A stretch of DNA of 40,872 nt from assembly GCA_049664445.1 (NCBI GenBank), contig JBATFE010000468.1, positions 1 to 40,872 of the forward strand, in the 5' to 3' direction. The stretch is from Gammaproteobacteria bacterium. GTDB taxonomy: Bacteria; Pseudomonadota; Gammaproteobacteria; UBA9214. Every line of letters begins with the position of its first letter. Within the stretch, counting starts at the first letter, position 1. Position numbers and translations under genes: made by a program. This document shows, piece after piece, positions 1-40,872 of this stretch. The notes beneath the pieces were generated by a model. That model ran no database searches and had not been told where the DNA came from. It saw only the letters and a list, made by a program, of their open reading frames with translations.

Positions 1-97
1 AGATTTGATGAGGTCCGTTTACCATTATCTCGGATATCTCGCCGTCATTCATAATGTCTTCGAAAGAGCTATATCTTGCTTCTGAAGACTCTGTCAT
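1..97 (-). CDS. 5' fragment of a CDS running off the left edge. The N-terminus resembles the T2SS/T4SS/Tad-type secretion ATPase family (CpaF/VirB11-like).
   Basis: Minus-strand ATG at 95-97, preceded by AGGAGGA. Translation is MTESSEARYSSFEDIMNDGEISEIMVNGPHQI. The EIMVNGP motif is typical of the N-domain of CpaF/VirB11/PilT-like ATPases. Only about 32 codons are visible. Confidence 0.3.
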   Translation of the reverse strand, partial: MTESSEARYSSFEDIMNDGEISEIMVNGPHQI

Positions 98-127
98 GTC
101 TCCTCCTGAATTTTTAGTTACATCAAA

Positions 128-201
128 TGTGCGATACAGGATTCGAACCTGTGACCTTTTGCATGTCAAGCAAATGTTCTAACCAACTGAGCTAACCGCA
201 T
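128..201 (-). tRNA. tRNA-Val (anticodon GAC), no encoded CCA
   Basis: The reverse complement reads ATGCGGT TA GCTCAGTTGGTTAGAAC A TTTGC TTGACAT GCAAA AGGTC ACAGG TTCGAAT CCTGT ATCGCAC A. It folds as a cloverleaf with GAC in the anticodon loop and closely resembles E. coli tRNA-Val(GAC). Two stem positions are A.C mismatches (1-72 and 11-24). Confidence 0.75.
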
Positions 202-309
202 TGCGGTTTTCCCTCAGCGAGGGCGCAAAGTATACACGCTGCAAACGCTGCACGGGATTGAAGAACCCTATAGTGGGAGTGCAGGTCGGGCGGGTATCGC
301 TAACGAGCC

Positions 310-492
310 ATGGGAAGGTTTTTGATTGAGCTGAAAACACCGTATCGGGATGATACCATCCATGTAATTATCGAGACCGTGGACTTCATTGCCAAGTTGG
401 CCGCCCTGCTGCCCGGGGTTAATTTGACCTACCATCACAACCTGGCATCGGGAAAAAGTGACTTTCCAAAACTATCGCACAGAACAGACTAA
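310..492 (+). pseudogene. Remnant of an IS91-family (Y2/HUH) transposase, C-terminal segment only
   Basis: The translation LKTPYRDDTIHVIIETVDFIAKLAALLPGVNLTYHH matches the conserved IS91-family block (LKTPWRDGTTHv.f.PldFiaRLAALVP.PR.nL.R(F/Y)HGV). An in-frame stop lies immediately upstream (301-303). No catalytic domain or N-terminal zinc domain is present. Confidence 0.5.
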
Positions 493-529
493 ACTACATG
501 TTATAAATAATGCGTGGAGGTAAAAAGAG

Positions 530-1090
530 ATGGGCGCTGGTGTACTACCCTTTACTGTAACCAACGGCAAGGTCTTCTTTTTGTTTCAAACTACATTTAG
601 CGGGAGGAAAGCAGGCCACCTTATCGACTTTGGCGGCGGACTGGGTGCAGGTGAAGACTTCCAGGATACAGCCATACGTGAGTTTGTCGAAGAAACTGAA
701 ACAATGTATTTTGCCGATGATTTACAGGTGGCGTACCGGACTGTTGAAAGAGTCAAACATCAGATTCCAATAGTTGAGAAGCTGTTTGATGAGACCCTGT
801 CTGTTCATCCACATTGGTGGTGTAAACGGGCACCTGGAAACCCAAATAACCCAAAGCTGTGGAAAACATTTTTTATAGAATTTCCGTATCGGGATATCGA
901 GGAACTGAACCGGGAATGGGCGGCCAGCACCAACGGTCGATTCAGGAAAAGACGTGAATTATTCTGGGTAGCCGGGAGTGAGCTACTCTCCATCTATGAC
1001 AATGCTCCCGACAAATTATGGAAGCGTGTCCGGCAACTGGAAAACGCGCAAGAGACTGTTCACTCTATCCTGAAAAGCAAGGAGTCCTGA
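530..1090 (+). CDS. Nudix-family hydrolase
   Basis: Nudix box GGGLGAGEDFQDTAIREFVEETE (G-x5-E-x7-REUxEExG/T-like). GGAGG lies 9 nt upstream of the ATG. Confidence 0.7.
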   Translation: MGAGVLPFTVTNGKVFFLFQTTFSGRKAGHLIDFGGGLGAGEDFQDTAIREFVEETETMYFADDLQVAYRTVERVKHQIPIVEKLFDETLSVHPHWWCKRAPGNPNNPKLWKTFFIEFPYRDIEELNREWAASTNGRFRKRRELFWVAGSELLSIYDNAPDKLWKRVRQLENAQETVHSILKSKES

Positions 1091-1132
1091 TCAACCTCAC
1101 GTGTTACCGGAACCAGGGATAATGTGGGCTGA

Positions 1133-1375
1133 TCAATCCTCAACATCTTGCGTTGATCCTTTTGCGGTACTCCGCAGTGTCCTGTCGGGTTTCAGTCCGC
1201 CATCCAGCGTTACCATCTCCACCCCATTCATGACCTTTATCGTGATCCCGTTCTCAGCGAGCTTCTCGATGCCTTCATACCGAATTCCCTGCGGAAAGCG
1301 GTCGATCTCAAAGCATTCAAGCCCCGGCACGGGATCGATATCGGAGGTGGAGTGCTGTTTGTTATACTCACCCAT
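1133..1375 (-). pseudogene. N-terminally truncated paralogue of the small lipoprotein gene at 2746-3024. It lacks the signal peptide and lipobox.
   Basis: Identity to the 2746-3024 product is 40/59 residues by eye (GLECFE..R.P.G..YEGIEKLAEN..TI..MNGVE.VTLD.GL.PD.TL). An in-frame TAG lies directly upstream of the first Met. One of the two Cys residues of the intact copy is replaced (LDGGL versus LDCGL). Confidence 0.45.
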
Positions 1376-1402
1376 GCACTGCTAGCAGAGGTGAAGTTCA
1401 TC

Positions 1403-1825
1403 ATGGTACTTGTCAAACTGGAAGATAACCTAAAGCTGGATATTCCGGAAATTGATTCCCAGCACGAGACATTGATTGGGTTGATAAACCTGCTCCATGA
1501 AACCATGCTGCAAGGGGCAGACAAAACAACCCTGGATGGAATCCTGTCGCAGCTTTTAGAGCACACACAGACCCACTTTTCCTATGAAGAGCAGTTGATG
1601 TCGCAGTACAACTATCCGGGTTACGAGGCACACAAATTAGAGCACCACAGGCTCATACAGCATCTGCTGGACCTGACCGAGCGTTATAAACATGGTGAGC
1701 TTCTGCTCTCTTTCGCCGTCGTGCTCGAGCTCAAGGGCTGGGCTGTAGTTCATATCGAAAAGTCCGATAAACCACTGGGTACCTTTCTGCATGGTCAGAA
1801 GGGAGTCGATTCAACACCAGGTTAG
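1403..1825 (+). CDS. Bacteriohemerythrin-like metal-binding protein
   Basis: N-terminal LKLDIPEIDSQHETLIGLINLLHE matches the hemerythrin signature (W.d.l.vgi..iD.qH..L). Further His and Asp ligand positions are HTQTHFSYEE, EAHKLEHHRL and VHIEKSD. The ATG at 1403 is preferred over the upstream ORF start, and GAGGTG lies 9 nt upstream. Confidence 0.75.
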   Translation: MVLVKLEDNLKLDIPEIDSQHETLIGLINLLHETMLQGADKTTLDGILSQLLEHTQTHFSYEEQLMSQYNYPGYEAHKLEHHRLIQHLLDLTERYKHGELLLSFAVVLELKGWAVVHIEKSDKPLGTFLHGQKGVDSTPG

Positions 1826-1865
1826 TTCCACTCGGTCCCAGGTTCGAGTCCTGGTGTGACCACCA
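1793..1865 (+). other. tRNA-like remnant: intact T-arm, 3' acceptor strand, discriminator and CCA, with degenerate D and anticodon arms
   Basis: CCAGG TTCGAGT CCTGG TGTGACC A CCA at 1838-1865. A 5' GGTCAGA at 1793-1799 pairs 6/7 with the 3' acceptor strand. The internal 38 nt do not fold into canonical D or anticodon arms. The remnant overlaps the last codons and stop of the hemerythrin gene. Confidence 0.45.
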
Positions 1866-2094
1866 CTTCCCAAAAAATACATGGCGTTGTGTCGTCGAGG
1901 CCGGGAGCCATAGTCCCTTGGTGGACCCATAGCGGTGGCATTATTAGCCTCGATGCGGATGACTGGCCATGGGATTCACAACATTTGGTGGAATACTTTC
2001 TCGGACATTTATTGCCATCAATCTCACATAGCCCGGTGGCTTTGTGCTATCAGCATATCATTCGCTTGCTGTAAGGACTGGAATTGAATGACGC

Positions 2095-2694
2095 TCAGCG
2101 TCTGTTGAAAACTGCCTTGAGTATGTAATGCGCAGGAATGAATATCAATAACGGATAAGCACACATCAGCAGCACCAGGTACAAGGGTCCTGACACCCAT
2201 GTTTGAGGTGGGTTACCTATACCAAATACCCAGTTGAGGTTCCTTTCTGGATCGGTCGCCAGATAACAGAACGGAAGCAGGATCCAGATCAATAGTGTCT
2301 GCGCATATACGGCCCGCGTGTCGTAGCCCAGCCGATGGATCATCCAGAGCAACAGTAGAGGGAGCATAACGTGAAACAATGAAAAGAATTTGAACAGTGG
2401 CGTGTAACGGGATTCAAACATGTAACCAGTGGCATTGAGGCCAATTACATCGAAGCCTGAAATCAAACGGAGAAAAAAGTCCAGGTTCCAGGCGAACTCC
2501 GGCAGCAATACGCCAACTGCCATCATGCTGGTCAGAAAACGGTTTTCCATCCAGAGGGCCGGTACGATAGCCAAAAGTGCAACGTCTGATAACCAGAGAA
2601 AATTCGCTGGTCCCCGCTCCACCCAGTAAACAGGCACAAGAACACAGACAAATATCGTGTAGGGTATCTTTATCCACGCGGAAAGCATCATCAA
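2095..2694 (-). CDS. Polytopic inner-membrane protein, function unknown
   Basis: 199 aa with about 6 hydrophobic helices. It lies directly downstream of, and on the same strand as, the lipoprotein gene at 2746-3024. No motif was recognised. Confidence 0.65.
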   Translation of the reverse strand: MMMLSAWIKIPYTIFVCVLVPVYWVERGPANFLWLSDVALLAIVPALWMENRFLTSMMAVGVLLPEFAWNLDFFLRLISGFDVIGLNATGYMFESRYTPLFKFFSLFHVMLPLLLLWMIHRLGYDTRAVYAQTLLIWILLPFCYLATDPERNLNWVFGIGNPPQTWVSGPLYLVLLMCAYPLLIFIPAHYILKAVFNRR

Positions 2695-2745
2695 TCGCCT
2701 ATTCCGGCGGGGAAAAGGCCTCTGTATTGGTGCAACTCATGGAAA

Positions 2746-3024
2746 TTATTTCCCGGTATTCTGTAGCGTCCCATCCGGGTTCAGTCCGCAATCCAGTGTC
2801 ACCACTTCCACTCCGTTCATGATCCTTATTGTCAGCACATTCTCAGCAAGTTTCTCAATGCCTTCATACTGGGTTCCCGGCGGAAGACGGTGGAGCTCGA
2901 AGCATTCAAGTCCCAGCTTGGGATCGACATCTGGAGCGGCGTGCCGTTGATCACAAGAGACAAGGAATGCCGTCAGGGCGAGTTGAACGATCAGGGTGAG
3001 AATTCGCATGCTCGGGGCTCTCAT
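2746..3024 (-). CDS. Small lipoprotein, function unknown (intact copy of a duplicated gene)
   Basis: The signal peptide ends in the lipobox LVSC (MRILTLIVQLALTAFLVSC). The mature part has two Cys residues. An alternative start is at 3009. It is a paralogue of 1133-1375. Confidence 0.6.
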   Translation of the reverse strand: MRAPSMRILTLIVQLALTAFLVSCDQRHAAPDVDPKLGLECFELHRLPPGTQYEGIEKLAENVLTIRIMNGVEVVTLDCGLNPDGTLQNTGK

Positions 3025-3443
3025 CAGTTCTGGTTGAAGAATAGTATACCGGATGGTGCATTAAGCAGCCGTTCGTCAGTCTCCACGATTAGCTGGCTAC
3101 TGAAAAAACAATTGGCATATTATCACTGTATCCCAACCCTATCCCGGGACTGCCCACATCATTCATATTTTTATCACAAACCAAGTCCTTTTAGTTAAAT
3201 GCGTAATCAGTCTGCTACGGCATTTCAAGCTTACGATGTAAAAACAGAGTGTGCTTACTTTCCTTTCCCTGTTTTTCTGCTGCTCTTGGCGATAGGGTTT
3301 TAACCCCACCCACCAACCCTCTCGCTCATAATTCCAGCTTACTGTAATTGATCGGCATGGCAGGAAGGGAAGCCAGATCACTTTACGATCGCACCACGGC
3401 GGATCAGGATAATGAAACGGCGTACTTTGACAGGTCATCTTGT

Positions 3444-3470
3444 CATGACTGATATACAGTTTCAGTCATG
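3444..3470. repeat. Perfect 9-bp inverted repeat (CATGACTGA, 9 nt spacer, TCAGTCATG) covering the ATG of the 3468 ORF
   Basis: Read directly from the sequence at 3444-3452 and 3462-3470. Confidence 0.6.
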
Positions 3471-3776
3471 CAGAGGGAGAAAGACAACACAGATAAAAGA
3501 CGCCTTCATGAAACGGTTCTTTATGCTGTGGTAGATAGTGAGCGCAAGGATGTGGTTACCAGCATCTTTTATGCTGGCTGGATGGTTTCCGGTCTAACCA
3601 TTATTTTTCTCGCATTAAAATATGGCAATGAGGCCGCATTGATGGCTTTGCTGGCAGCAGGTGTTGCTGGCATCATTCTTTGGCTGTTCAATAATTGGTG
3701 GAAATACAGGCTCTATGTGAAGTATTCACCGGACTATAAAACACAAGGGCAGCTTTATACCGGGAAATCCGATTAA
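3468..3776 (+). CDS. Hypothetical small membrane protein (2 predicted TM helices)
   Basis: ORF of 102 aa with two hydrophobic stretches (IFYAGWMVSGLTIIFLAL and ALLAAGVAGIILWLF). No clear RBS and no recognisable family. Confidence 0.35.
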   Translation: MQREKDNTDKRRLHETVLYAVVDSERKDVVTSIFYAGWMVSGLTIIFLALKYGNEAALMALLAAGVAGIILWLFNNWWKYRLYVKYSPDYKTQGQLYTGKSD

Positions 3777-3870
3777 CAACGCGTAAAGAGGGGTGACCTG
3801 GATTATCGCAGGTCGGATAGAATGTGAAGAGCAAGCAAGTAGAACGTGGCTAACATTCAACCTGCTGTTA

Positions 3871-4368
3871 TCAGTAGAAGAACATGTAACCTGCAGCGAC
3901 AACGACGATGGTAACAAGCAAATAGGTGAGCATATTGCCCTCATCCTGTTGCGCAGCAATGGCCGAGATGAACTCCCGGGCCTCTTGTACCAGTTCCTGA
4001 ATCGCGGCCTGGTGTTTGACCATAACTTCCTTGACGTTGGCACGTTTCAGCTCCGCTTCCCTCGCGACGTCCTCACGGGTCGTGTGATAGTGTTTTACGT
4101 TTACGTACTTGCTCCCGGACATGGCCTCGTCATTTCCGGCTGACATCAATTCATCCTCCAGTTGCTGTATCCGGTCTCTTTCCCACGCGTTGATGTTTGC
4201 TAACTTCCGTTCATAGACTGTATGACACAGTCTGAATATAGCGTCACCACGTCCCTGCTCCGCCCAGGAGACCAGCTTCTCGGGTGCTATTAACTCGGCC
4301 GTCACAGCACCAGGGCTTGCTGTCTCTGAATACAGGTGCTGCGGGAGTTCCAATTCGGATATCTTCAT
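3871..4368 (-). CDS. Hypothetical tail-anchored protein with a charged, probably coiled-coil region
   Basis: The ORF ends in a single C-terminal TM helix (LTYLLVTIVVVAAGYMFFY), preceded by a charged helical region (ERDRIQQLEDEL..., AREAELKRANVKEV). The ATG at 4368 is preferred over the GTG at 4395. No family recognised. Confidence 0.5.
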   Translation of the reverse strand: MKISELELPQHLYSETASPGAVTAELIAPEKLVSWAEQGRGDAIFRLCHTVYERKLANINAWERDRIQQLEDELMSAGNDEAMSGSKYVNVKHYHTTREDVAREAELKRANVKEVMVKHQAAIQELVQEAREFISAIAAQQDEGNMLTYLLVTIVVVAAGYMFFY

Positions 4369-4390
4369 GTAGTGCCCCGGATGGCTGATT

Positions 4391-4408
4391 ATCACAATAT
4401 ATTGTGAT
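4391..4408. promoter_or_regulatory. Perfect 18-bp palindrome ATCACAATATATTGTGAT, a candidate operator
   Basis: Self-complementary on direct reading. It sits about 23 nt upstream of the 4368 start, in the divergent region shared with the MerR/ParA operon. Confidence 0.45.
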
Positions 4409-4614
4409 CCACCTTCAATTTGGGGTCATTTTACGGAATACGGTGAGAGATACCAATACCTGTCTTCGAACTGGCGGTACAAGGCGCTTTGTTGCCACAG
4501 CCGCGCCTTTACAGCGTTGCTCGGGAGCTCTGTTCCAGCACTCGGGTGATGGCATGGTTATACCAACCCTCAAACATAAAAAGCCGACAAAAGCAGGAAT
4601 TATTGTTGCATTTC

Positions 4615-4642
4615 TTGACAAATGTGGCCGCTCAAGCATAAT
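4615..4642 (+). promoter_or_regulatory. Near-consensus sigma70-type promoter for the MerR/ParA operon
   Basis: TTGACA (4615-4620), a 16-nt spacer, then CATAAT (4637-4642), about 40 nt upstream of the TTG start at 4681. Confidence 0.5.
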
Positions 4643-4680
4643 GGCCGAAATTCAGTTGACCTCAACGAGGATTTTTTCTA

Positions 4681-5157
4681 TTGGATCAGGGGTTTTCCAC
4701 AAGCCAGGTCTGCAGGCTCACCGGTCTGAGTGCGCGACAGCTGGGATACTGGCGCAAGACCGGGCTGCTCTCCCCGGCGCAACACACACCTGGCGGACAT
4801 GCCCGCTACAGTTTTATTGACCTCATCTCATTGAAAACCGCAAGCCGGCTGATCGCCGCGGGTGTTTCCGTACAACGCATCCGGCAATGCCTGCAGTCAT
4901 TAAGTCGCTTTCTGCCAAACACCGACACCCCGCTTCAGGAACTCTCACTGGTGGCCACCGGCGATGTGGTGCTGGTATTGCGCAGTGGTGCCGCCTTTGA
5001 TGCCCTGACAGGTCAGGAATGGATACTCCAGGTAGCCGATTTTGAACGCGAGGCCCGGCAGTTGTTAAGCAATCACTCAGTGCCTCGTCAGCGGGAGCTT
5101 TTCAGGGAGCCCTCCGCCCCGAATTTGGAAAAAATAAATCGTTTAAGCCAGGGATAG
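4681..5157 (+). CDS. MerR-family helix-turn-helix protein, first gene of a 4-gene operon
   Basis: FSTSQVCRLTGLSARQLGYWRKTGLLSP...GGHARYSFIDLISLKTASRLIAAGVSVQRIRQCL is a typical MerR-type HTH plus wing. The HTH begins at residue 5, so the TTG at 4681 (GAGGA 9 nt upstream) is the only plausible start. Confidence 0.75.
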   Translation: MDQGFSTSQVCRLTGLSARQLGYWRKTGLLSPAQHTPGGHARYSFIDLISLKTASRLIAAGVSVQRIRQCLQSLSRFLPNTDTPLQELSLVATGDVVLVLRSGAAFDALTGQEWILQVADFEREARQLLSNHSVPRQRELFREPSAPNLEKINRLSQG

Positions 5158-5262
5158 CCGTTGTCAATAATCAGGGCCAAGCGATACCAGTGGCGGGCTA
5201 CCGGTATCCGGATACCCGTATAAAGCGTGGTTTGTAAACAGGCCACGATGGAGGAAGCCAGC

Positions 5263-6354
5263 ATGCATGTCATTGCAATTGTCAACCAGAAGGGAGGCTG
5301 TGGAAAAACCACCACGGCCATCAATCTTTCCGCTGCACTGGGGCAGCAGAATGCACGCGTATTACTCATCGATATGGACCCCCAGGGGCATGCATCGCTG
5401 GGACTCGGGGTGGCGGGTGCCGAACTGGCGGGTCTCTATGAGCTACTGAAAGGCGAGTGTCGCCTGGACGAGGTCATCCAGTCGGGCGTCACCCGGGGCG
5501 TGGACCTCATCCCGGGTAATATTTCACTGGCTGCAGCCGAGCATTTGCTTGCCGATCAAGCGGACAGGGATCGTCAGTTGGCACGGCATCTGGCGATGCT
5601 CGGGGGGCGTTATGACTGTGTAGTCCTCGATTGCCCGCCGGCGCTGGGTCTGCTGTCGGTGAATGCATTGCGGGCCGCAGACCGTGTCGTGATACCGGTG
5701 GAGCCCAGCCTCTATTCACTGGATGGTATCGAGCGCTTGCGGGAGACCATCTACCTGCTTGCCAGCCAGTATGACATGCAGCCATCCGTTACCCTGCTTG
5801 CCAACATGTTCGACGTCCGCACGCGCATCGCTCGCAACATGTTCGAGATGCTGGAGTCACTCCCGATCGATCTGTGTGCTACCCGGATACGCAATTCTGT
5901 ACGCGTGCGTGAAGCGGCCTGTCACGGGGCTCCATTGACCGATCATGCACCACGTGCCCCGGTAACCGGTGATTTCCGGAACCTGGCGGAGGAGCTGCTC
6001 GGTAGCATGCTGCAGCACGTGCGCAGTGAAAAGGCACACGCCATCGAAACACAAGCTGATAATCCTGCTGCCGCCACCATGATTACCGAAAGCGACAACC
6101 TGAAAGAAGTGGTGTTCCGCTTCGACAATACGAAATTTAAACGGGTGCAGATTGCCGGAGAATTCAATAACTGGGTTCCTGACAAGAACGTGGAAACCGA
6201 AATTCAGGATGGTGCCGTGCAGAAGAAACTGCGGGTGAGGCCCGGGGGATATGAATATCGTCTGATCATCGACGGTGTCTGGCAACAGGACCCGGCGAAT
6301 CCGAATGCGGCACCCAATGATATGGGGGAATACAATTCGCTATTAAACGTTTGA
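5263..6354 (+). CDS. ParA/Soj-type deviant Walker A ATPase fused to a C-terminal CBM48/AMPK-beta-like glycogen-binding domain
   Basis: N-terminus MHVIAIVNQKGGCGKTTTAINLSAAL (KGGxGKT with the signature lysine), then LLIDMDPQG and VVLDCPP. The C-terminal 85 aa (VVFRFDNTKFKRVQIAGEFNNWVPDK...GGYEYRLIIDGVWQQDPANP...GEYNSLLNV) align with the AMPK beta CBM (GSFNNW, YKFFVDGQW.HDP, VNNI). GGAGGA lies 7 nt upstream of the ATG at 5263. Confidence 0.85.
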   Translation: MHVIAIVNQKGGCGKTTTAINLSAALGQQNARVLLIDMDPQGHASLGLGVAGAELAGLYELLKGECRLDEVIQSGVTRGVDLIPGNISLAAAEHLLADQADRDRQLARHLAMLGGRYDCVVLDCPPALGLLSVNALRAADRVVIPVEPSLYSLDGIERLRETIYLLASQYDMQPSVTLLANMFDVRTRIARNMFEMLESLPIDLCATRIRNSVRVREAACHGAPLTDHAPRAPVTGDFRNLAEELLGSMLQHVRSEKAHAIETQADNPAAATMITESDNLKEVVFRFDNTKFKRVQIAGEFNNWVPDKNVETEIQDGAVQKKLRVRPGGYEYRLIIDGVWQQDPANPNAAPNDMGEYNSLLNV

Positions 6355-6365
6355 CGGGGGGAGTC

Positions 6366-6983
6366 ATGCACAATCCAGCTTGGCGGCCAGCCCGGATGCA
6401 TACCGGGCGTCTGGCCAGTATCCAGCATCACTTTATCGATGAACGCCCGGCAGTTCGCGACACCGGGAAGCAAAGGATCATCCATACCCTGCCGGTGCAC
6501 ATGGCAGTCGCGGCAGGGCATCCCGCCAATGCCTTGCAACCACACTACCTGGTGGATGCCTTGACCCGGCAGCTCAATATACAAACGTCTGCCGCTGCGG
6601 AGCACCCCGACTGGCAACTGGAGGCCATCCCGGCCGGGCGTAGAGCAACGAATGCCGACCGGGGTTTCATTCTGGTCTTTGCGACAGCGAATATCGAGGG
6701 TGTGCGCTTGGCATATGCCGGTATCAAACAGCTTTCCGCTGCGCCGTCACGTCGCTTTGGGGTGCTGTTCAGCGGTGCAGACGACGTTGAGTTCGCGCGC
6801 CACTGCCAGCAGCGACTGACATCCGGTGCCATGCGGTTTCTTGGCATCCGACTTCATGAACTGGGGCATTTGTCGGCTCCCGGGCCGGATTTCAGTGCAG
6901 ATCTGGCACGTCTGGCCACAGAGGTTTACCGGCTTTGGGGTGCTCATTCAATAGATAATCATCTGGAGGATACTCACACATGA
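6366..6983 (+). CDS. MinD/ParA-like protein lacking a recognisable Walker A (degenerate P-loop NTPase partner)
   Basis: The C-terminal two thirds (ADRGFILVFATANIEGVRLAYAGIKQL...RFGVLFSGADDVEFARHCQQRL...FLGIRLHELGHL) follow the MinD/FlhG layout (aD.vivvt.pe..s..dAYa.iK.l...lvvN...). No GKT or GKS motif occurs anywhere. The start is either ATG 6366 (GGGGGGA upstream) or TTG 6351. The stop overlaps the next ATG (ATGA). Confidence 0.6.
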   Translation: MHNPAWRPARMHTGRLASIQHHFIDERPAVRDTGKQRIIHTLPVHMAVAAGHPANALQPHYLVDALTRQLNIQTSAAAEHPDWQLEAIPAGRRATNADRGFILVFATANIEGVRLAYAGIKQLSAAPSRRFGVLFSGADDVEFARHCQQRLTSGAMRFLGIRLHELGHLSAPGPDFSADLARLATEVYRLWGAHSIDNHLEDTHT

Positions 6984-7498
6984 CATTACAAATTCATGCC
7001 GTCACGGAAATCGACTCATCTGACCTGCGCAGCCTGGTGGTCGACAATCTGGGTGCATTGCTTGGAGAAGGGGCCAGGCTCATCGAAAATATGCCGCAAA
7101 TAGATGGCTGCTGCCTTGCGACATCAGATACGCATAATGGCCCGGTGTTGCTCAGTTTCGATGCAGTCGATGCGCAGCGGGCATTGCTCACCGGTCTCGT
7201 CAGGTTAGATCAACTGGGCGGTGAAATGGCGGCATTGTTCCTGCAGGATTACCACCCGCCAACAGAGTTACTGGTACTGGCCCCGGAGGCACCTCCCGGG
7301 CTGACACTCTTCGGTGAAGCATGCCCCGTTAGCTGGCGGTGTATCCAGGTGCTGTCCGTTAATGGCGAGTTCGGCATGGTGATTGCCCCGGTCGTTGAAG
7401 AAACGGCCGCAGCAGCGCTCATTCCCCGGGAGCGTCAGCCGACGATCGTTGAATCAGTACTCAACCCGGAAGAAGAGCAGCACTTCAGTCAGCTATAG
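6980..7498 (+). CDS. Hypothetical protein, fourth gene of the MerR/ParA operon
   Basis: 172-aa ORF, translationally coupled to the preceding gene by an ATGA overlap at 6980-6983. Composition matches its neighbours. The C-terminal tail is acidic (NPEEEQHFSQL). No family recognised. Confidence 0.55.
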   Translation: MTLQIHAVTEIDSSDLRSLVVDNLGALLGEGARLIENMPQIDGCCLATSDTHNGPVLLSFDAVDAQRALLTGLVRLDQLGGEMAALFLQDYHPPTELLVLAPEAPPGLTLFGEACPVSWRCIQVLSVNGEFGMVIAPVVEETAAAALIPRERQPTIVESVLNPEEEQHFSQL

Positions 7499-7750
7499 CG
7501 CTGTGTTGCACACGAGCGGGGCTCTACTTGCCCTGCTTGCGGTATTTGCCTTGTAGCGTCCGGCTTCTTTGCGAGTGATGTGCCGGAAAGAAGTGTGATT
7601 GATAACAACGCCACTCTAACGGGTGGCCATGTGTGTCCTCGCTTGCCCTGCCTGCCCTCGATGCTTCCCTATCCATTCACTGGCGAGTCGCTGTGCCTCG
7701 GCGATCTGTGTCCCAGAATATCAAGAGGACATCTTGCCTGCATGATTGGA

Positions 7751-8110
7751 TCAGTCCATGGGCGATTCAGGGCAGGGAAAGGCTTCTATCAGTGCCTCGA
7801 GCACCAGTCCGTCAGCATCTAAATGCAGTTTCTCGGGATGTCCGGACAAGTATTTCTTTACAACAAGGGTTGCTTGCGAGTGTGTGGATTTATACGGGAA
7901 GCAAAAATATTTCATATTTTTCACAACACTCATTACGCCTACCACATACCCGATACACATACCGTCAGATGTGTTTGCTGGCGTATCGAGATAAGAAATA
8001 CATATTTTTTTCAGCAACGCACCACTTACCGCCTCCATCTCTGCAGCAACATTACTGCACATGACAGTGCCGAGCAGTGTCGCTGCGCCGATCATTGTTG
8101 TTCGTTTCAT
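7751..8110 (-). CDS. Secreted small protein resembling the Rap1a/Tai4 family (T6SS amidase-effector immunity proteins)
   Basis: Signal peptide MKRTTMIGAATLLGTVMCSNVAA. Family-like pattern C.GYVVGV ... FCFP ... KKYLSGHPEKLH ... EAFPCP with conserved Cys spacing. The assignment is from memory of the family profile and has not been searched. Confidence 0.5.
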   Translation of the reverse strand: MKRTTMIGAATLLGTVMCSNVAAEMEAVSGALLKKICISYLDTPANTSDGMCIGYVVGVMSVVKNMKYFCFPYKSTHSQATLVVKKYLSGHPEKLHLDADGLVLEALIEAFPCPESPMD

Positions 8111-8339
8111 GGCAAATATCCTTTATCCTTGTGTTTATCACCTTGTCACGGATCGCTGCCAGTACGCACAGGGCATAAACGGTAAAACATTACATAGTCT
8201 ATAGCTTGCAAAGACCCTTTATCCGCCCATGTAAATGGGCCGATTTCAGTGCGTGACTGTTATATTGCGACAAGTCTAAACAATATATCATGCTGCACAC
8301 TTCTTTCTGATACTGCCTGTACAGGCCTTGAGACACAGA

Positions 8340-8873
8340 ATGCACACCTCCTATATAGTTTGCGGCAGTCCAGGCTCGGGTAAATCGACGTATGCCAGAC
8401 AACTCGCTGCTGCCAGGCATGCGGCCCTGCTGGACATTGACACGGTGACCGAGAGGCTGGTTCGAGTTGCACTTGTTCAATCCGGACGTAGCCAGGATGA
8501 TCGCGACTCCGGGTACTTCAAGAGAAACTTTCGTGAACCAATTTACGAAACACTCTTCGATATAGCCAGGGAAAACCTGCCTTTTCTGGATGCGGTCATT
8601 GTCGGCCCCTTCACAAAGGAGATCAAAGATCCGGACTGGCCGTCGACACTTTGCATGCGCCTTGGCAGTTCAATAGAGGTTCACTATGTACAGTGTGCAC
8701 CTGAGATCCGCAGGCACAGACTCGCTCACCGGGGTGATGCACGTGACCTGGCAAAGTTGAGTGACTGGAAAAACCATATTCAATATTATGGTGATGAGAG
8801 CCCTCCGGTATTCGAACATGTTCTTGTTGATGGATCGAATCCGGAGGGATACATAAGGAATATTCAGAACTGA
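8340..8873 (+). CDS. P-loop kinase-like ATP-binding protein (AAA_33/zeta-toxin/gluconate-kinase-like fold)
   Basis: Walker A at the N-terminus (YIVCGSPGSGKSTYARQLA), then LLDIDTV and a later RHRLAHRGD lid-like motif. The ATG at 8340 is preferred over the TTG at 8328. Confidence 0.6.
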   Translation: MHTSYIVCGSPGSGKSTYARQLAAARHAALLDIDTVTERLVRVALVQSGRSQDDRDSGYFKRNFREPIYETLFDIARENLPFLDAVIVGPFTKEIKDPDWPSTLCMRLGSSIEVHYVQCAPEIRRHRLAHRGDARDLAKLSDWKNHIQYYGDESPPVFEHVLVDGSNPEGYIRNIQN

Positions 8874-9320
8874 CTGATTGAAAGATAAAGACACTCTCTT
8901 TTGATGCTTCTTCCGCTATTCATTTTTCGGCGCTTTCTAATGCTAATGGCCCTTTGGTGGGTAACCGCAAGACAATAGTCAAGACAGCCAATCATGCCCG
9001 GGAGTGTATATTTTATCTCGATACTTAAAAGCCTGAAGCTGTCCCATTGATGGACATCAACGCGACAATCTCCATAGGAGCCTGATTAGCTCGTTCGCTT
9101 GACCCAGCAGATTATTGCAGCCATACCATGTTCTCAATGTAATGGGGAGACTGATGAAGCATGATAAGAACGTCCGGTTCTGCTGCAATCCGCAACCCCT
9201 GTTCCGGTCATTCGTTTTTCAGAAATAACTGTTTTTTTATTAAACCTGGCCAGAACGTATATCTTTTGTCTTTGCCTGTCCGTTACCAGTAATAGAAGCT
9301 CAAGGATGTACCCCGGCGCT

Positions 9321-9346
9321 GGACAGTCTGCCTGGACAGTCTGCTT
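9321..9346. repeat. 13-bp tandem duplication (GGACAGTCTGCCT / GGACAGTCTGCTT)
   Basis: Read directly from the sequence. Confidence 0.7.
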
Positions 9347-9465
9347 CACCGAAAATAATTTCGAAATACTCGCGAAAACCTCATCCAGAACCAGACCAGG
9401 CCGCCAGCTGCAGCCACCATTACAACTGAAGCGCATACCAGCGCCAAGCTACTGAATATTTCCAT
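9346..9465 (-). CDS. Possible 39-aa single-TM micro-ORF (below the ORF-track cutoff)
   Basis: GGGAGA lies 4 nt upstream of the ATG. Translation is MEIFSSLALVCASVVMVAAAGGLVWFWMRFSRVFRNYFR, a hydrophobic helix followed by a basic tail. No other support. Confidence 0.2.
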   Translation of the reverse strand: MEIFSSLALVCASVVMVAAAGGLVWFWMRFSRVFRNYFR

Positions 9466-9878
9466 GATGTCTCCCGGAAAATTGTACCGTTACAATCATG
9501 TCCAATTCTGGCAAGGAGTACTATTGTTCGAAAGTACAAGTCAGCCCGCTTGTACCTACGGACAATATACTGCAGCAATACTGTGAATTATCTTTACTAG
9601 GACTCGGGTGTGGGCGAATACAATACCCTCGGGAAATAAGTCCGCCACTCAGTGTATGAGAAGGTAGTTAGCACCCGGGTCTTTCCTGCCATTCTTAATA
9701 CTTTTGCTAGCCCGGCGAATACCATGACACGCCGGCTAATTGGGTTCTGCACACTTTAAAAAAATCGGGTTACTGATTAACTTTGCGTGGAGAAGTGTAG
9801 AATTATATCGGGCATATGCTTGCGAAAGACCCGCAATCACCTGACCCGGATTAAAGTCCTGGTGGGCACACCTCTTCT

Positions 9879-11246
9879 TCATCGATATGCCTTGCGGTAC
9901 AGCCCCAACACAAGAACACAGAGTGCAAGCAGCAACCAGTCTCCGGATCTCTCCGAACCAGAGTGATGCTCAGCCATGCTACATCCTCCGCCACCACCAT
10001 TGCCTCCCGTATTACCTGCCCTGATCGCAGGTGTGCCAGGGTCTACAATAACTCCATTGGCTGTCAGGTCCGAGTCACCTCTTTTCCCATCGACGAAATG
10101 CAAGATCACTACATTGCCACTGAATTCAGCACCTGTCTCACCATCGAAACCAAACTCATACAGGTGATCAACAGGATTGTCCGGTGTTGGCCCAAATTTA
10201 AAATACTTGATTGGGCGTTCACCTTCTGCGAGGTGAATTTTTATCATTACATCACCACCCGGGACCACATTCTTTACTTCAAAACCCAAAAAGCCCTGAG
10301 TAAAATTTAATCCGCTTAAATCTTTGTTTGAGTCTGATTGCAAGAGAATATATGAACCGTCTGTAATGCTGAGATTCTTGAGTAGCAAGTTAGGTTCAGT
10401 CTCTACCGTGACATATCCACCATTAACCACATCTACCAGAGAGGAAACATTGGCTTGTTGTTTATCCGGGATCCCATCACCATTACCATCGCCTTTATTT
10501 GGCCCAGCATCTTCAACCCGGTCAATTACACTGTCACCATCAATATCTACACCAATAGAAATTATTTTTACGAGATTCTCTGGTGCCACATCATTAAGAA
10601 AATCCGTTGGGAATAAAGGATCGTTAACGAGCATATTTAATAAAGGAGAATCATCGAATGAGATAAGTCCATTACACTTACCTGTATTAAAAATGAAATA
10701 ACTACTGCAACGCTGTTCCCCAACGATAGAATCAATCACGTCCATCCCATCGATTACTTGTGCGAATACCGTGAACCCACCATTCTGGTTATCCAGATTT
10801 TCCGAATTGTCTGCAAGATTAATAAAGAATTCACTGGTAGCACTATTCGGATCACCTGGAGACTTGGCCATTGCTATAGTGCCACGAATATTTGACATCC
10901 AGAATTCATTAATAACCGGAGGATCAGTTGGTATTTGGCTGGTACCATCCCCAAAAAAATCACCCTGATCGGGTTCAAATATATAACCACCCATCTGCAG
11001 AACAAAATCAGGTGCACTACGATGAATGAATGTGCCGTCATAGTCACCGTCATTAACGTAGTTCATAAAGTTGGCCACTGTCAGTGGTGCCACCGTGTCG
11101 AACAACTCTATATCAAATGAACCCAGATCCGTTTGCACGCGAACATAAAAGGCAGCAGCTGACAGTGACGGGAGGAGTAGCGCGGTCAGCAGCAGGCAGG
11201 GCAGAGAAAGGTTTGTGTGAATGATTCTTGTCGTTCTGGAATTCAT
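9879..11246 (-). CDS. Secreted cyclophilin-type peptidyl-prolyl isomerase with Ca-binding Asp-rich repeats, a choice-of-anchor-like domain and a C-terminal sorting-signal-like tail
   Basis: Signal peptide LLLTALLLPSLSAAA. Cyclophilin core (FDIELFD..APLTVANFMNYV...FHRS..DFVLQMGG ... GTIAMAK......SEFFINL ... FTVFAQVIDGMDVIDSI). Asp-rich repeat DIDGDSVIDRVEDAGPNKGDGNGDGIPD. Choice-of-anchor-like motif VDGKRGDSDLTANGVIVDPGTPA. Tail is GGNGGGGGCS, a spacer, a TM helix (WLLLALCVLVLGL) and then YRKAYR. Confidence 0.8.
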   Translation of the reverse strand: MNSRTTRIIHTNLSLPCLLLTALLLPSLSAAAFYVRVQTDLGSFDIELFDTVAPLTVANFMNYVNDGDYDGTFIHRSAPDFVLQMGGYIFEPDQGDFFGDGTSQIPTDPPVINEFWMSNIRGTIAMAKSPGDPNSATSEFFINLADNSENLDNQNGGFTVFAQVIDGMDVIDSIVGEQRCSSYFIFNTGKCNGLISFDDSPLLNMLVNDPLFPTDFLNDVAPENLVKIISIGVDIDGDSVIDRVEDAGPNKGDGNGDGIPDKQQANVSSLVDVVNGGYVTVETEPNLLLKNLSITDGSYILLQSDSNKDLSGLNFTQGFLGFEVKNVVPGGDVMIKIHLAEGERPIKYFKFGPTPDNPVDHLYEFGFDGETGAEFSGNVVILHFVDGKRGDSDLTANGVIVDPGTPAIRAGNTGGNGGGGGCSMAEHHSGSERSGDWLLLALCVLVLGLYRKAYR

Positions 11247-11679
11247 AATATTATTCTCAATAGTTCAATTCTTGTCCTGATAGCCTCATGAAGAACCGCT
11301 CTATGCATGGCCGCTGAACAATTTAATACTACCTTGTTCACCTGTCCCAGCCAATTGAAGACTAACGGAAATCAAATCATCACTTTAATCATGCCATGAC
11401 AATCAATAGTCACCGCTGTATTGGTCCACCCGCAGCACATCGTTACACCGTAACCGAACCATTATTCATAACCACATGTTTTCACTAGAATTGTCTTGAT
11501 AACGGGTTGCTATGGCCCCGTAAAACACTGAATTACTTATTGATTCAGACTGAATCCCGTTAAAGTTTGCACCCCTTCGCCCGATTGTGTCTGAGAGATG
11601 ACCGCTTTCAGCGGAGTACGTCATCTTGCTTATTAACATTCATAGCTGTTCAGGCATAAAAGGATGGGCGAGCAATACG

Positions 11680-14622
11680 ATGTATGAGGATTACGAGAAG
11701 GGGGGCTCTCCTGGACAGCTAACCGAACGACAAATGTCGTCAGCCGCTACCGGTCCCTCTACCAGCGAACACCGCAGCATCAATCGTTGGCAGTTCCGTG
11801 CCGACCAGGTCCGAATGCTGTACCAGCAGGTACAGATAGAATTAATCATCAGCATGCTGTTTTCCGTCATCGTTATAACAGTGTTCTGGAACAGCATGCC
11901 GCACTCGCTCCTCATTGGCTGGGCTACCGCCGTTATTATCAGCGTTTGCATGCGCATACTGTTCATATCGGGTAATTCAACCGACAATACTGGCGACAGA
12001 ATTAACGTTTGGGGACAGCACTACATCACCGGTGCCGCAGTCTCGGGGATGTGCTGGGGAAGTCTGGGTATTATCGCTTCGATACACGGTGATCTGATAC
12101 AACAGATATTCGTTTTTGTCGTACTCGCAGCAATGTCCCTGACTGCTTTCGTTTCCATGCAATCTTCACCCAAAACCATCAGCGCCTTCGTGCTACCGAC
12201 ATTATTACCCTCAACCGCCTGGTTTTTCTATCAAGGCACTACGCTGTCACTGGCAATCGGGGCAGTTGCAATAATCTTTTCAGTGGTCATGCTGTTTTCG
12301 TCGCGCAGCATGCGCAATATTCTCGCTAAATCTTTCAGTCTTGGCTCACACAACACCGACCTCATCAAGAAGCTTGTTGTCACACGTGAATCTGCGGAAA
12401 AGTCCAGGAAGCATGCGGAGGAAATGAATCTAAAGCTTCAGGAACAAATGCAGGTAAGGCAACAGGCTGAAGAGCGAACACGCAAATCCGAGCAACGCAT
12501 GACTGCCATCTTTGACAGCATGCAGGATATCATTTACCAAACTGACATCAATGGTCGCATCCAGTGGACCACACCTTCTATAAAACAGTTACTGGGCTAT
12601 GAACCGCATGAATTGCTTGATAACAATATCAAGGACTTTTACGTATGCATCACCGAGCATGACGACCTGAAACATTCTCTGGATGTCAATTACGGTCGCT
12701 TGCAGCACTTTGAGACATGCCTGCAACACAAGGACGGCACACATATATGGATATCGGAAAACTCACACTACAACTATGACGAAAACGGTGACCCCATCGG
12801 CATAGAAGGTACCATTCGCGATATCACCGCCCTGAAGCAGGCGAAAGAAGCACTGCACCAGGAGAAAGAGCGCGCCCAGGTCACACTCGGATCAATTGGT
12901 GACGGCGTGATCACCACCGACCTGCAGGGCAACATCGAGTATATGAATACTGTTGCCGAGCAGTCGACCGGCTGGAAACTGCAGGACGCCCGCAGCAAAC
13001 CAATGTCCGAGGTATTCAGGCTTGTTGAGGAAAAATCCCTTGAATCACCGCCGGATCCCGCTGCACTCTGCCTTGAGCAGGGTAAAAGCACCATGCTTGC
13101 AGGACACCTGTTACTGCTCCACCGCTACAGAAACCAGAAACTGTCAGTCGAAGTGAACGCCTCCCCCATTCGTGATTCGAAAGCGGATATTTCCGGTGTC
13201 GTGCTGGTTTTCCATGATGTGACAGTACTGCGTGGACTTGCCAAGAAGATGTCATACCAGGCAACCCATGATTCCCTGACCGGGCTTCTGAATCGACGCG
13301 AATTCGAAAATCGGGTTACACAGGCGATTGAAAACGCACGTACCGAAGACGTACGACATGCTATTTGCTACCTGGATCTGGATAACTTCAAGGTCGTCAA
13401 TGATACCAGCGGCCACTTTGCCGGTGATGAACTGCTCAAGCAATTAACCATCAAGCTGCGCATAGAATTGCGCGAGGCGGATACCCTCGCAAGGCTGGGT
13501 GGTGATGAATTCGGCATACTCCTGGAAGGCTGTTCGCTGGAGAATGCACACGAACCAGCCGAGGCAATCAGAAAAGTCGTCGAGGACTTCAGGTTTGTCT
13601 GGGATAACAGGTCATTCAGAATTGGCGCCAGCATCGGGTTGGTCCAGATTACCCAGGACAGCGGCACACTCACCGACTTGTTAAGTGCTGCTGATTCTGC
13701 CTGCTACATAGCCAAAGAACAGGGCCGAAACCGTGTGCATGTCTATCAACCTGATGACGAGGCTGTCAGCGAGCGTCATGGCCAGATGCAATGGGTGCAG
13801 CGCATACAGGATGTCCTTGAACAGAATCGTTTCAGGCTGTTCTTTCAGCCGATCGCAAGACTTAACCGTGCTGCAGACGAGAAAAACCTGACACACGGGG
13901 AAGTTCTGCTTCGCATGCTCGATGAAAACAACAAAATAGTTGGCCCTGGATCATTTATTCCTGCTGCCGAGCGATACCAGTTGATGCCTGCAATCGATCA
14001 ATGGGTTGTAACGAATACCTTCAAGATGCTGACGCTGGACAAGAAAAAGGTTGCAGAACATGTCAGCTCCTGCTGCATCAATCTTTCAGGACAATCAATA
14101 TCCGATATCCGGTTTATGGATTTTTTGATCGGCGAAATAAATAATAGCGGGGTACAGCCGGAATTACTGGTCTTTGAAATTACCGAGACGGCTGTTATCG
14201 CAAACCTGTGCAATGCATCAAAATTAATAACTACACTACGTGAAATGGGATGCCGGTTTGCGCTGGATGATTTTGGAGTTGGCTTGAGTTCCTTCGGTTA
14301 TCTAAAAAACCTTGCCGTTGACTACCTGAAACTTGACGGCTGCTTCGTGAAAAACATGGTTGTCGATAACATTGATCAATCCATGGTGGCTGCGATCAAC
14401 CAGATTGGTCATACCATGGGCATCAAAACCATCGCTGAATTTGTTGAAGACGAGGAAACCCTCGAAGCCGTTCGCAATGTAGGTGTTGACTATGCCCAAG
14501 GCTATATCATCGCAAAACCAATACCTATTGAGCTAGCCCTGTATAGCGAACCAATTGATATCGGGACAAATGGAGAACAGCAGCAACCGGCCAGTCTCAA
14601 GACCGGATCGATAATTCACTGA
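11680..14622 (+). CDS. Membrane sensor with PAS-PAS-GGDEF-EAL domains (c-di-GMP synthase/phosphodiesterase)
   Basis: N-terminal block of about 6 TM helices, a coiled-coil linker and two PAS-like segments. RLGGDEFGILL has READ (RxxD I-site) 5 residues upstream. EAL domain motifs are QPI...GEVLLR, EITE, DDFGVGLSSFGYLK, AEFVE and QGY. The start is uncertain (TTG 11626, ATG 11680 or ATG 11734). Confidence 0.85.
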   Translation: MYEDYEKGGSPGQLTERQMSSAATGPSTSEHRSINRWQFRADQVRMLYQQVQIELIISMLFSVIVITVFWNSMPHSLLIGWATAVIISVCMRILFISGNSTDNTGDRINVWGQHYITGAAVSGMCWGSLGIIASIHGDLIQQIFVFVVLAAMSLTAFVSMQSSPKTISAFVLPTLLPSTAWFFYQGTTLSLAIGAVAIIFSVVMLFSSRSMRNILAKSFSLGSHNTDLIKKLVVTRESAEKSRKHAEEMNLKLQEQMQVRQQAEERTRKSEQRMTAIFDSMQDIIYQTDINGRIQWTTPSIKQLLGYEPHELLDNNIKDFYVCITEHDDLKHSLDVNYGRLQHFETCLQHKDGTHIWISENSHYNYDENGDPIGIEGTIRDITALKQAKEALHQEKERAQVTLGSIGDGVITTDLQGNIEYMNTVAEQSTGWKLQDARSKPMSEVFRLVEEKSLESPPDPAALCLEQGKSTMLAGHLLLLHRYRNQKLSVEVNASPIRDSKADISGVVLVFHDVTVLRGLAKKMSYQATHDSLTGLLNRREFENRVTQAIENARTEDVRHAICYLDLDNFKVVNDTSGHFAGDELLKQLTIKLRIELREADTLARLGGDEFGILLEGCSLENAHEPAEAIRKVVEDFRFVWDNRSFRIGASIGLVQITQDSGTLTDLLSAADSACYIAKEQGRNRVHVYQPDDEAVSERHGQMQWVQRIQDVLEQNRFRLFFQPIARLNRAADEKNLTHGEVLLRMLDENNKIVGPGSFIPAAERYQLMPAIDQWVVTNTFKMLTLDKKKVAEHVSSCCINLSGQSISDIRFMDFLIGEINNSGVQPELLVFEITETAVIANLCNASKLITTLREMGCRFALDDFGVGLSSFGYLKNLAVDYLKLDGCFVKNMVVDNIDQSMVAAINQIGHTMGIKTIAEFVEDEETLEAVRNVGVDYAQGYIIAKPIPIELALYSEPIDIGTNGEQQQPASLKTGSIIH

Positions 14623-15479
14623 TTTTTGTCCTCATTTTCCATGCGATCCAGCTCCGCCTCCATCTCACTATCACTCATGGGTTTGTAATGAGCGACCGAT
14701 GAATCAGCTGCATTGTCCGGCATATCCTCTCGCTGCTTAACAAACCAGCCAGAGAAATAAACCCCCAGTTCAAACAACAGCCAGACGGGTACCGCGAGCA
14801 GTGTCTGCGAAATGATATCCGGTGGCGTTAGCAGCATACCGATAACAAAGGCACCGACGATAACGTAGGGGCGTTTTTCACGTAAACCTTCCTGTGTCGC
14901 CATCCCTGTCCATACCAGCAACACAGTAAAGACCGGCACCTCGAATGCGGCACCAAAGGCGAAAAAAAGTGTTAGTACAAAATCCAGGTAACGGCTGATA
15001 TCCGTCATCACCGCGACACCTTCAGGCGCCGTCCCGGTAAAAAATGCAAAAACCAGCGGGAAGACAACAAAATATGCAAATGCCGCGCCGGCATAAAACA
15101 GCACTGTGCTTGATACCAGCAGCGGCATGGCCAGGCGCCGCTCGTGCCTGTACAGGCCAGGCGCCACAAATGACCACAGCTGATATAGCACGTAGGGTAT
15201 CGCGATAAACAGCGCCAGGAAGAGTGTCAATTTAAACGGTATTAGAAAGGGCGACGCCACTTCAATGGCAATCATGCTACTGTCATCCGGCAAGTGTGCC
15301 ATCAGGGGGCCTGACAATACGGAAAACAGGGTATTGGAAAACGGCACCAGCGCGATAAAAACCACACCAACCACCAGCACAACACGCAACAAGCGGTCAC
15401 GCAATTCAATAAGGTGATATATAAGTGGTTGTTCAGTGTCGTCTGACAACGCCGTGTCCTGATTATTTTTCTTTGTCAT
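14616..15479 (-). CDS. tatC: Twin-arginine translocase subunit TatC
   Basis: LIYHLIELRDRLLRVVL... followed by 6 TM helices typical of TatC. The ATG at 15479 lies inside the tatB stop region. The ORF-track extension to 15575 overlaps tatB and was rejected. Confidence 0.9.
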   Translation of the reverse strand: MTKKNNQDTALSDDTEQPLIYHLIELRDRLLRVVLVVGVVFIALVPFSNTLFSVLSGPLMAHLPDDSSMIAIEVASPFLIPFKLTLFLALFIAIPYVLYQLWSFVAPGLYRHERRLAMPLLVSSTVLFYAGAAFAYFVVFPLVFAFFTGTAPEGVAVMTDISRYLDFVLTLFFAFGAAFEVPVFTVLLVWTGMATQEGLREKRPYVIVGAFVIGMLLTPPDIISQTLLAVPVWLLFELGVYFSGWFVKQREDMPDNAADSSVAHYKPMSDSEMEAELDRMENEDKNQ

Positions 15480-15816
15480 CAGCGTCCGGTGTGTCAGCAG
15501 GCTTGTCATTACGTTCGTCAGCCAGCTTGTTTTCCGCCGGGCCTGGTTGGCTCTCCTTTGCCGCGAGCGGGGCACCGCTTACTTCATCGATCAATTCTTC
15601 AAGTTCAGGAACCGATGCCTGTTTAGCCAGCACCTTCTTGAGTTCTTCCGTTGCCAGTTCCTGGTCAATATCCGCCTTGACAGAAGCAACAAAGCCGCGC
15701 ATCTTTCCGACCCATAACCCGGCTGTTCGTGCAATCCGCGGCAACCTTTCCGGTCCCACGACCAGCAGGGTTATCACCAGGATAAATATGATTTCCCAAA
15801 ATCCGATATCAAACAT
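15463..15816 (-). CDS. tatB: Twin-arginine translocase subunit TatB
   Basis: MFDIGFWEIIFILVITLLVVGPERLPRIARTAGLWVGKMR is the canonical TatB N-terminus. The gene lies between tatA and tatC. Confidence 0.9.
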   Translation of the reverse strand: MFDIGFWEIIFILVITLLVVGPERLPRIARTAGLWVGKMRGFVASVKADIDQELATEELKKVLAKQASVPELEELIDEVSGAPLAAKESQPGPAENKLADERNDKPADTPDADDKEK

Positions 15817-15850
15817 GAGAACAGCGTCAGGCCGGGTGCACTGATAAAAC

Positions 15851-16081
15851 CTACAGCTTGTCCTTCTTGCGGCTGGTCACCTCGCCATCGATGACGCTGC
15901 CTTCATCCTTGTCATCCAGTGATTTCTTGTCACCGGTCTCCTCTTCACCTTCGCTCATCGACTGCTTGAATCCCTTGATGGCACCACCCAGGTCAGAGCC
16001 AATATTCCGCAATCGCTTGGCACCAAAGAGCACCAGCACGATGGCCAGAATAATCAATAATTGCCAGATACTTATACCCAT
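15851..16081 (-). CDS. tatA: Twin-arginine translocase subunit TatA
   Basis: [42 protein letters not shown] is the canonical TatA/E N-terminus. Confidence 0.9.
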
Positions 16082-16121
16082 AATAATTCTCCATCTGTGC
16101 TAACACAGCAACTGTAAATAC

Positions 16122-16445
16122 CTATGTTCGATTGTTTCTTGATGCCTTTTCCTCAAGCCCGGACAGATTGAAACGCCGCTCCAGCTCTGACAACACATCC
16201 TCCGGGCCCAGTCCACGCGCAGACAACATCACCAGCGTGTGAAACCACAGGTCGGCAGTTTCATAAACCAGCTGTGAATCGTCTTCATCCTTTGCCGCAA
16301 CGATTGTTTCCGTTGCTTCCTCCCCCACCTTTTTGAGGATGCCGTTCATGCCTTTGGCAAACAGACTGGCAACATAGGAAGAGTCGGCATTTGCTGTCTT
16401 TCTCGATTCAATCACCGCAGCCAGTCTTTTCAATATATCACTCAT
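16122..16445 (-). CDS. hisE: Phosphoribosyl-ATP pyrophosphatase
   Basis: [10 protein letters not shown]...[15 protein letters not shown]...[13 protein letters not shown] is the HisE signature. The gene is in the his cluster. Confidence 0.9.
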
Positions 16446-16460
16446 GTTACAGACCCGTTA

Positions 16461-16856
16461 TCAGCCTTTCCCGTAAATTGCAGCAGGTTCTTTCAGCACC
16501 GGCTCAACTGTCACCCAGCAGCCATCTTCCAGACGCTGATAAAAACAACTGCGTCTCCCGGTGTGACAGGCAATGCCGCCCTGCTGTTCAACCTGTAACA
16601 CCACGACATCATTATCACAGTCCAGCCGGATTTCCCGGACGATCTGCTGGTGGCCGGATTCTTCACCCTTATGCCAGAGTTTTTTCCGGGAACGGGACCA
16701 GTAGACGGCCTTGCCATCCTGCGCTGTCAGCATCAGCGCCTCGCGATTCATCCATGCCATCATCAGGATCTTGCCGTCACCCGCGTCCTGCGCAACGGCC
16801 GGTACCAGTCCATCGTCTGTCCATTTGACGGCGTCCAGCCAGGCCTCGCTATACAT
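16461..16856 (-). CDS. hisI: Phosphoribosyl-AMP cyclohydrolase
   Basis: GLVPAVAQD...[12 protein letters not shown]...YWSRSR.KLWHKGE.SGH...DCD.D..VL.VEQ.GG.ACHTG.RSCF is the HisI signature. Confidence 0.9.
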
Positions 16857-16901
16857 GTGTGTCTGTCTCCACCTTGATCAAAAGCAGCCACGGCAATGCG
16901 G

Positions 16902-17675
16902 CTATAACCTTACCTCGATACCCCGTGCAGCCATATGCTGCTTGGCTTCGCCAATAGTGTACTCGCCGAAATGAAAGATACTGGCTGCCAGCACCGCGTC
17001 GGCCTTGCCCTCAATTACACCTTCCGCAAGGTGTTCCAGCGTACCCACACCACCCGAGGCAATAACCGGTACGCCTACCGCGTCACTAATGGTGCGTGTC
17101 AACTCGATATCAAATCCATCACGGGTTCCATCACGGTCCATGCTCGTCAGGAGGATTTCCCCAGCCCCGTATGCAACCATACGTTGCGCCCACTCAACCG
17201 CATCGATACCGGTGGGCTTGCGTCCACCGTGTGTAAATATTTCCCAGCGTGATGCCTGATCACCGCTGCTGACCCGCTTGGCATCGATGGCAACAACGAT
17301 ACACTGGGAACCAAAACGGTCTGCCGCCTGTTTCACAAACTCCGGATTGAACACCGCCGCAGTATTGATGCCAACCTTATCCGCGCCCGCATTCAGCATG
17401 CGCTGGATATCAGCAACCTCGCGAATGCCACCACCAACCGTCAACGGTATGAAAACCTCGCCGGCAACCTCTTCAACCACATGCACCATGGTCTCACGCT
17501 GATCAGAACTCGCTGTGATATCGAGGAATGTCAGTTCATCAGCGCCTTCCTCGTCATAACGCCGCGCTATTTCCACCGGGTCACCGGCATCACGAATATC
17601 GACGAACTGTACTCCCTTGACGACACGGCCGGCATCGACATCCATACAGGGAATGATACGTTTTGCGAGGCCCAT
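16902..17675 (-). CDS. hisF: Imidazole glycerol phosphate synthase cyclase subunit
   Basis: [25 protein letters not shown]...[13 protein letters not shown]... is the HisF signature, and the length (257 aa) fits. Confidence 0.95.
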
Positions 17676-17683
17676 TATTTATC

Positions 17684-18433
17684 TCAGCCTGATCCGGTGC
17701 CGCACAGTTCATCAGCCAGCTGTTGCGCGGCCGCGAGGTCCAGCGTCCCTTCATATATTGCACGGCCGGTAATCGCACCCATGATGCCCTCATCGGACAC
17801 GGCACATAATGCCCGTACATCGTCGATATCAGTGATGCCACCGGAGGCGATAACCGGGATATGAATGGCCTGTGCCAGCTCTACCGTTGAATCCACGTTG
17901 ACACCGCTCATCATGCCATCACGGCCGATATCGGTGAACACAATCGCCTCCACGCCGTCCTGTTCGAAGCGCTGTGCCATATCGATTACGGAATGATGAG
18001 ACAGCTTTGACCAGCCCTCTATTGCCACCTTGCCGTCTTTTGCATCCAGACCCACGATAATATGGCCGGGAAACTCGAGACACAGGTCATTGACGAAGTG
18101 CGGCGCACTGACGGCCTTGGTACCGATAATGACATACTGGACACCGGCATCAAGATAGGCCTGCACCGTTTCCTCATCACGGATACCCCCACCGACCTGA
18201 ATGGGAAGATCAGGGAAGGCCTCCGCGACCGCCTTGATCGCAAATGCATTGACCGGCTTGCCTTGAAAAGCGCCGTTCAGATCGACCATGTGCAAACGGC
18301 GCGCACCCGCATCTACCCAGCGCTGCGCCACTTCAACAGGGTCATCACCAAACACAGTTTCATCTTCCATACGGCCCTGGCGCAAACGCACACACTTGCC
18401 ATCCTTCAGATCAATCGCGGGTATCAACAACAT
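17684..18433 (-). CDS. hisA: ProFAR isomerase (1-(5-phosphoribosyl)-5-[(5-phosphoribosylamino)methylideneamino]imidazole-4-carboxamide isomerase)
   Basis: [22 protein letters not shown]...HMVDLNGA...VQVGGGIR is the HisA signature. Confidence 0.95.
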
Positions 18434-18436
18434 CTT

Positions 18437-19084
18437 TCAGGCGTCTCCATTCCAACGAACAAAATTTGATAACAGCTGCAATCCGGCGTGCTGACTCTTC
18501 TCCGGGTGAAACTGCACGGCGAAAATATTCTGACGCGCAAGCACAGAGGCAAACTGTATGCCGTAGGGTGTCATTGCAGCGACATCTTCCTCACGTTCAG
18601 GTAGCGCGTAGTAACTGTGGACGAAATAAAAACGGCTATCCGTGGGGATATCGGCCCACATGGCATGCTCGCCCTGCTGATGCACCTGGTTCCAGCCCAT
18701 GTGCGGTATCTTGAGGCGGTTTCCCGTTGCATCGTCGAGCATGTCATCGGCGAAGTGTACGACTTTTCCGGGGATGAGGCCGAGGCATTCTGTTCCCTGG
18801 TTCTCCTCGCTGATATCCAGCAACGCCTGCATGCCCAGACAGACACCAAGCAGTGGTTTTGCAGCGGCAGCCTGTGTAACGACGTCATCCAGCCCGCTGC
18901 GCTTGAGTTCGGTCATGCAATCACGGATTGCACCAACGCCCGGGAACACCACACGGTCAGCAGCAAGAATTTGTTCGCGCTGACTGCTGACGATAACGCG
19001 CTCCTTGCCGGCAACATGCTCCAGCGCCTTGGCAATGGAATGCAGGTTACCCATGCCATAGTCAATAATCGCGATACTGCTCAT
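18437..19084 (-). CDS. hisH: Imidazole glycerol phosphate synthase glutamine amidotransferase subunit
   Basis: IAIIDYGMGNLHSIAKALEH...FPGVGA...LGVCLGMQ...FVHSY...QFHPEKS is the HisH signature. Confidence 0.95.
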   Translation of the reverse strand: MSSIAIIDYGMGNLHSIAKALEHVAGKERVIVSSQREQILAADRVVFPGVGAIRDCMTELKRSGLDDVVTQAAAAKPLLGVCLGMQALLDISEENQGTECLGLIPGKVVHFADDMLDDATGNRLKIPHMGWNQVHQQGEHAMWADIPTDSRFYFVHSYYALPEREEDVAAMTPYGIQFASVLARQNIFAVQFHPEKSQHAGLQLLSNFVRWNGDA

Positions 19085-19136
19085 AGTGGATCAACACGTC
19101 ATAACAGCGGCCATGCGGCCTGATCATCAGGTCTGT

Positions 19137-19730
19137 TTAAAGGCTTCCCTTGGTCGAAGGCATCTGGTTTCCGAGGGCTGCATCCGCTGCAAGCGCCATG
19201 CGCATGGCCCGCCCGAAGGCCTTGAAAATCGTCTCGGCAATATGATGTGCATTGTCACCTCGCAGACAGTCAATGTGTAATGTGACCATTGCGTGATTAC
19301 AGAATCCCTGAAAAAACTCGTGCAGCAGATCCACATCAAAGTCACCAATGCGTGCCCGGGGATACTCGGCATGGTATTCAAGTCCCGGGCGCCCGGAGAA
19401 GTCAATGACAACCCGCGACAAGGCTTCGTCAAGCGGGACATAGGCATGACCGTAACGGCGGATACCACGTTTGTCGGACAGTGCCCTGGCAACCGCCTGG
19501 CCGAGGGTAATGCCGATATCTTCAACCGTGTGGTGGCCATCGATATGCAGGTCACCCTGCGCCCTGATTTCGATGTCCAGCATACCGTGGCGCGCCACCT
19601 GGTCGAGCATGTGTTCAAGAAACGGCAGGCCGGTGTCAAAAGTGGCGCTCCCCGTTCCATCAAGGTTTACAGAGACACTGATTTGCGTTTCCAGTGTGTC
19701 GCGGCTAACGACCGCCTGTCGCTGTGACAT
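19137..19730 (-). CDS. hisB: Imidazoleglycerol-phosphate dehydratase
   Basis: [18 protein letters not shown]...[17 protein letters not shown]...[15 protein letters not shown]...GDNAHHIAE is the monofunctional HisB signature. Confidence 0.95.
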
Positions 19731-19798
19731 AATAAATTACCATTTAAAAATAGATAGTTGCCTGAAATTTGCCGCTATGCAACAACTATATTAACAGG

Positions 19799-20248
19799 TT
19801 ACTGCCGAGGATTAACCTCCAGCCAGAAAGTTACCGGTCCATCATTCAGCAAGGAAACCTGCATATCTTCACCGAATCGTCCAGCCGCCACCGTAAGGGG
19901 CTGTAATTGCGCCTGTGCCAGCAAACAGGAAAACAAACGCTGTCCCACTGCAGGACTGGCCGCCGTGGAAAAACCGGGACGCATGCCGTTACGGGTATCG
20001 GCCGCCAGCGTGAACTGCGGTACCAGCAGTAATTCTCCACCGGCCTGTTTGATATTCAGGTTCATCCTGCCGCTGGCATCTGCAAATATCCGGTATCCGA
20101 GCAAGCGCTCCAGCAAACGCCCGGCCGTGTCCTCGTTATCACCATGCTGTATCCCGACCAGTACCAGCATGCCTGCGCCTATTGCCGCAATACGTTCAGT
20201 GCCTATCTCGACCTGTGCATGTCGCACACGCTGCAACAAGCCAATCAT
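19799..20248 (-). CDS. dtd: D-aminoacyl-tRNA deacylase
   Basis: MIGLLQRVRHAQVEI...GAGMLVLVGI...LGYRIFAD..GRMNLN....GGELLLVPQFTLAADTRNGMRP.F...A.P......DMQVSLLNDGPVTFWLEV aligns along its whole length with E. coli Dtd. The ATG at 20248 overlaps the pip stop (ATGA). The longer ORF-track start was rejected. Confidence 0.9.
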   Translation of the reverse strand: MIGLLQRVRHAQVEIGTERIAAIGAGMLVLVGIQHGDNEDTAGRLLERLLGYRIFADASGRMNLNIKQAGGELLLVPQFTLAADTRNGMRPGFSTAASPAVGQRLFSCLLAQAQLQPLTVAAGRFGEDMQVSLLNDGPVTFWLEVNPRQ

Positions 20249-21195
20249 CGAAACCGCAGCGCAAACTGGTCGGTGGCCGTCAGCAATGCATCGACAATCC
20301 CGGGCTCTGTTGCTGAATGGCCGGCATCCTGAATAATCTGCAGACGCGACTGTGGCCACGACTGGTTCAGCATCCATGCCTGTTCCAGCGGGCAAACGAC
20401 ATCGTAGCGACCATGCACAATGACACCGGGAATCTTTTTCAATCGAGTTGCATCTCTCAGGATCTGATTCGTCTGCAGAAAACTGTCATTCATGAAGTAG
20501 TGACACTCAATGCGCGCCAGGCTTAATGCCGTTTTCGAATTGCCAAAATGATCGACAACCGCGGCTTTGGGCAACAGCGTTGAAGCGCGCCCTTCCCATA
20601 ACGACCAGGCCTTGGCAGCCGCCATCTTTGCTATCTCGTCATCACCCGTGAGACGGCGATAATAGGCACTGACCATGTCATGCCGCTCCGCTTCCGCTAT
20701 CGGTTTGAGGAACTCCTGCCACTGGTCCGGCAACAGGTACGATGCACCCTCCTGGTAAAACCAGTGAATATCGCGCGGCCGGCAAAGAAAGATTCCGCGC
20801 AGAATCAGTCCCAGTACATTTTCAGGATGTTTCTCGGCATACACCAGACCCAGCGTTGATCCCCATGAGCCGCCAAATACCACCCAGCGGTCGATATCCA
20901 GAGTTGTACGAATTATCTCCATATCAGAGACCAGCGCCTGCGTGGTATTACCCTGCAACGAGGCGTGTGGAGTCGAGCGACCGCAACCACGCTGATCAAA
21001 CAGCACTATCCGGTAAACCTCCGGATTAAAAAATTGCCGGTGATAGCTTTCGCAGGCTGCGCCAGGGCCGCCGTGCACAAAGACAACGGGCAATCCATCT
21101 GCCCGGCCGCATTCCTCGACATACAGACGATGCCCGTCTGATACAGACACGGTATGTACCCTGTAAGGCTTAATGGGTGGATAAAACTGTTGCAT
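20245..21195 (-). CDS. pip: Prolyl aminopeptidase (proline iminopeptidase)
   Basis: Alpha/beta hydrolase with VVFVHGGPGA, FDQRGCGRS and GGSWGSTL (nucleophile elbow), typical of Pip. Confidence 0.85.
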   Translation of the reverse strand: MQQFYPPIKPYRVHTVSVSDGHRLYVEECGRADGLPVVFVHGGPGAACESYHRQFFNPEVYRIVLFDQRGCGRSTPHASLQGNTTQALVSDMEIIRTTLDIDRWVVFGGSWGSTLGLVYAEKHPENVLGLILRGIFLCRPRDIHWFYQEGASYLLPDQWQEFLKPIAEAERHDMVSAYYRRLTGDDEIAKMAAAKAWSLWEGRASTLLPKAAVVDHFGNSKTALSLARIECHYFMNDSFLQTNQILRDATRLKKIPGVIVHGRYDVVCPLEQAWMLNQSWPQSRLQIIQDAGHSATEPGIVDALLTATDQFALRFR

Positions 21196-21224
21196 ATGTT
21201 GTTAAAAACCCTGCTTGTGGAAAG

Positions 21225-21257
21225 CTCAAAACAAAGGGCGTGCAATTGCACGCCCTT
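21225..21257 (-). terminator. Rho-independent terminator downstream of the DsrE-like gene
   Basis: Perfect palindromic hairpin GGGCGTGCAATTGCACGCCC (21236-21255), followed on the minus strand by TTTGTTTTG. A second 9-bp hairpin, CTGATACAA-GCTGG-TTGTATCAG, lies at 21277-21299. Confidence 0.65.
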
Positions 21258-21325
21258 CATGAGTTCCAGACCGGCCCTGATACAAGCTGGTTGTATCAGT
21301 TGCTAGCCGTCAAAATCGCCCGCTG

Positions 21326-21934
21326 CTAGATGAACAGGCAAACGTCTGACTTCTGTGCAACCGGCAGGAACGAGGTGGCGCCGACGAAGTCAGTGACCTC
21401 CGGTATAAACTCACTGGCATCGAAACCGAAAACATCAACGGTCATCTGGCAGGCAACCATTTTCACCTCTGCTTCCAGACACAGGCTGCGCAATTCCTCT
21501 ACCGTTGCCACACCCTTGTTCTTGAAGGTCTTCTTCATCAGCCCGGTGGCGACATTCTCGAATCCCGGAACACCCGCCATAAGCAGGTTCGGCATCGGCC
21601 AGTTGAAATCCTGAAACCACTTCGGGCCAAACGGCATCTTCATCGGCATTGCCGGGTTACCCAGCGGACTGACCTTGGCGTCAAGATCCTTTTTCAGCAA
21701 CAGCAGGCCGTAGAAAGTAAAGAACACCTCAACTTCCCAGCCAAGCGCGGCAGCAGTCGATGCCAGGATAAAGGGCGGGTAGGCCCAGTCCAGCGTTCCC
21801 TTGGTAGCGATGATGGACATGGACGGTGTCCGGGACGCATCGATTTGTTCCAGTTTTCCTGGTAACAATTCATCCAGCTTCTTGTCCAGCCAAGCGTCCA
21901 GTTGTGCATTGTCCGGCATGTTTTCTGTTGACAT
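21326..21934 (-). CDS. DsrE/DsrF-like family protein (sulfur-relay/peroxiredoxin-like, COG2210-type)
   Basis: MSIIATKGTLDWAYPPFILASTAAALGWEVEVFFTFYGLLLLKKD and a C-terminal ACQMTVDVFG are typical of the two-lobed DsrE-like proteins found next to rhodaneses. GAGGAG lies 8 nt upstream. Confidence 0.7.
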   Translation of the reverse strand: MSTENMPDNAQLDAWLDKKLDELLPGKLEQIDASRTPSMSIIATKGTLDWAYPPFILASTAAALGWEVEVFFTFYGLLLLKKDLDAKVSPLGNPAMPMKMPFGPKWFQDFNWPMPNLLMAGVPGFENVATGLMKKTFKNKGVATVEELRSLCLEAEVKMVACQMTVDVFGFDASEFIPEVTDFVGATSFLPVAQKSDVCLFI

Positions 21935-22140
21935 AAGTTGTACTCCTCAAAGGTCACTCCGCAACACCGAACAGGATGCCCTGGAATGATAAGCTTAAGA
22001 ACAGGATTTAATACCCTGCACCATTTCTGACCTCACACAGTGACTCATGTTCTTTGCCTGCCGATGAGCCATATCGATTTGGCGAGTTTTTTATATGAAC
22101 GTATAAGTATATTTATCTGTTCTACTACGGTCAATTTAAC

Positions 22141-22566
22141 TTAGCACTGTTCCCAGGGGAGTCCATGAAAACGCCAGCCACCCTGTGTCGAACGATGGTG
22201 TTTATCATCCAGTTCCCCCTCAAAACCCTCGGAGACATTGTAAACCTCCATAAATCCACTTTCAATCAATAGCTTACCTGCCTCTAGCGAGCGTTTACCA
22301 CTACGACATATGAGTACAACCGGTGCATCATTGCCGTGATCATCCATGCCGACCCCGCCGAGCATCACCTTGCGTACCTCGGTGATAAAATTCGGGTTTA
22401 CAATCCAGTCCGGCTCATCAATCCATGGCACATGAACGCTGCCCCGGGGATGTCCGACAAACAGGAATTCCATACTGGAACGCACATCAATCAACACAAC
22501 TCGCTGATCTTTCTCGACCAGTCTATATGCCTCCGCAGGCGTTACGGACTGAACTTCGCTGGCCAT
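22141..22566 (-). CDS. Rhodanese-domain sulfurtransferase
   Basis: Active-site loop VVLICRSGKRSLEAG (CRxGxR). The ATG at 22566 with AGGAGA 7 nt upstream is preferred over 22605. Confidence 0.8.
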   Translation of the reverse strand: MASEVQSVTPAEAYRLVEKDQRVVLIDVRSSMEFLFVGHPRGSVHVPWIDEPDWIVNPNFITEVRKVMLGGVGMDDHGNDAPVVLICRSGKRSLEAGKLLIESGFMEVYNVSEGFEGELDDKHHRSTQGGWRFHGLPWEQC

Positions 22567-22784
22567 AGCGTAATCTCCTGATTCGTAGGTAGCGGTATCA
22601 TGCATTCTCTAGCTAACCGCCCTGTGAGGCAAATTACTGTTATGAATTAATTTTATTTGGACTATAGTCTGGCAGTGCCGGAAATAAACCTATCAATACG
22701 TGCCAACGATGAATACCCGCGGCCAAAGATATGCAATACGCCCCACAAATTCTATCGTTTAATGGATTAAGCATCTGGCCTTCC

Positions 22785-22860
22785 CCACATAAATTAATTA
22801 TTAGTAATTGTGGTTAATAATATTTATATTACGCTGTAAATATGGATTTATGTGGTTAAT
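22785..22860. promoter_or_regulatory. AT-rich divergent control region with repeated TGTGGTTAAT and TTTATGTGG motifs
   Basis: TGTGGTTAAT occurs at 22809-22818 and 22851-22860, a direct repeat 42 bp apart. CCACATAAA (22785-22793) is the reverse complement of TTTATGTGG (22847-22855). Confidence 0.4.
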
Positions 22861-22872
22861 TATTATTGAATA

Positions 22873-23793
22873 ATGGCCGATTTACGCCCCTTACTGATTA
22901 AATCGATCCTGTACCTCTGTGCCTTCCTGCCCTTGCCAATCCTCCATGGCATCGGGGTCTGCATCGGCTGGGGGCTTTTCCTGATTCCGAATCGTTCCCG
23001 GCAGACAAGCGAAATTAATATTGCCTTGTGCTGGCCGGAACTCTCTACCCGGGAGCGGCGCATACTGCTTCAAAAAAGCCTCAGGGAAACCGGCAAGACC
23101 ATTATAGAAACCAGCGCCTTGTGGTTGCGCCCCGGGGAAAACGCGCTGCACTTGATCAAGCGGGTCGATGGTAACGAGCTGGTTGAACAGGTCATTGCCA
23201 GAGGGTCAGGCGCCATCCTCGCAACACCACATCTTGGCGCATGGGAAGCCGCAGGTCTATATGGTTCCGCGCACTTCAAAATCACCTGCCTGTACCGCCC
23301 CTTGAAAATTCGGGAGCTGGAGCATCTGGTGCAAACCGCACGCAACCGCCTCGGCGGCAACTATGTACCGGCAACAGCCACGGGTATCCGTCTGCTCTAT
23401 AAAGCGCTGGATCAGGGAGGTGTAGTTGCGATGCTACCGGACCAGGAACCACAAGCCGGCACCGGGATGTTCGCACCGTTCTTCGGAATACCGGCCTACA
23501 GTATGGTCTTCCTGGCACGACTGTCCGCCAGAACAGGTACACCGGTCATCTTTGCATGGTGCGAACGACTGTCGTGGGGTCGCGGCTATCACCTGCATTT
23601 CAGGGCACTACCCGAAGGCGTCCACGCAGACATTCATACCGCAGTCACAGCAATCAACCAGGCCGTTGAAGACTGTGTACGGGAATGTCCGGAACAGTAT
23701 CAGTGGAGTTACCGTCGCTTCAAAACCCGGCCAGATGGTGAAACCTCATTCTACAAAAAGAAACGCCCGGCCGTAAAACCCGTTGATGGCTAG
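22873..23793 (+). CDS. Lipid A biosynthesis late acyltransferase (LpxL/LpxM/HtrB family)
   Basis: N-terminal TM segment, an LATPHLGAWE (HX4E-like) catalytic motif and MLPDQ are typical of the family. Which paralogue it is cannot be assigned. Confidence 0.8.
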   Translation: MADLRPLLIKSILYLCAFLPLPILHGIGVCIGWGLFLIPNRSRQTSEINIALCWPELSTRERRILLQKSLRETGKTIIETSALWLRPGENALHLIKRVDGNELVEQVIARGSGAILATPHLGAWEAAGLYGSAHFKITCLYRPLKIRELEHLVQTARNRLGGNYVPATATGIRLLYKALDQGGVVAMLPDQEPQAGTGMFAPFFGIPAYSMVFLARLSARTGTPVIFAWCERLSWGRGYHLHFRALPEGVHADIHTAVTAINQAVEDCVRECPEQYQWSYRRFKTRPDGETSFYKKKRPAVKPVDG

Positions 23794-25241
23794 CGCCGCC
23801 AGAATGCGCCCGTGAACAGGATCAGCAAGGTAAATATTTCCAGCCTGCCGAGCATCATGGCAAACGACAACGCCCACTTTGCAGGATCAGTCAGACCGAT
23901 GAAATTCTCCGCCACCCCCGCCAGTCCGGGACCAAGATTGTTCATGCAGGCGGCGACCGCCGAAAATGCCGTTATCTGATCCAGGCCGGTGGCCATGAGG
24001 AATAACATAAGGATAACGAAGCTGGCCACATAGGCAGCAAAGAATCCCCATACCGCACTGATGACACGGTCCGGCATGGGTTTGCCCCCGACCTTGACGG
24101 GTATCTGCGCATTCGGCCGGATCAGCCGCAGGGTCTCCCGGTGTCCCTGCTTGAGCAGCAACACAAAGCGGATAACCTTCATCCCGCCCCCCGTTGAACC
24201 CGCACAGCCGCCGACGAAACTTACAAACAGCAGCATCACCGGCAGAAATCCGGGCCAGTTAACGTAATCCGCAGTCGTAAATCCTGTTGTCGTACCGATG
24301 GAAACAGCCTGAAACAGGCCGGCATACAGGGCATCATCAAAAAATATAAAGGTATCCGTATAGTAGAGATAAAACACTATGATGGCTGTCACCAGCGCAA
24401 GCAGGGATAAATACGCTTTCAGCTCCGAGTCACGCAGGTAGGCCTTCAGACTCAGAGATCGCCAGGCAATGAAATGCAAAGCGAAGTTCATACCCGCCAC
24501 CAGCATGAACACCACGGCTATCATCTCGATACTGGTACTTTGAAAATAACCGATGCTTTTGTCATGTGTCGAAAAGCCGCCAATTGCGATGGTCGAAAAA
24601 CTGTGACTGATGGCATCAAAGCCGCTCATCCCCGCGAGCCAGAAACAGACGGCACATATAACGGTCAAGGTCACATAGATATACCAAAGTGCCTTTGCTG
24701 TTTCCGTGATACGCGGTGTCAGCTTGTTATCTTTCAGCGGACCCGGCGTTTCAGCGCGATACAATTGCATACCACCCACACCGAGCATTGGCATAATGGC
24801 GACAGCCAGAACGATAATGCCCATACCTCCCAGCCATTGCAGTTGCTGGCGATAGAACAGGATTGACTCGGGCAAACTATCCAGCCCGGTAATAACCGTG
24901 GCACCCGTCGTTGTCAGACCGGAAAAGGACTCGAACACGGCATCCGTTATAGACATCTCAGGTCTTAAGGAAAAAGCCAGCGGCAAGGCACCCGCCAGCC
25001 CGAGGACCACCCAGAACAATACAACGATAAGAAAACCGTCCCGCACGCGCAGTTCATCCTTGTAACGCATTGCGGGTAGCCACAGCAGACAACCCAGCAC
25101 CAGCGCCGCAAGCATGCCATCAAGGAAGACCAGCAATTGTCCGTCATTGTAAAGCCAGGACACGGCCGCGGGTGGCAGCAGCGTGATGCTGAACAACATC
25201 AGCAACAGACCAAGCAGTCGTTGAATGGAAAGCAGATGCAC
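23790..25241 (-). CDS. trkH: Trk-type potassium uptake membrane subunit
   Basis: 483 aa polytopic protein with repeated pore-loop motifs (TTTG/TTGF, GGS.GG.K). It lies directly downstream of trkA. Confidence 0.9.
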   Translation of the reverse strand: MHLLSIQRLLGLLLMLFSITLLPPAAVSWLYNDGQLLVFLDGMLAALVLGCLLWLPAMRYKDELRVRDGFLIVVLFWVVLGLAGALPLAFSLRPEMSITDAVFESFSGLTTTGATVITGLDSLPESILFYRQQLQWLGGMGIIVLAVAIMPMLGVGGMQLYRAETPGPLKDNKLTPRITETAKALWYIYVTLTVICAVCFWLAGMSGFDAISHSFSTIAIGGFSTHDKSIGYFQSTSIEMIAVVFMLVAGMNFALHFIAWRSLSLKAYLRDSELKAYLSLLALVTAIIVFYLYYTDTFIFFDDALYAGLFQAVSIGTTTGFTTADYVNWPGFLPVMLLFVSFVGGCAGSTGGGMKVIRFVLLLKQGHRETLRLIRPNAQIPVKVGGKPMPDRVISAVWGFFAAYVASFVILMLFLMATGLDQITAFSAVAACMNNLGPGLAGVAENFIGLTDPAKWALSFAMMLGRLEIFTLLILFTGAFWRR

Positions 25242-25299
25242 GGCTCAAGCACCCGCCATAATCAGCAACAAGCACACAACAACATTGCCGCTACGCATA

Positions 25300-26673
25300 T
25301 CAGAAAAAGGTCACTCCAACCTGGAACAAGCGTTCGACTTGCTGAATACATTTTTTATCGGCGAGAAACAAAATCACGTGATCGTCAATTTCGATCACCG
25401 TATCGTGATGCGCTATAATCACTTCATCACCGCGGACGATGGCGCCAATGGTTGTTCCTTTCGGCAGCTTGATTTCATCAATGGCCCTTCCCACCACCCT
25501 GGAACTGCTGCGATCGCCATGCGCAACAGCTTCAATCGCCTCGGCAGCACCACGCCGCAACGAGTGCACCATGACAACATCGCCGCGCCGGATATGTGTC
25601 AGCAAACTGCCTATGGTGGCCTGCTGTGGCGAGATCGCGACGTCGATGGTGCCACTTTGTACCAGGTTGACGTAGGAGGCGCGATTGATCAGCGACATGA
25701 CCTTGCGTGCACCAAGGCGTTTGGCAAGCATCGCTGAAAGTATATTGGCTTCCTCATCATTGGTCAGTGCGCAGAAGACATCGGTGTTCTCTATGTTCTC
25801 TTCCAGCAACAGTTCTTCATCTGCCGCATCGCCCAGCAGCACGATCGTTTTATCAAGGGTTTCTGACAGCATCCTGGCACGGTCTTCCAGTCGCTCGATA
25901 ATCTTGACCTGGTAGCTGCCCTCGATTGCAGAGGCCAGTCGCATACCGATGTTGCCACCGCCTGCCAGCATTACACGCTTAACCGCCTTGTCCATTTTGC
26001 GCAGTTCACCCATTACCGTGCGAATATGTTTGCGGGCCGCGACAAAAAACACTTCATCGTCAGCCTCGATAATGGTGTCACCTTCCGGTGTTATAGGCTT
26101 GCCCTGGCGAAAGATAGATGCCACGCGCGCATCAATACCCGGCATATGTTCCTTCAAGTCGCGCAATTCATGTCCCACCAGCGGGCCGCCATAGTAGGCA
26201 TGCACGGCCACCAGCTGTACCTTGCCGCCCGCAAAATCGAGCACCTGCAAGGCGCCGGGGTTTTCAATCAGTCGCTGAATGTAATCGGTCACCAGCTGCT
26301 CGGGGCTGATGAGTACATCAATGGGCAGTGCTTCCTGAGCAAACAGGCGCATATGATTCAGGTACTCAACCGAACGCACCCGCGCAATCTTCGTGGGTGT
26401 GTGAAACAGGGTATAGGCGACCTGGCAGGCAATCATGTTGGTCTCATCACTGTGTGTAACAGCGATGATCATATCGGCATCCTCAGCGCCCGCCTGCACA
26501 AGCGTATCCGGATGTGATGCATGCCCCTGGATAGTGCGGATATCGAGACGATCCTGCAGGTCCTGCAGGGTGGCCGGATTCTCATCAACGACAGTGATAT
26601 CGTTGGCCTCACTGGCGAGGTTGGCAGCGACCGAGGCACCGACCTGGCCGGCACCCAGTATAATGATCTTCAT
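25300..26673 (-). CDS. trkA: Trk system NAD-binding peripheral subunit
   Basis: Two tandem RCK modules, each starting with a Rossmann motif ([12 protein letters not shown] and [10 protein letters not shown]). The length of 457 aa fits. Confidence 0.95.
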
Positions 26674-26729
26674 GTGGCGACTTTCCCTGTCGGTATTTCC
26701 TGTTGTCCGGAAATGCAGCCTGATAACAT

Positions 26730-28097
26730 CTACTCGTTACCCTTTTTGTGGTCAATGCCGAGGGCGCGCAACTTTCTGTACAGGTGTGTACGCTCCATGC
26801 CCACACGTTTGGAAAGCTTGCCGACACTGCCGCCTACTTCCACCAACTGGTGAAGCAGATAATCATGCTCGAACTTTTCACGAGCCTCGCGCAACGGCAG
26901 GTCATAGGGCAGTAACGGTGCCGCGGACTCGGCAGCTACCGGACGCGTATTGATCGCCTGCTCAACCTCTGCAACCTCGATCTCCTCGCCAGAACCCAGT
27001 ATCAGCAGGCGCTGCACCAGGTTCTTCAACTCACGTATATTCCCGGGCCAGCCATAGTTCCGCAGCCGGTTCTGCGCCGCCACAGTGAAATGCCTGTAGG
27101 CAAGCCGCTCATGTGTAACGAGGTAATTTATGTAGAAATCAAGCAGCTCGTGCACATCGTCTGCATGCTCTCGCAAGGCAGGAATATGCAGTGGCACCAC
27201 GTTCAAATGATAAAAGAGGTCATCCCTGAAGCGGCCGGATGCCACCTCATCCTCCAGATTACGCTGGGTTGTGGCAATCACGCGCAAATCGACATCGACA
27301 TCTTCACTGCCACCCAGACGGGTAAAGGAGTGTGTCTGAAATACACTCAACAGGCGTGCCTGCGTCTGTAAATCCATATCCGCGATATCACCGATACAGA
27401 GTGTCCCGCCATTAGCCTGTTCAAGCCGTCCGTAGTGAACCGCCTCGCCATCTTCCGTACCGAATAATTCAGCAGCGGAGTTTTCCTCTGATATGGAGCC
27501 GACAGCAATTTCGACAAACGGACCATCACGACGCGCACTCTGGGCATGAATGTAGCGTGCGAAGGTGCCCTTGCCAGTGCCGGCCTCACCGCGAATCAGT
27601 ACCCAGCTATTGTGTTGCGCGAGTTTCTTTGCCTGTTCACGCAACTGCGTCATTACCGGTGATTTGCCTTGCGGATCAATGATCGGTGGCGCATGCTCGC
27701 GCAAATCCACGTTTTCACGCGCCAGCCGGTCACTCTCAAAAGCACGCTCTACCGTTAACAGCAGTTTTGCCAGCGAGATCGGTTTTTCGATAAAGTCGTA
27801 GGCACCCAGCCGGGTGGCCTCGACCGCAGTCTCCACCGTACCATGCCCCGACATCATCACTACCGGGCAGGGCAGATCACCGTCCTCGGACCATTCACGC
27901 AGCAAGGTAATGCCATCGATTCCCTCCATCCAGATATCAAGCAGAATCAGATCCGGACGGCGTAGCCGTCGCGCCTTGCGTGCAGCCTCGCCGCCGTCAG
28001 CCGTCGCGACAGAGTAGCCCTCATCCTCGAGAATTTCCTGCACAAGGCTGCGGATATCAGGCTCATCATCAACAACGAGTATGTGTCGGCTCGTCAT
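26730..28097 (-). CDS. ntrX: NtrC-family response regulator (NtrX type) with receiver, AAA+ and Fis-type HTH domains
   Basis: Receiver domain ([11 protein letters not shown]...DLILLDIWM). Walker [10 protein letters not shown]-terminal HTH ([26 protein letters not shown]). It lies downstream of ntrY. The GAFTGA loop and the canonical Walker B DE are absent. Confidence 0.85.
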
Positions 28098-28209
28098 ATG
28101 CCGTATTCTTTATTCATGAAGTTCATGTTTGTGCCAGTACTGATGCATGAACGAACAGTCGTCCTGCAAAAATCAATTATAGCTCACACTTGCCGGCAGA
28201 TGTCGCTAC

Positions 28210-30417
28210 TCAGGAAAGTGCCTGATTGTCTGAAACCAGCCTGTTTTCATTGAAAAGTGACAGTCGAACTCTGACAAGCGCCCCGCCCGACTTGCCGGAT
28301 TCAGCGCTGATCGCTCCACCGTGTTCCTCGACAATCTTCTTGACGATCGCAAGACCAAGCCCGCTGCCTTTGGGCTTTGTCGAGACATAGGGCTCAAAAA
28401 TATTTTCCAGCACATCCGGCTTGAAGCCGGGCCCGTTATCTTCAACACATAGCTCAATCTGGTTGTTGTTCACGCCATCCACTCCACAGGTCGATACGGT
28501 TACCCGTGCATCAGGCCTTCCCTTGGCGGCCTCCAGCGCATTCTTGATCAGGTTATGCAACAGCTGCCGCAAGCGTCCTGCATCCCCCTCGATAGTGTCA
28601 TTCCCGGCATTCAGCCGCTCGATCACTTCCACTTTCAGATCGTTGCTTCTATAAAGATCCAGGACCTCCTGTACGAGCTGATTGAAGTTCATAACGGCCA
28701 TGTTCAGGTTGGGTGCTCTCGCATATTCGCTGAAGGCATTGACCATCTTTTTCATGGCATCAACCTGGTTGACAATGGTGTGCGTTGCCCGGTCAAGCAA
28801 CTCGGCCTCTTCCGCATCCATTCGCGCCAGATAACGCCGCCGTATGCGTTCCGCAGACAATTGGATCGGCGTCAGCGGATTCTTGATTTCATGTGCCAGG
28901 CGACGCGCCACTTCACCCCATGCCGCATCACGCTGTGCCTGTATCAGTGTGGTAACGTCATCAAATACAATCACCAGACCGCCGGCGCGCCGGCCCTTGC
29001 CACCCAGCACCGTACCCCGACACATCAGCACCTGATGACCACTGGCCCCGAGCAAGGCGATTTCTTCCTCCCAGCTCTTGTCACCCTGACTACGGTGCCT
29101 GTTCACGGCATCAACAAACGGGCCCAGAAATGCATGTTCCACTGCAAGAAAGGACATCTCCCGCCCCAGGAACTGCCTGGCTTCAATACCGAGGCTTTTG
29201 CTGGCTGTACGGTTAATGGCGCGCACCACTGAGTCGGCACTCATGCTGATAACACCCGATGAAAGATTGGCCAGCACGGCTTCCAGGTAGGCGCGTTGCC
29301 CTTCAATCTGCTGCTGCCCTCGAATTGTCTGCTCGCGTGACCTGGCAAGGCGGCGCGTCATGTCATTAAAAGAGCGCACCAGAAAACCGAGCTCGTCGTC
29401 GCTGGCAACCGACAGCCGTTTGCTATAATCACCATCAGCGACCGCATGCGTTGCTTCGGCCAGGTCACGCACCGGTGCTACGAGGCGACGTGCGGAATGA
29501 AACGCGGCCCAGATAGCCGCCAGCAAACTCAATACCAGCACAATTGACAGTGTCAGGCTATAGCTGAACTTGAGTGGTATTCGCAGATAGGCCAGTTCCT
29601 TGTAGCGGGTGTAGGCTGACTGAACACTATCCGCCAGCAGGCTGAAACGCTCGGAGACCTCGTACAGCGCCTGCAGCGTGTAGACCTCGCTGTCCGAACG
29701 AGATGACAGCACCGGTACCAGCGCACGCGCATACAGGCCACTGTCCCCAAGCGGGTCGAGGCCGATGTAATGCTTGCGATTACGCATCAACATCATCATC
29801 TCGCCGGCAGGCTGATCAGGAATAATATCGGTAATGTCCGAGCTGCTGGAGGCGACAATGCGGCCATCGCCACCGATCAATGTCAGCTCCGCGGCACCGC
29901 TCCTGACGCGGTGGTCGTAGAGTGTCAGTGACAGCGTTGCAGGTGCTGCATCGGATAAATCCTCGGCCATACGAACAGTCAGGTTCAGGATATCGGCCAG
30001 CCTGACATCCAGCGCTGCATGACTGAGCTCAAGCGCATCATCCAGACCCTGTTCAATGCGCACATCAAACCAGCTGTCGATACCGCGCTGCAGAAACTGC
30101 AGCGAGAAGTAATAAACAATCGATACCGGCACCACGGTAAGCACGACGAACATCACTACCAGGCGACTGGTCATGCGTGCACCGGGCACCTTCATGCGCT
30201 GCTGCCGTATCAGGCCGATAATATTCACTATTACCAGTGAGGCGAGAAACACCAGCCCGGCTGCATTGATCAGCAGCAGCATGGAATACATCTGGCCGAA
30301 CCGTTCGGAATTATGGGTTGCGTCGCTGAGCAGAGAGAGCGACACCAGCAACAGCGCAAACAGTACCAGCATCGGCAAAATACCGAAGCCGATGCGTGCT
30401 ATCGAACCAGCTGCCAT
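28210..30417 (-). CDS. ntrY: Sensor histidine kinase NtrY (TM, HAMP, PAS, HisKA, HATPase)
   Basis: N-terminal TM helices and a HAMP domain (PVRDLAEATHAVADGDYSKRL...DELGFLVRSFNDM). H-box LAHEIKNPLTPIQLSAERI. N, G1 and G2 boxes (NLIKNALEA, DNGPGF, GSGLGLAIV). The ATG at 30417 is preferred over the GTG at 30426. Confidence 0.85.
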   Translation of the reverse strand: MAAGSIARIGFGILPMLVLFALLLVSLSLLSDATHNSERFGQMYSMLLLINAAGLVFLASLVIVNIIGLIRQQRMKVPGARMTSRLVVMFVVLTVVPVSIVYYFSLQFLQRGIDSWFDVRIEQGLDDALELSHAALDVRLADILNLTVRMAEDLSDAAPATLSLTLYDHRVRSGAAELTLIGGDGRIVASSSSDITDIIPDQPAGEMMMLMRNRKHYIGLDPLGDSGLYARALVPVLSSRSDSEVYTLQALYEVSERFSLLADSVQSAYTRYKELAYLRIPLKFSYSLTLSIVLVLSLLAAIWAAFHSARRLVAPVRDLAEATHAVADGDYSKRLSVASDDELGFLVRSFNDMTRRLARSREQTIRGQQQIEGQRAYLEAVLANLSSGVISMSADSVVRAINRTASKSLGIEARQFLGREMSFLAVEHAFLGPFVDAVNRHRSQGDKSWEEEIALLGASGHQVLMCRGTVLGGKGRRAGGLVIVFDDVTTLIQAQRDAAWGEVARRLAHEIKNPLTPIQLSAERIRRRYLARMDAEEAELLDRATHTIVNQVDAMKKMVNAFSEYARAPNLNMAVMNFNQLVQEVLDLYRSNDLKVEVIERLNAGNDTIEGDAGRLRQLLHNLIKNALEAAKGRPDARVTVSTCGVDGVNNNQIELCVEDNGPGFKPDVLENIFEPYVSTKPKGSGLGLAIVKKIVEEHGGAISAESGKSGGALVRVRLSLFNENRLVSDNQALS

Positions 30418-31016
30418 TTGTACCACTTGCTCACCATGTTCCAGTCAGAAGATATATAGGCGATCAACCGAACCGGCGTCGGTAACGACTCGACATCCAG
30501 GCTGCCCCTGAGGCGGATGCTGTATGCGGGCCCCCGGTCCAGCGACTGGTCGGTAAGCAGCAAGCTGCTGATTTTTCCTGCCGCCCGTAACGCATCATCA
30601 AGACGACGGTAATTACCCTGCGTAGCGGCGTTGAGGTCCTTGACCTGGTAAGTTTCGCTGAGCGCGTGATATTGCAGCGAACGCCGCCCGGTTATTTCGA
30701 TGACTATGGAATCCCATAGCCAGGTATGTGTCTCAACTACCTGTACCTGCAGCTCGAATAGCAGCGGAACCGAGTTTTGCACGGCTTCCTCGGCACCCGA
30801 ACTCAATTCAATGGCAAACTGTGCATCCAGAAAGTCACTGCCATCGATTCGAAAGGTGTGCGCATCCTCAAGCTTGATGATGCCGGGATGCCCGGCACAG
30901 ACCTGTGCAGGCAAACAGCAGATGACAGACAGCAGCAGCACATTGGCACGGCACCGTATAAAAACGGCGACAGCGGCTAATGATAATGAGCCTGTTATCG
31001 GAGCTTCTGCAAACAT
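30399..31016 (-). CDS. DUF4390-like periplasmic protein, conserved between rsmB and ntrY
   Basis: Signal or anchor segment followed by a beta-rich domain with a Trp-rich C-terminus (SSDWNMVSKWYKW). Its position between rsmB and ntrY is typical of the family. It overlaps both neighbours. Confidence 0.6.
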   Translation of the reverse strand: MFAEAPITGSLSLAAVAVFIRCRANVLLLSVICCLPAQVCAGHPGIIKLEDAHTFRIDGSDFLDAQFAIELSSGAEEAVQNSVPLLFELQVQVVETHTWLWDSIVIEITGRRSLQYHALSETYQVKDLNAATQGNYRRLDDALRAAGKISSLLLTDQSLDRGPAYSIRLRGSLDVESLPTPVRLIAYISSDWNMVSKWYKWQLVR

Positions 31017-32302
31017 GCGAAATAAAATCCATCCATTTCATCTTCACCCGGTAATATCTGTCTGCCATGCAGGCAATCCCGCCCCCACGCTGCATCTATA
31101 GACACCTCTGCAGCATCAGACTGGTGCTCGAGAAAACGGGCGACCTGACTGCTGTTTTCATCAATCAGTACCGAGCAGGTACTGTACAAAAGCATACCGC
31201 CTGGCACCAGCAAGGGCCACAGCCCCTGCAATAGCCGTTCCTGCCTGGATACCAGTGTCGCAACGTCACCTGGCTTACGCAATAATTTGATATCCGGATG
31301 CCGGCGAATGACACCCGTTGCCGAACACGGCACATCCAGCAGAATACGGTCATACGGTCGACCGTCCCACCACGCTGATGGCTCTGCGGCATCACCCTGC
31401 TGCAAATCCGCGTGCAGTGACAGGCGCGACAGGTTCTCTTCAATGCGCCGCAGACGACGCCCATCGATATCAATCGCGGTCAAGCCGTTTAATTCAGGCT
31501 CGACTTCCAGGATGTGCGCCGTTTTTCCACCCGGTGCCGCACAGGCATCCAGTACCCGCAGACCCGGCGCGAGTGCCAGCAGTCCGGCAGCCAGCTGGGC
31601 GGCGCCATCCTGCACGGATACCACACCTTCAGAAAAACCGGGCAACTTCTCCACGGGAACCGGCTTTTTCAACATCAGGCCTGTTTCCACGTGCGGCAGC
31701 GGTAGTGCCTCTATTGACCTGGCATTCAATCCATCAAGGTACTCATCCCGGGTGATGCGGCATTGATTGACACGCAAGCTGAATGGCGGCCGTTCATTAT
31801 TTGCCGTGAGAATGGCTTCCCAGTCATGTGGCCAGTCTGTTTGCAGCCGTTCTATGAACCACGCCGGATGCGCAAATTTCACCTCGGCATCAGCGTCGGC
31901 CGTCACCTCGAGCGGACCGGCACGACGCTGAAAGTTGCGTAACACGGCATTCACCAGTCCACGCGCCCAGTCTTTCTTCAATGCCTCTGTTGCCTGCACC
32001 GTCTCATTGACTGCCACCCGCTGCGGCATTGCCAGTTGCGTTAACTGGTACAAGCCAATCAACAGCAGACAGCGAACGTCGGCATCCCGCTCTTTCAGCG
32101 GCTTTTGCAAGAGCTGCTTCAGCAGGGCATCCAGCCGGTAAAACCAGCGCAAGGTGCCATAGGCCAGTTCCTGGATCAGCGCCCGCTGGCGGGCATCACT
32201 CACGGGCTGCACAGCATCCGGCAAGGCATCAGTCAGCGATTCCCCGCCGGCAACAACCCGTACGAGTACCCTGGCAGCGCACGCACGCGCGTCAATCGTC
32301 AT
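30995..32302 (-). CDS. rsmB: 16S rRNA (cytosine967-C5)-methyltransferase
   Basis: N-terminal NusB-like domain (AYGTLRW...). SAM-MTase motifs (VLDACAAPGGKT, DRILLDVPCSATGVIRRHPD and STCS). It lies downstream of fmt. Confidence 0.9.
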   Translation of the reverse strand: MTIDARACAARVLVRVVAGGESLTDALPDAVQPVSDARQRALIQELAYGTLRWFYRLDALLKQLLQKPLKERDADVRCLLLIGLYQLTQLAMPQRVAVNETVQATEALKKDWARGLVNAVLRNFQRRAGPLEVTADADAEVKFAHPAWFIERLQTDWPHDWEAILTANNERPPFSLRVNQCRITRDEYLDGLNARSIEALPLPHVETGLMLKKPVPVEKLPGFSEGVVSVQDGAAQLAAGLLALAPGLRVLDACAAPGGKTAHILEVEPELNGLTAIDIDGRRLRRIEENLSRLSLHADLQQGDAAEPSAWWDGRPYDRILLDVPCSATGVIRRHPDIKLLRKPGDVATLVSRQERLLQGLWPLLVPGGMLLYSTCSVLIDENSSQVARFLEHQSDAAEVSIDAAWGRDCLHGRQILPGEDEMDGFYFACLQKLR

Positions 32303-32326
32303 GTCAAGCCGACAGCCCGGATGCTA

Positions 32327-33256
32327 TTAGCTCCCAAGAAGCATGCCATCCAGTGCATGTACATTGATGAAATCAACAGCATCTATGACACGTGCCCCCG
32401 GCAACTGCACCTTGTTAATGCACAGTCGCCCTTGACCACAGGCCACTTCAATTCCTGCTCTGGATGCTGACAACACGGTGCCGGGTACGGTATCACTGTC
32501 CACAGGCAGCGGGTATGCCTCCCAGATTCGCAGCTGGCGTCCTTGATAACGCGTCTCAGCCACCGGCCATGAATTAAATGCCCGTATCTTGTTGGCAATA
32601 TCTGTAGCAGAAGCGTTCCAGTCTATACGAGCTTCGGACTTCTGCAGTTTGCCTGCATAACTGGCCAACGACTCGTCCTGTGGATGTGCCTCGAGCTCAC
32701 CTTTCTCCAGTGCAGCAAGATTACGCGACAGCAAGTGCGCGCCCAGCAACGAGAGTTTGTCGTGCAAGCGTTTCCCGGTATCGTTCGCAGCAATCTCACA
32801 GCGTGAGCAGGCCAGCACAGGCCCCGTATCCAGTCCCGCATCCATCTGCATCAGGCAGACTCCGGTCTCGGTGTCACCCGCAAGAATCGCTCTTTGTATC
32901 GGTGCCGCACCACGCCAGCGGGGCAGTAATGATGCATGCACATTGACGCAGCCAAGTCCGGGGATAACCAGCACTGCCGCCGGTAACAACAGGCCATAGG
33001 CAACCACAATCATGAGTTGCGGCTGCCATTCCGCAAGCTGTTGCTGTGCCGCACCCGTTTTCAGTGTATCAGGCTGGCAAACGGGGACATCATGCTGCAT
33101 GGCCAACTGTTTAACGGGGCTGGCGACTGTTTGCCGACCACGTCCGGCGGGCCTGTCCGGCTGTGTATAGACCGCCACCACGTCGTGCGGACTATCCAGC
33201 AGCACCTGCAGTGATGGCACAGAAAAATCCGGTGTACCCGCAAATACTATTTTCAT
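32327..33256 (-). CDS. fmt: Methionyl-tRNA formyltransferase
   Basis: MKIVFAGTPDFSVPSL...VVAVYTQPDRPAGRG... and NVHASLLPRWRGAAPIQRAI form the Fmt signature. Confidence 0.95.
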   Translation of the reverse strand: MKIVFAGTPDFSVPSLQVLLDSPHDVVAVYTQPDRPAGRGRQTVASPVKQLAMQHDVPVCQPDTLKTGAAQQQLAEWQPQLMIVVAYGLLLPAAVLVIPGLGCVNVHASLLPRWRGAAPIQRAILAGDTETGVCLMQMDAGLDTGPVLACSRCEIAANDTGKRLHDKLSLLGAHLLSRNLAALEKGELEAHPQDESLASYAGKLQKSEARIDWNASATDIANKIRAFNSWPVAETRYQGRQLRIWEAYPLPVDSDTVPGTVLSASRAGIEVACGQGRLCINKVQLPGARVIDAVDFINVHALDGMLLGS

Positions 33257-33307
33257 GGTGTCGCCCGCCAGTCAGGCAAATCCCGGACAGGGACGAGACA
33301 CACTCGA

Positions 33308-33847
33308 TCAAATGACCCGATGACTCGACCGTGCGTCAGCGACCGTGCTTGTCTGTCGTTGCTCTTTTTCCAGTTTATTCCGGATTCGAGTGCGCTTCAG
33401 TTGTGACAGGTAGTCAACAAACAGCTTGCCATCGAGATGATCGATTTCATGCTGGATACAAACCGCCAGTAAACCGTCAGCCTGCATCTCGAATGGTTGG
33501 CCATTGCGATCCAGCGCCCGCAACCGTACGTGGTCTGCACGTTGCACCACCTCATAGACACCGGGCACGGAGAGACAGCCTTCCTCCATTTCTTCAATGC
33601 CCTCGAGATCCAGTATTTCCGGGTTAATCAGGCATAAAGGTTGGTCTTTTTCTTCCGATACATCAATGACTACGACCCGCTTGTCAACATTCACCTGTGT
33701 GGCCGCCAAACCAATGCCGGGAGCCTCGTACATGGTGTCAAGCATATCATCAAGCAGCTGCCGAACACTGTCATCAACGGTTGTTACCGGTTGGGCAACG
33801 TTACGCAAGCGGGGATCGGGGAAATGCAGAATTTCTAGGAGTGCCAT
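33308..33847 (-). CDS. def: Peptide deformylase
   Basis: [15 protein letters not shown]..., [17 protein letters not shown] and HEIDHLDG are the three Def motifs. The ATG at 33847 is preferred over the longer ORF. Confidence 0.95.
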
Positions 33848-34054
33848 GTGAATGCCGTCACGATTCAGTATCAACGTATCAAATATACTGTACCACAATC
33901 ATGCGTGTGACGATCACCGGAGAATGACAAAAGGTTTTGTTCTGTGTGGGTTTTCCGCTAGACTCGCGCATGACCTGAAGGCACCAGCCACGCAGCATCC
34001 TGGCGATGGCAAACTGGACTGGAAGTGATACAAACTCGACGTAAAAGGACACCC

Positions 34055-35086
34055 ATGACAACCAGGAAATTGATCGGATTGGTCTTCGCCGCATTACTCG
34101 CAAGTTCACTGTTTGCAGCTGATGTGGTTCTTAACCCGGAACACCCGGATCGCTATGTGGTTGTTAAAGGTGACACCCTCTGGGATATTTCAACCATGTT
34201 CCTGCGTGATCCCTGGCTCTGGCCGGAGATCTGGTACGTCAACCCGCAGGTAACAAATCCCCATCTGATCTATCCCGGGGATATCCTCACACTGGTCTAC
34301 GTCGATGGTAAACCGCAACTGCGTATGACCCGCGGCTACCCGACCGTCGCCCTGTCACCACAGGTGCGCGAGGAAAGCCTCGAAAAAGCCATTCCCACCA
34401 TACCGCTGGACGCCATACAGCAGTTTCTGACCCGTACCATCGTGGTCGGCGAAGATGAACTGGAGACCGCACCCTATGTAGTACAGAGCGCCGGTGAACA
34501 CGTCGTCACAGGTGTTGGTGATCGTGTCTATGCACGCGGTATCGACAATAATACCCATCCTGTCTATGACATTTTCAACCCCGGCGGTCCCTATATTGAT
34601 CCCGATACCAATGAGGTTCTTGGCTATGAGGCCCTCTTTGTGGCACGCGGTCCGGTAGAACAGTATGGTGATCCGACCACCCTGTATCTCTCTGAAACAA
34701 CGCGAGAAGTACGTGTCGGCGATCGTTTGAGGCCTGCCGACCGCGCCACCGCGGTCACTCACTTTCAGCCCCATGTACCCCCTGACAACACCGAAGGCCG
34801 CATAATTTCAGTACTGGATGGTGTTACCCAGATAGGCCAGTTCAATGTCGTTGCCATTAACCTCGGTACCCGTGAAGGCATCGAGACAGGCCATATCTTC
34901 CGTATCTACCAGGATGGCGCAGTCGTCATGGATACCGTCAGCGGCAAGCGGAATGACAGGGTCAAGCTGCCGGATGAAGATGCCGGCCTGATCATGGTGT
35001 TCCGAAGCTTTGAAAAAGTCAGCTTCGGACTGGTTATGAAGGCAACCCGCGCCATCCATATCAATGATCATGTACGGACGCCCTGA
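34055..35086 (+). CDS. LysM-domain peptidoglycan-binding protein (TsaP-like, conserved next to def/dprA)
   Basis: Signal peptide (LIGLVFAALLASSLFA). LysM domain (YVVVKGDTLWDISTMFLRDPWLWPEIW..N....NPHLIYPGDIL). The synteny def / LysM protein / dprA matches that of the type IV pilus secretin-associated TsaP in other proteobacteria. Confidence 0.75.
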   Translation: MTTRKLIGLVFAALLASSLFAADVVLNPEHPDRYVVVKGDTLWDISTMFLRDPWLWPEIWYVNPQVTNPHLIYPGDILTLVYVDGKPQLRMTRGYPTVALSPQVREESLEKAIPTIPLDAIQQFLTRTIVVGEDELETAPYVVQSAGEHVVTGVGDRVYARGIDNNTHPVYDIFNPGGPYIDPDTNEVLGYEALFVARGPVEQYGDPTTLYLSETTREVRVGDRLRPADRATAVTHFQPHVPPDNTEGRIISVLDGVTQIGQFNVVAINLGTREGIETGHIFRIYQDGAVVMDTVSGKRNDRVKLPDEDAGLIMVFRSFEKVSFGLVMKATRAIHINDHVRTP

Positions 35087-35173
35087 AAACGCAGCATGCA
35101 CAGCGCTCGCCAGGGACGGTGAACACATGAATTCAGATACAGCCCGCGTGGCAGAGAGAGTCGGCTAGCCATC

Positions 35174-36307
35174 ATGGCAGCCTCCTCTAAAGCGACCACT
35201 ACAGACATCCTGAAACGCTGGCTCGCCCTGTATCACACGCCGGGCGTGGGTGCAGTCACATTCCACCAGCTGCTGGAGTCCTTTCCAAACCTGCAGGATC
35301 TGCCGGACACGGACCCCGCAGCACTGCACAATCTGGGGCTGTCACGCAAAGTCATTGATGCCCTGCAGCACCCGAACACGGCAGCCGTCATGCGTGATCT
35401 GGAGTGGCATGACAAACCGGGCAACCGCATCATGACCTGTCATGACATGGACTACCCGCCCTTGCTGTTACAGATAGCGTCACCTCCACCGCTACTTTAT
35501 ATACACGGTCATAGCGAGATCCTCAGCGAACCCCTGCTGGCCATGGTTGGCAGCCGCAACCCGTCGGCCGCCGGCGCGCGAACAGCTACAGAGTTCGCGC
35601 GGCACCTGTCAGCGGCCGGACTGGTGATCAGCAGCGGCCTGGCACTGGGCATCGACGCGGCCTGTCACCAGGGTGCACTGGATGCAGGTGCGCCCACCAT
35701 TGCCGTCATGGGTACCGGCCTGGACCGGGTGTACCCGGCGCGTCACCGTGACCTGGCGCGGCAAATTGCCGAACAGGGTGCGCTGGTATCAGAATTCCCC
35801 ATCGGCACAGCGCCGCGTGCAGAGAATTTTCCGCGCAGAAATCGCATCATCAGCGGTTTGAGCCTGGGTACCCTGGTGGTCGAAGCGGCGATCCGTTCCG
35901 GTTCGCTGATCACAGCCCGCTATGCCGGCGACCAGGGACGGGAAGTTTTCGCCATTCCGGGATCGATTCATAATCCGCTGGCCCGTGGCTGTCACCAACT
36001 GATACGGCAGGGCGCAAAACTTGTTGAGACCGCCCAGGACGTCATGGACGAGCTCGGTATGCTGGCGGAGAGCTGCTATCCATCGAATCAGGCCACTGAT
36101 GGCAATGATATGGCTGACGAACCCCTAAAACTCGACCCGGAGTACCAACAACTTATTGATTTTATTGGTTTCGACAATACCTCCATCGACCAGCTCGTGT
36201 GCAGTAGCGGATTGACGCCAGCCGAAGTTTCCTCCATGCTCCTGCAGCTGGAAATGAGCGGTTATATCGCATCAAGCCACGGTGGAATATATAACCGACT
36301 GAAATAA
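35174..36307 (+). CDS. dprA: DNA-processing protein A (DNA protecting protein DprA/Smf)
   Basis: The Rossmann-like core MVGSRNPSAAG...VISSGLALGIDAACHQGAL...TIAVMGTGLDRVYPARHRDLA..I...GALVSEFP.GT....NFPRRNRIISGLS.G.LVVEA...SGSLITA is the DprA signature. Confidence 0.95.
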   Translation: MAASSKATTTDILKRWLALYHTPGVGAVTFHQLLESFPNLQDLPDTDPAALHNLGLSRKVIDALQHPNTAAVMRDLEWHDKPGNRIMTCHDMDYPPLLLQIASPPPLLYIHGHSEILSEPLLAMVGSRNPSAAGARTATEFARHLSAAGLVISSGLALGIDAACHQGALDAGAPTIAVMGTGLDRVYPARHRDLARQIAEQGALVSEFPIGTAPRAENFPRRNRIISGLSLGTLVVEAAIRSGSLITARYAGDQGREVFAIPGSIHNPLARGCHQLIRQGAKLVETAQDVMDELGMLAESCYPSNQATDGNDMADEPLKLDPEYQQLIDFIGFDNTSIDQLVCSSGLTPAEVSSMLLQLEMSGYIASSHGGIYNRLK

Positions 36308-36317
36308 TAGGTTAAAT

Positions 36318-36791
36318 ATGAAAGAAAACGTCTTCGACGTACTGATGTATCTGTTCGAAAATTATTACATGGACGATGACGGTTCGGTGGCGCCGGACCG
36401 CGACATTGTTCAACAGGAACTCAGTCAGGCAGGTTTCCCGGCACTGCAAATCGATCGCGCCTTCCTGTGGATGGAGGGATTGTCTGGAGAGGAAAATCCG
36501 CCCAGCATGCAGGCCGAACGTTCCATGCGCCTGTTCGCAAGCCATGAAATGGAACGGCTCGATACCACCTGTCGTGGTTTTATCCTGTTCCTCGAACAGA
36601 TGGGCGTGCTGACGCCGGCCAGCCGTGAACTGGCCATTGATCGTGCCATGGCACTGGAGAGCGAGGATTTCGACCTTGACCAACTCAAGTGGGTCATCCT
36701 GATGGTCCTGTTTAACCAACCCGGTCAGGAAGCTGCCTACACCTGGGTCGAAGACCTGGTGTTCGACGACAACGCAAACTGCCTGCACTGA
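36318..36791 (+). CDS. smg: Smg protein (DUF494)
   Basis: MKENVFDVLMYLFENYY... is the typical Smg N-terminus. The conserved position between dprA and topA also fits. Confidence 0.85.
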   Translation: MKENVFDVLMYLFENYYMDDDGSVAPDRDIVQQELSQAGFPALQIDRAFLWMEGLSGEENPPSMQAERSMRLFASHEMERLDTTCRGFILFLEQMGVLTPASRELAIDRAMALESEDFDLDQLKWVILMVLFNQPGQEAAYTWVEDLVFDDNANCLH

Positions 36792-36827
36792 CACGCTGGC
36801 CACTGCGTCTGCCGCTAACAGATATCC

Positions 36828-39119
36828 ATGAGCAAGAACCTCGTAATCGTTGAGTCACCCGCCAAGTGCAAGACCATAAAGAAGTATCTCGGCAAGGACT
36901 ATGAGGTCATGGCGTCCTATGGTCACGTCCGTGACCTGATCCCCAAGGAAGGTGCTGTCGACACCGAGCATGATTTCGCCATGAAGTACCAGATGATCGA
37001 CCGTAATTCAAAGCATGTCGATGCCATCGTCAAGGCGATGAAAAAATCAGATGCCCTCTACCTGGCCACTGACCCTGATCGCGAGGGTGAGGCCATTTCA
37101 TGGCATCTGTGCGAACTGCTCAGGGACCGAAAGGCTATCAGGGACAAATCGGTTTACCGCGTTGTTTTCAACGAAATTACCAAGCGCGCCGTCAACGAGG
37201 CGATTGAACACCCTCGCGAACTGTCGACAGAACTCATCAACGCGCAACAGGCACGACGTGCCCTGGATTACCTGGTCGGTTTCAACCTGTCACCCCTGCT
37301 GTGGAAGAAAATTCGGCGCGGACTGTCCGCCGGTCGGGTACAAACACCCGCATTGCGGATGATTGTTGAGCGTGAAATTGAAATCGAGAATTTCAAGGCA
37401 CGTGAATACTGGACACTGGAGAGTGATCTTGAACATGAAGGCCAGGCAATCGTTGCGCGAGTGACGCAACTGCATGGAAAAAAGCTCAAGCAATTTTCGA
37501 TCACCGATGACAGCAGCGCCAACACCGCCAGAGATGAGTTGCTGAAGGCAGCCGCTGGCAAGCTGATCGTCGAGACTGTTGAAAAGAAACAGCGCAAGCG
37601 CAATCCGACGGCACCGTTTACAACCTCCACACTGCAACAGGAGGCTTCGCGCAAACTGGGATTTACCGCCAGCCGCACCATGCGCGTCGCGCAACAACTC
37701 TATGAGGGTATGGAAATAGGTGGCGACACGGCTGGCCTGATTACCTACATGCGTACCGATTCGGTCAACCTCGCACAGGATGCCCTGGATGAGCTGCGTA
37801 CATTTATACCGGAACGCTTTGGCAAGGATGCGTTACCTGCTGAAGCACGCACCTACAAGACCAAGGCAAAAAACGCCCAGGAAGCCCATGAGGCGATCCG
37901 CCCCACCGCCATCCGCAACACACCGGAGGAAATCAAAAAATATTTATCTGCAGAACAGTTCAAACTCTATGACCTGATATGGAAACGCACTGTCAGTTGC
38001 CAGATGACCCACGCGACCATTAATACCGTCAGCGTGGATTTCAAATGTGGCGAGGGCAACCTGTTTCGCGCCAATGGCTCGACCATCGTTGACCCTGGTT
38101 TCATGGCGGTCTACCAGGAAGGCGAGGATGACAAAAAAGCTGGCAGCGACGAAACCATGCTGCCGCCCCTGGAAAAGGGTGACGTCTGTAGATTGAATGA
38201 AATTCGCGCCGACCAGCACTTCACCGAGCCGCCACCACGGTACTCGGAGGCAAGCCTGGTGAAGACACTGGAAGAACACGGCATCGGGCGTCCGTCGACT
38301 TACGCCACCATCATATCCACATTACAGGCACGTGAATATGTCACCCTCGACAAGAAACGTTTCTATCCGACAGACGTCGGTCGCGTCGTCATCGAATTCC
38401 TGACCGAAAATTTCACCACCTATGTCGACTATGACTTCACTGCCGGCCTGGAAGACGAGCTGGATGCCGTTGCACGTGGAGAAAAAGACTGGATTCCGTT
38501 AATGAACGAGTTCTGGAAGCCGTTCAACCGGCTTCTGGACAAGGACTATTCGCGCCCCTATCCGAAACCCATCGAAGAAAAATGTCCGGAATGCGGCAAG
38601 CAATTGCAAATGAGTCTCGGCCGCGGCGGTTTCTTTATCGGCTGCTCCGGCTACCCGGACTGCAAATACACCCGCAATGTTGATGAATCCCACGAAAGCG
38701 CGGCACCGGAAGTGGTCGAGGGCCGCAGCTGCCCGCAATGCGATTCTGATCTGATCATACGTTCCGGCCGCTATGGCAAGTTTATCGGCTGCAGCAACTA
38801 CCCCGCTTGCAAATTTATCGAGCCTCTGGAAAAGCCGGAAGATACCGGAGTACAGTGCCCGGAATGCAAGCAAGGTAACATCCTCAAACGCAAATCAAGG
38901 CGCGGCAAAATCTTCTACTCCTGCGGGCGCTATCCCGATTGTACATACGCCATCTGGAACCAGCCACTGGCACAGCCCTGTCCGCAGTGTCACTGGCCAA
39001 TCACGTCTATCAAGACCACCAAGCGCTCCGGTACGCAACGCGTCTGCCCGCAGCAGGACTGTAAATTCATCGAACCCTGGGATGAACCCGTAACCGCTGC
39101 GGAAAACATTGAGGCCTGA
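36828..39119 (+). CDS. topA: DNA topoisomerase I
   Basis: TOPRIM N-terminus (LVIVESPAKCKTIKKYLG...YGHVRDL, ATDPDREGEAISWH). Active-site region ITYMRTDS. Multiple C-terminal C4 zinc fingers (CPECG...C..YPDC). Confidence 0.95.
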   Translation: MSKNLVIVESPAKCKTIKKYLGKDYEVMASYGHVRDLIPKEGAVDTEHDFAMKYQMIDRNSKHVDAIVKAMKKSDALYLATDPDREGEAISWHLCELLRDRKAIRDKSVYRVVFNEITKRAVNEAIEHPRELSTELINAQQARRALDYLVGFNLSPLLWKKIRRGLSAGRVQTPALRMIVEREIEIENFKAREYWTLESDLEHEGQAIVARVTQLHGKKLKQFSITDDSSANTARDELLKAAAGKLIVETVEKKQRKRNPTAPFTTSTLQQEASRKLGFTASRTMRVAQQLYEGMEIGGDTAGLITYMRTDSVNLAQDALDELRTFIPERFGKDALPAEARTYKTKAKNAQEAHEAIRPTAIRNTPEEIKKYLSAEQFKLYDLIWKRTVSCQMTHATINTVSVDFKCGEGNLFRANGSTIVDPGFMAVYQEGEDDKKAGSDETMLPPLEKGDVCRLNEIRADQHFTEPPPRYSEASLVKTLEEHGIGRPSTYATIISTLQAREYVTLDKKRFYPTDVGRVVIEFLTENFTTYVDYDFTAGLEDELDAVARGEKDWIPLMNEFWKPFNRLLDKDYSRPYPKPIEEKCPECGKQLQMSLGRGGFFIGCSGYPDCKYTRNVDESHESAAPEVVEGRSCPQCDSDLIIRSGRYGKFIGCSNYPACKFIEPLEKPEDTGVQCPECKQGNILKRKSRRGKIFYSCGRYPDCTYAIWNQPLAQPCPQCHWPITSIKTTKRSGTQRVCPQQDCKFIEPWDEPVTAAENIEA

Positions 39120-39164
39120 CCCGCGGTAATGCTCGCGGTGACAAGGGTCCTTTAGCGCGACATC

Positions 39165-39755
39165 ATGAGCTGGCATATCAGGGAAGCCGTCCGTCAGCTC
39201 GATTCCGGTGGCGTGATCGCCTATCCGACAGAAACGGTATACGGCCTGGGGTGCGATCCGTTCAATGGCCACGCCGCGCTGCACCTGATTGACCTGAAGC
39301 AGCGCAATATTGATCAGGGCCTGATCCTTGTGGCCAGTCATTTTGGACAACTGCAGCCGCTGTTGTTGCCGCTGAGCACGGTGACCAGACGGCGTGTCAC
39401 TCAAGCACGCAAGTCCCCCGTCACCTGGGTGCTGCCCTGCCCGCCGGAAATACCGTATTGGCTGCGTGGCAGGCATGACTCGCTGGCCGTCCGTGTGACT
39501 AATCACCCGGTTGCCGTCGCGCTTTGTGAATGCTGGGGTGGACCACTGGTTTCGAGCAGCGCCAATATTCATGGCAAACCGCCAGCGACCAGTCCGCTTG
39601 CGGTTCGCAAGGCATTCAACGGACAACTCGACTATATTCTGCACGGTATGCACGGCAGCACCAACAGACCCAGCGAGATACGCAATGGCCTGACGGGCGA
39701 ACTGCTGCGTGGAAACACCTCAATTTCGCACAAGCAAATACTCCCGGACGGGTAA
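39165..39755 (+). CDS. tsaC: L-threonylcarbamoyladenylate synthase type 1 (TsaC/YrdC/RimN)
   Basis: [18 protein letters not shown]... and ...[13 protein letters not shown] form the YrdC-domain signature. The size of about 196 aa means a single domain. Confidence 0.85.
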
Positions 39756-39760
39756 GCGCA

Positions 39761-40690
<930 letters not shown>

Positions 40691-40786
40691 CAGCGCTAGC
40701 CTGCCGCTTGCGACGTACCTACGATGTACAGGGACGTACGCGTGTCGCGAGAGGGCAGGATGCCCGTAGCGACCATCCCTGTAGGC

Positions 40787-40812
40787 AAAAAAAACCCGCC
40801 TTGCGGCGGGTT
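40787..40812 (-). terminator. Rho-independent terminator oriented for a minus-strand transcript entering from the right edge (possibly bidirectional)
   Basis: Hairpin AACCCGCC-TTGC-GGCGGGTT, preceded on the plus strand by an A8 run. This gives a T8 tail on the minus strand. Confidence 0.7.
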
Positions 40813-40872
40813 GAAAACGCTTTTCAGCGTCGGAGGAGCCTTTACTACTACTGTGCATGACAAAATCATCTC

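Follow-up and report, generated by a model that had tools for sequence, protein, structure and literature searches.

Does a bacterial ParA-type ATPase that carries its own carbohydrate-binding module serve to manage the cell's glycogen? This question is raised by positions 4615-7498 of a 40,872-nucleotide stretch of a Gammaproteobacteria bacterium genome (the window, below), where four plus-strand genes, here called g1 to g4, encode a MerR-type protein, a ParA-type ATPase fused to a CBM48 domain, a MinD-fold protein and an orphan. ParA/MinD ATPases are a general bacterial means of placing chromosomes, plasmids, carboxysomes and chemoreceptor arrays, and to our knowledge there is no positioning system of this type for glycogen, which of all carbon stores is found most widely.

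Gene set and layout of the locus

The ORFs of all four genes were found again, as was a sigma-70-type promoter before them (TTGACA-16-CATAAT, 4615..4642, plus strand, matching at 11 of 12 positions), bearing out the earlier note's reading of four same-strand genes behind a near-consensus promoter. The first gene, g1, occupies 4681..5157 (plus strand) with a TTG start. The real start of g2 is the ATG at 5263, which follows GGAGGA and agrees with every homologue, and not the listed GTG at 5227; its stop codon falls at 6352-6354, as its previously given end at 6354 implies. For g3 (6366..6983, plus strand) starts at 6351 and 6366 had both been entertained: the close homologues, 94 out of 94, begin MHNPAW, so the ATG at 6366, preceded by GGGGGGAG, is the start and the TTG at 6351 is unused. 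Description of the genes as tightly packed holds for g3 and g4 (6980..7498, plus strand), which do share the reported ATGA at 6980-6983, but not for g1 and g2, which are set apart by a 105-nt spacer. This spacer is structured and conserved (5183..5246, plus strand; hairpins at 5183-5221 and 5227-5246), with 85% column identity and one compensatory pair across nine close loci. At the same position distant loci have a GC hairpin followed by a T-run, a classic intrinsic terminator, so that expression of g1 may be partly independent of that of g2-g4. Current annotation of the four proteins goes no further than 'AAA family ATPase' or 'hypothetical protein'.

The ATPase and its carbohydrate-binding module

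The N-terminal domain of g2 (residues 1-245; 5263..5997, plus strand) is a Soj/ParA-type ATPase with a deviant Walker A motif. It matches Pfam AAA_31 at 2.8e-50, and its closest solved structures are ParA (8ray, 2.6e-41), T. thermophilus Soj (1wcv, 1.2e-38) and H. pylori Soj (1.8e-32), with McdA also among its solved homologues (6noo, 8.9e-16). The Walker A reads NQKGGCGKTT; in an alignment of 34 sequences K10, G11, G12, G14, K15 and T16 are invariant, as are D37 and D39, and D123 is conserved in at least 90%. The KGGxxGK[ST] motif with its signature lysine, together with the Walker A' and B aspartates, thus assigns g2 to the ParA/Soj (SIMIBI-class) ATPases. A nearly invariant arginine, R216, aligns to the Arg of the 'NVRL' DNA-binding segment of Soj, and we infer that g2 binds nucleoid DNA non-specifically. 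The domain is followed by a linker (residues 246-283; 5998..6111, plus strand) of variable length and sequence, rich in long indels and devoid of conservation across the same 34-sequence alignment, as is expected of a tether.

The C-terminal part (residues 284-363 and the stop codon; 6112..6354, plus strand) is a CBM48 domain of the AMPK1_CBM family (PF16561), with a score (38.1 bits; 1.8e-9) above the 26.8-bit cut-off; among solved structures it matches the glycogen-binding domain of AMPK beta1 (1z0n, 3.4e-6) and SEX4 (5.8e-4). Residues W304, R333, W340, M/L354, G355 and N358 align to W100, K126, W133, L146, G147 and N150 of AMPK beta1, and across the 34 diverse sequences W304, W340, G355 and N358 are invariant while R333 (K126 in AMPK) is conserved in at least 90%. 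Mutation of W100 or K126 in AMPK beta1 abolishes glycogen binding, and mutation of W133 or G147 weakens it (PMC6274970). The g2 module accordingly shares both its Pfam family and its contact residues (W, K/R, W, G, N) with the CBMs of AMPK beta and of the SEX4/LSF glucan phosphatases, and would be expected to bind alpha-glucan. In those proteins, as here, the CBM is an appendage, there of a regulatory or enzymatic protein that it targets to glycogen or starch or equips to sense them; in the present case, by contrast, the fusion partner is a bacterial ParA ATPase, for which the literature searched holds no precedent. In a plasmid/chromid collection, the nearest relative of this CBM is encoded by itself, in an ORF that immediately precedes a GH77 4-alpha-glucanotransferase.

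A pseudo-ATPase and an orphan as conserved partners

The 205-residue product of g3 has no Pfam or NCBIfam match. Its AlphaFold2 model (pLDDT 77.5, core above 90) retrieves FlhG as the best Foldseek match (4rz3, 1.4e-6), followed by FleN and MinD, and a profile of the family matches FleN (8pb9, 6.3e-12) and FlhG (7.8e-8) among solved structures. The loop following beta1 reads AAGHPANALQ, and no member of the g3 family has the Walker A pattern G..G.GK[ST]. The search with g3 retrieved a single Walker A sequence, P0395 (GKGGVGKT), which is a genuine MinD/ParA-type protein and stands among the weakest matches. By predicted fold and by profile, g3 is thus a FleN/FlhG-derived pseudo-ATPase, which from its sequence should be unable to bind ATP. 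It shares the fold of FlhG and of FleN, MinD-like ATPases that act in flagellar number and placement (FlhG) and as the anti-activator of FleQ (FleN), with homology extending over FleN residues 143-230, but differs from both in its lack of a Walker A, of a flagellar gene context and of an FlhF or FleQ partner, and in its N-terminal motif (RLAxISHHF, where theirs is DQAxxLR). That motif belongs to an N-terminus that is disordered and yet conserved, NPAWRPA...RLAxI(S/Q)HHF (nt 6366-6440).

The 172-residue g4 product appears to be an alpha/beta protein with a disordered C-terminal tail (AlphaFold2 pLDDT 71). It yields no match in Pfam, NCBIfam or PADLOC, none in a profile search of the PDB and no significant one in structure searches (best 0.047 in the PDB and 0.015 in BFVD). 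Its C-terminal end nevertheless bears a motif, L[STN]xEE[ED]x[FYH]F..[LI] (nt 7460-7495), that is conserved in distant loci. Profile and fold searches have therefore recovered the composition first proposed for this locus: a MerR-type protein; an ATPase that itself carries a carbohydrate-binding module, scoring above the family cut-off with its contact residues kept; a degenerate second P-loop protein, with a MinD fold and no Walker A; and a fourth protein devoid of any recognisable domain.

The MerR-type protein and its candidate operator

The 158-residue g1 product has an N-terminal winged HTH of the MerR type (Pfam MerR_1, 1.6e-14, spanning 68 of the 69 profile positions). Its profile matches in the PDB include CvkR, GlnR, TnrA and CueR, with alignments that end at residue ~79; the best is to CvkR/Alr3614 (7xn2, 4e-12), within the HTH only. 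The C-terminal part is conserved and non-canonical, and looks beta-rich from its sequence. Across the family g1 is 50-60% identical, the best conserved of the three partners of g2, with invariant R19, Q20, Y23, W24 and R25, and its tail motif Q-x-[ED]-L-F (nt 5089-5103) is found in all loci.

Classic MerR regulators have their operator in an over-long 19-20 bp spacer between the -35 and -10 boxes and activate through DNA distortion. Here the spacer is 16 bp, and the candidate operator of g1, an inverted repeat GACAA-N12-TTGTT (4586..4607, centred at about -52), lies upstream of the -35 box, from which a T-rich tract separates it. The -35 box and the ATAAT do not vary among nine close loci, the TTGAC(A/T) box is retained in distant ones, and the arrangement GACAA-N11-13-TTGTC / T-tract / TTGACA recurs in nearly all loci, including Thiohalobacter and those with 44-50% ParA identity. 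The operator pattern has four matches in the window against 0.85 expected, of which only that at 4586..4607 adjoins a promoter. CvkR, a CAST repressor, and RacA, a chromosome anchor to which the g1 HTH is weakly similar (0.011), are MerR-type HTH proteins that likewise act without the classic spacer distortion; g1 differs from both in its unrelated C-terminal part and QxELF tail and in the palindrome upstream of -35. That almost every locus has this palindrome directly against its -35 box suggests that g1, by binding this putative operator, autoregulates the operon. The earlier note had placed the MerR protein where a ParB or adaptor would be expected, a role that finds no support in a single conserved palindrome beside the -35 box, which is the pattern of an operon regulator.

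Distribution and genomic neighbourhood

The same four-gene order was found in about 24 loci of different lineages, some of them retrieved by anchoring on the g3 N-terminal motif alone; they include Thiohalobacter sp. IOR34, and many of the hosts are sulfur-oxidising Gammaproteobacteria. The co-occurrence of the four genes, whose confinement to this one genome would by the earlier note have refuted its reading, is strict, and the order is kept down to 44% identity in ParA and 22-32% in g3 and g4, with a divergence that looks vertical. The module is chromosomal: the 40-kb window is core chromosome, the flanks vary between loci and consist of housekeeping genes, g3 and g4 have no match in 72,556 plasmids, and g3, searched singly, has none in 50,697 phage records. 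Genes for DsrE, rhodanese and cytochrome c are found near the module.

The further expectation that the set would track with glycogen genes was disappointed, for neither glgA/B/C/P/X nor other alpha-glucan genes occur in the window, nor are any represented in the 25 most frequent Pfam families of 150 flanking ORFs from 23 loci. Nor are carboxysome shell, Rubisco, chemotaxis or flagellar families recurrent among those 25; the window has no carboxysome shell or Rubisco families either, in contrast to the linkage to McdB and/or a carboxysome operon typical of McdA. Pfam and NCBIfam detect no ParB, KorB or RHH domain in g1, g3 or g4, and the single palindrome, at the promoter, does not constitute an iterated centromere. 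PADLOC returned no significant match for g3 or g4, marginal partial P-loop matches for g2 (2.1e-4 and 5e-4) and a match of the g1 HTH to mad1. In agreement with the earlier note, the literature searched describes no system of this composition.

Possible functions of the module

We consider the module best explained as a self-contained, chromosomal system of the ParA/MinD type whose ATPase carries its own candidate cargo-binding domain. That this system couples alpha-glucan granules to the nucleoid is our tentative preference, a reading that could quite possibly be right. ATP-bound g2 would dimerise in the manner of Soj and bind nucleoid DNA non-specifically, and the two flexibly tethered CBM48 modules of the dimer would bind cytoplasmic alpha-glucan (glycogen) particles, so that granules would be held on and spread over the nucleoid rather than being excluded to the poles. 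The predicted nucleotide-blind g3 and the orphan g4 would be partners that set the hydrolysis and release cycle of g2, contacting the ATPase or each other through their conserved terminal peptides, and g1 would control expression of the module from the GACAA-N11-13-TTGTC palindrome. A somewhat doubtful but still credible extension is that this is the first dedicated bacterial system for active positioning or partitioning of glycogen granules, combining direct cargo binding by CBM48, governance by a pseudo-ATPase and an orphan via terminal motifs, and non-canonical MerR control. The granule hypothesis of the earlier note thus gains from the composition, the co-occurrence and the CBM residues, but not from glg linkage, and with no glycogen genes linked, the CBM fusion is its sole basis. 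FleN, the closest characterised relative of g3, regulates a transcription factor and is not a positioning factor, which counts against positioning. In every characterised ParA system known to us it is a partner that carries the cargo-binding domain; placing it on the ATPase, as proposed here, does not lead straightforwardly to a classical Brownian ratchet.

The systems McdAB, ParC/PpfA, PomXYZ and MipZ also employ a ParA-type ATPase for non-DNA cargo together with small, poorly conserved partners, as is putatively the case here. They are linked to the cargo through a separate adaptor, which also stimulates the ATPase, whereas our module has a putative cargo domain fused to the ATPase, a degenerate MinD paralogue as partner and no carboxysome or chemotaxis genes nearby. 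The proposed outcome, a storage inclusion tied to the nucleoid and thereby evenly distributed and inherited, resembles that of PhaM in Ralstonia, a tether between PHB granules and the nucleoid that is not an ATPase system and has no known homology to the module, and that of polyphosphate granules, whose spacing is also nucleoid-associated. We know of no equivalent nucleoid-coupling system for glycogen. In E. coli, glycogen is described as excluded from the nucleoid, polar and asymmetrically inherited, and passages of the same article mentioning 'ParA' or 'positioning' deal with the nucleoid and the division site rather than with a system that positions glycogen (PMC12706056).

The likeness of g3 to FleN/FlhG opens a regulatory reading absent from the earlier note, in which nothing is positioned: the CBM would report glycogen load in the manner of AMPK, whose CBM has been shown to sense glycogen (PMC6274970), and g2 with the FleN-like g3 would bind or release g1 as FleN antagonises FleQ, so that the module, and perhaps a regulon beyond it, is transcribed according to the state of the carbon stores. 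The profile match of g3 to an anti-activator, with FlhG and FleN as the best matches of its fold, is in keeping with this, as are the invariant presence of the transcription-factor-type g1 as the most conserved partner, the conserved candidate operator at its own promoter and the structured spacer or terminator between g1 and g2-g4, a common feature of regulators. We nonetheless hold it unlikely: the anti-activator function of FleN is ATP-dependent and g3 is predicted not to bind ATP, the g2 ATPase is Soj-like and not FleN-like, and the operator is a single copy at the module's promoter, its three other matches in the window lying away from promoters. Positioning of some other cargo, be it a DNA locus, a protein assembly or an inclusion of a different kind, with g3 and g4 as the true adaptors and the CBM48-like beta-sandwich as a protein-protein module or a binder of a non-glycogen glycan, strikes us as improbable without being far-fetched. 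It would fit the missing link to glycogen genes in window and flanks, the conserved, adaptor-like g3 and g4 with their terminal peptide motifs, and the several kinds of inclusion in sulfur-oxidiser hosts with DsrE, rhodanese and cytochrome c genes near the module; invariant carbohydrate-contact residues in 34 diverse sequences are, however, hard to explain without glucan binding, and the flanks have no recurrent carboxysome, chemotaxis or flagellar genes.

Two further readings follow. A partition ParA of the usual chromosomal or plasmid kind, with its ParB and parS elsewhere and the CBM and neighbouring genes incidental, is suggested by the closeness of the g2 ATPase domain to chromosomal Soj/ParA and by a source annotation of 'chromosome partitioning protein'. 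Indeed, the module shares with ParABS (Soj-Spo0J, type Ib plasmid partition) a close Soj homologue with a signature-lysine Walker A and an aligned DNA-binding Arg, and a small DNA-binding protein encoded beside the ATPase, whose candidate site adjoins the promoter. It departs from ParABS in having no ParB (ParBc or RHH), iterated centromere or plasmid location, in the carbohydrate-binding module on its ATPase and in two extra conserved partners, the pseudo-ATPase and the orphan; as the fusion and three partner genes are strictly co-inherited across large distances, amid variable housekeeping flanks that offer no gidAB-parAB-type context, we find this account very improbable. We give still less credence to a mobile-element or anti-phage defence module made up of an NTPase, a possibly nuclease-like g4 and an HTH regulator. 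The weak, non-significant Foldseek matches of g4 lean to PD-(D/E)xK nucleases and the g1 HTH resembles mad1 and CvkR, but g4 lacks conserved catalytic D...(D/E)xK residues, and the PADLOC results for g2-g4, the plasmid (g3, g4) and phage (g3) searches, the vertical-looking divergence and the housekeeping neighbours all speak against defence.

Implications for bacterial glycogen

According to the E. coli study cited above, glycogen accumulates at the old pole, biasing division as well as inheritance (PMC12706056). That a ParA-CBM48 module is conserved suggests active management of glycogen in some bacteria, and the module may be an undescribed machine for positioning or sensing this polymer. 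It offers two mechanistic novelties, a cargo-binding domain on the ATPase and a pseudo-ATPase paralogue as partner. Were the positioning reading true, the module would represent a new ParA/MinD architecture, in which the motor itself binds the cargo and is regulated by a pseudo-enzyme; were the regulatory reading true, glycogen sensing in the style of AMPK would have a bacterial counterpart.

Architecture of the four-gene module

ORF calling in the 4615-7498 region of the window recovered four plus-strand genes, g1 to g4, and their composition as described in an earlier note on this DNA is borne out with a single caveat concerning the g1-g2 spacing. The module is headed by a promoter at 4615-4642 (+; TTGACA-16-CATAAT), which had been called near-consensus and indeed matches at 11 of 12 positions. 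The first gene, g1 (4681-5157, +), has a TTG start and codes for a protein with a MerR-type helix-turn-helix (HTH; MerR_1, 1.6e-14). Tight packing had been claimed for the whole operon, but a 105-nt spacer separates g1 from g2. The ATG at 5263 (+) is the g2 start shared by all homologues, with GGAGGA seven bases before it, the listed start being GTG 5227. The g2 product (ParA-CBM) joins a ParA-type ATPase (AAA_31, 2.8e-50; CbiA, 4.5e-19) to an AMPK1_CBM domain at its C-terminus, which scores 38.1 bits (cut-off, 26.8). For g3, which is not matched by any Pfam or NCBIfam model, starts at 6351 and 6366 had both been entertained; the ATG at 6366 (+), preceded by GGGGGGAG and lying 11 nt past the g2 stop, is the start, as MHNPAW forms the N-terminus in 94/94 close homologues. 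The ATGA at 6980-6983 (+) is common to g3 and g4, as previously reported.

Phyletic spread and genomic context

At 90% identity, the ParA-CBM48 fusions fall into more than 100 clusters, whose source annotations go no further than "AAA family ATPase" or "chromosome partitioning protein". Neighborhood look-ups and scans identified the order MerR, ParA-CBM, g3 and g4 on a MAG contig of 450 kb and on the complete Thiohalobacter sp. IOR34 chromosome (module proteins WP_289931756.1 and WP_289931755.1; identities to the window: ParA 54%, g1 58%, g3 and g4 33% each), and further MAGs contain the four genes in the identical order. A scan of genome contigs with a narrow peptide pattern returned close relatives only. 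Distant g3 relatives were obtained by an exhaustive HMM search (97 matches among 1.84 billion representatives), and metagenome contigs were then retrieved solely by the N-terminal motif of these relatives; all such loci of sufficient length encode g1, a full-length ParA-CBM (44-49% identity), g3 and g4 with the order unchanged. Co-occurrence outside the source genome, which the earlier note had singled out for checking, is seen, in all, for the full set at about 24 non-redundant loci from different lineages, with the order kept. One lineage (loci L003/L004) lacks g4: its g1 and ParA-CBM are accompanied by a g3 of greater length (234 aa), and the next gene instead codes for a cNMP-binding regulator. 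The MAG MFD02923.bin.2.38 contains the module twice, on two contigs (L011 and L013). In the second copy the N-terminus of ParA is diverged or truncated, which could reflect a paralog, strain heterogeneity or decay.

The named hosts are gammaproteobacteria, namely Thiohalobacterales and one Ectothiorhodospiraceae MAG, and the carriers include a cultured host. The flanks comprise housekeeping genes that vary by lineage, with DsrE, rhodanese and cytochrome c genes often close to the module. The window itself is core chromosome, with the his operon, tatC, trkAH, ntrXY, def-fmt-rsmB, dprA, topA and hemF. An origin from plasmids or phages was dropped as a candidate, since searches of 72,556 plasmid records for g3 and g4, and of 50,697 phage records for g3, gave no match. 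Several lineages encode large PAS-GGDEF-EAL proteins at a distance of up to ~5 kb from the module (window 11626-14622; L003, L005, L030; others); they occur in 5-6 of 23 flank sets, and as such genes are common, this could be due to chance.

A ParA ATPase bearing a putative glycogen-binding domain

The g2 ATPase displays the deviant Walker A motif NQKGGCGKTT. Across 34 sequences (49-91% identity), its signature lysine K10 along with G11, G12, G14, K15, T16, D37 and D39 are invariant, and D123, the aspartate of Walker B, comes close to invariance. Its nearest solved relatives are the chromosomal ParA/Soj proteins (8ray, 2.6e-41; Thermus thermophilus Soj, 1.2e-38), with MinD and McdA being much weaker matches. 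The nearly invariant R216 aligns with the arginine in the "NVRL" segment of Soj, which corresponds to the DNA-binding R189 of Bacillus subtilis Soj. Residues 246-283 constitute a linker highly variable in both length and sequence, probably a flexible tether for the CBM48.

The last 80 residues of g2 match the glycogen-binding domain of AMPK beta1 (1z0n, 3.4e-6) and the glucan phosphatase SEX4. Reading the 1z0n alignment position by position, with conservation assessed over 34 sequences, AMPK W100, W133, G147 and N150 correspond to the invariant W304, W340, G355 and N358 of g2; K126 corresponds to R333 (at least 90% conserved) and L146 to the variable M354 (mostly L). In AMPK, glycogen binding by this domain is abolished by W100G and K126Q and weakened by W133L and G147R (PMC6274970). 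Within the plasmid/chromid records searched, the g2 CBM has as its closest relative an unannotated, 99-aa stand-alone AMPK1_CBM/CBM48 ORF on a chromid of Pseudoalteromonas sp. NC201 (L032 3962-4261, equivalent to NZ_CP022523 243674-243973), 9 bp upstream of a gene for a GH77 4-alpha-glucanotransferase. This pair is a small, independent piece of evidence connecting bacterial CBMs of the g2 subfamily with alpha-glucan metabolism.

g3, a P-loop-less relative of FleN/FlhG, and the orphan g4

The AlphaFold2 model of the 205-aa g3 protein (pLDDT 77.5; residues 36-196 mostly >90) has a beta-alpha-beta, NTPase-like core, for which Foldseek retrieved FlhG as the best PDB match (4rz3, 1.4e-6), followed by FleN and MinD. 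Likewise, FleN (6.3e-12, spanning FleN residues 143-230) and FlhG (7.8e-8) were recovered from PDB by a sequence profile built on 26 diverse members of the family. The kinship with MinD is visible only through these two routes, and hhalign of g3 against ParA-CBM gave a probability of just 0.25%. No Walker A motif (G..G.GK[ST]) was found in the g3 family among about 90 sequences checked; the sole instance, P0395, ranks among the weakest matches and is a genuine protein of MinD/ParA type. The loop after beta1 in g3 reads AAGHPANALQ. The earlier description of g3 as MinD-like without a Walker A thus holds, and both sequence and model identify it as a pseudo-ATPase derived from FleN/FlhG. Disorder is predicted for roughly the first 35 residues, which nevertheless contain the family hallmark RLAxI(S/Q)HHF(L/I)(S/D)E, with NPAWRPA additionally present in the window's clade; such conservation in a disordered segment is characteristic of short interaction motifs. 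The weak profile matches P0388, P0398, P0400, P0404, P0406 and P0407 include FlhG/FleN-like proteins with an N-terminal DQAxxLR activator motif, and have a degenerate Walker A (e.g., GAQDGMGATS) wherever the P-loop region is visible. Accordingly, P-loop-less FlhG relatives may extend beyond the g3 family.

The 172-aa g4 has no match in Pfam, NCBIfam or PADLOC, no significant Foldseek match in PDB or BFVD, and its profile has none among PDB sequences. Its AlphaFold2 model is of moderate quality (pLDDT 71, pTM 0.67), with an alpha/beta domain and a disordered tail. Weak matches tend toward a PD-(D/E)xK fold, which we rejected as the catalytic residues are not conserved. The extreme C-terminus displays L[STN]xEE[ED]x[FYH]F..[LI] across all lineages. 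Three module proteins have conserved terminal peptides (g1 tail, g3 N-terminus and g4 C-terminus).

g1 and the cis-elements

Of the three partners of ParA-CBM, g1 is the best conserved (50-60% identity versus ~25-33% for g3 and g4). Its C-terminal tail has a Q-x-[ED]-L-F motif in all homologs (window 5089-5103; residues 137-141), resembling the beta-sliding-clamp-binding pentapeptide QL[SD]LF, which hints, as a lead, at a link between this MerR-type protein and DnaN. The HTH residues R19, Q20, Y23, W24 and R25 are invariant, and the g1 profile matches solved structures in the HTH only: CvkR/Alr3614 (4e-12), GlnR/TnrA and, weakly, RacA. CvkR is a MerR-type repressor (PMC9938897).

Upstream of g1, an inverted repeat GACAA-N11-13-TTGTC (window 4586-4607) precedes a T-rich tract and then the -35 TTGACA, a layout found at the equivalent position in almost all loci, including Thiohalobacter and the most distant ones. 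The -35/-10 spacer is 16 bp; hence, the classic MerR spacer-distortion mechanism is inapplicable. In Thiohalobacter sp. IOR34 (CP128988; L002 9117-9374), a MITE-like insertion of ~258 bp with 23-bp terminal inverted repeats (CCTGTTAACACGATCCCAATGGG / CCCATTGGGATCGTGTTAACAGG) lies in the 5' leader between the operator/promoter and the g1 start, and in L030 (~9257-9310) tandem heptanucleotide copies, (GCCCGTC)n, directly precede the conserved operator. Separately, a perfect 18-bp palindrome, ATCACAATATATTGTGAT (window 4391-4408), at the 5' end of a divergent 174-aa ORF (3871-4395, -) may be the operator of that ORF, whose product is without a Pfam match and has a hydrophobic stretch at its end.

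The g1-g2 spacer (window 5183-5246) is 85% conserved among close loci, above much of the coding sequence, and has two hairpins, with covariation (one compensatory pair) too weak to call an RNA structure. In distant loci (L018, L019, L021, L023, L026-L028), it contains a GC hairpin plus T run, i.e., an intrinsic terminator. The level of g1 expression accordingly probably departs from that of g2-g4, and the terminator suggests attenuation or differential expression.

Functional interpretation

Based on domain content, the most economical reading, which could well be wrong, is that the module is a ParA-type system linking alpha-glucan granules to the nucleoid. The coupling would be the work of g2, whose catalytic motifs are intact and whose tethered CBM48 has its glycan-contact residues intact; the ATPase cycle would be adjusted by g3 and g4, with expression of the module under g1. 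To our knowledge, no characterized ParA system has the cargo binder on the ATPase itself; g2 differs from all of them in this respect, and therefore the mechanism may be one of dynamic tethering rather than the classical partner-driven ratchet. The glycogen reading is weakest in that no neighborhood link to glycogen (glg) genes, for which tracking with the module had been raised earlier, was found in the window or among the recurrent families of 23 module flanks. Two other readings are conceivable, if doubtful, and equally so: that g2 and g3 modulate g1 as a switch sensing glycogen status, by analogy with FleN-FleQ and AMPK, or that the cargo is a different one, with the CBM-like domain in another role. 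The lone conserved palindrome at the promoter of the module is more in keeping with autoregulation than with a centromere. Ordinary DNA partition is poorly supported and very improbable. A defense or mobile module, equally poorly supported, is still harder to credit: the PADLOC screen, on which we rejected a defense system, speaks against it, as does the absence of plasmid (g3, g4) or phage (g3) matches.

In Escherichia coli, glycogen is excluded from the nucleoid, collects at the old pole and is inherited asymmetrically, and the mentions of ParA or positioning considered here from that study concern no glycogen-placing system (PMC12706056). Neither ParA-CBM48 proteins nor ParA-based glycogen systems nor the g1-g4 gene set are described in the literature searched, in agreement with the earlier statement that no characterized system of such composition was known. 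The anatomy of the module is solid and widely conserved, and from its domain content we infer a ParA/MinD positioning or regulatory system of new composition.

Follow-up and report, generated by a model that had tools for sequence, protein, structure and literature searches.

Chromosomes and plasmids, but also carboxysomes, chemoreceptor arrays, flagella and the divisome, are positioned by ATPases of the ParA/MinD family. Where the system is of the canonical ParA type, the stimulator of the ATPase sits on the cargo, and partner proteins regulate ParA ATPases through disordered N-terminal peptides; in MinD, dimerisation drives membrane binding through a C-terminal amphipathic helix. Storage granules can also be attached to the chromosome, as in the case of PhaM/PhaF, where a single polypeptide links the PHB/PHA granule to chromosomal DNA and leads to its even inheritance. 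Glycogen is the most widespread bacterial carbon store; to our knowledge, the placement and inheritance of its particles in bacteria are largely unexplored, and we found no report in the literature of a ParA/MinD ATPase positioning glycogen. Here we analyse a gene from a gammaproteobacterial contig (JBATFE010000468.1, 40,872 nucleotides; this whole stretch is referred to as the window), which an earlier note had read as a ParA ATPase fused to a glycogen-binding module. Pfam and PDB sequence matches confirm a fusion of a ParA/Soj ATPase with a CBM48 module, hereafter ParA-CBM48. The gene and its neighbours are arranged as follows:

4615..4642, + strand: sigma-70-like promoter, TTGACA-16 nt-CATAAT, 11/12 consensus match, about 40 nt 5' of the MerR-like gene
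4681..5157, + strand: MerR-family HTH protein, 158 aa (Pfam MerR_1, E=1.6e-14)
5199..5220, no strand assigned: near-perfect palindrome of 22 bp, TACCGGTATCCGGATACCCGTA, in the spacer between the MerR and ParA genes
5227/5263..6354, + strand: ParA-CBM48 open reading frame, 363 aa from the start ATG at 5263
5263..6000, + strand: Soj/ParA-type deviant Walker A ATPase domain, residues 1-246
6001..6099, + strand: low-complexity flexible linker, residues 247-279, the least conserved part of the family alignment
6100..6354, + strand: predicted CBM48/AMPK1_CBM glycogen-binding module, residues 280-363 plus the stop codon
6366..6983, + strand: pseudo-ATPase of ParA/MinD fold, 205 aa (AF2 model and Foldseek)
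6980..7498, + strand: 172-aa alpha/beta protein, the fourth operon gene, with an ATGA overlap with the preceding gene

Homologues begin with MH(I/V)IAIVNQKGG; in addition, a GGAGGA is located 8 nt 5' of the ATG at 5263, which we therefore regard as the true start. The N-terminal part had been described as a canonical ParA/Soj carrying the signature Lys, which was confirmed by Pfam matches to AAA_31 (residues 1-169, E=2.6e-50; 171 bits, cut-off 27) and CbiA (69 bits, cut-off 25.4), and by the signature Lys K10 and the Walker A Lys K15 within NQKGGCGKTT, both kept in 76/76 homologues that contain the ATPase domain. Moreover, D37/D39 of Walker A' (DxD) and D123 of Walker B are invariant in the family alignment. 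Among PDB sequences, the domain matches a ParA (8ray, E=2.4e-41) and Thermus thermophilus Soj (E=2.1e-38), and it reaches McdA at E ~1e-16 only. The basic residues R186 and R214 align with R189 and R218 of Soj; position 186 is Arg in 74/80 homologues, and position 214 is Arg or Lys in 79/80. In Soj, these two residues reportedly mediate non-specific DNA binding. Hence, ParA-CBM48 shares the signature Lys, the Walker A' and B Asp residues and the basic character of the DNA-binding Arg positions with Soj/ParA (T. thermophilus Soj, 1wcv/2bek; Bacillus subtilis Soj), and its ATPase is predicted to be a complete Soj-type deviant Walker A enzyme with a putative ATP-dependent, non-specific DNA-binding activity. 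Unlike Soj/ParA, it adds a linker and CBM48, its operon contains no ParB/parS, it is partnered by a MerR-like protein and a pseudo-ATPase, and it scores 128 bits with the NCBIfam ParA_partition equivalog (NF041546), below the cut-off of 180 bits. It also stays far under the cut-offs of the NCBIfam RepA, SopA and PrgP models and reaches 61 bits with minD_bact (cut-off 212.9).

The low-complexity linker that had been noted between the two domains was found (EKAHAIETQADNPAAATMITESDN, residues 256-279). Across the family the linker varies from ~20 aa to ~400 aa, the latter in one Nitrospirota orthologue, and ParA-CBM48 proteins with a total length of 591-682 aa exist. For the C-terminal module, the Pfam AMPK1_CBM profile (PF16561, 85 positions) matches residues 284-363 with its positions 4-79 (E=1.7e-9; 38.2 bits, above the gathering score of 26.8), and when the C-terminal 109 residues were compared with PDB sequences by phmmer, the AMPK beta1/beta2 CBMs came out on top (4yef, 2.6e-6; 1z0n, 3.8e-6), with SEX4, LSF1 and a GH13 pullulanase among the lower matches. 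Since the profile and the PDB sequence evidence agree, we consider the CBM48 assignment proposed in the earlier note settled. Outside the fusion, the CBM is most closely related to tandem CBM48 proteins and to a GH57 alpha-glucan enzyme. All AMPK-beta glycogen-contact positions align with a kept or conservatively replaced residue (AMPK beta1 first, ParA-CBM48 second):

W100 corresponds to W304 (FNNW)
K126 corresponds to R333 (YEYR)
W133 corresponds to W340 (DGVWQQDP)
L146 corresponds to M354
G147 corresponds to G355
N150 corresponds to N358

The correspondences that the earlier note had given (the two Trp, the Asn and the replacement of Lys by Arg) are all correct in the phmmer alignment, and its view that the glucan-contact residues are kept rather than decayed holds across 83 homologues, which come from Gammaproteobacteria, Myxococcota, Spirochaetes, Planctomycetota, Nitrospirota and other phyla. 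W304, W340 and G355 are each present in 83/83, position 333 is Arg in 81 and Lys in the remaining two, and N358 is kept in 78, W304 and the YEYR motif having belonged to the pattern by which the loci were retrieved. Position 354 carries one of several hydrophobic residues (F, L, V, M, A) or, in some homologues, Thr. In the AMPK CBM, the substitutions W100G and K126Q abolish glycogen binding, and W133L and G147R weaken it (PMC6274970). An AMPK-beta-type glucan-binding site is thus predicted to be intact in ParA-CBM48 and almost invariant across phyla. Its module shares PF16561, the two stacking Trp residues and the basic residue, Gly and Asn at the contacts with AMPK beta, SEX4/LSF1 and PTST, and, as in PTST, it would bring another activity to the surface of an alpha-glucan particle. 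Unlike these proteins, ParA-CBM48 is bacterial and cytoplasmic and is fused to a P-loop ATPase outside any kinase or phosphatase context; it further differs from AMPK beta in the Arg at the position of Lys126 and in the S108 regulatory loop, which is not conserved.

Translational coupling links the gene to two conserved genes that follow it, and a conserved MerR-like gene precedes it; hence, ParA-CBM48 is predicted to be co-transcribed with the pseudo-ATPase and the 172-aa protein in an operon downstream of the MerR-like gene. The promoter at 4615..4642, identified by its consensus match, likely drives this operon, although the region contains 5 such sites where shuffles lead one to expect 3.4. 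The MerR-like gene lies directly upstream of ParA-CBM48 in Gammaproteobacteria, Nitrospirota, Myxococcota and Spirochaetes (phmmer E 1e-34 to 1e-82). Its product is conserved across phyla to about residue 125 and has a non-canonical but conserved C-terminal domain; its best PDB sequence matches (GlnR/TnrA, CvkR, CarH, RacA) cover the HTH region only, and an identification with Alr3614/CvkR was rejected, the likeness being confined to the HTH. The palindrome TACCGGTATCCGGATACCCGTA may possibly be an operator or an intercistronic RNA hairpin. The exact 14-mer of its core occurs once in the window; we rejected it as a conserved MerR operator, as the corresponding spacer of other loci contains hairpins of no common sequence.

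The 205-aa protein is encoded by a gene with an SD sequence that starts 11 nt past the ParA-CBM48 stop, and its family is found immediately 3' of ParA-CBM48 in 60/82 loci. Its AF2 model (pLDDT 77.5) adopts the ParA/MinD fold, for which Foldseek returns FlhG as the best match (4rz3, E=3.9e-7), followed by FleN and MinD. The protein is devoid of Walker A and shows a degenerate P-loop in the multi-phylum alignment, in which respect it differs from FlhG/FleN, its closest structures. The fold is assigned from the model, Foldseek and the degenerate P-loop rather than from sequence searches, since hhalign against the ParA-CBM family gave a non-significant probability of 0.2%, and a PDB profile search returned FleN alone at a non-significant E=0.68. 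There is no similarity to McdB. The N-terminal peptide is disordered yet conserved (NPAWRPA...RLASIQHHF, with the motif L-x-x-I-x-H-x-F), and the protein is a candidate regulator or partner of the ParA-CBM48 ATPase. The 172-aa protein has a conserved C-terminal tail (NPEEEQHFSQL) and occurs in Gammaproteobacteria and Nitrospirota, with weaker matches in a handful of further loci. Searches of Pfam, NCBIfam and PDB sequences returned no match for it, and Foldseek gave no significant fold, only weak restriction-endonuclease-like matches (E>=0.06). In three loci, MerR, CBM48 and both downstream genes are kept and the ATPase domain is absent, which suggests that CBM48 works with its operon partners and not alone. 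Because of these ATPase-less relatives, the coupled downstream genes (one encoding the pseudo-ATPase with its N-terminal peptide) and the MerR-like gene, the earlier idea that the fusion makes a ParB- or McdB-like adaptor unnecessary is unsupported. The planctomycete copies of ParA-CBM48 have none of the three partners.

The architecture of an ATPase followed by a flexible linker and a weak C-terminal surface binder mirrors MinD, and the conserved N-terminal peptide of the partner recalls MinE and other stimulators. It could therefore be imagined that the glycogen particle, and not the nucleoid, is the surface on which ParA-CBM48 acts: ATP-dependent dimerisation would double the CBM48 valency and bring the ATPase onto the granules, where the bound protein would recruit or exclude other proteins until the pseudo-ATPase triggers hydrolysis and release. 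The length variation of the linker, which accommodates large insertions, would also suit such a switch. However, the ATPase is by far nearer to Soj (E ~1e-38 to 1e-41) than to MinD (~1e-15 to 1e-19), both Soj DNA-binding positions are kept and no client protein is identifiable, and we find this scheme quite unlikely. ParA-CBM48 is like MinD in that a surface-binding element follows the ParA/MinD ATPase at the C-terminus, but this element is CBM48 and not an amphipathic membrane helix.

A survey for the ParA plus CBM48 architecture, which the earlier note had called for, revealed that the fusion is widespread and not a one-off, being present in at least 467 species-level genomes; the four-gene module occurs in at least six phyla, and Thiohalobacter sp. 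IOR34 is a cultured carrier. The operon is self-contained, the flanking genes changing among chromosomes of several phyla. The window itself is an ordinary chromosomal region (his, tatC, trkAH, ntrYX, fmt, topA), and the CBM part is essentially absent among the 72,556 PLSDB plasmids; a plasmid or phage origin was rejected on these grounds. Relatives are labelled "chromosome partitioning protein" in the sources, and the strong similarity to Soj would fit an ordinary chromosome or plasmid partition ATPase, for which the MerR-like protein would be the centromere-binding adaptor and the CBM48-like part a protein-protein or other non-glucan module. MerR-type winged-helix proteins can indeed serve as chromosome anchors, and RacA is among the weak PDB matches of the MerR-like protein (E=0.028). 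We nevertheless judge this explanation very improbable: a non-glucan role would not be expected to constrain the sugar-contact residues near-absolutely across phyla, the score falls short of the ParA_partition cut-off, no ParB-like family was detected among the operon genes by Pfam, NCBIfam or Foldseek, and both the housekeeping surroundings and the scarcity of the fusion on plasmids speak against it.

No glycogen-metabolism genes were found in the window, in the Thiohalobacter locus or in the other gammaproteobacterial loci examined. A PFK gene lies downstream of ParA-CBM48 in three planctomycete loci only, and synteny with a PMM/PGM gene is seen at 23 loci, most of them of the Myxococcota type, where an ECF sigma factor gene is syntenic as well; we rejected the PFK and PMM/PGM neighbours as a link to glycogen, as they are too weak and possibly reflect lineage synteny. 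The ECF sigma factor and PMM/PGM genes would also accord with a glycogen-sensing switch, in which CBM48 reports the glycogen load, as it does in AMPK, and sequestration of the ATPase on glycogen or its release alters the action of both the ATPase and the pseudo-ATPase on the MerR-like transcription factor. By analogy to the action of FleN/FlhG on FleQ, or to a type Ia ParA repressor, such a switch would adjust the expression of genes for carbon storage or stress. Among the partners, the MerR-family protein shows the strongest conservation (four phyla), the best structural matches of the pseudo-ATPase, FlhG and FleN, regulate a transcription factor, the ATPase-less variants retain MerR, CBM48 and both partner genes, and a palindrome sits between the MerR and ParA genes. 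On the other hand, the Soj-type DNA-binding positions and catalytic residues are strongly constrained, which a simple sensor would not need, a MerR gene is missing next to the planctomycete copies, no target regulon is apparent, and the sequence of the intergenic palindrome is not conserved. We thus regard a sensing role as unlikely.

We propose, with a probability of roughly 45%, that the ParA-CBM48 operon encodes a system that uses the nucleoid to tether glycogen granules and to spread them. This positioning reading draws on the Soj-type ATPase with its kept DNA-binding positions, the tether-like linker, the almost invariant CBM48 contacts together with the AMPK mutagenesis, the alpha-glucan relatives of the CBM, the self-contained operon and its absence from plasmids, and on a partner that has the FlhG/FleN/MinD fold and no P-loop. 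ATP-bound sandwich dimers of ParA-CBM48 would coat the nucleoid; each dimer would carry two weak CBM48 modules, and many dimers would hold a glycogen particle at the nucleoid by avidity. The pseudo-ATPase would control hydrolysis and release, via its N-terminal peptide or by forming a heterodimer with the ATPase, and the MerR-like protein would act as the operon regulator, a site-specific DNA anchor or both. Turnover of the ATPase would distribute the granules along the nucleoid, so that they would not be expelled to the poles and daughter cells would receive similar reserves.

The proposed system would resemble McdA/McdB, PpfA/TlpT, ParC/ParP and PomXYZ, in which a large cytoplasmic cargo is spread by a ParA-type ATPase bound to the nucleoid; as in McdA/McdB and other cargo-positioning systems, the operon is small and dedicated, and its candidate partner has a disordered N-terminal region. 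It would differ from McdA/McdB-type systems in that the cargo module is on the ATPase and not on an adaptor, the partner has a degenerate ParA/MinD fold, and the cargo would be a polysaccharide granule, for which we found no report in the searchable literature. Similarly to PhaM/PhaF, polymer-binding and DNA-binding parts (both predicted) are on one polypeptide; unlike these passive histone-like tethers, which have no ATPase, DNA binding by ParA-CBM48 would be ATP-gated and regulated by partners. Several points count against the positioning reading. Neither the window nor the gammaproteobacterial loci examined have a glycogen-metabolism gene next to ParA-CBM48, and the planctomycete copies do without MerR, pseudo-ATPase and 172-aa partners. 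The Arg at the Lys126 position would be a conservative replacement, while K126Q in AMPK abolishes binding. Since the ATPase would be the component bound to the cargo, the Brownian-ratchet logic is not directly transferable, and the three loci that keep the other parts without the ATPase domain indicate that ATP-driven positioning is not the whole story.

Our collective results suggest that the ParA-CBM48 module is, by its predicted parts, a variant of the ParA/MinD positioning systems not previously described in the searchable literature, where we found no description of the fusion. We hold tentatively, at somewhat less than even odds, that it could be the first dedicated ATP-driven organiser of a bacterial polysaccharide granule, with direct cargo binding by CBM48 and control by a catalytically dead paralogue in place of a ParB- or McdB-type adaptor. 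For the ParA field, two features are unusual: the motor itself carries the cargo-binding domain, and its conserved partner is a degenerate protein of the ParA fold. ParA-CBM48 is a testable candidate, being a small soluble protein whose predicted DNA and glucan binding may be separated by point mutations and whose partners are defined. If the proposal is true, glycogen would join the list of cargoes of ParA/MinD ATPases, and the pair of an active ATPase and a pseudo-ATPase would represent a new design within this family.

ParA-CBM48, the 363-residue product of the plus-strand ORF at 5263-6354, belongs both to the ParA/MinD ATPase superfamily and to the Pfam AMPK1_CBM/CBM48 family. Its start at ATG 5263, taken as such in the earlier note, is upheld, since all full-length homologues begin with MH(I/V)IAIVNQKGG and a GGAGGA precedes this ATG by 8 nt; the stop is at 6354. 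Pfam assigns residues 1-169 to AAA_31 (E=2.6e-50), with an additional CbiA match, and residues 284-363 to AMPK1_CBM (PF16561; E=1.7e-9), where 38.2 bits exceed the gathering score of 26.8, confirming the CBM48 homology claimed in that note. When the last 109 residues were searched by sequence against all chains in the PDB, the CBMs of AMPK beta1 and beta2 ranked highest (E=2.6e-6 to 2e-5), ahead of two starch phosphatases, SEX4 and LSF1, and of a GH13 pullulanase. In this alignment, with rat AMPK beta1 as reference, W100, K126, W133, L146, G147, T148 and N150 correspond to W304, R333, W340, M354, G355, E356 and N358 of ParA-CBM48, respectively, and the AMPK beta1 correspondences given in the earlier note all proved correct. 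In AMPK beta1, glycogen binding is abolished by W100G and K126Q, and weakened by W133L and G147R (PMC6274970). Among 83 family sequences from the scanned loci, retrieved with patterns that included W304 and the YEYR motif and did not include W340, G355 or N358, the residues W304, W340 and G355 are invariant, position 333 is Arg in 81 and Lys in two, and position 358 is Asn in 78. The sugar-contact residues were equally invariant in a separately retrieved homologue alignment. At the sequence level the CBM48 match is far beyond chance, and the module would be expected to bind glucan. A phmmer search with the CBM48 alone against 1.84 billion cluster representatives yielded 4361 proteins at E<=1e-3 (577 at E<=1e-10), and its nearest relatives outside the fusion are alpha-glucan proteins. 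Some of these carry four or five CBM48 repeats in tandem, and one is a GH57 enzyme that combines three copies of CBM48 with a C-terminal glucodextranase module. We also observed a large, apparently uncharacterised group of ~480-residue proteins with four tandem AMPK1_CBM/CBM48 repeats (P0317, P0336, P0314 and many others), in which each repeat is ~35% identical to the window CBM and the repeat number reaches 16, in an 1812-residue protein.

The ATPase half is a Soj-type enzyme. Among PDB sequences it is closest to 8ray, a ParA family protein (E=2.4e-41), and to Thermus thermophilus Soj (E=2.1e-38), compared with about 1e-15 to 1e-19 for MinD and about 1e-16 for McdA. The signature and catalytic lysines K10 and K15, together with D37/D39 and D123, are present and are kept in every homologue possessing the ATPase domain, in agreement with the original assignment to Soj/ParA with its signature Lys. 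Soj R189 and R218 reportedly mediate non-specific DNA binding; in the numbering of the B. subtilis Soj sequence, they align with R186 (Arg in 74 of 80 homologues) and R214 (Arg or Lys in 79 of 80), and non-specific DNA binding by ParA-CBM48 is therefore plausible. A MinD-like switch, in which the binding surface would be glycogen and not DNA, seems unlikely to us. No NCBIfam partition equivalog was matched at its cut-off (ParA_partition, 128 bits against 180) and a ParB partner is missing; hence, the protein is not demonstrably a ParABS partition ATPase. That ParA-CBM48 is an ordinary DNA-partition ParA, with a non-glucan role for its C-terminal domain, is highly improbable; this reading is disfavoured by these two observations, by the near-absolute constraint at the sugar-contact residues and by the near-complete absence of the fusion from 72,556 plasmids.

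In a search of 5.8 billion proteins, the best 120 matches (49-91% identical to ParA-CBM48) all carry PF16561 and the ATPase families, and those that have a name at all are called just 'AAA family ATPase' or 'chromosome partitioning protein'. A survey of the ParA plus CBM48 architecture, using patterns drawn from the C-terminal half to scan GTDB (one genome per species), confirmed at least 467 relatives in several phyla; the carriers among the matches listed are Gammaproteobacteria (Thiohalobacter, Thiogranum, Acidiferrobacterales), Myxococcota, Spirochaetes-labelled MAGs, Planctomycetota (including Kuenenia), Gemmatimonadales, Desulfobacterales and Nitrospirota. The linker is the sole poorly conserved part in the family alignment, and its variability fits a flexible tether: ParA-CBM48 proteins of 591 and 682 residues were found, and in a Nitrospirota orthologue (L063:1063-3291; 742 residues) an acidic, coiled-coil-like linker of ~400 residues joins ParA to CBM48. 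This linker holds a duplicated segment (…EAMDATRSDEERELRELEEQIAALEA…).

The gene is part of an operon, which comprises in the window:

4615-4642: sigma-70-like promoter (good match), 5' of the MerR-family gene
4681-5157: MerR-family gene, preceding ParA-CBM48
5199-5220: near-perfect 22-bp palindrome, TACCGGTATCCGGATACCCGTA
5263-6354, plus strand: ParA-CBM48
6366-6983, plus strand: 205-residue protein
6980-7498, plus strand: 172-residue protein

The palindrome lies in the 105-nt spacer between the MerR-like and ParA-CBM48 genes; its sequence is not conserved in other loci, though hairpins occupy that spacer. The 205-residue ORF begins 11 nt past the ParA-CBM48 stop, preceded by GGGGGGAG, and overlaps the 172-residue ORF by ATGA. 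The same four-gene cassette, with unrelated flanks, is found in Thiohalobacter sp. IOR34 and other gammaproteobacterial contigs.

The 205-residue protein has no match in Pfam or NCBIfam. In its AlphaFold2 model (pLDDT 77.5, and above 90 in the core), a disordered N-terminus precedes an alpha/beta core of the flavodoxin-like type, and Foldseek placed FlhG first (4rz3, E=3.9e-7), then FleN and MinD. In 60 of 82 loci, those of Myxococcota, Spirochaetes and Desulfobacterales among them, iterated profile searches place a member of this family right after ParA-CBM48. When sequences from several phyla are aligned, GERDVVRA.. or AAGHPA.. stands in the place of Walker A, ahead of the typical NLAVE.ARLG helix. 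The P-loop is thus degenerate, and a conserved motif, L-x-x-I/V-x-H-H/Y-F, is present in the disordered N-terminus. Given this combination of fold, P-loop and motif, the protein is a pseudo-ATPase of the ParA/MinD fold that has a conserved peptide at its terminus, and it is the leading candidate for a regulator or dimer partner of the ATPase. The 172-residue protein bears a conserved tail, NPEEEQHFSQL, at its C-terminus, and its structure search gave no significant match (weak nuclease-like matches, E>=0.06).

In Gammaproteobacteria, Nitrospirota, Myxococcota and Spirochaetes, the gene directly preceding ParA-CBM48 is the MerR-like one (E 1e-34 to 1e-82 for the 158-residue protein). Conservation reaches residue ~125, well past the HTH, and the PDB sequence matches (GlnR/TnrA, CvkR, CarH and, weakly, RacA) cover the HTH alone. 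In Gammaproteobacteria and Nitrospirota, a conserved short motif, P-x-Q-x-E-L-F, follows the folded part; these are the lineages whose 172-residue protein bears the conserved acidic-aromatic tail, and both peptides may serve in docking. A glycogen-sensing transcriptional switch with the MerR-like protein at its centre is possible, if somewhat unlikely. Three operons from Thiohalobacter-like Gammaproteobacteria (L067:5444-7531, L080 and L082) encode the MerR-like protein, a free-standing 97-residue CBM48 and both downstream proteins without the ATPase domain; this CBM48 is nearly identical to that of the fused relative P0118. In L063, pseudo-ATPase and 172-residue-type genes come after the fusion gene, and all three partners are absent from the loci of planctomycete copies.

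Several neighbouring genes were also observed. Just downstream of the operon, one gene (7751-8110, minus strand) codes for a Rap1a-family protein (type VI secretion immunity) whose N-terminus resembles a signal peptide, and another (8328-8873, plus strand) for a zeta-toxin/AAA_33-like kinase; no T6SS genes are visible within the window. A 998-residue PAS-PAS-GGDEF-EAL protein is encoded at 11626-14622 (plus strand), and at locus L002 a GGDEF-EAL protein lies just upstream of the cassette. The 455-residue ORF at 9879-11246 (minus strand) matches cyclophilin-type PPIases at residues 34-175 only, the other ~280 residues being without a family match. The divergent 174-residue ORF upstream of the operon (3871-4395, minus strand) has a hydrophobic C-terminus and no significant family match, and was not found beside the cassette in other loci. 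At L042 (10737-12158) and 22 other loci, of the Myxococcota/Spirochaetes type plus one gammaproteobacterial locus, a gene for phosphomannomutase/phosphoglucomutase is found on the opposite strand, 2-5 kb downstream. Two unknown ~220-residue proteins, an ECF sigma factor and a protein resembling DsbA are likewise syntenic there. The arrangement may reflect either lineage synteny or a connection with the supply of glucose-1-phosphate.

The best-supported reading, to which we give a probability of roughly 45%, is that the operon serves nucleoid-based tethering and distribution of glycogen granules. The Soj-like domain would bind DNA non-specifically as ATP dimers, each presenting two CBM48 modules on flexible linkers, so that, summed over many dimers, avidity could keep glycogen particles attached to the nucleoid. 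The pseudo-ATPase would govern hydrolysis and release; we propose that the association would therefore be dynamic, with granules spread and not clumped. The MerR-like protein may be the operon regulator, a specific DNA anchor, or both. Domains, motifs, conservation, the layout of the operon and the fold of the partner are what the analysis establishes, whereas the binding of DNA and glucan, the part played by the pseudo-ATPase and the effect in the cell are inferred. Against granule tethering count the ATPase-less variants, the lack of glycogen genes adjacent to the cassette in the window and in Thiohalobacter and other gammaproteobacterial loci, and the fact that the classical cargo-stimulated ratchet is inapplicable as such, because the cargo-binding module sits on the ATPase itself. 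Functionally, ParA-CBM48 most resembles McdAB-type cargo positioning and, in outcome, the tethering of PHB granules to the nucleoid by PhaM/PhaF, but it differs from both in its motor-fused cargo module, pseudo-ATPase partner and MerR-like partner. Our literature search found no description of a ParA-CBM48 fusion; public precomputed annotations already show the domain architecture, and thus the fusion itself is no discovery. What appears to be new is its reading as a widespread module that organises glycogen, along with its set of partners.
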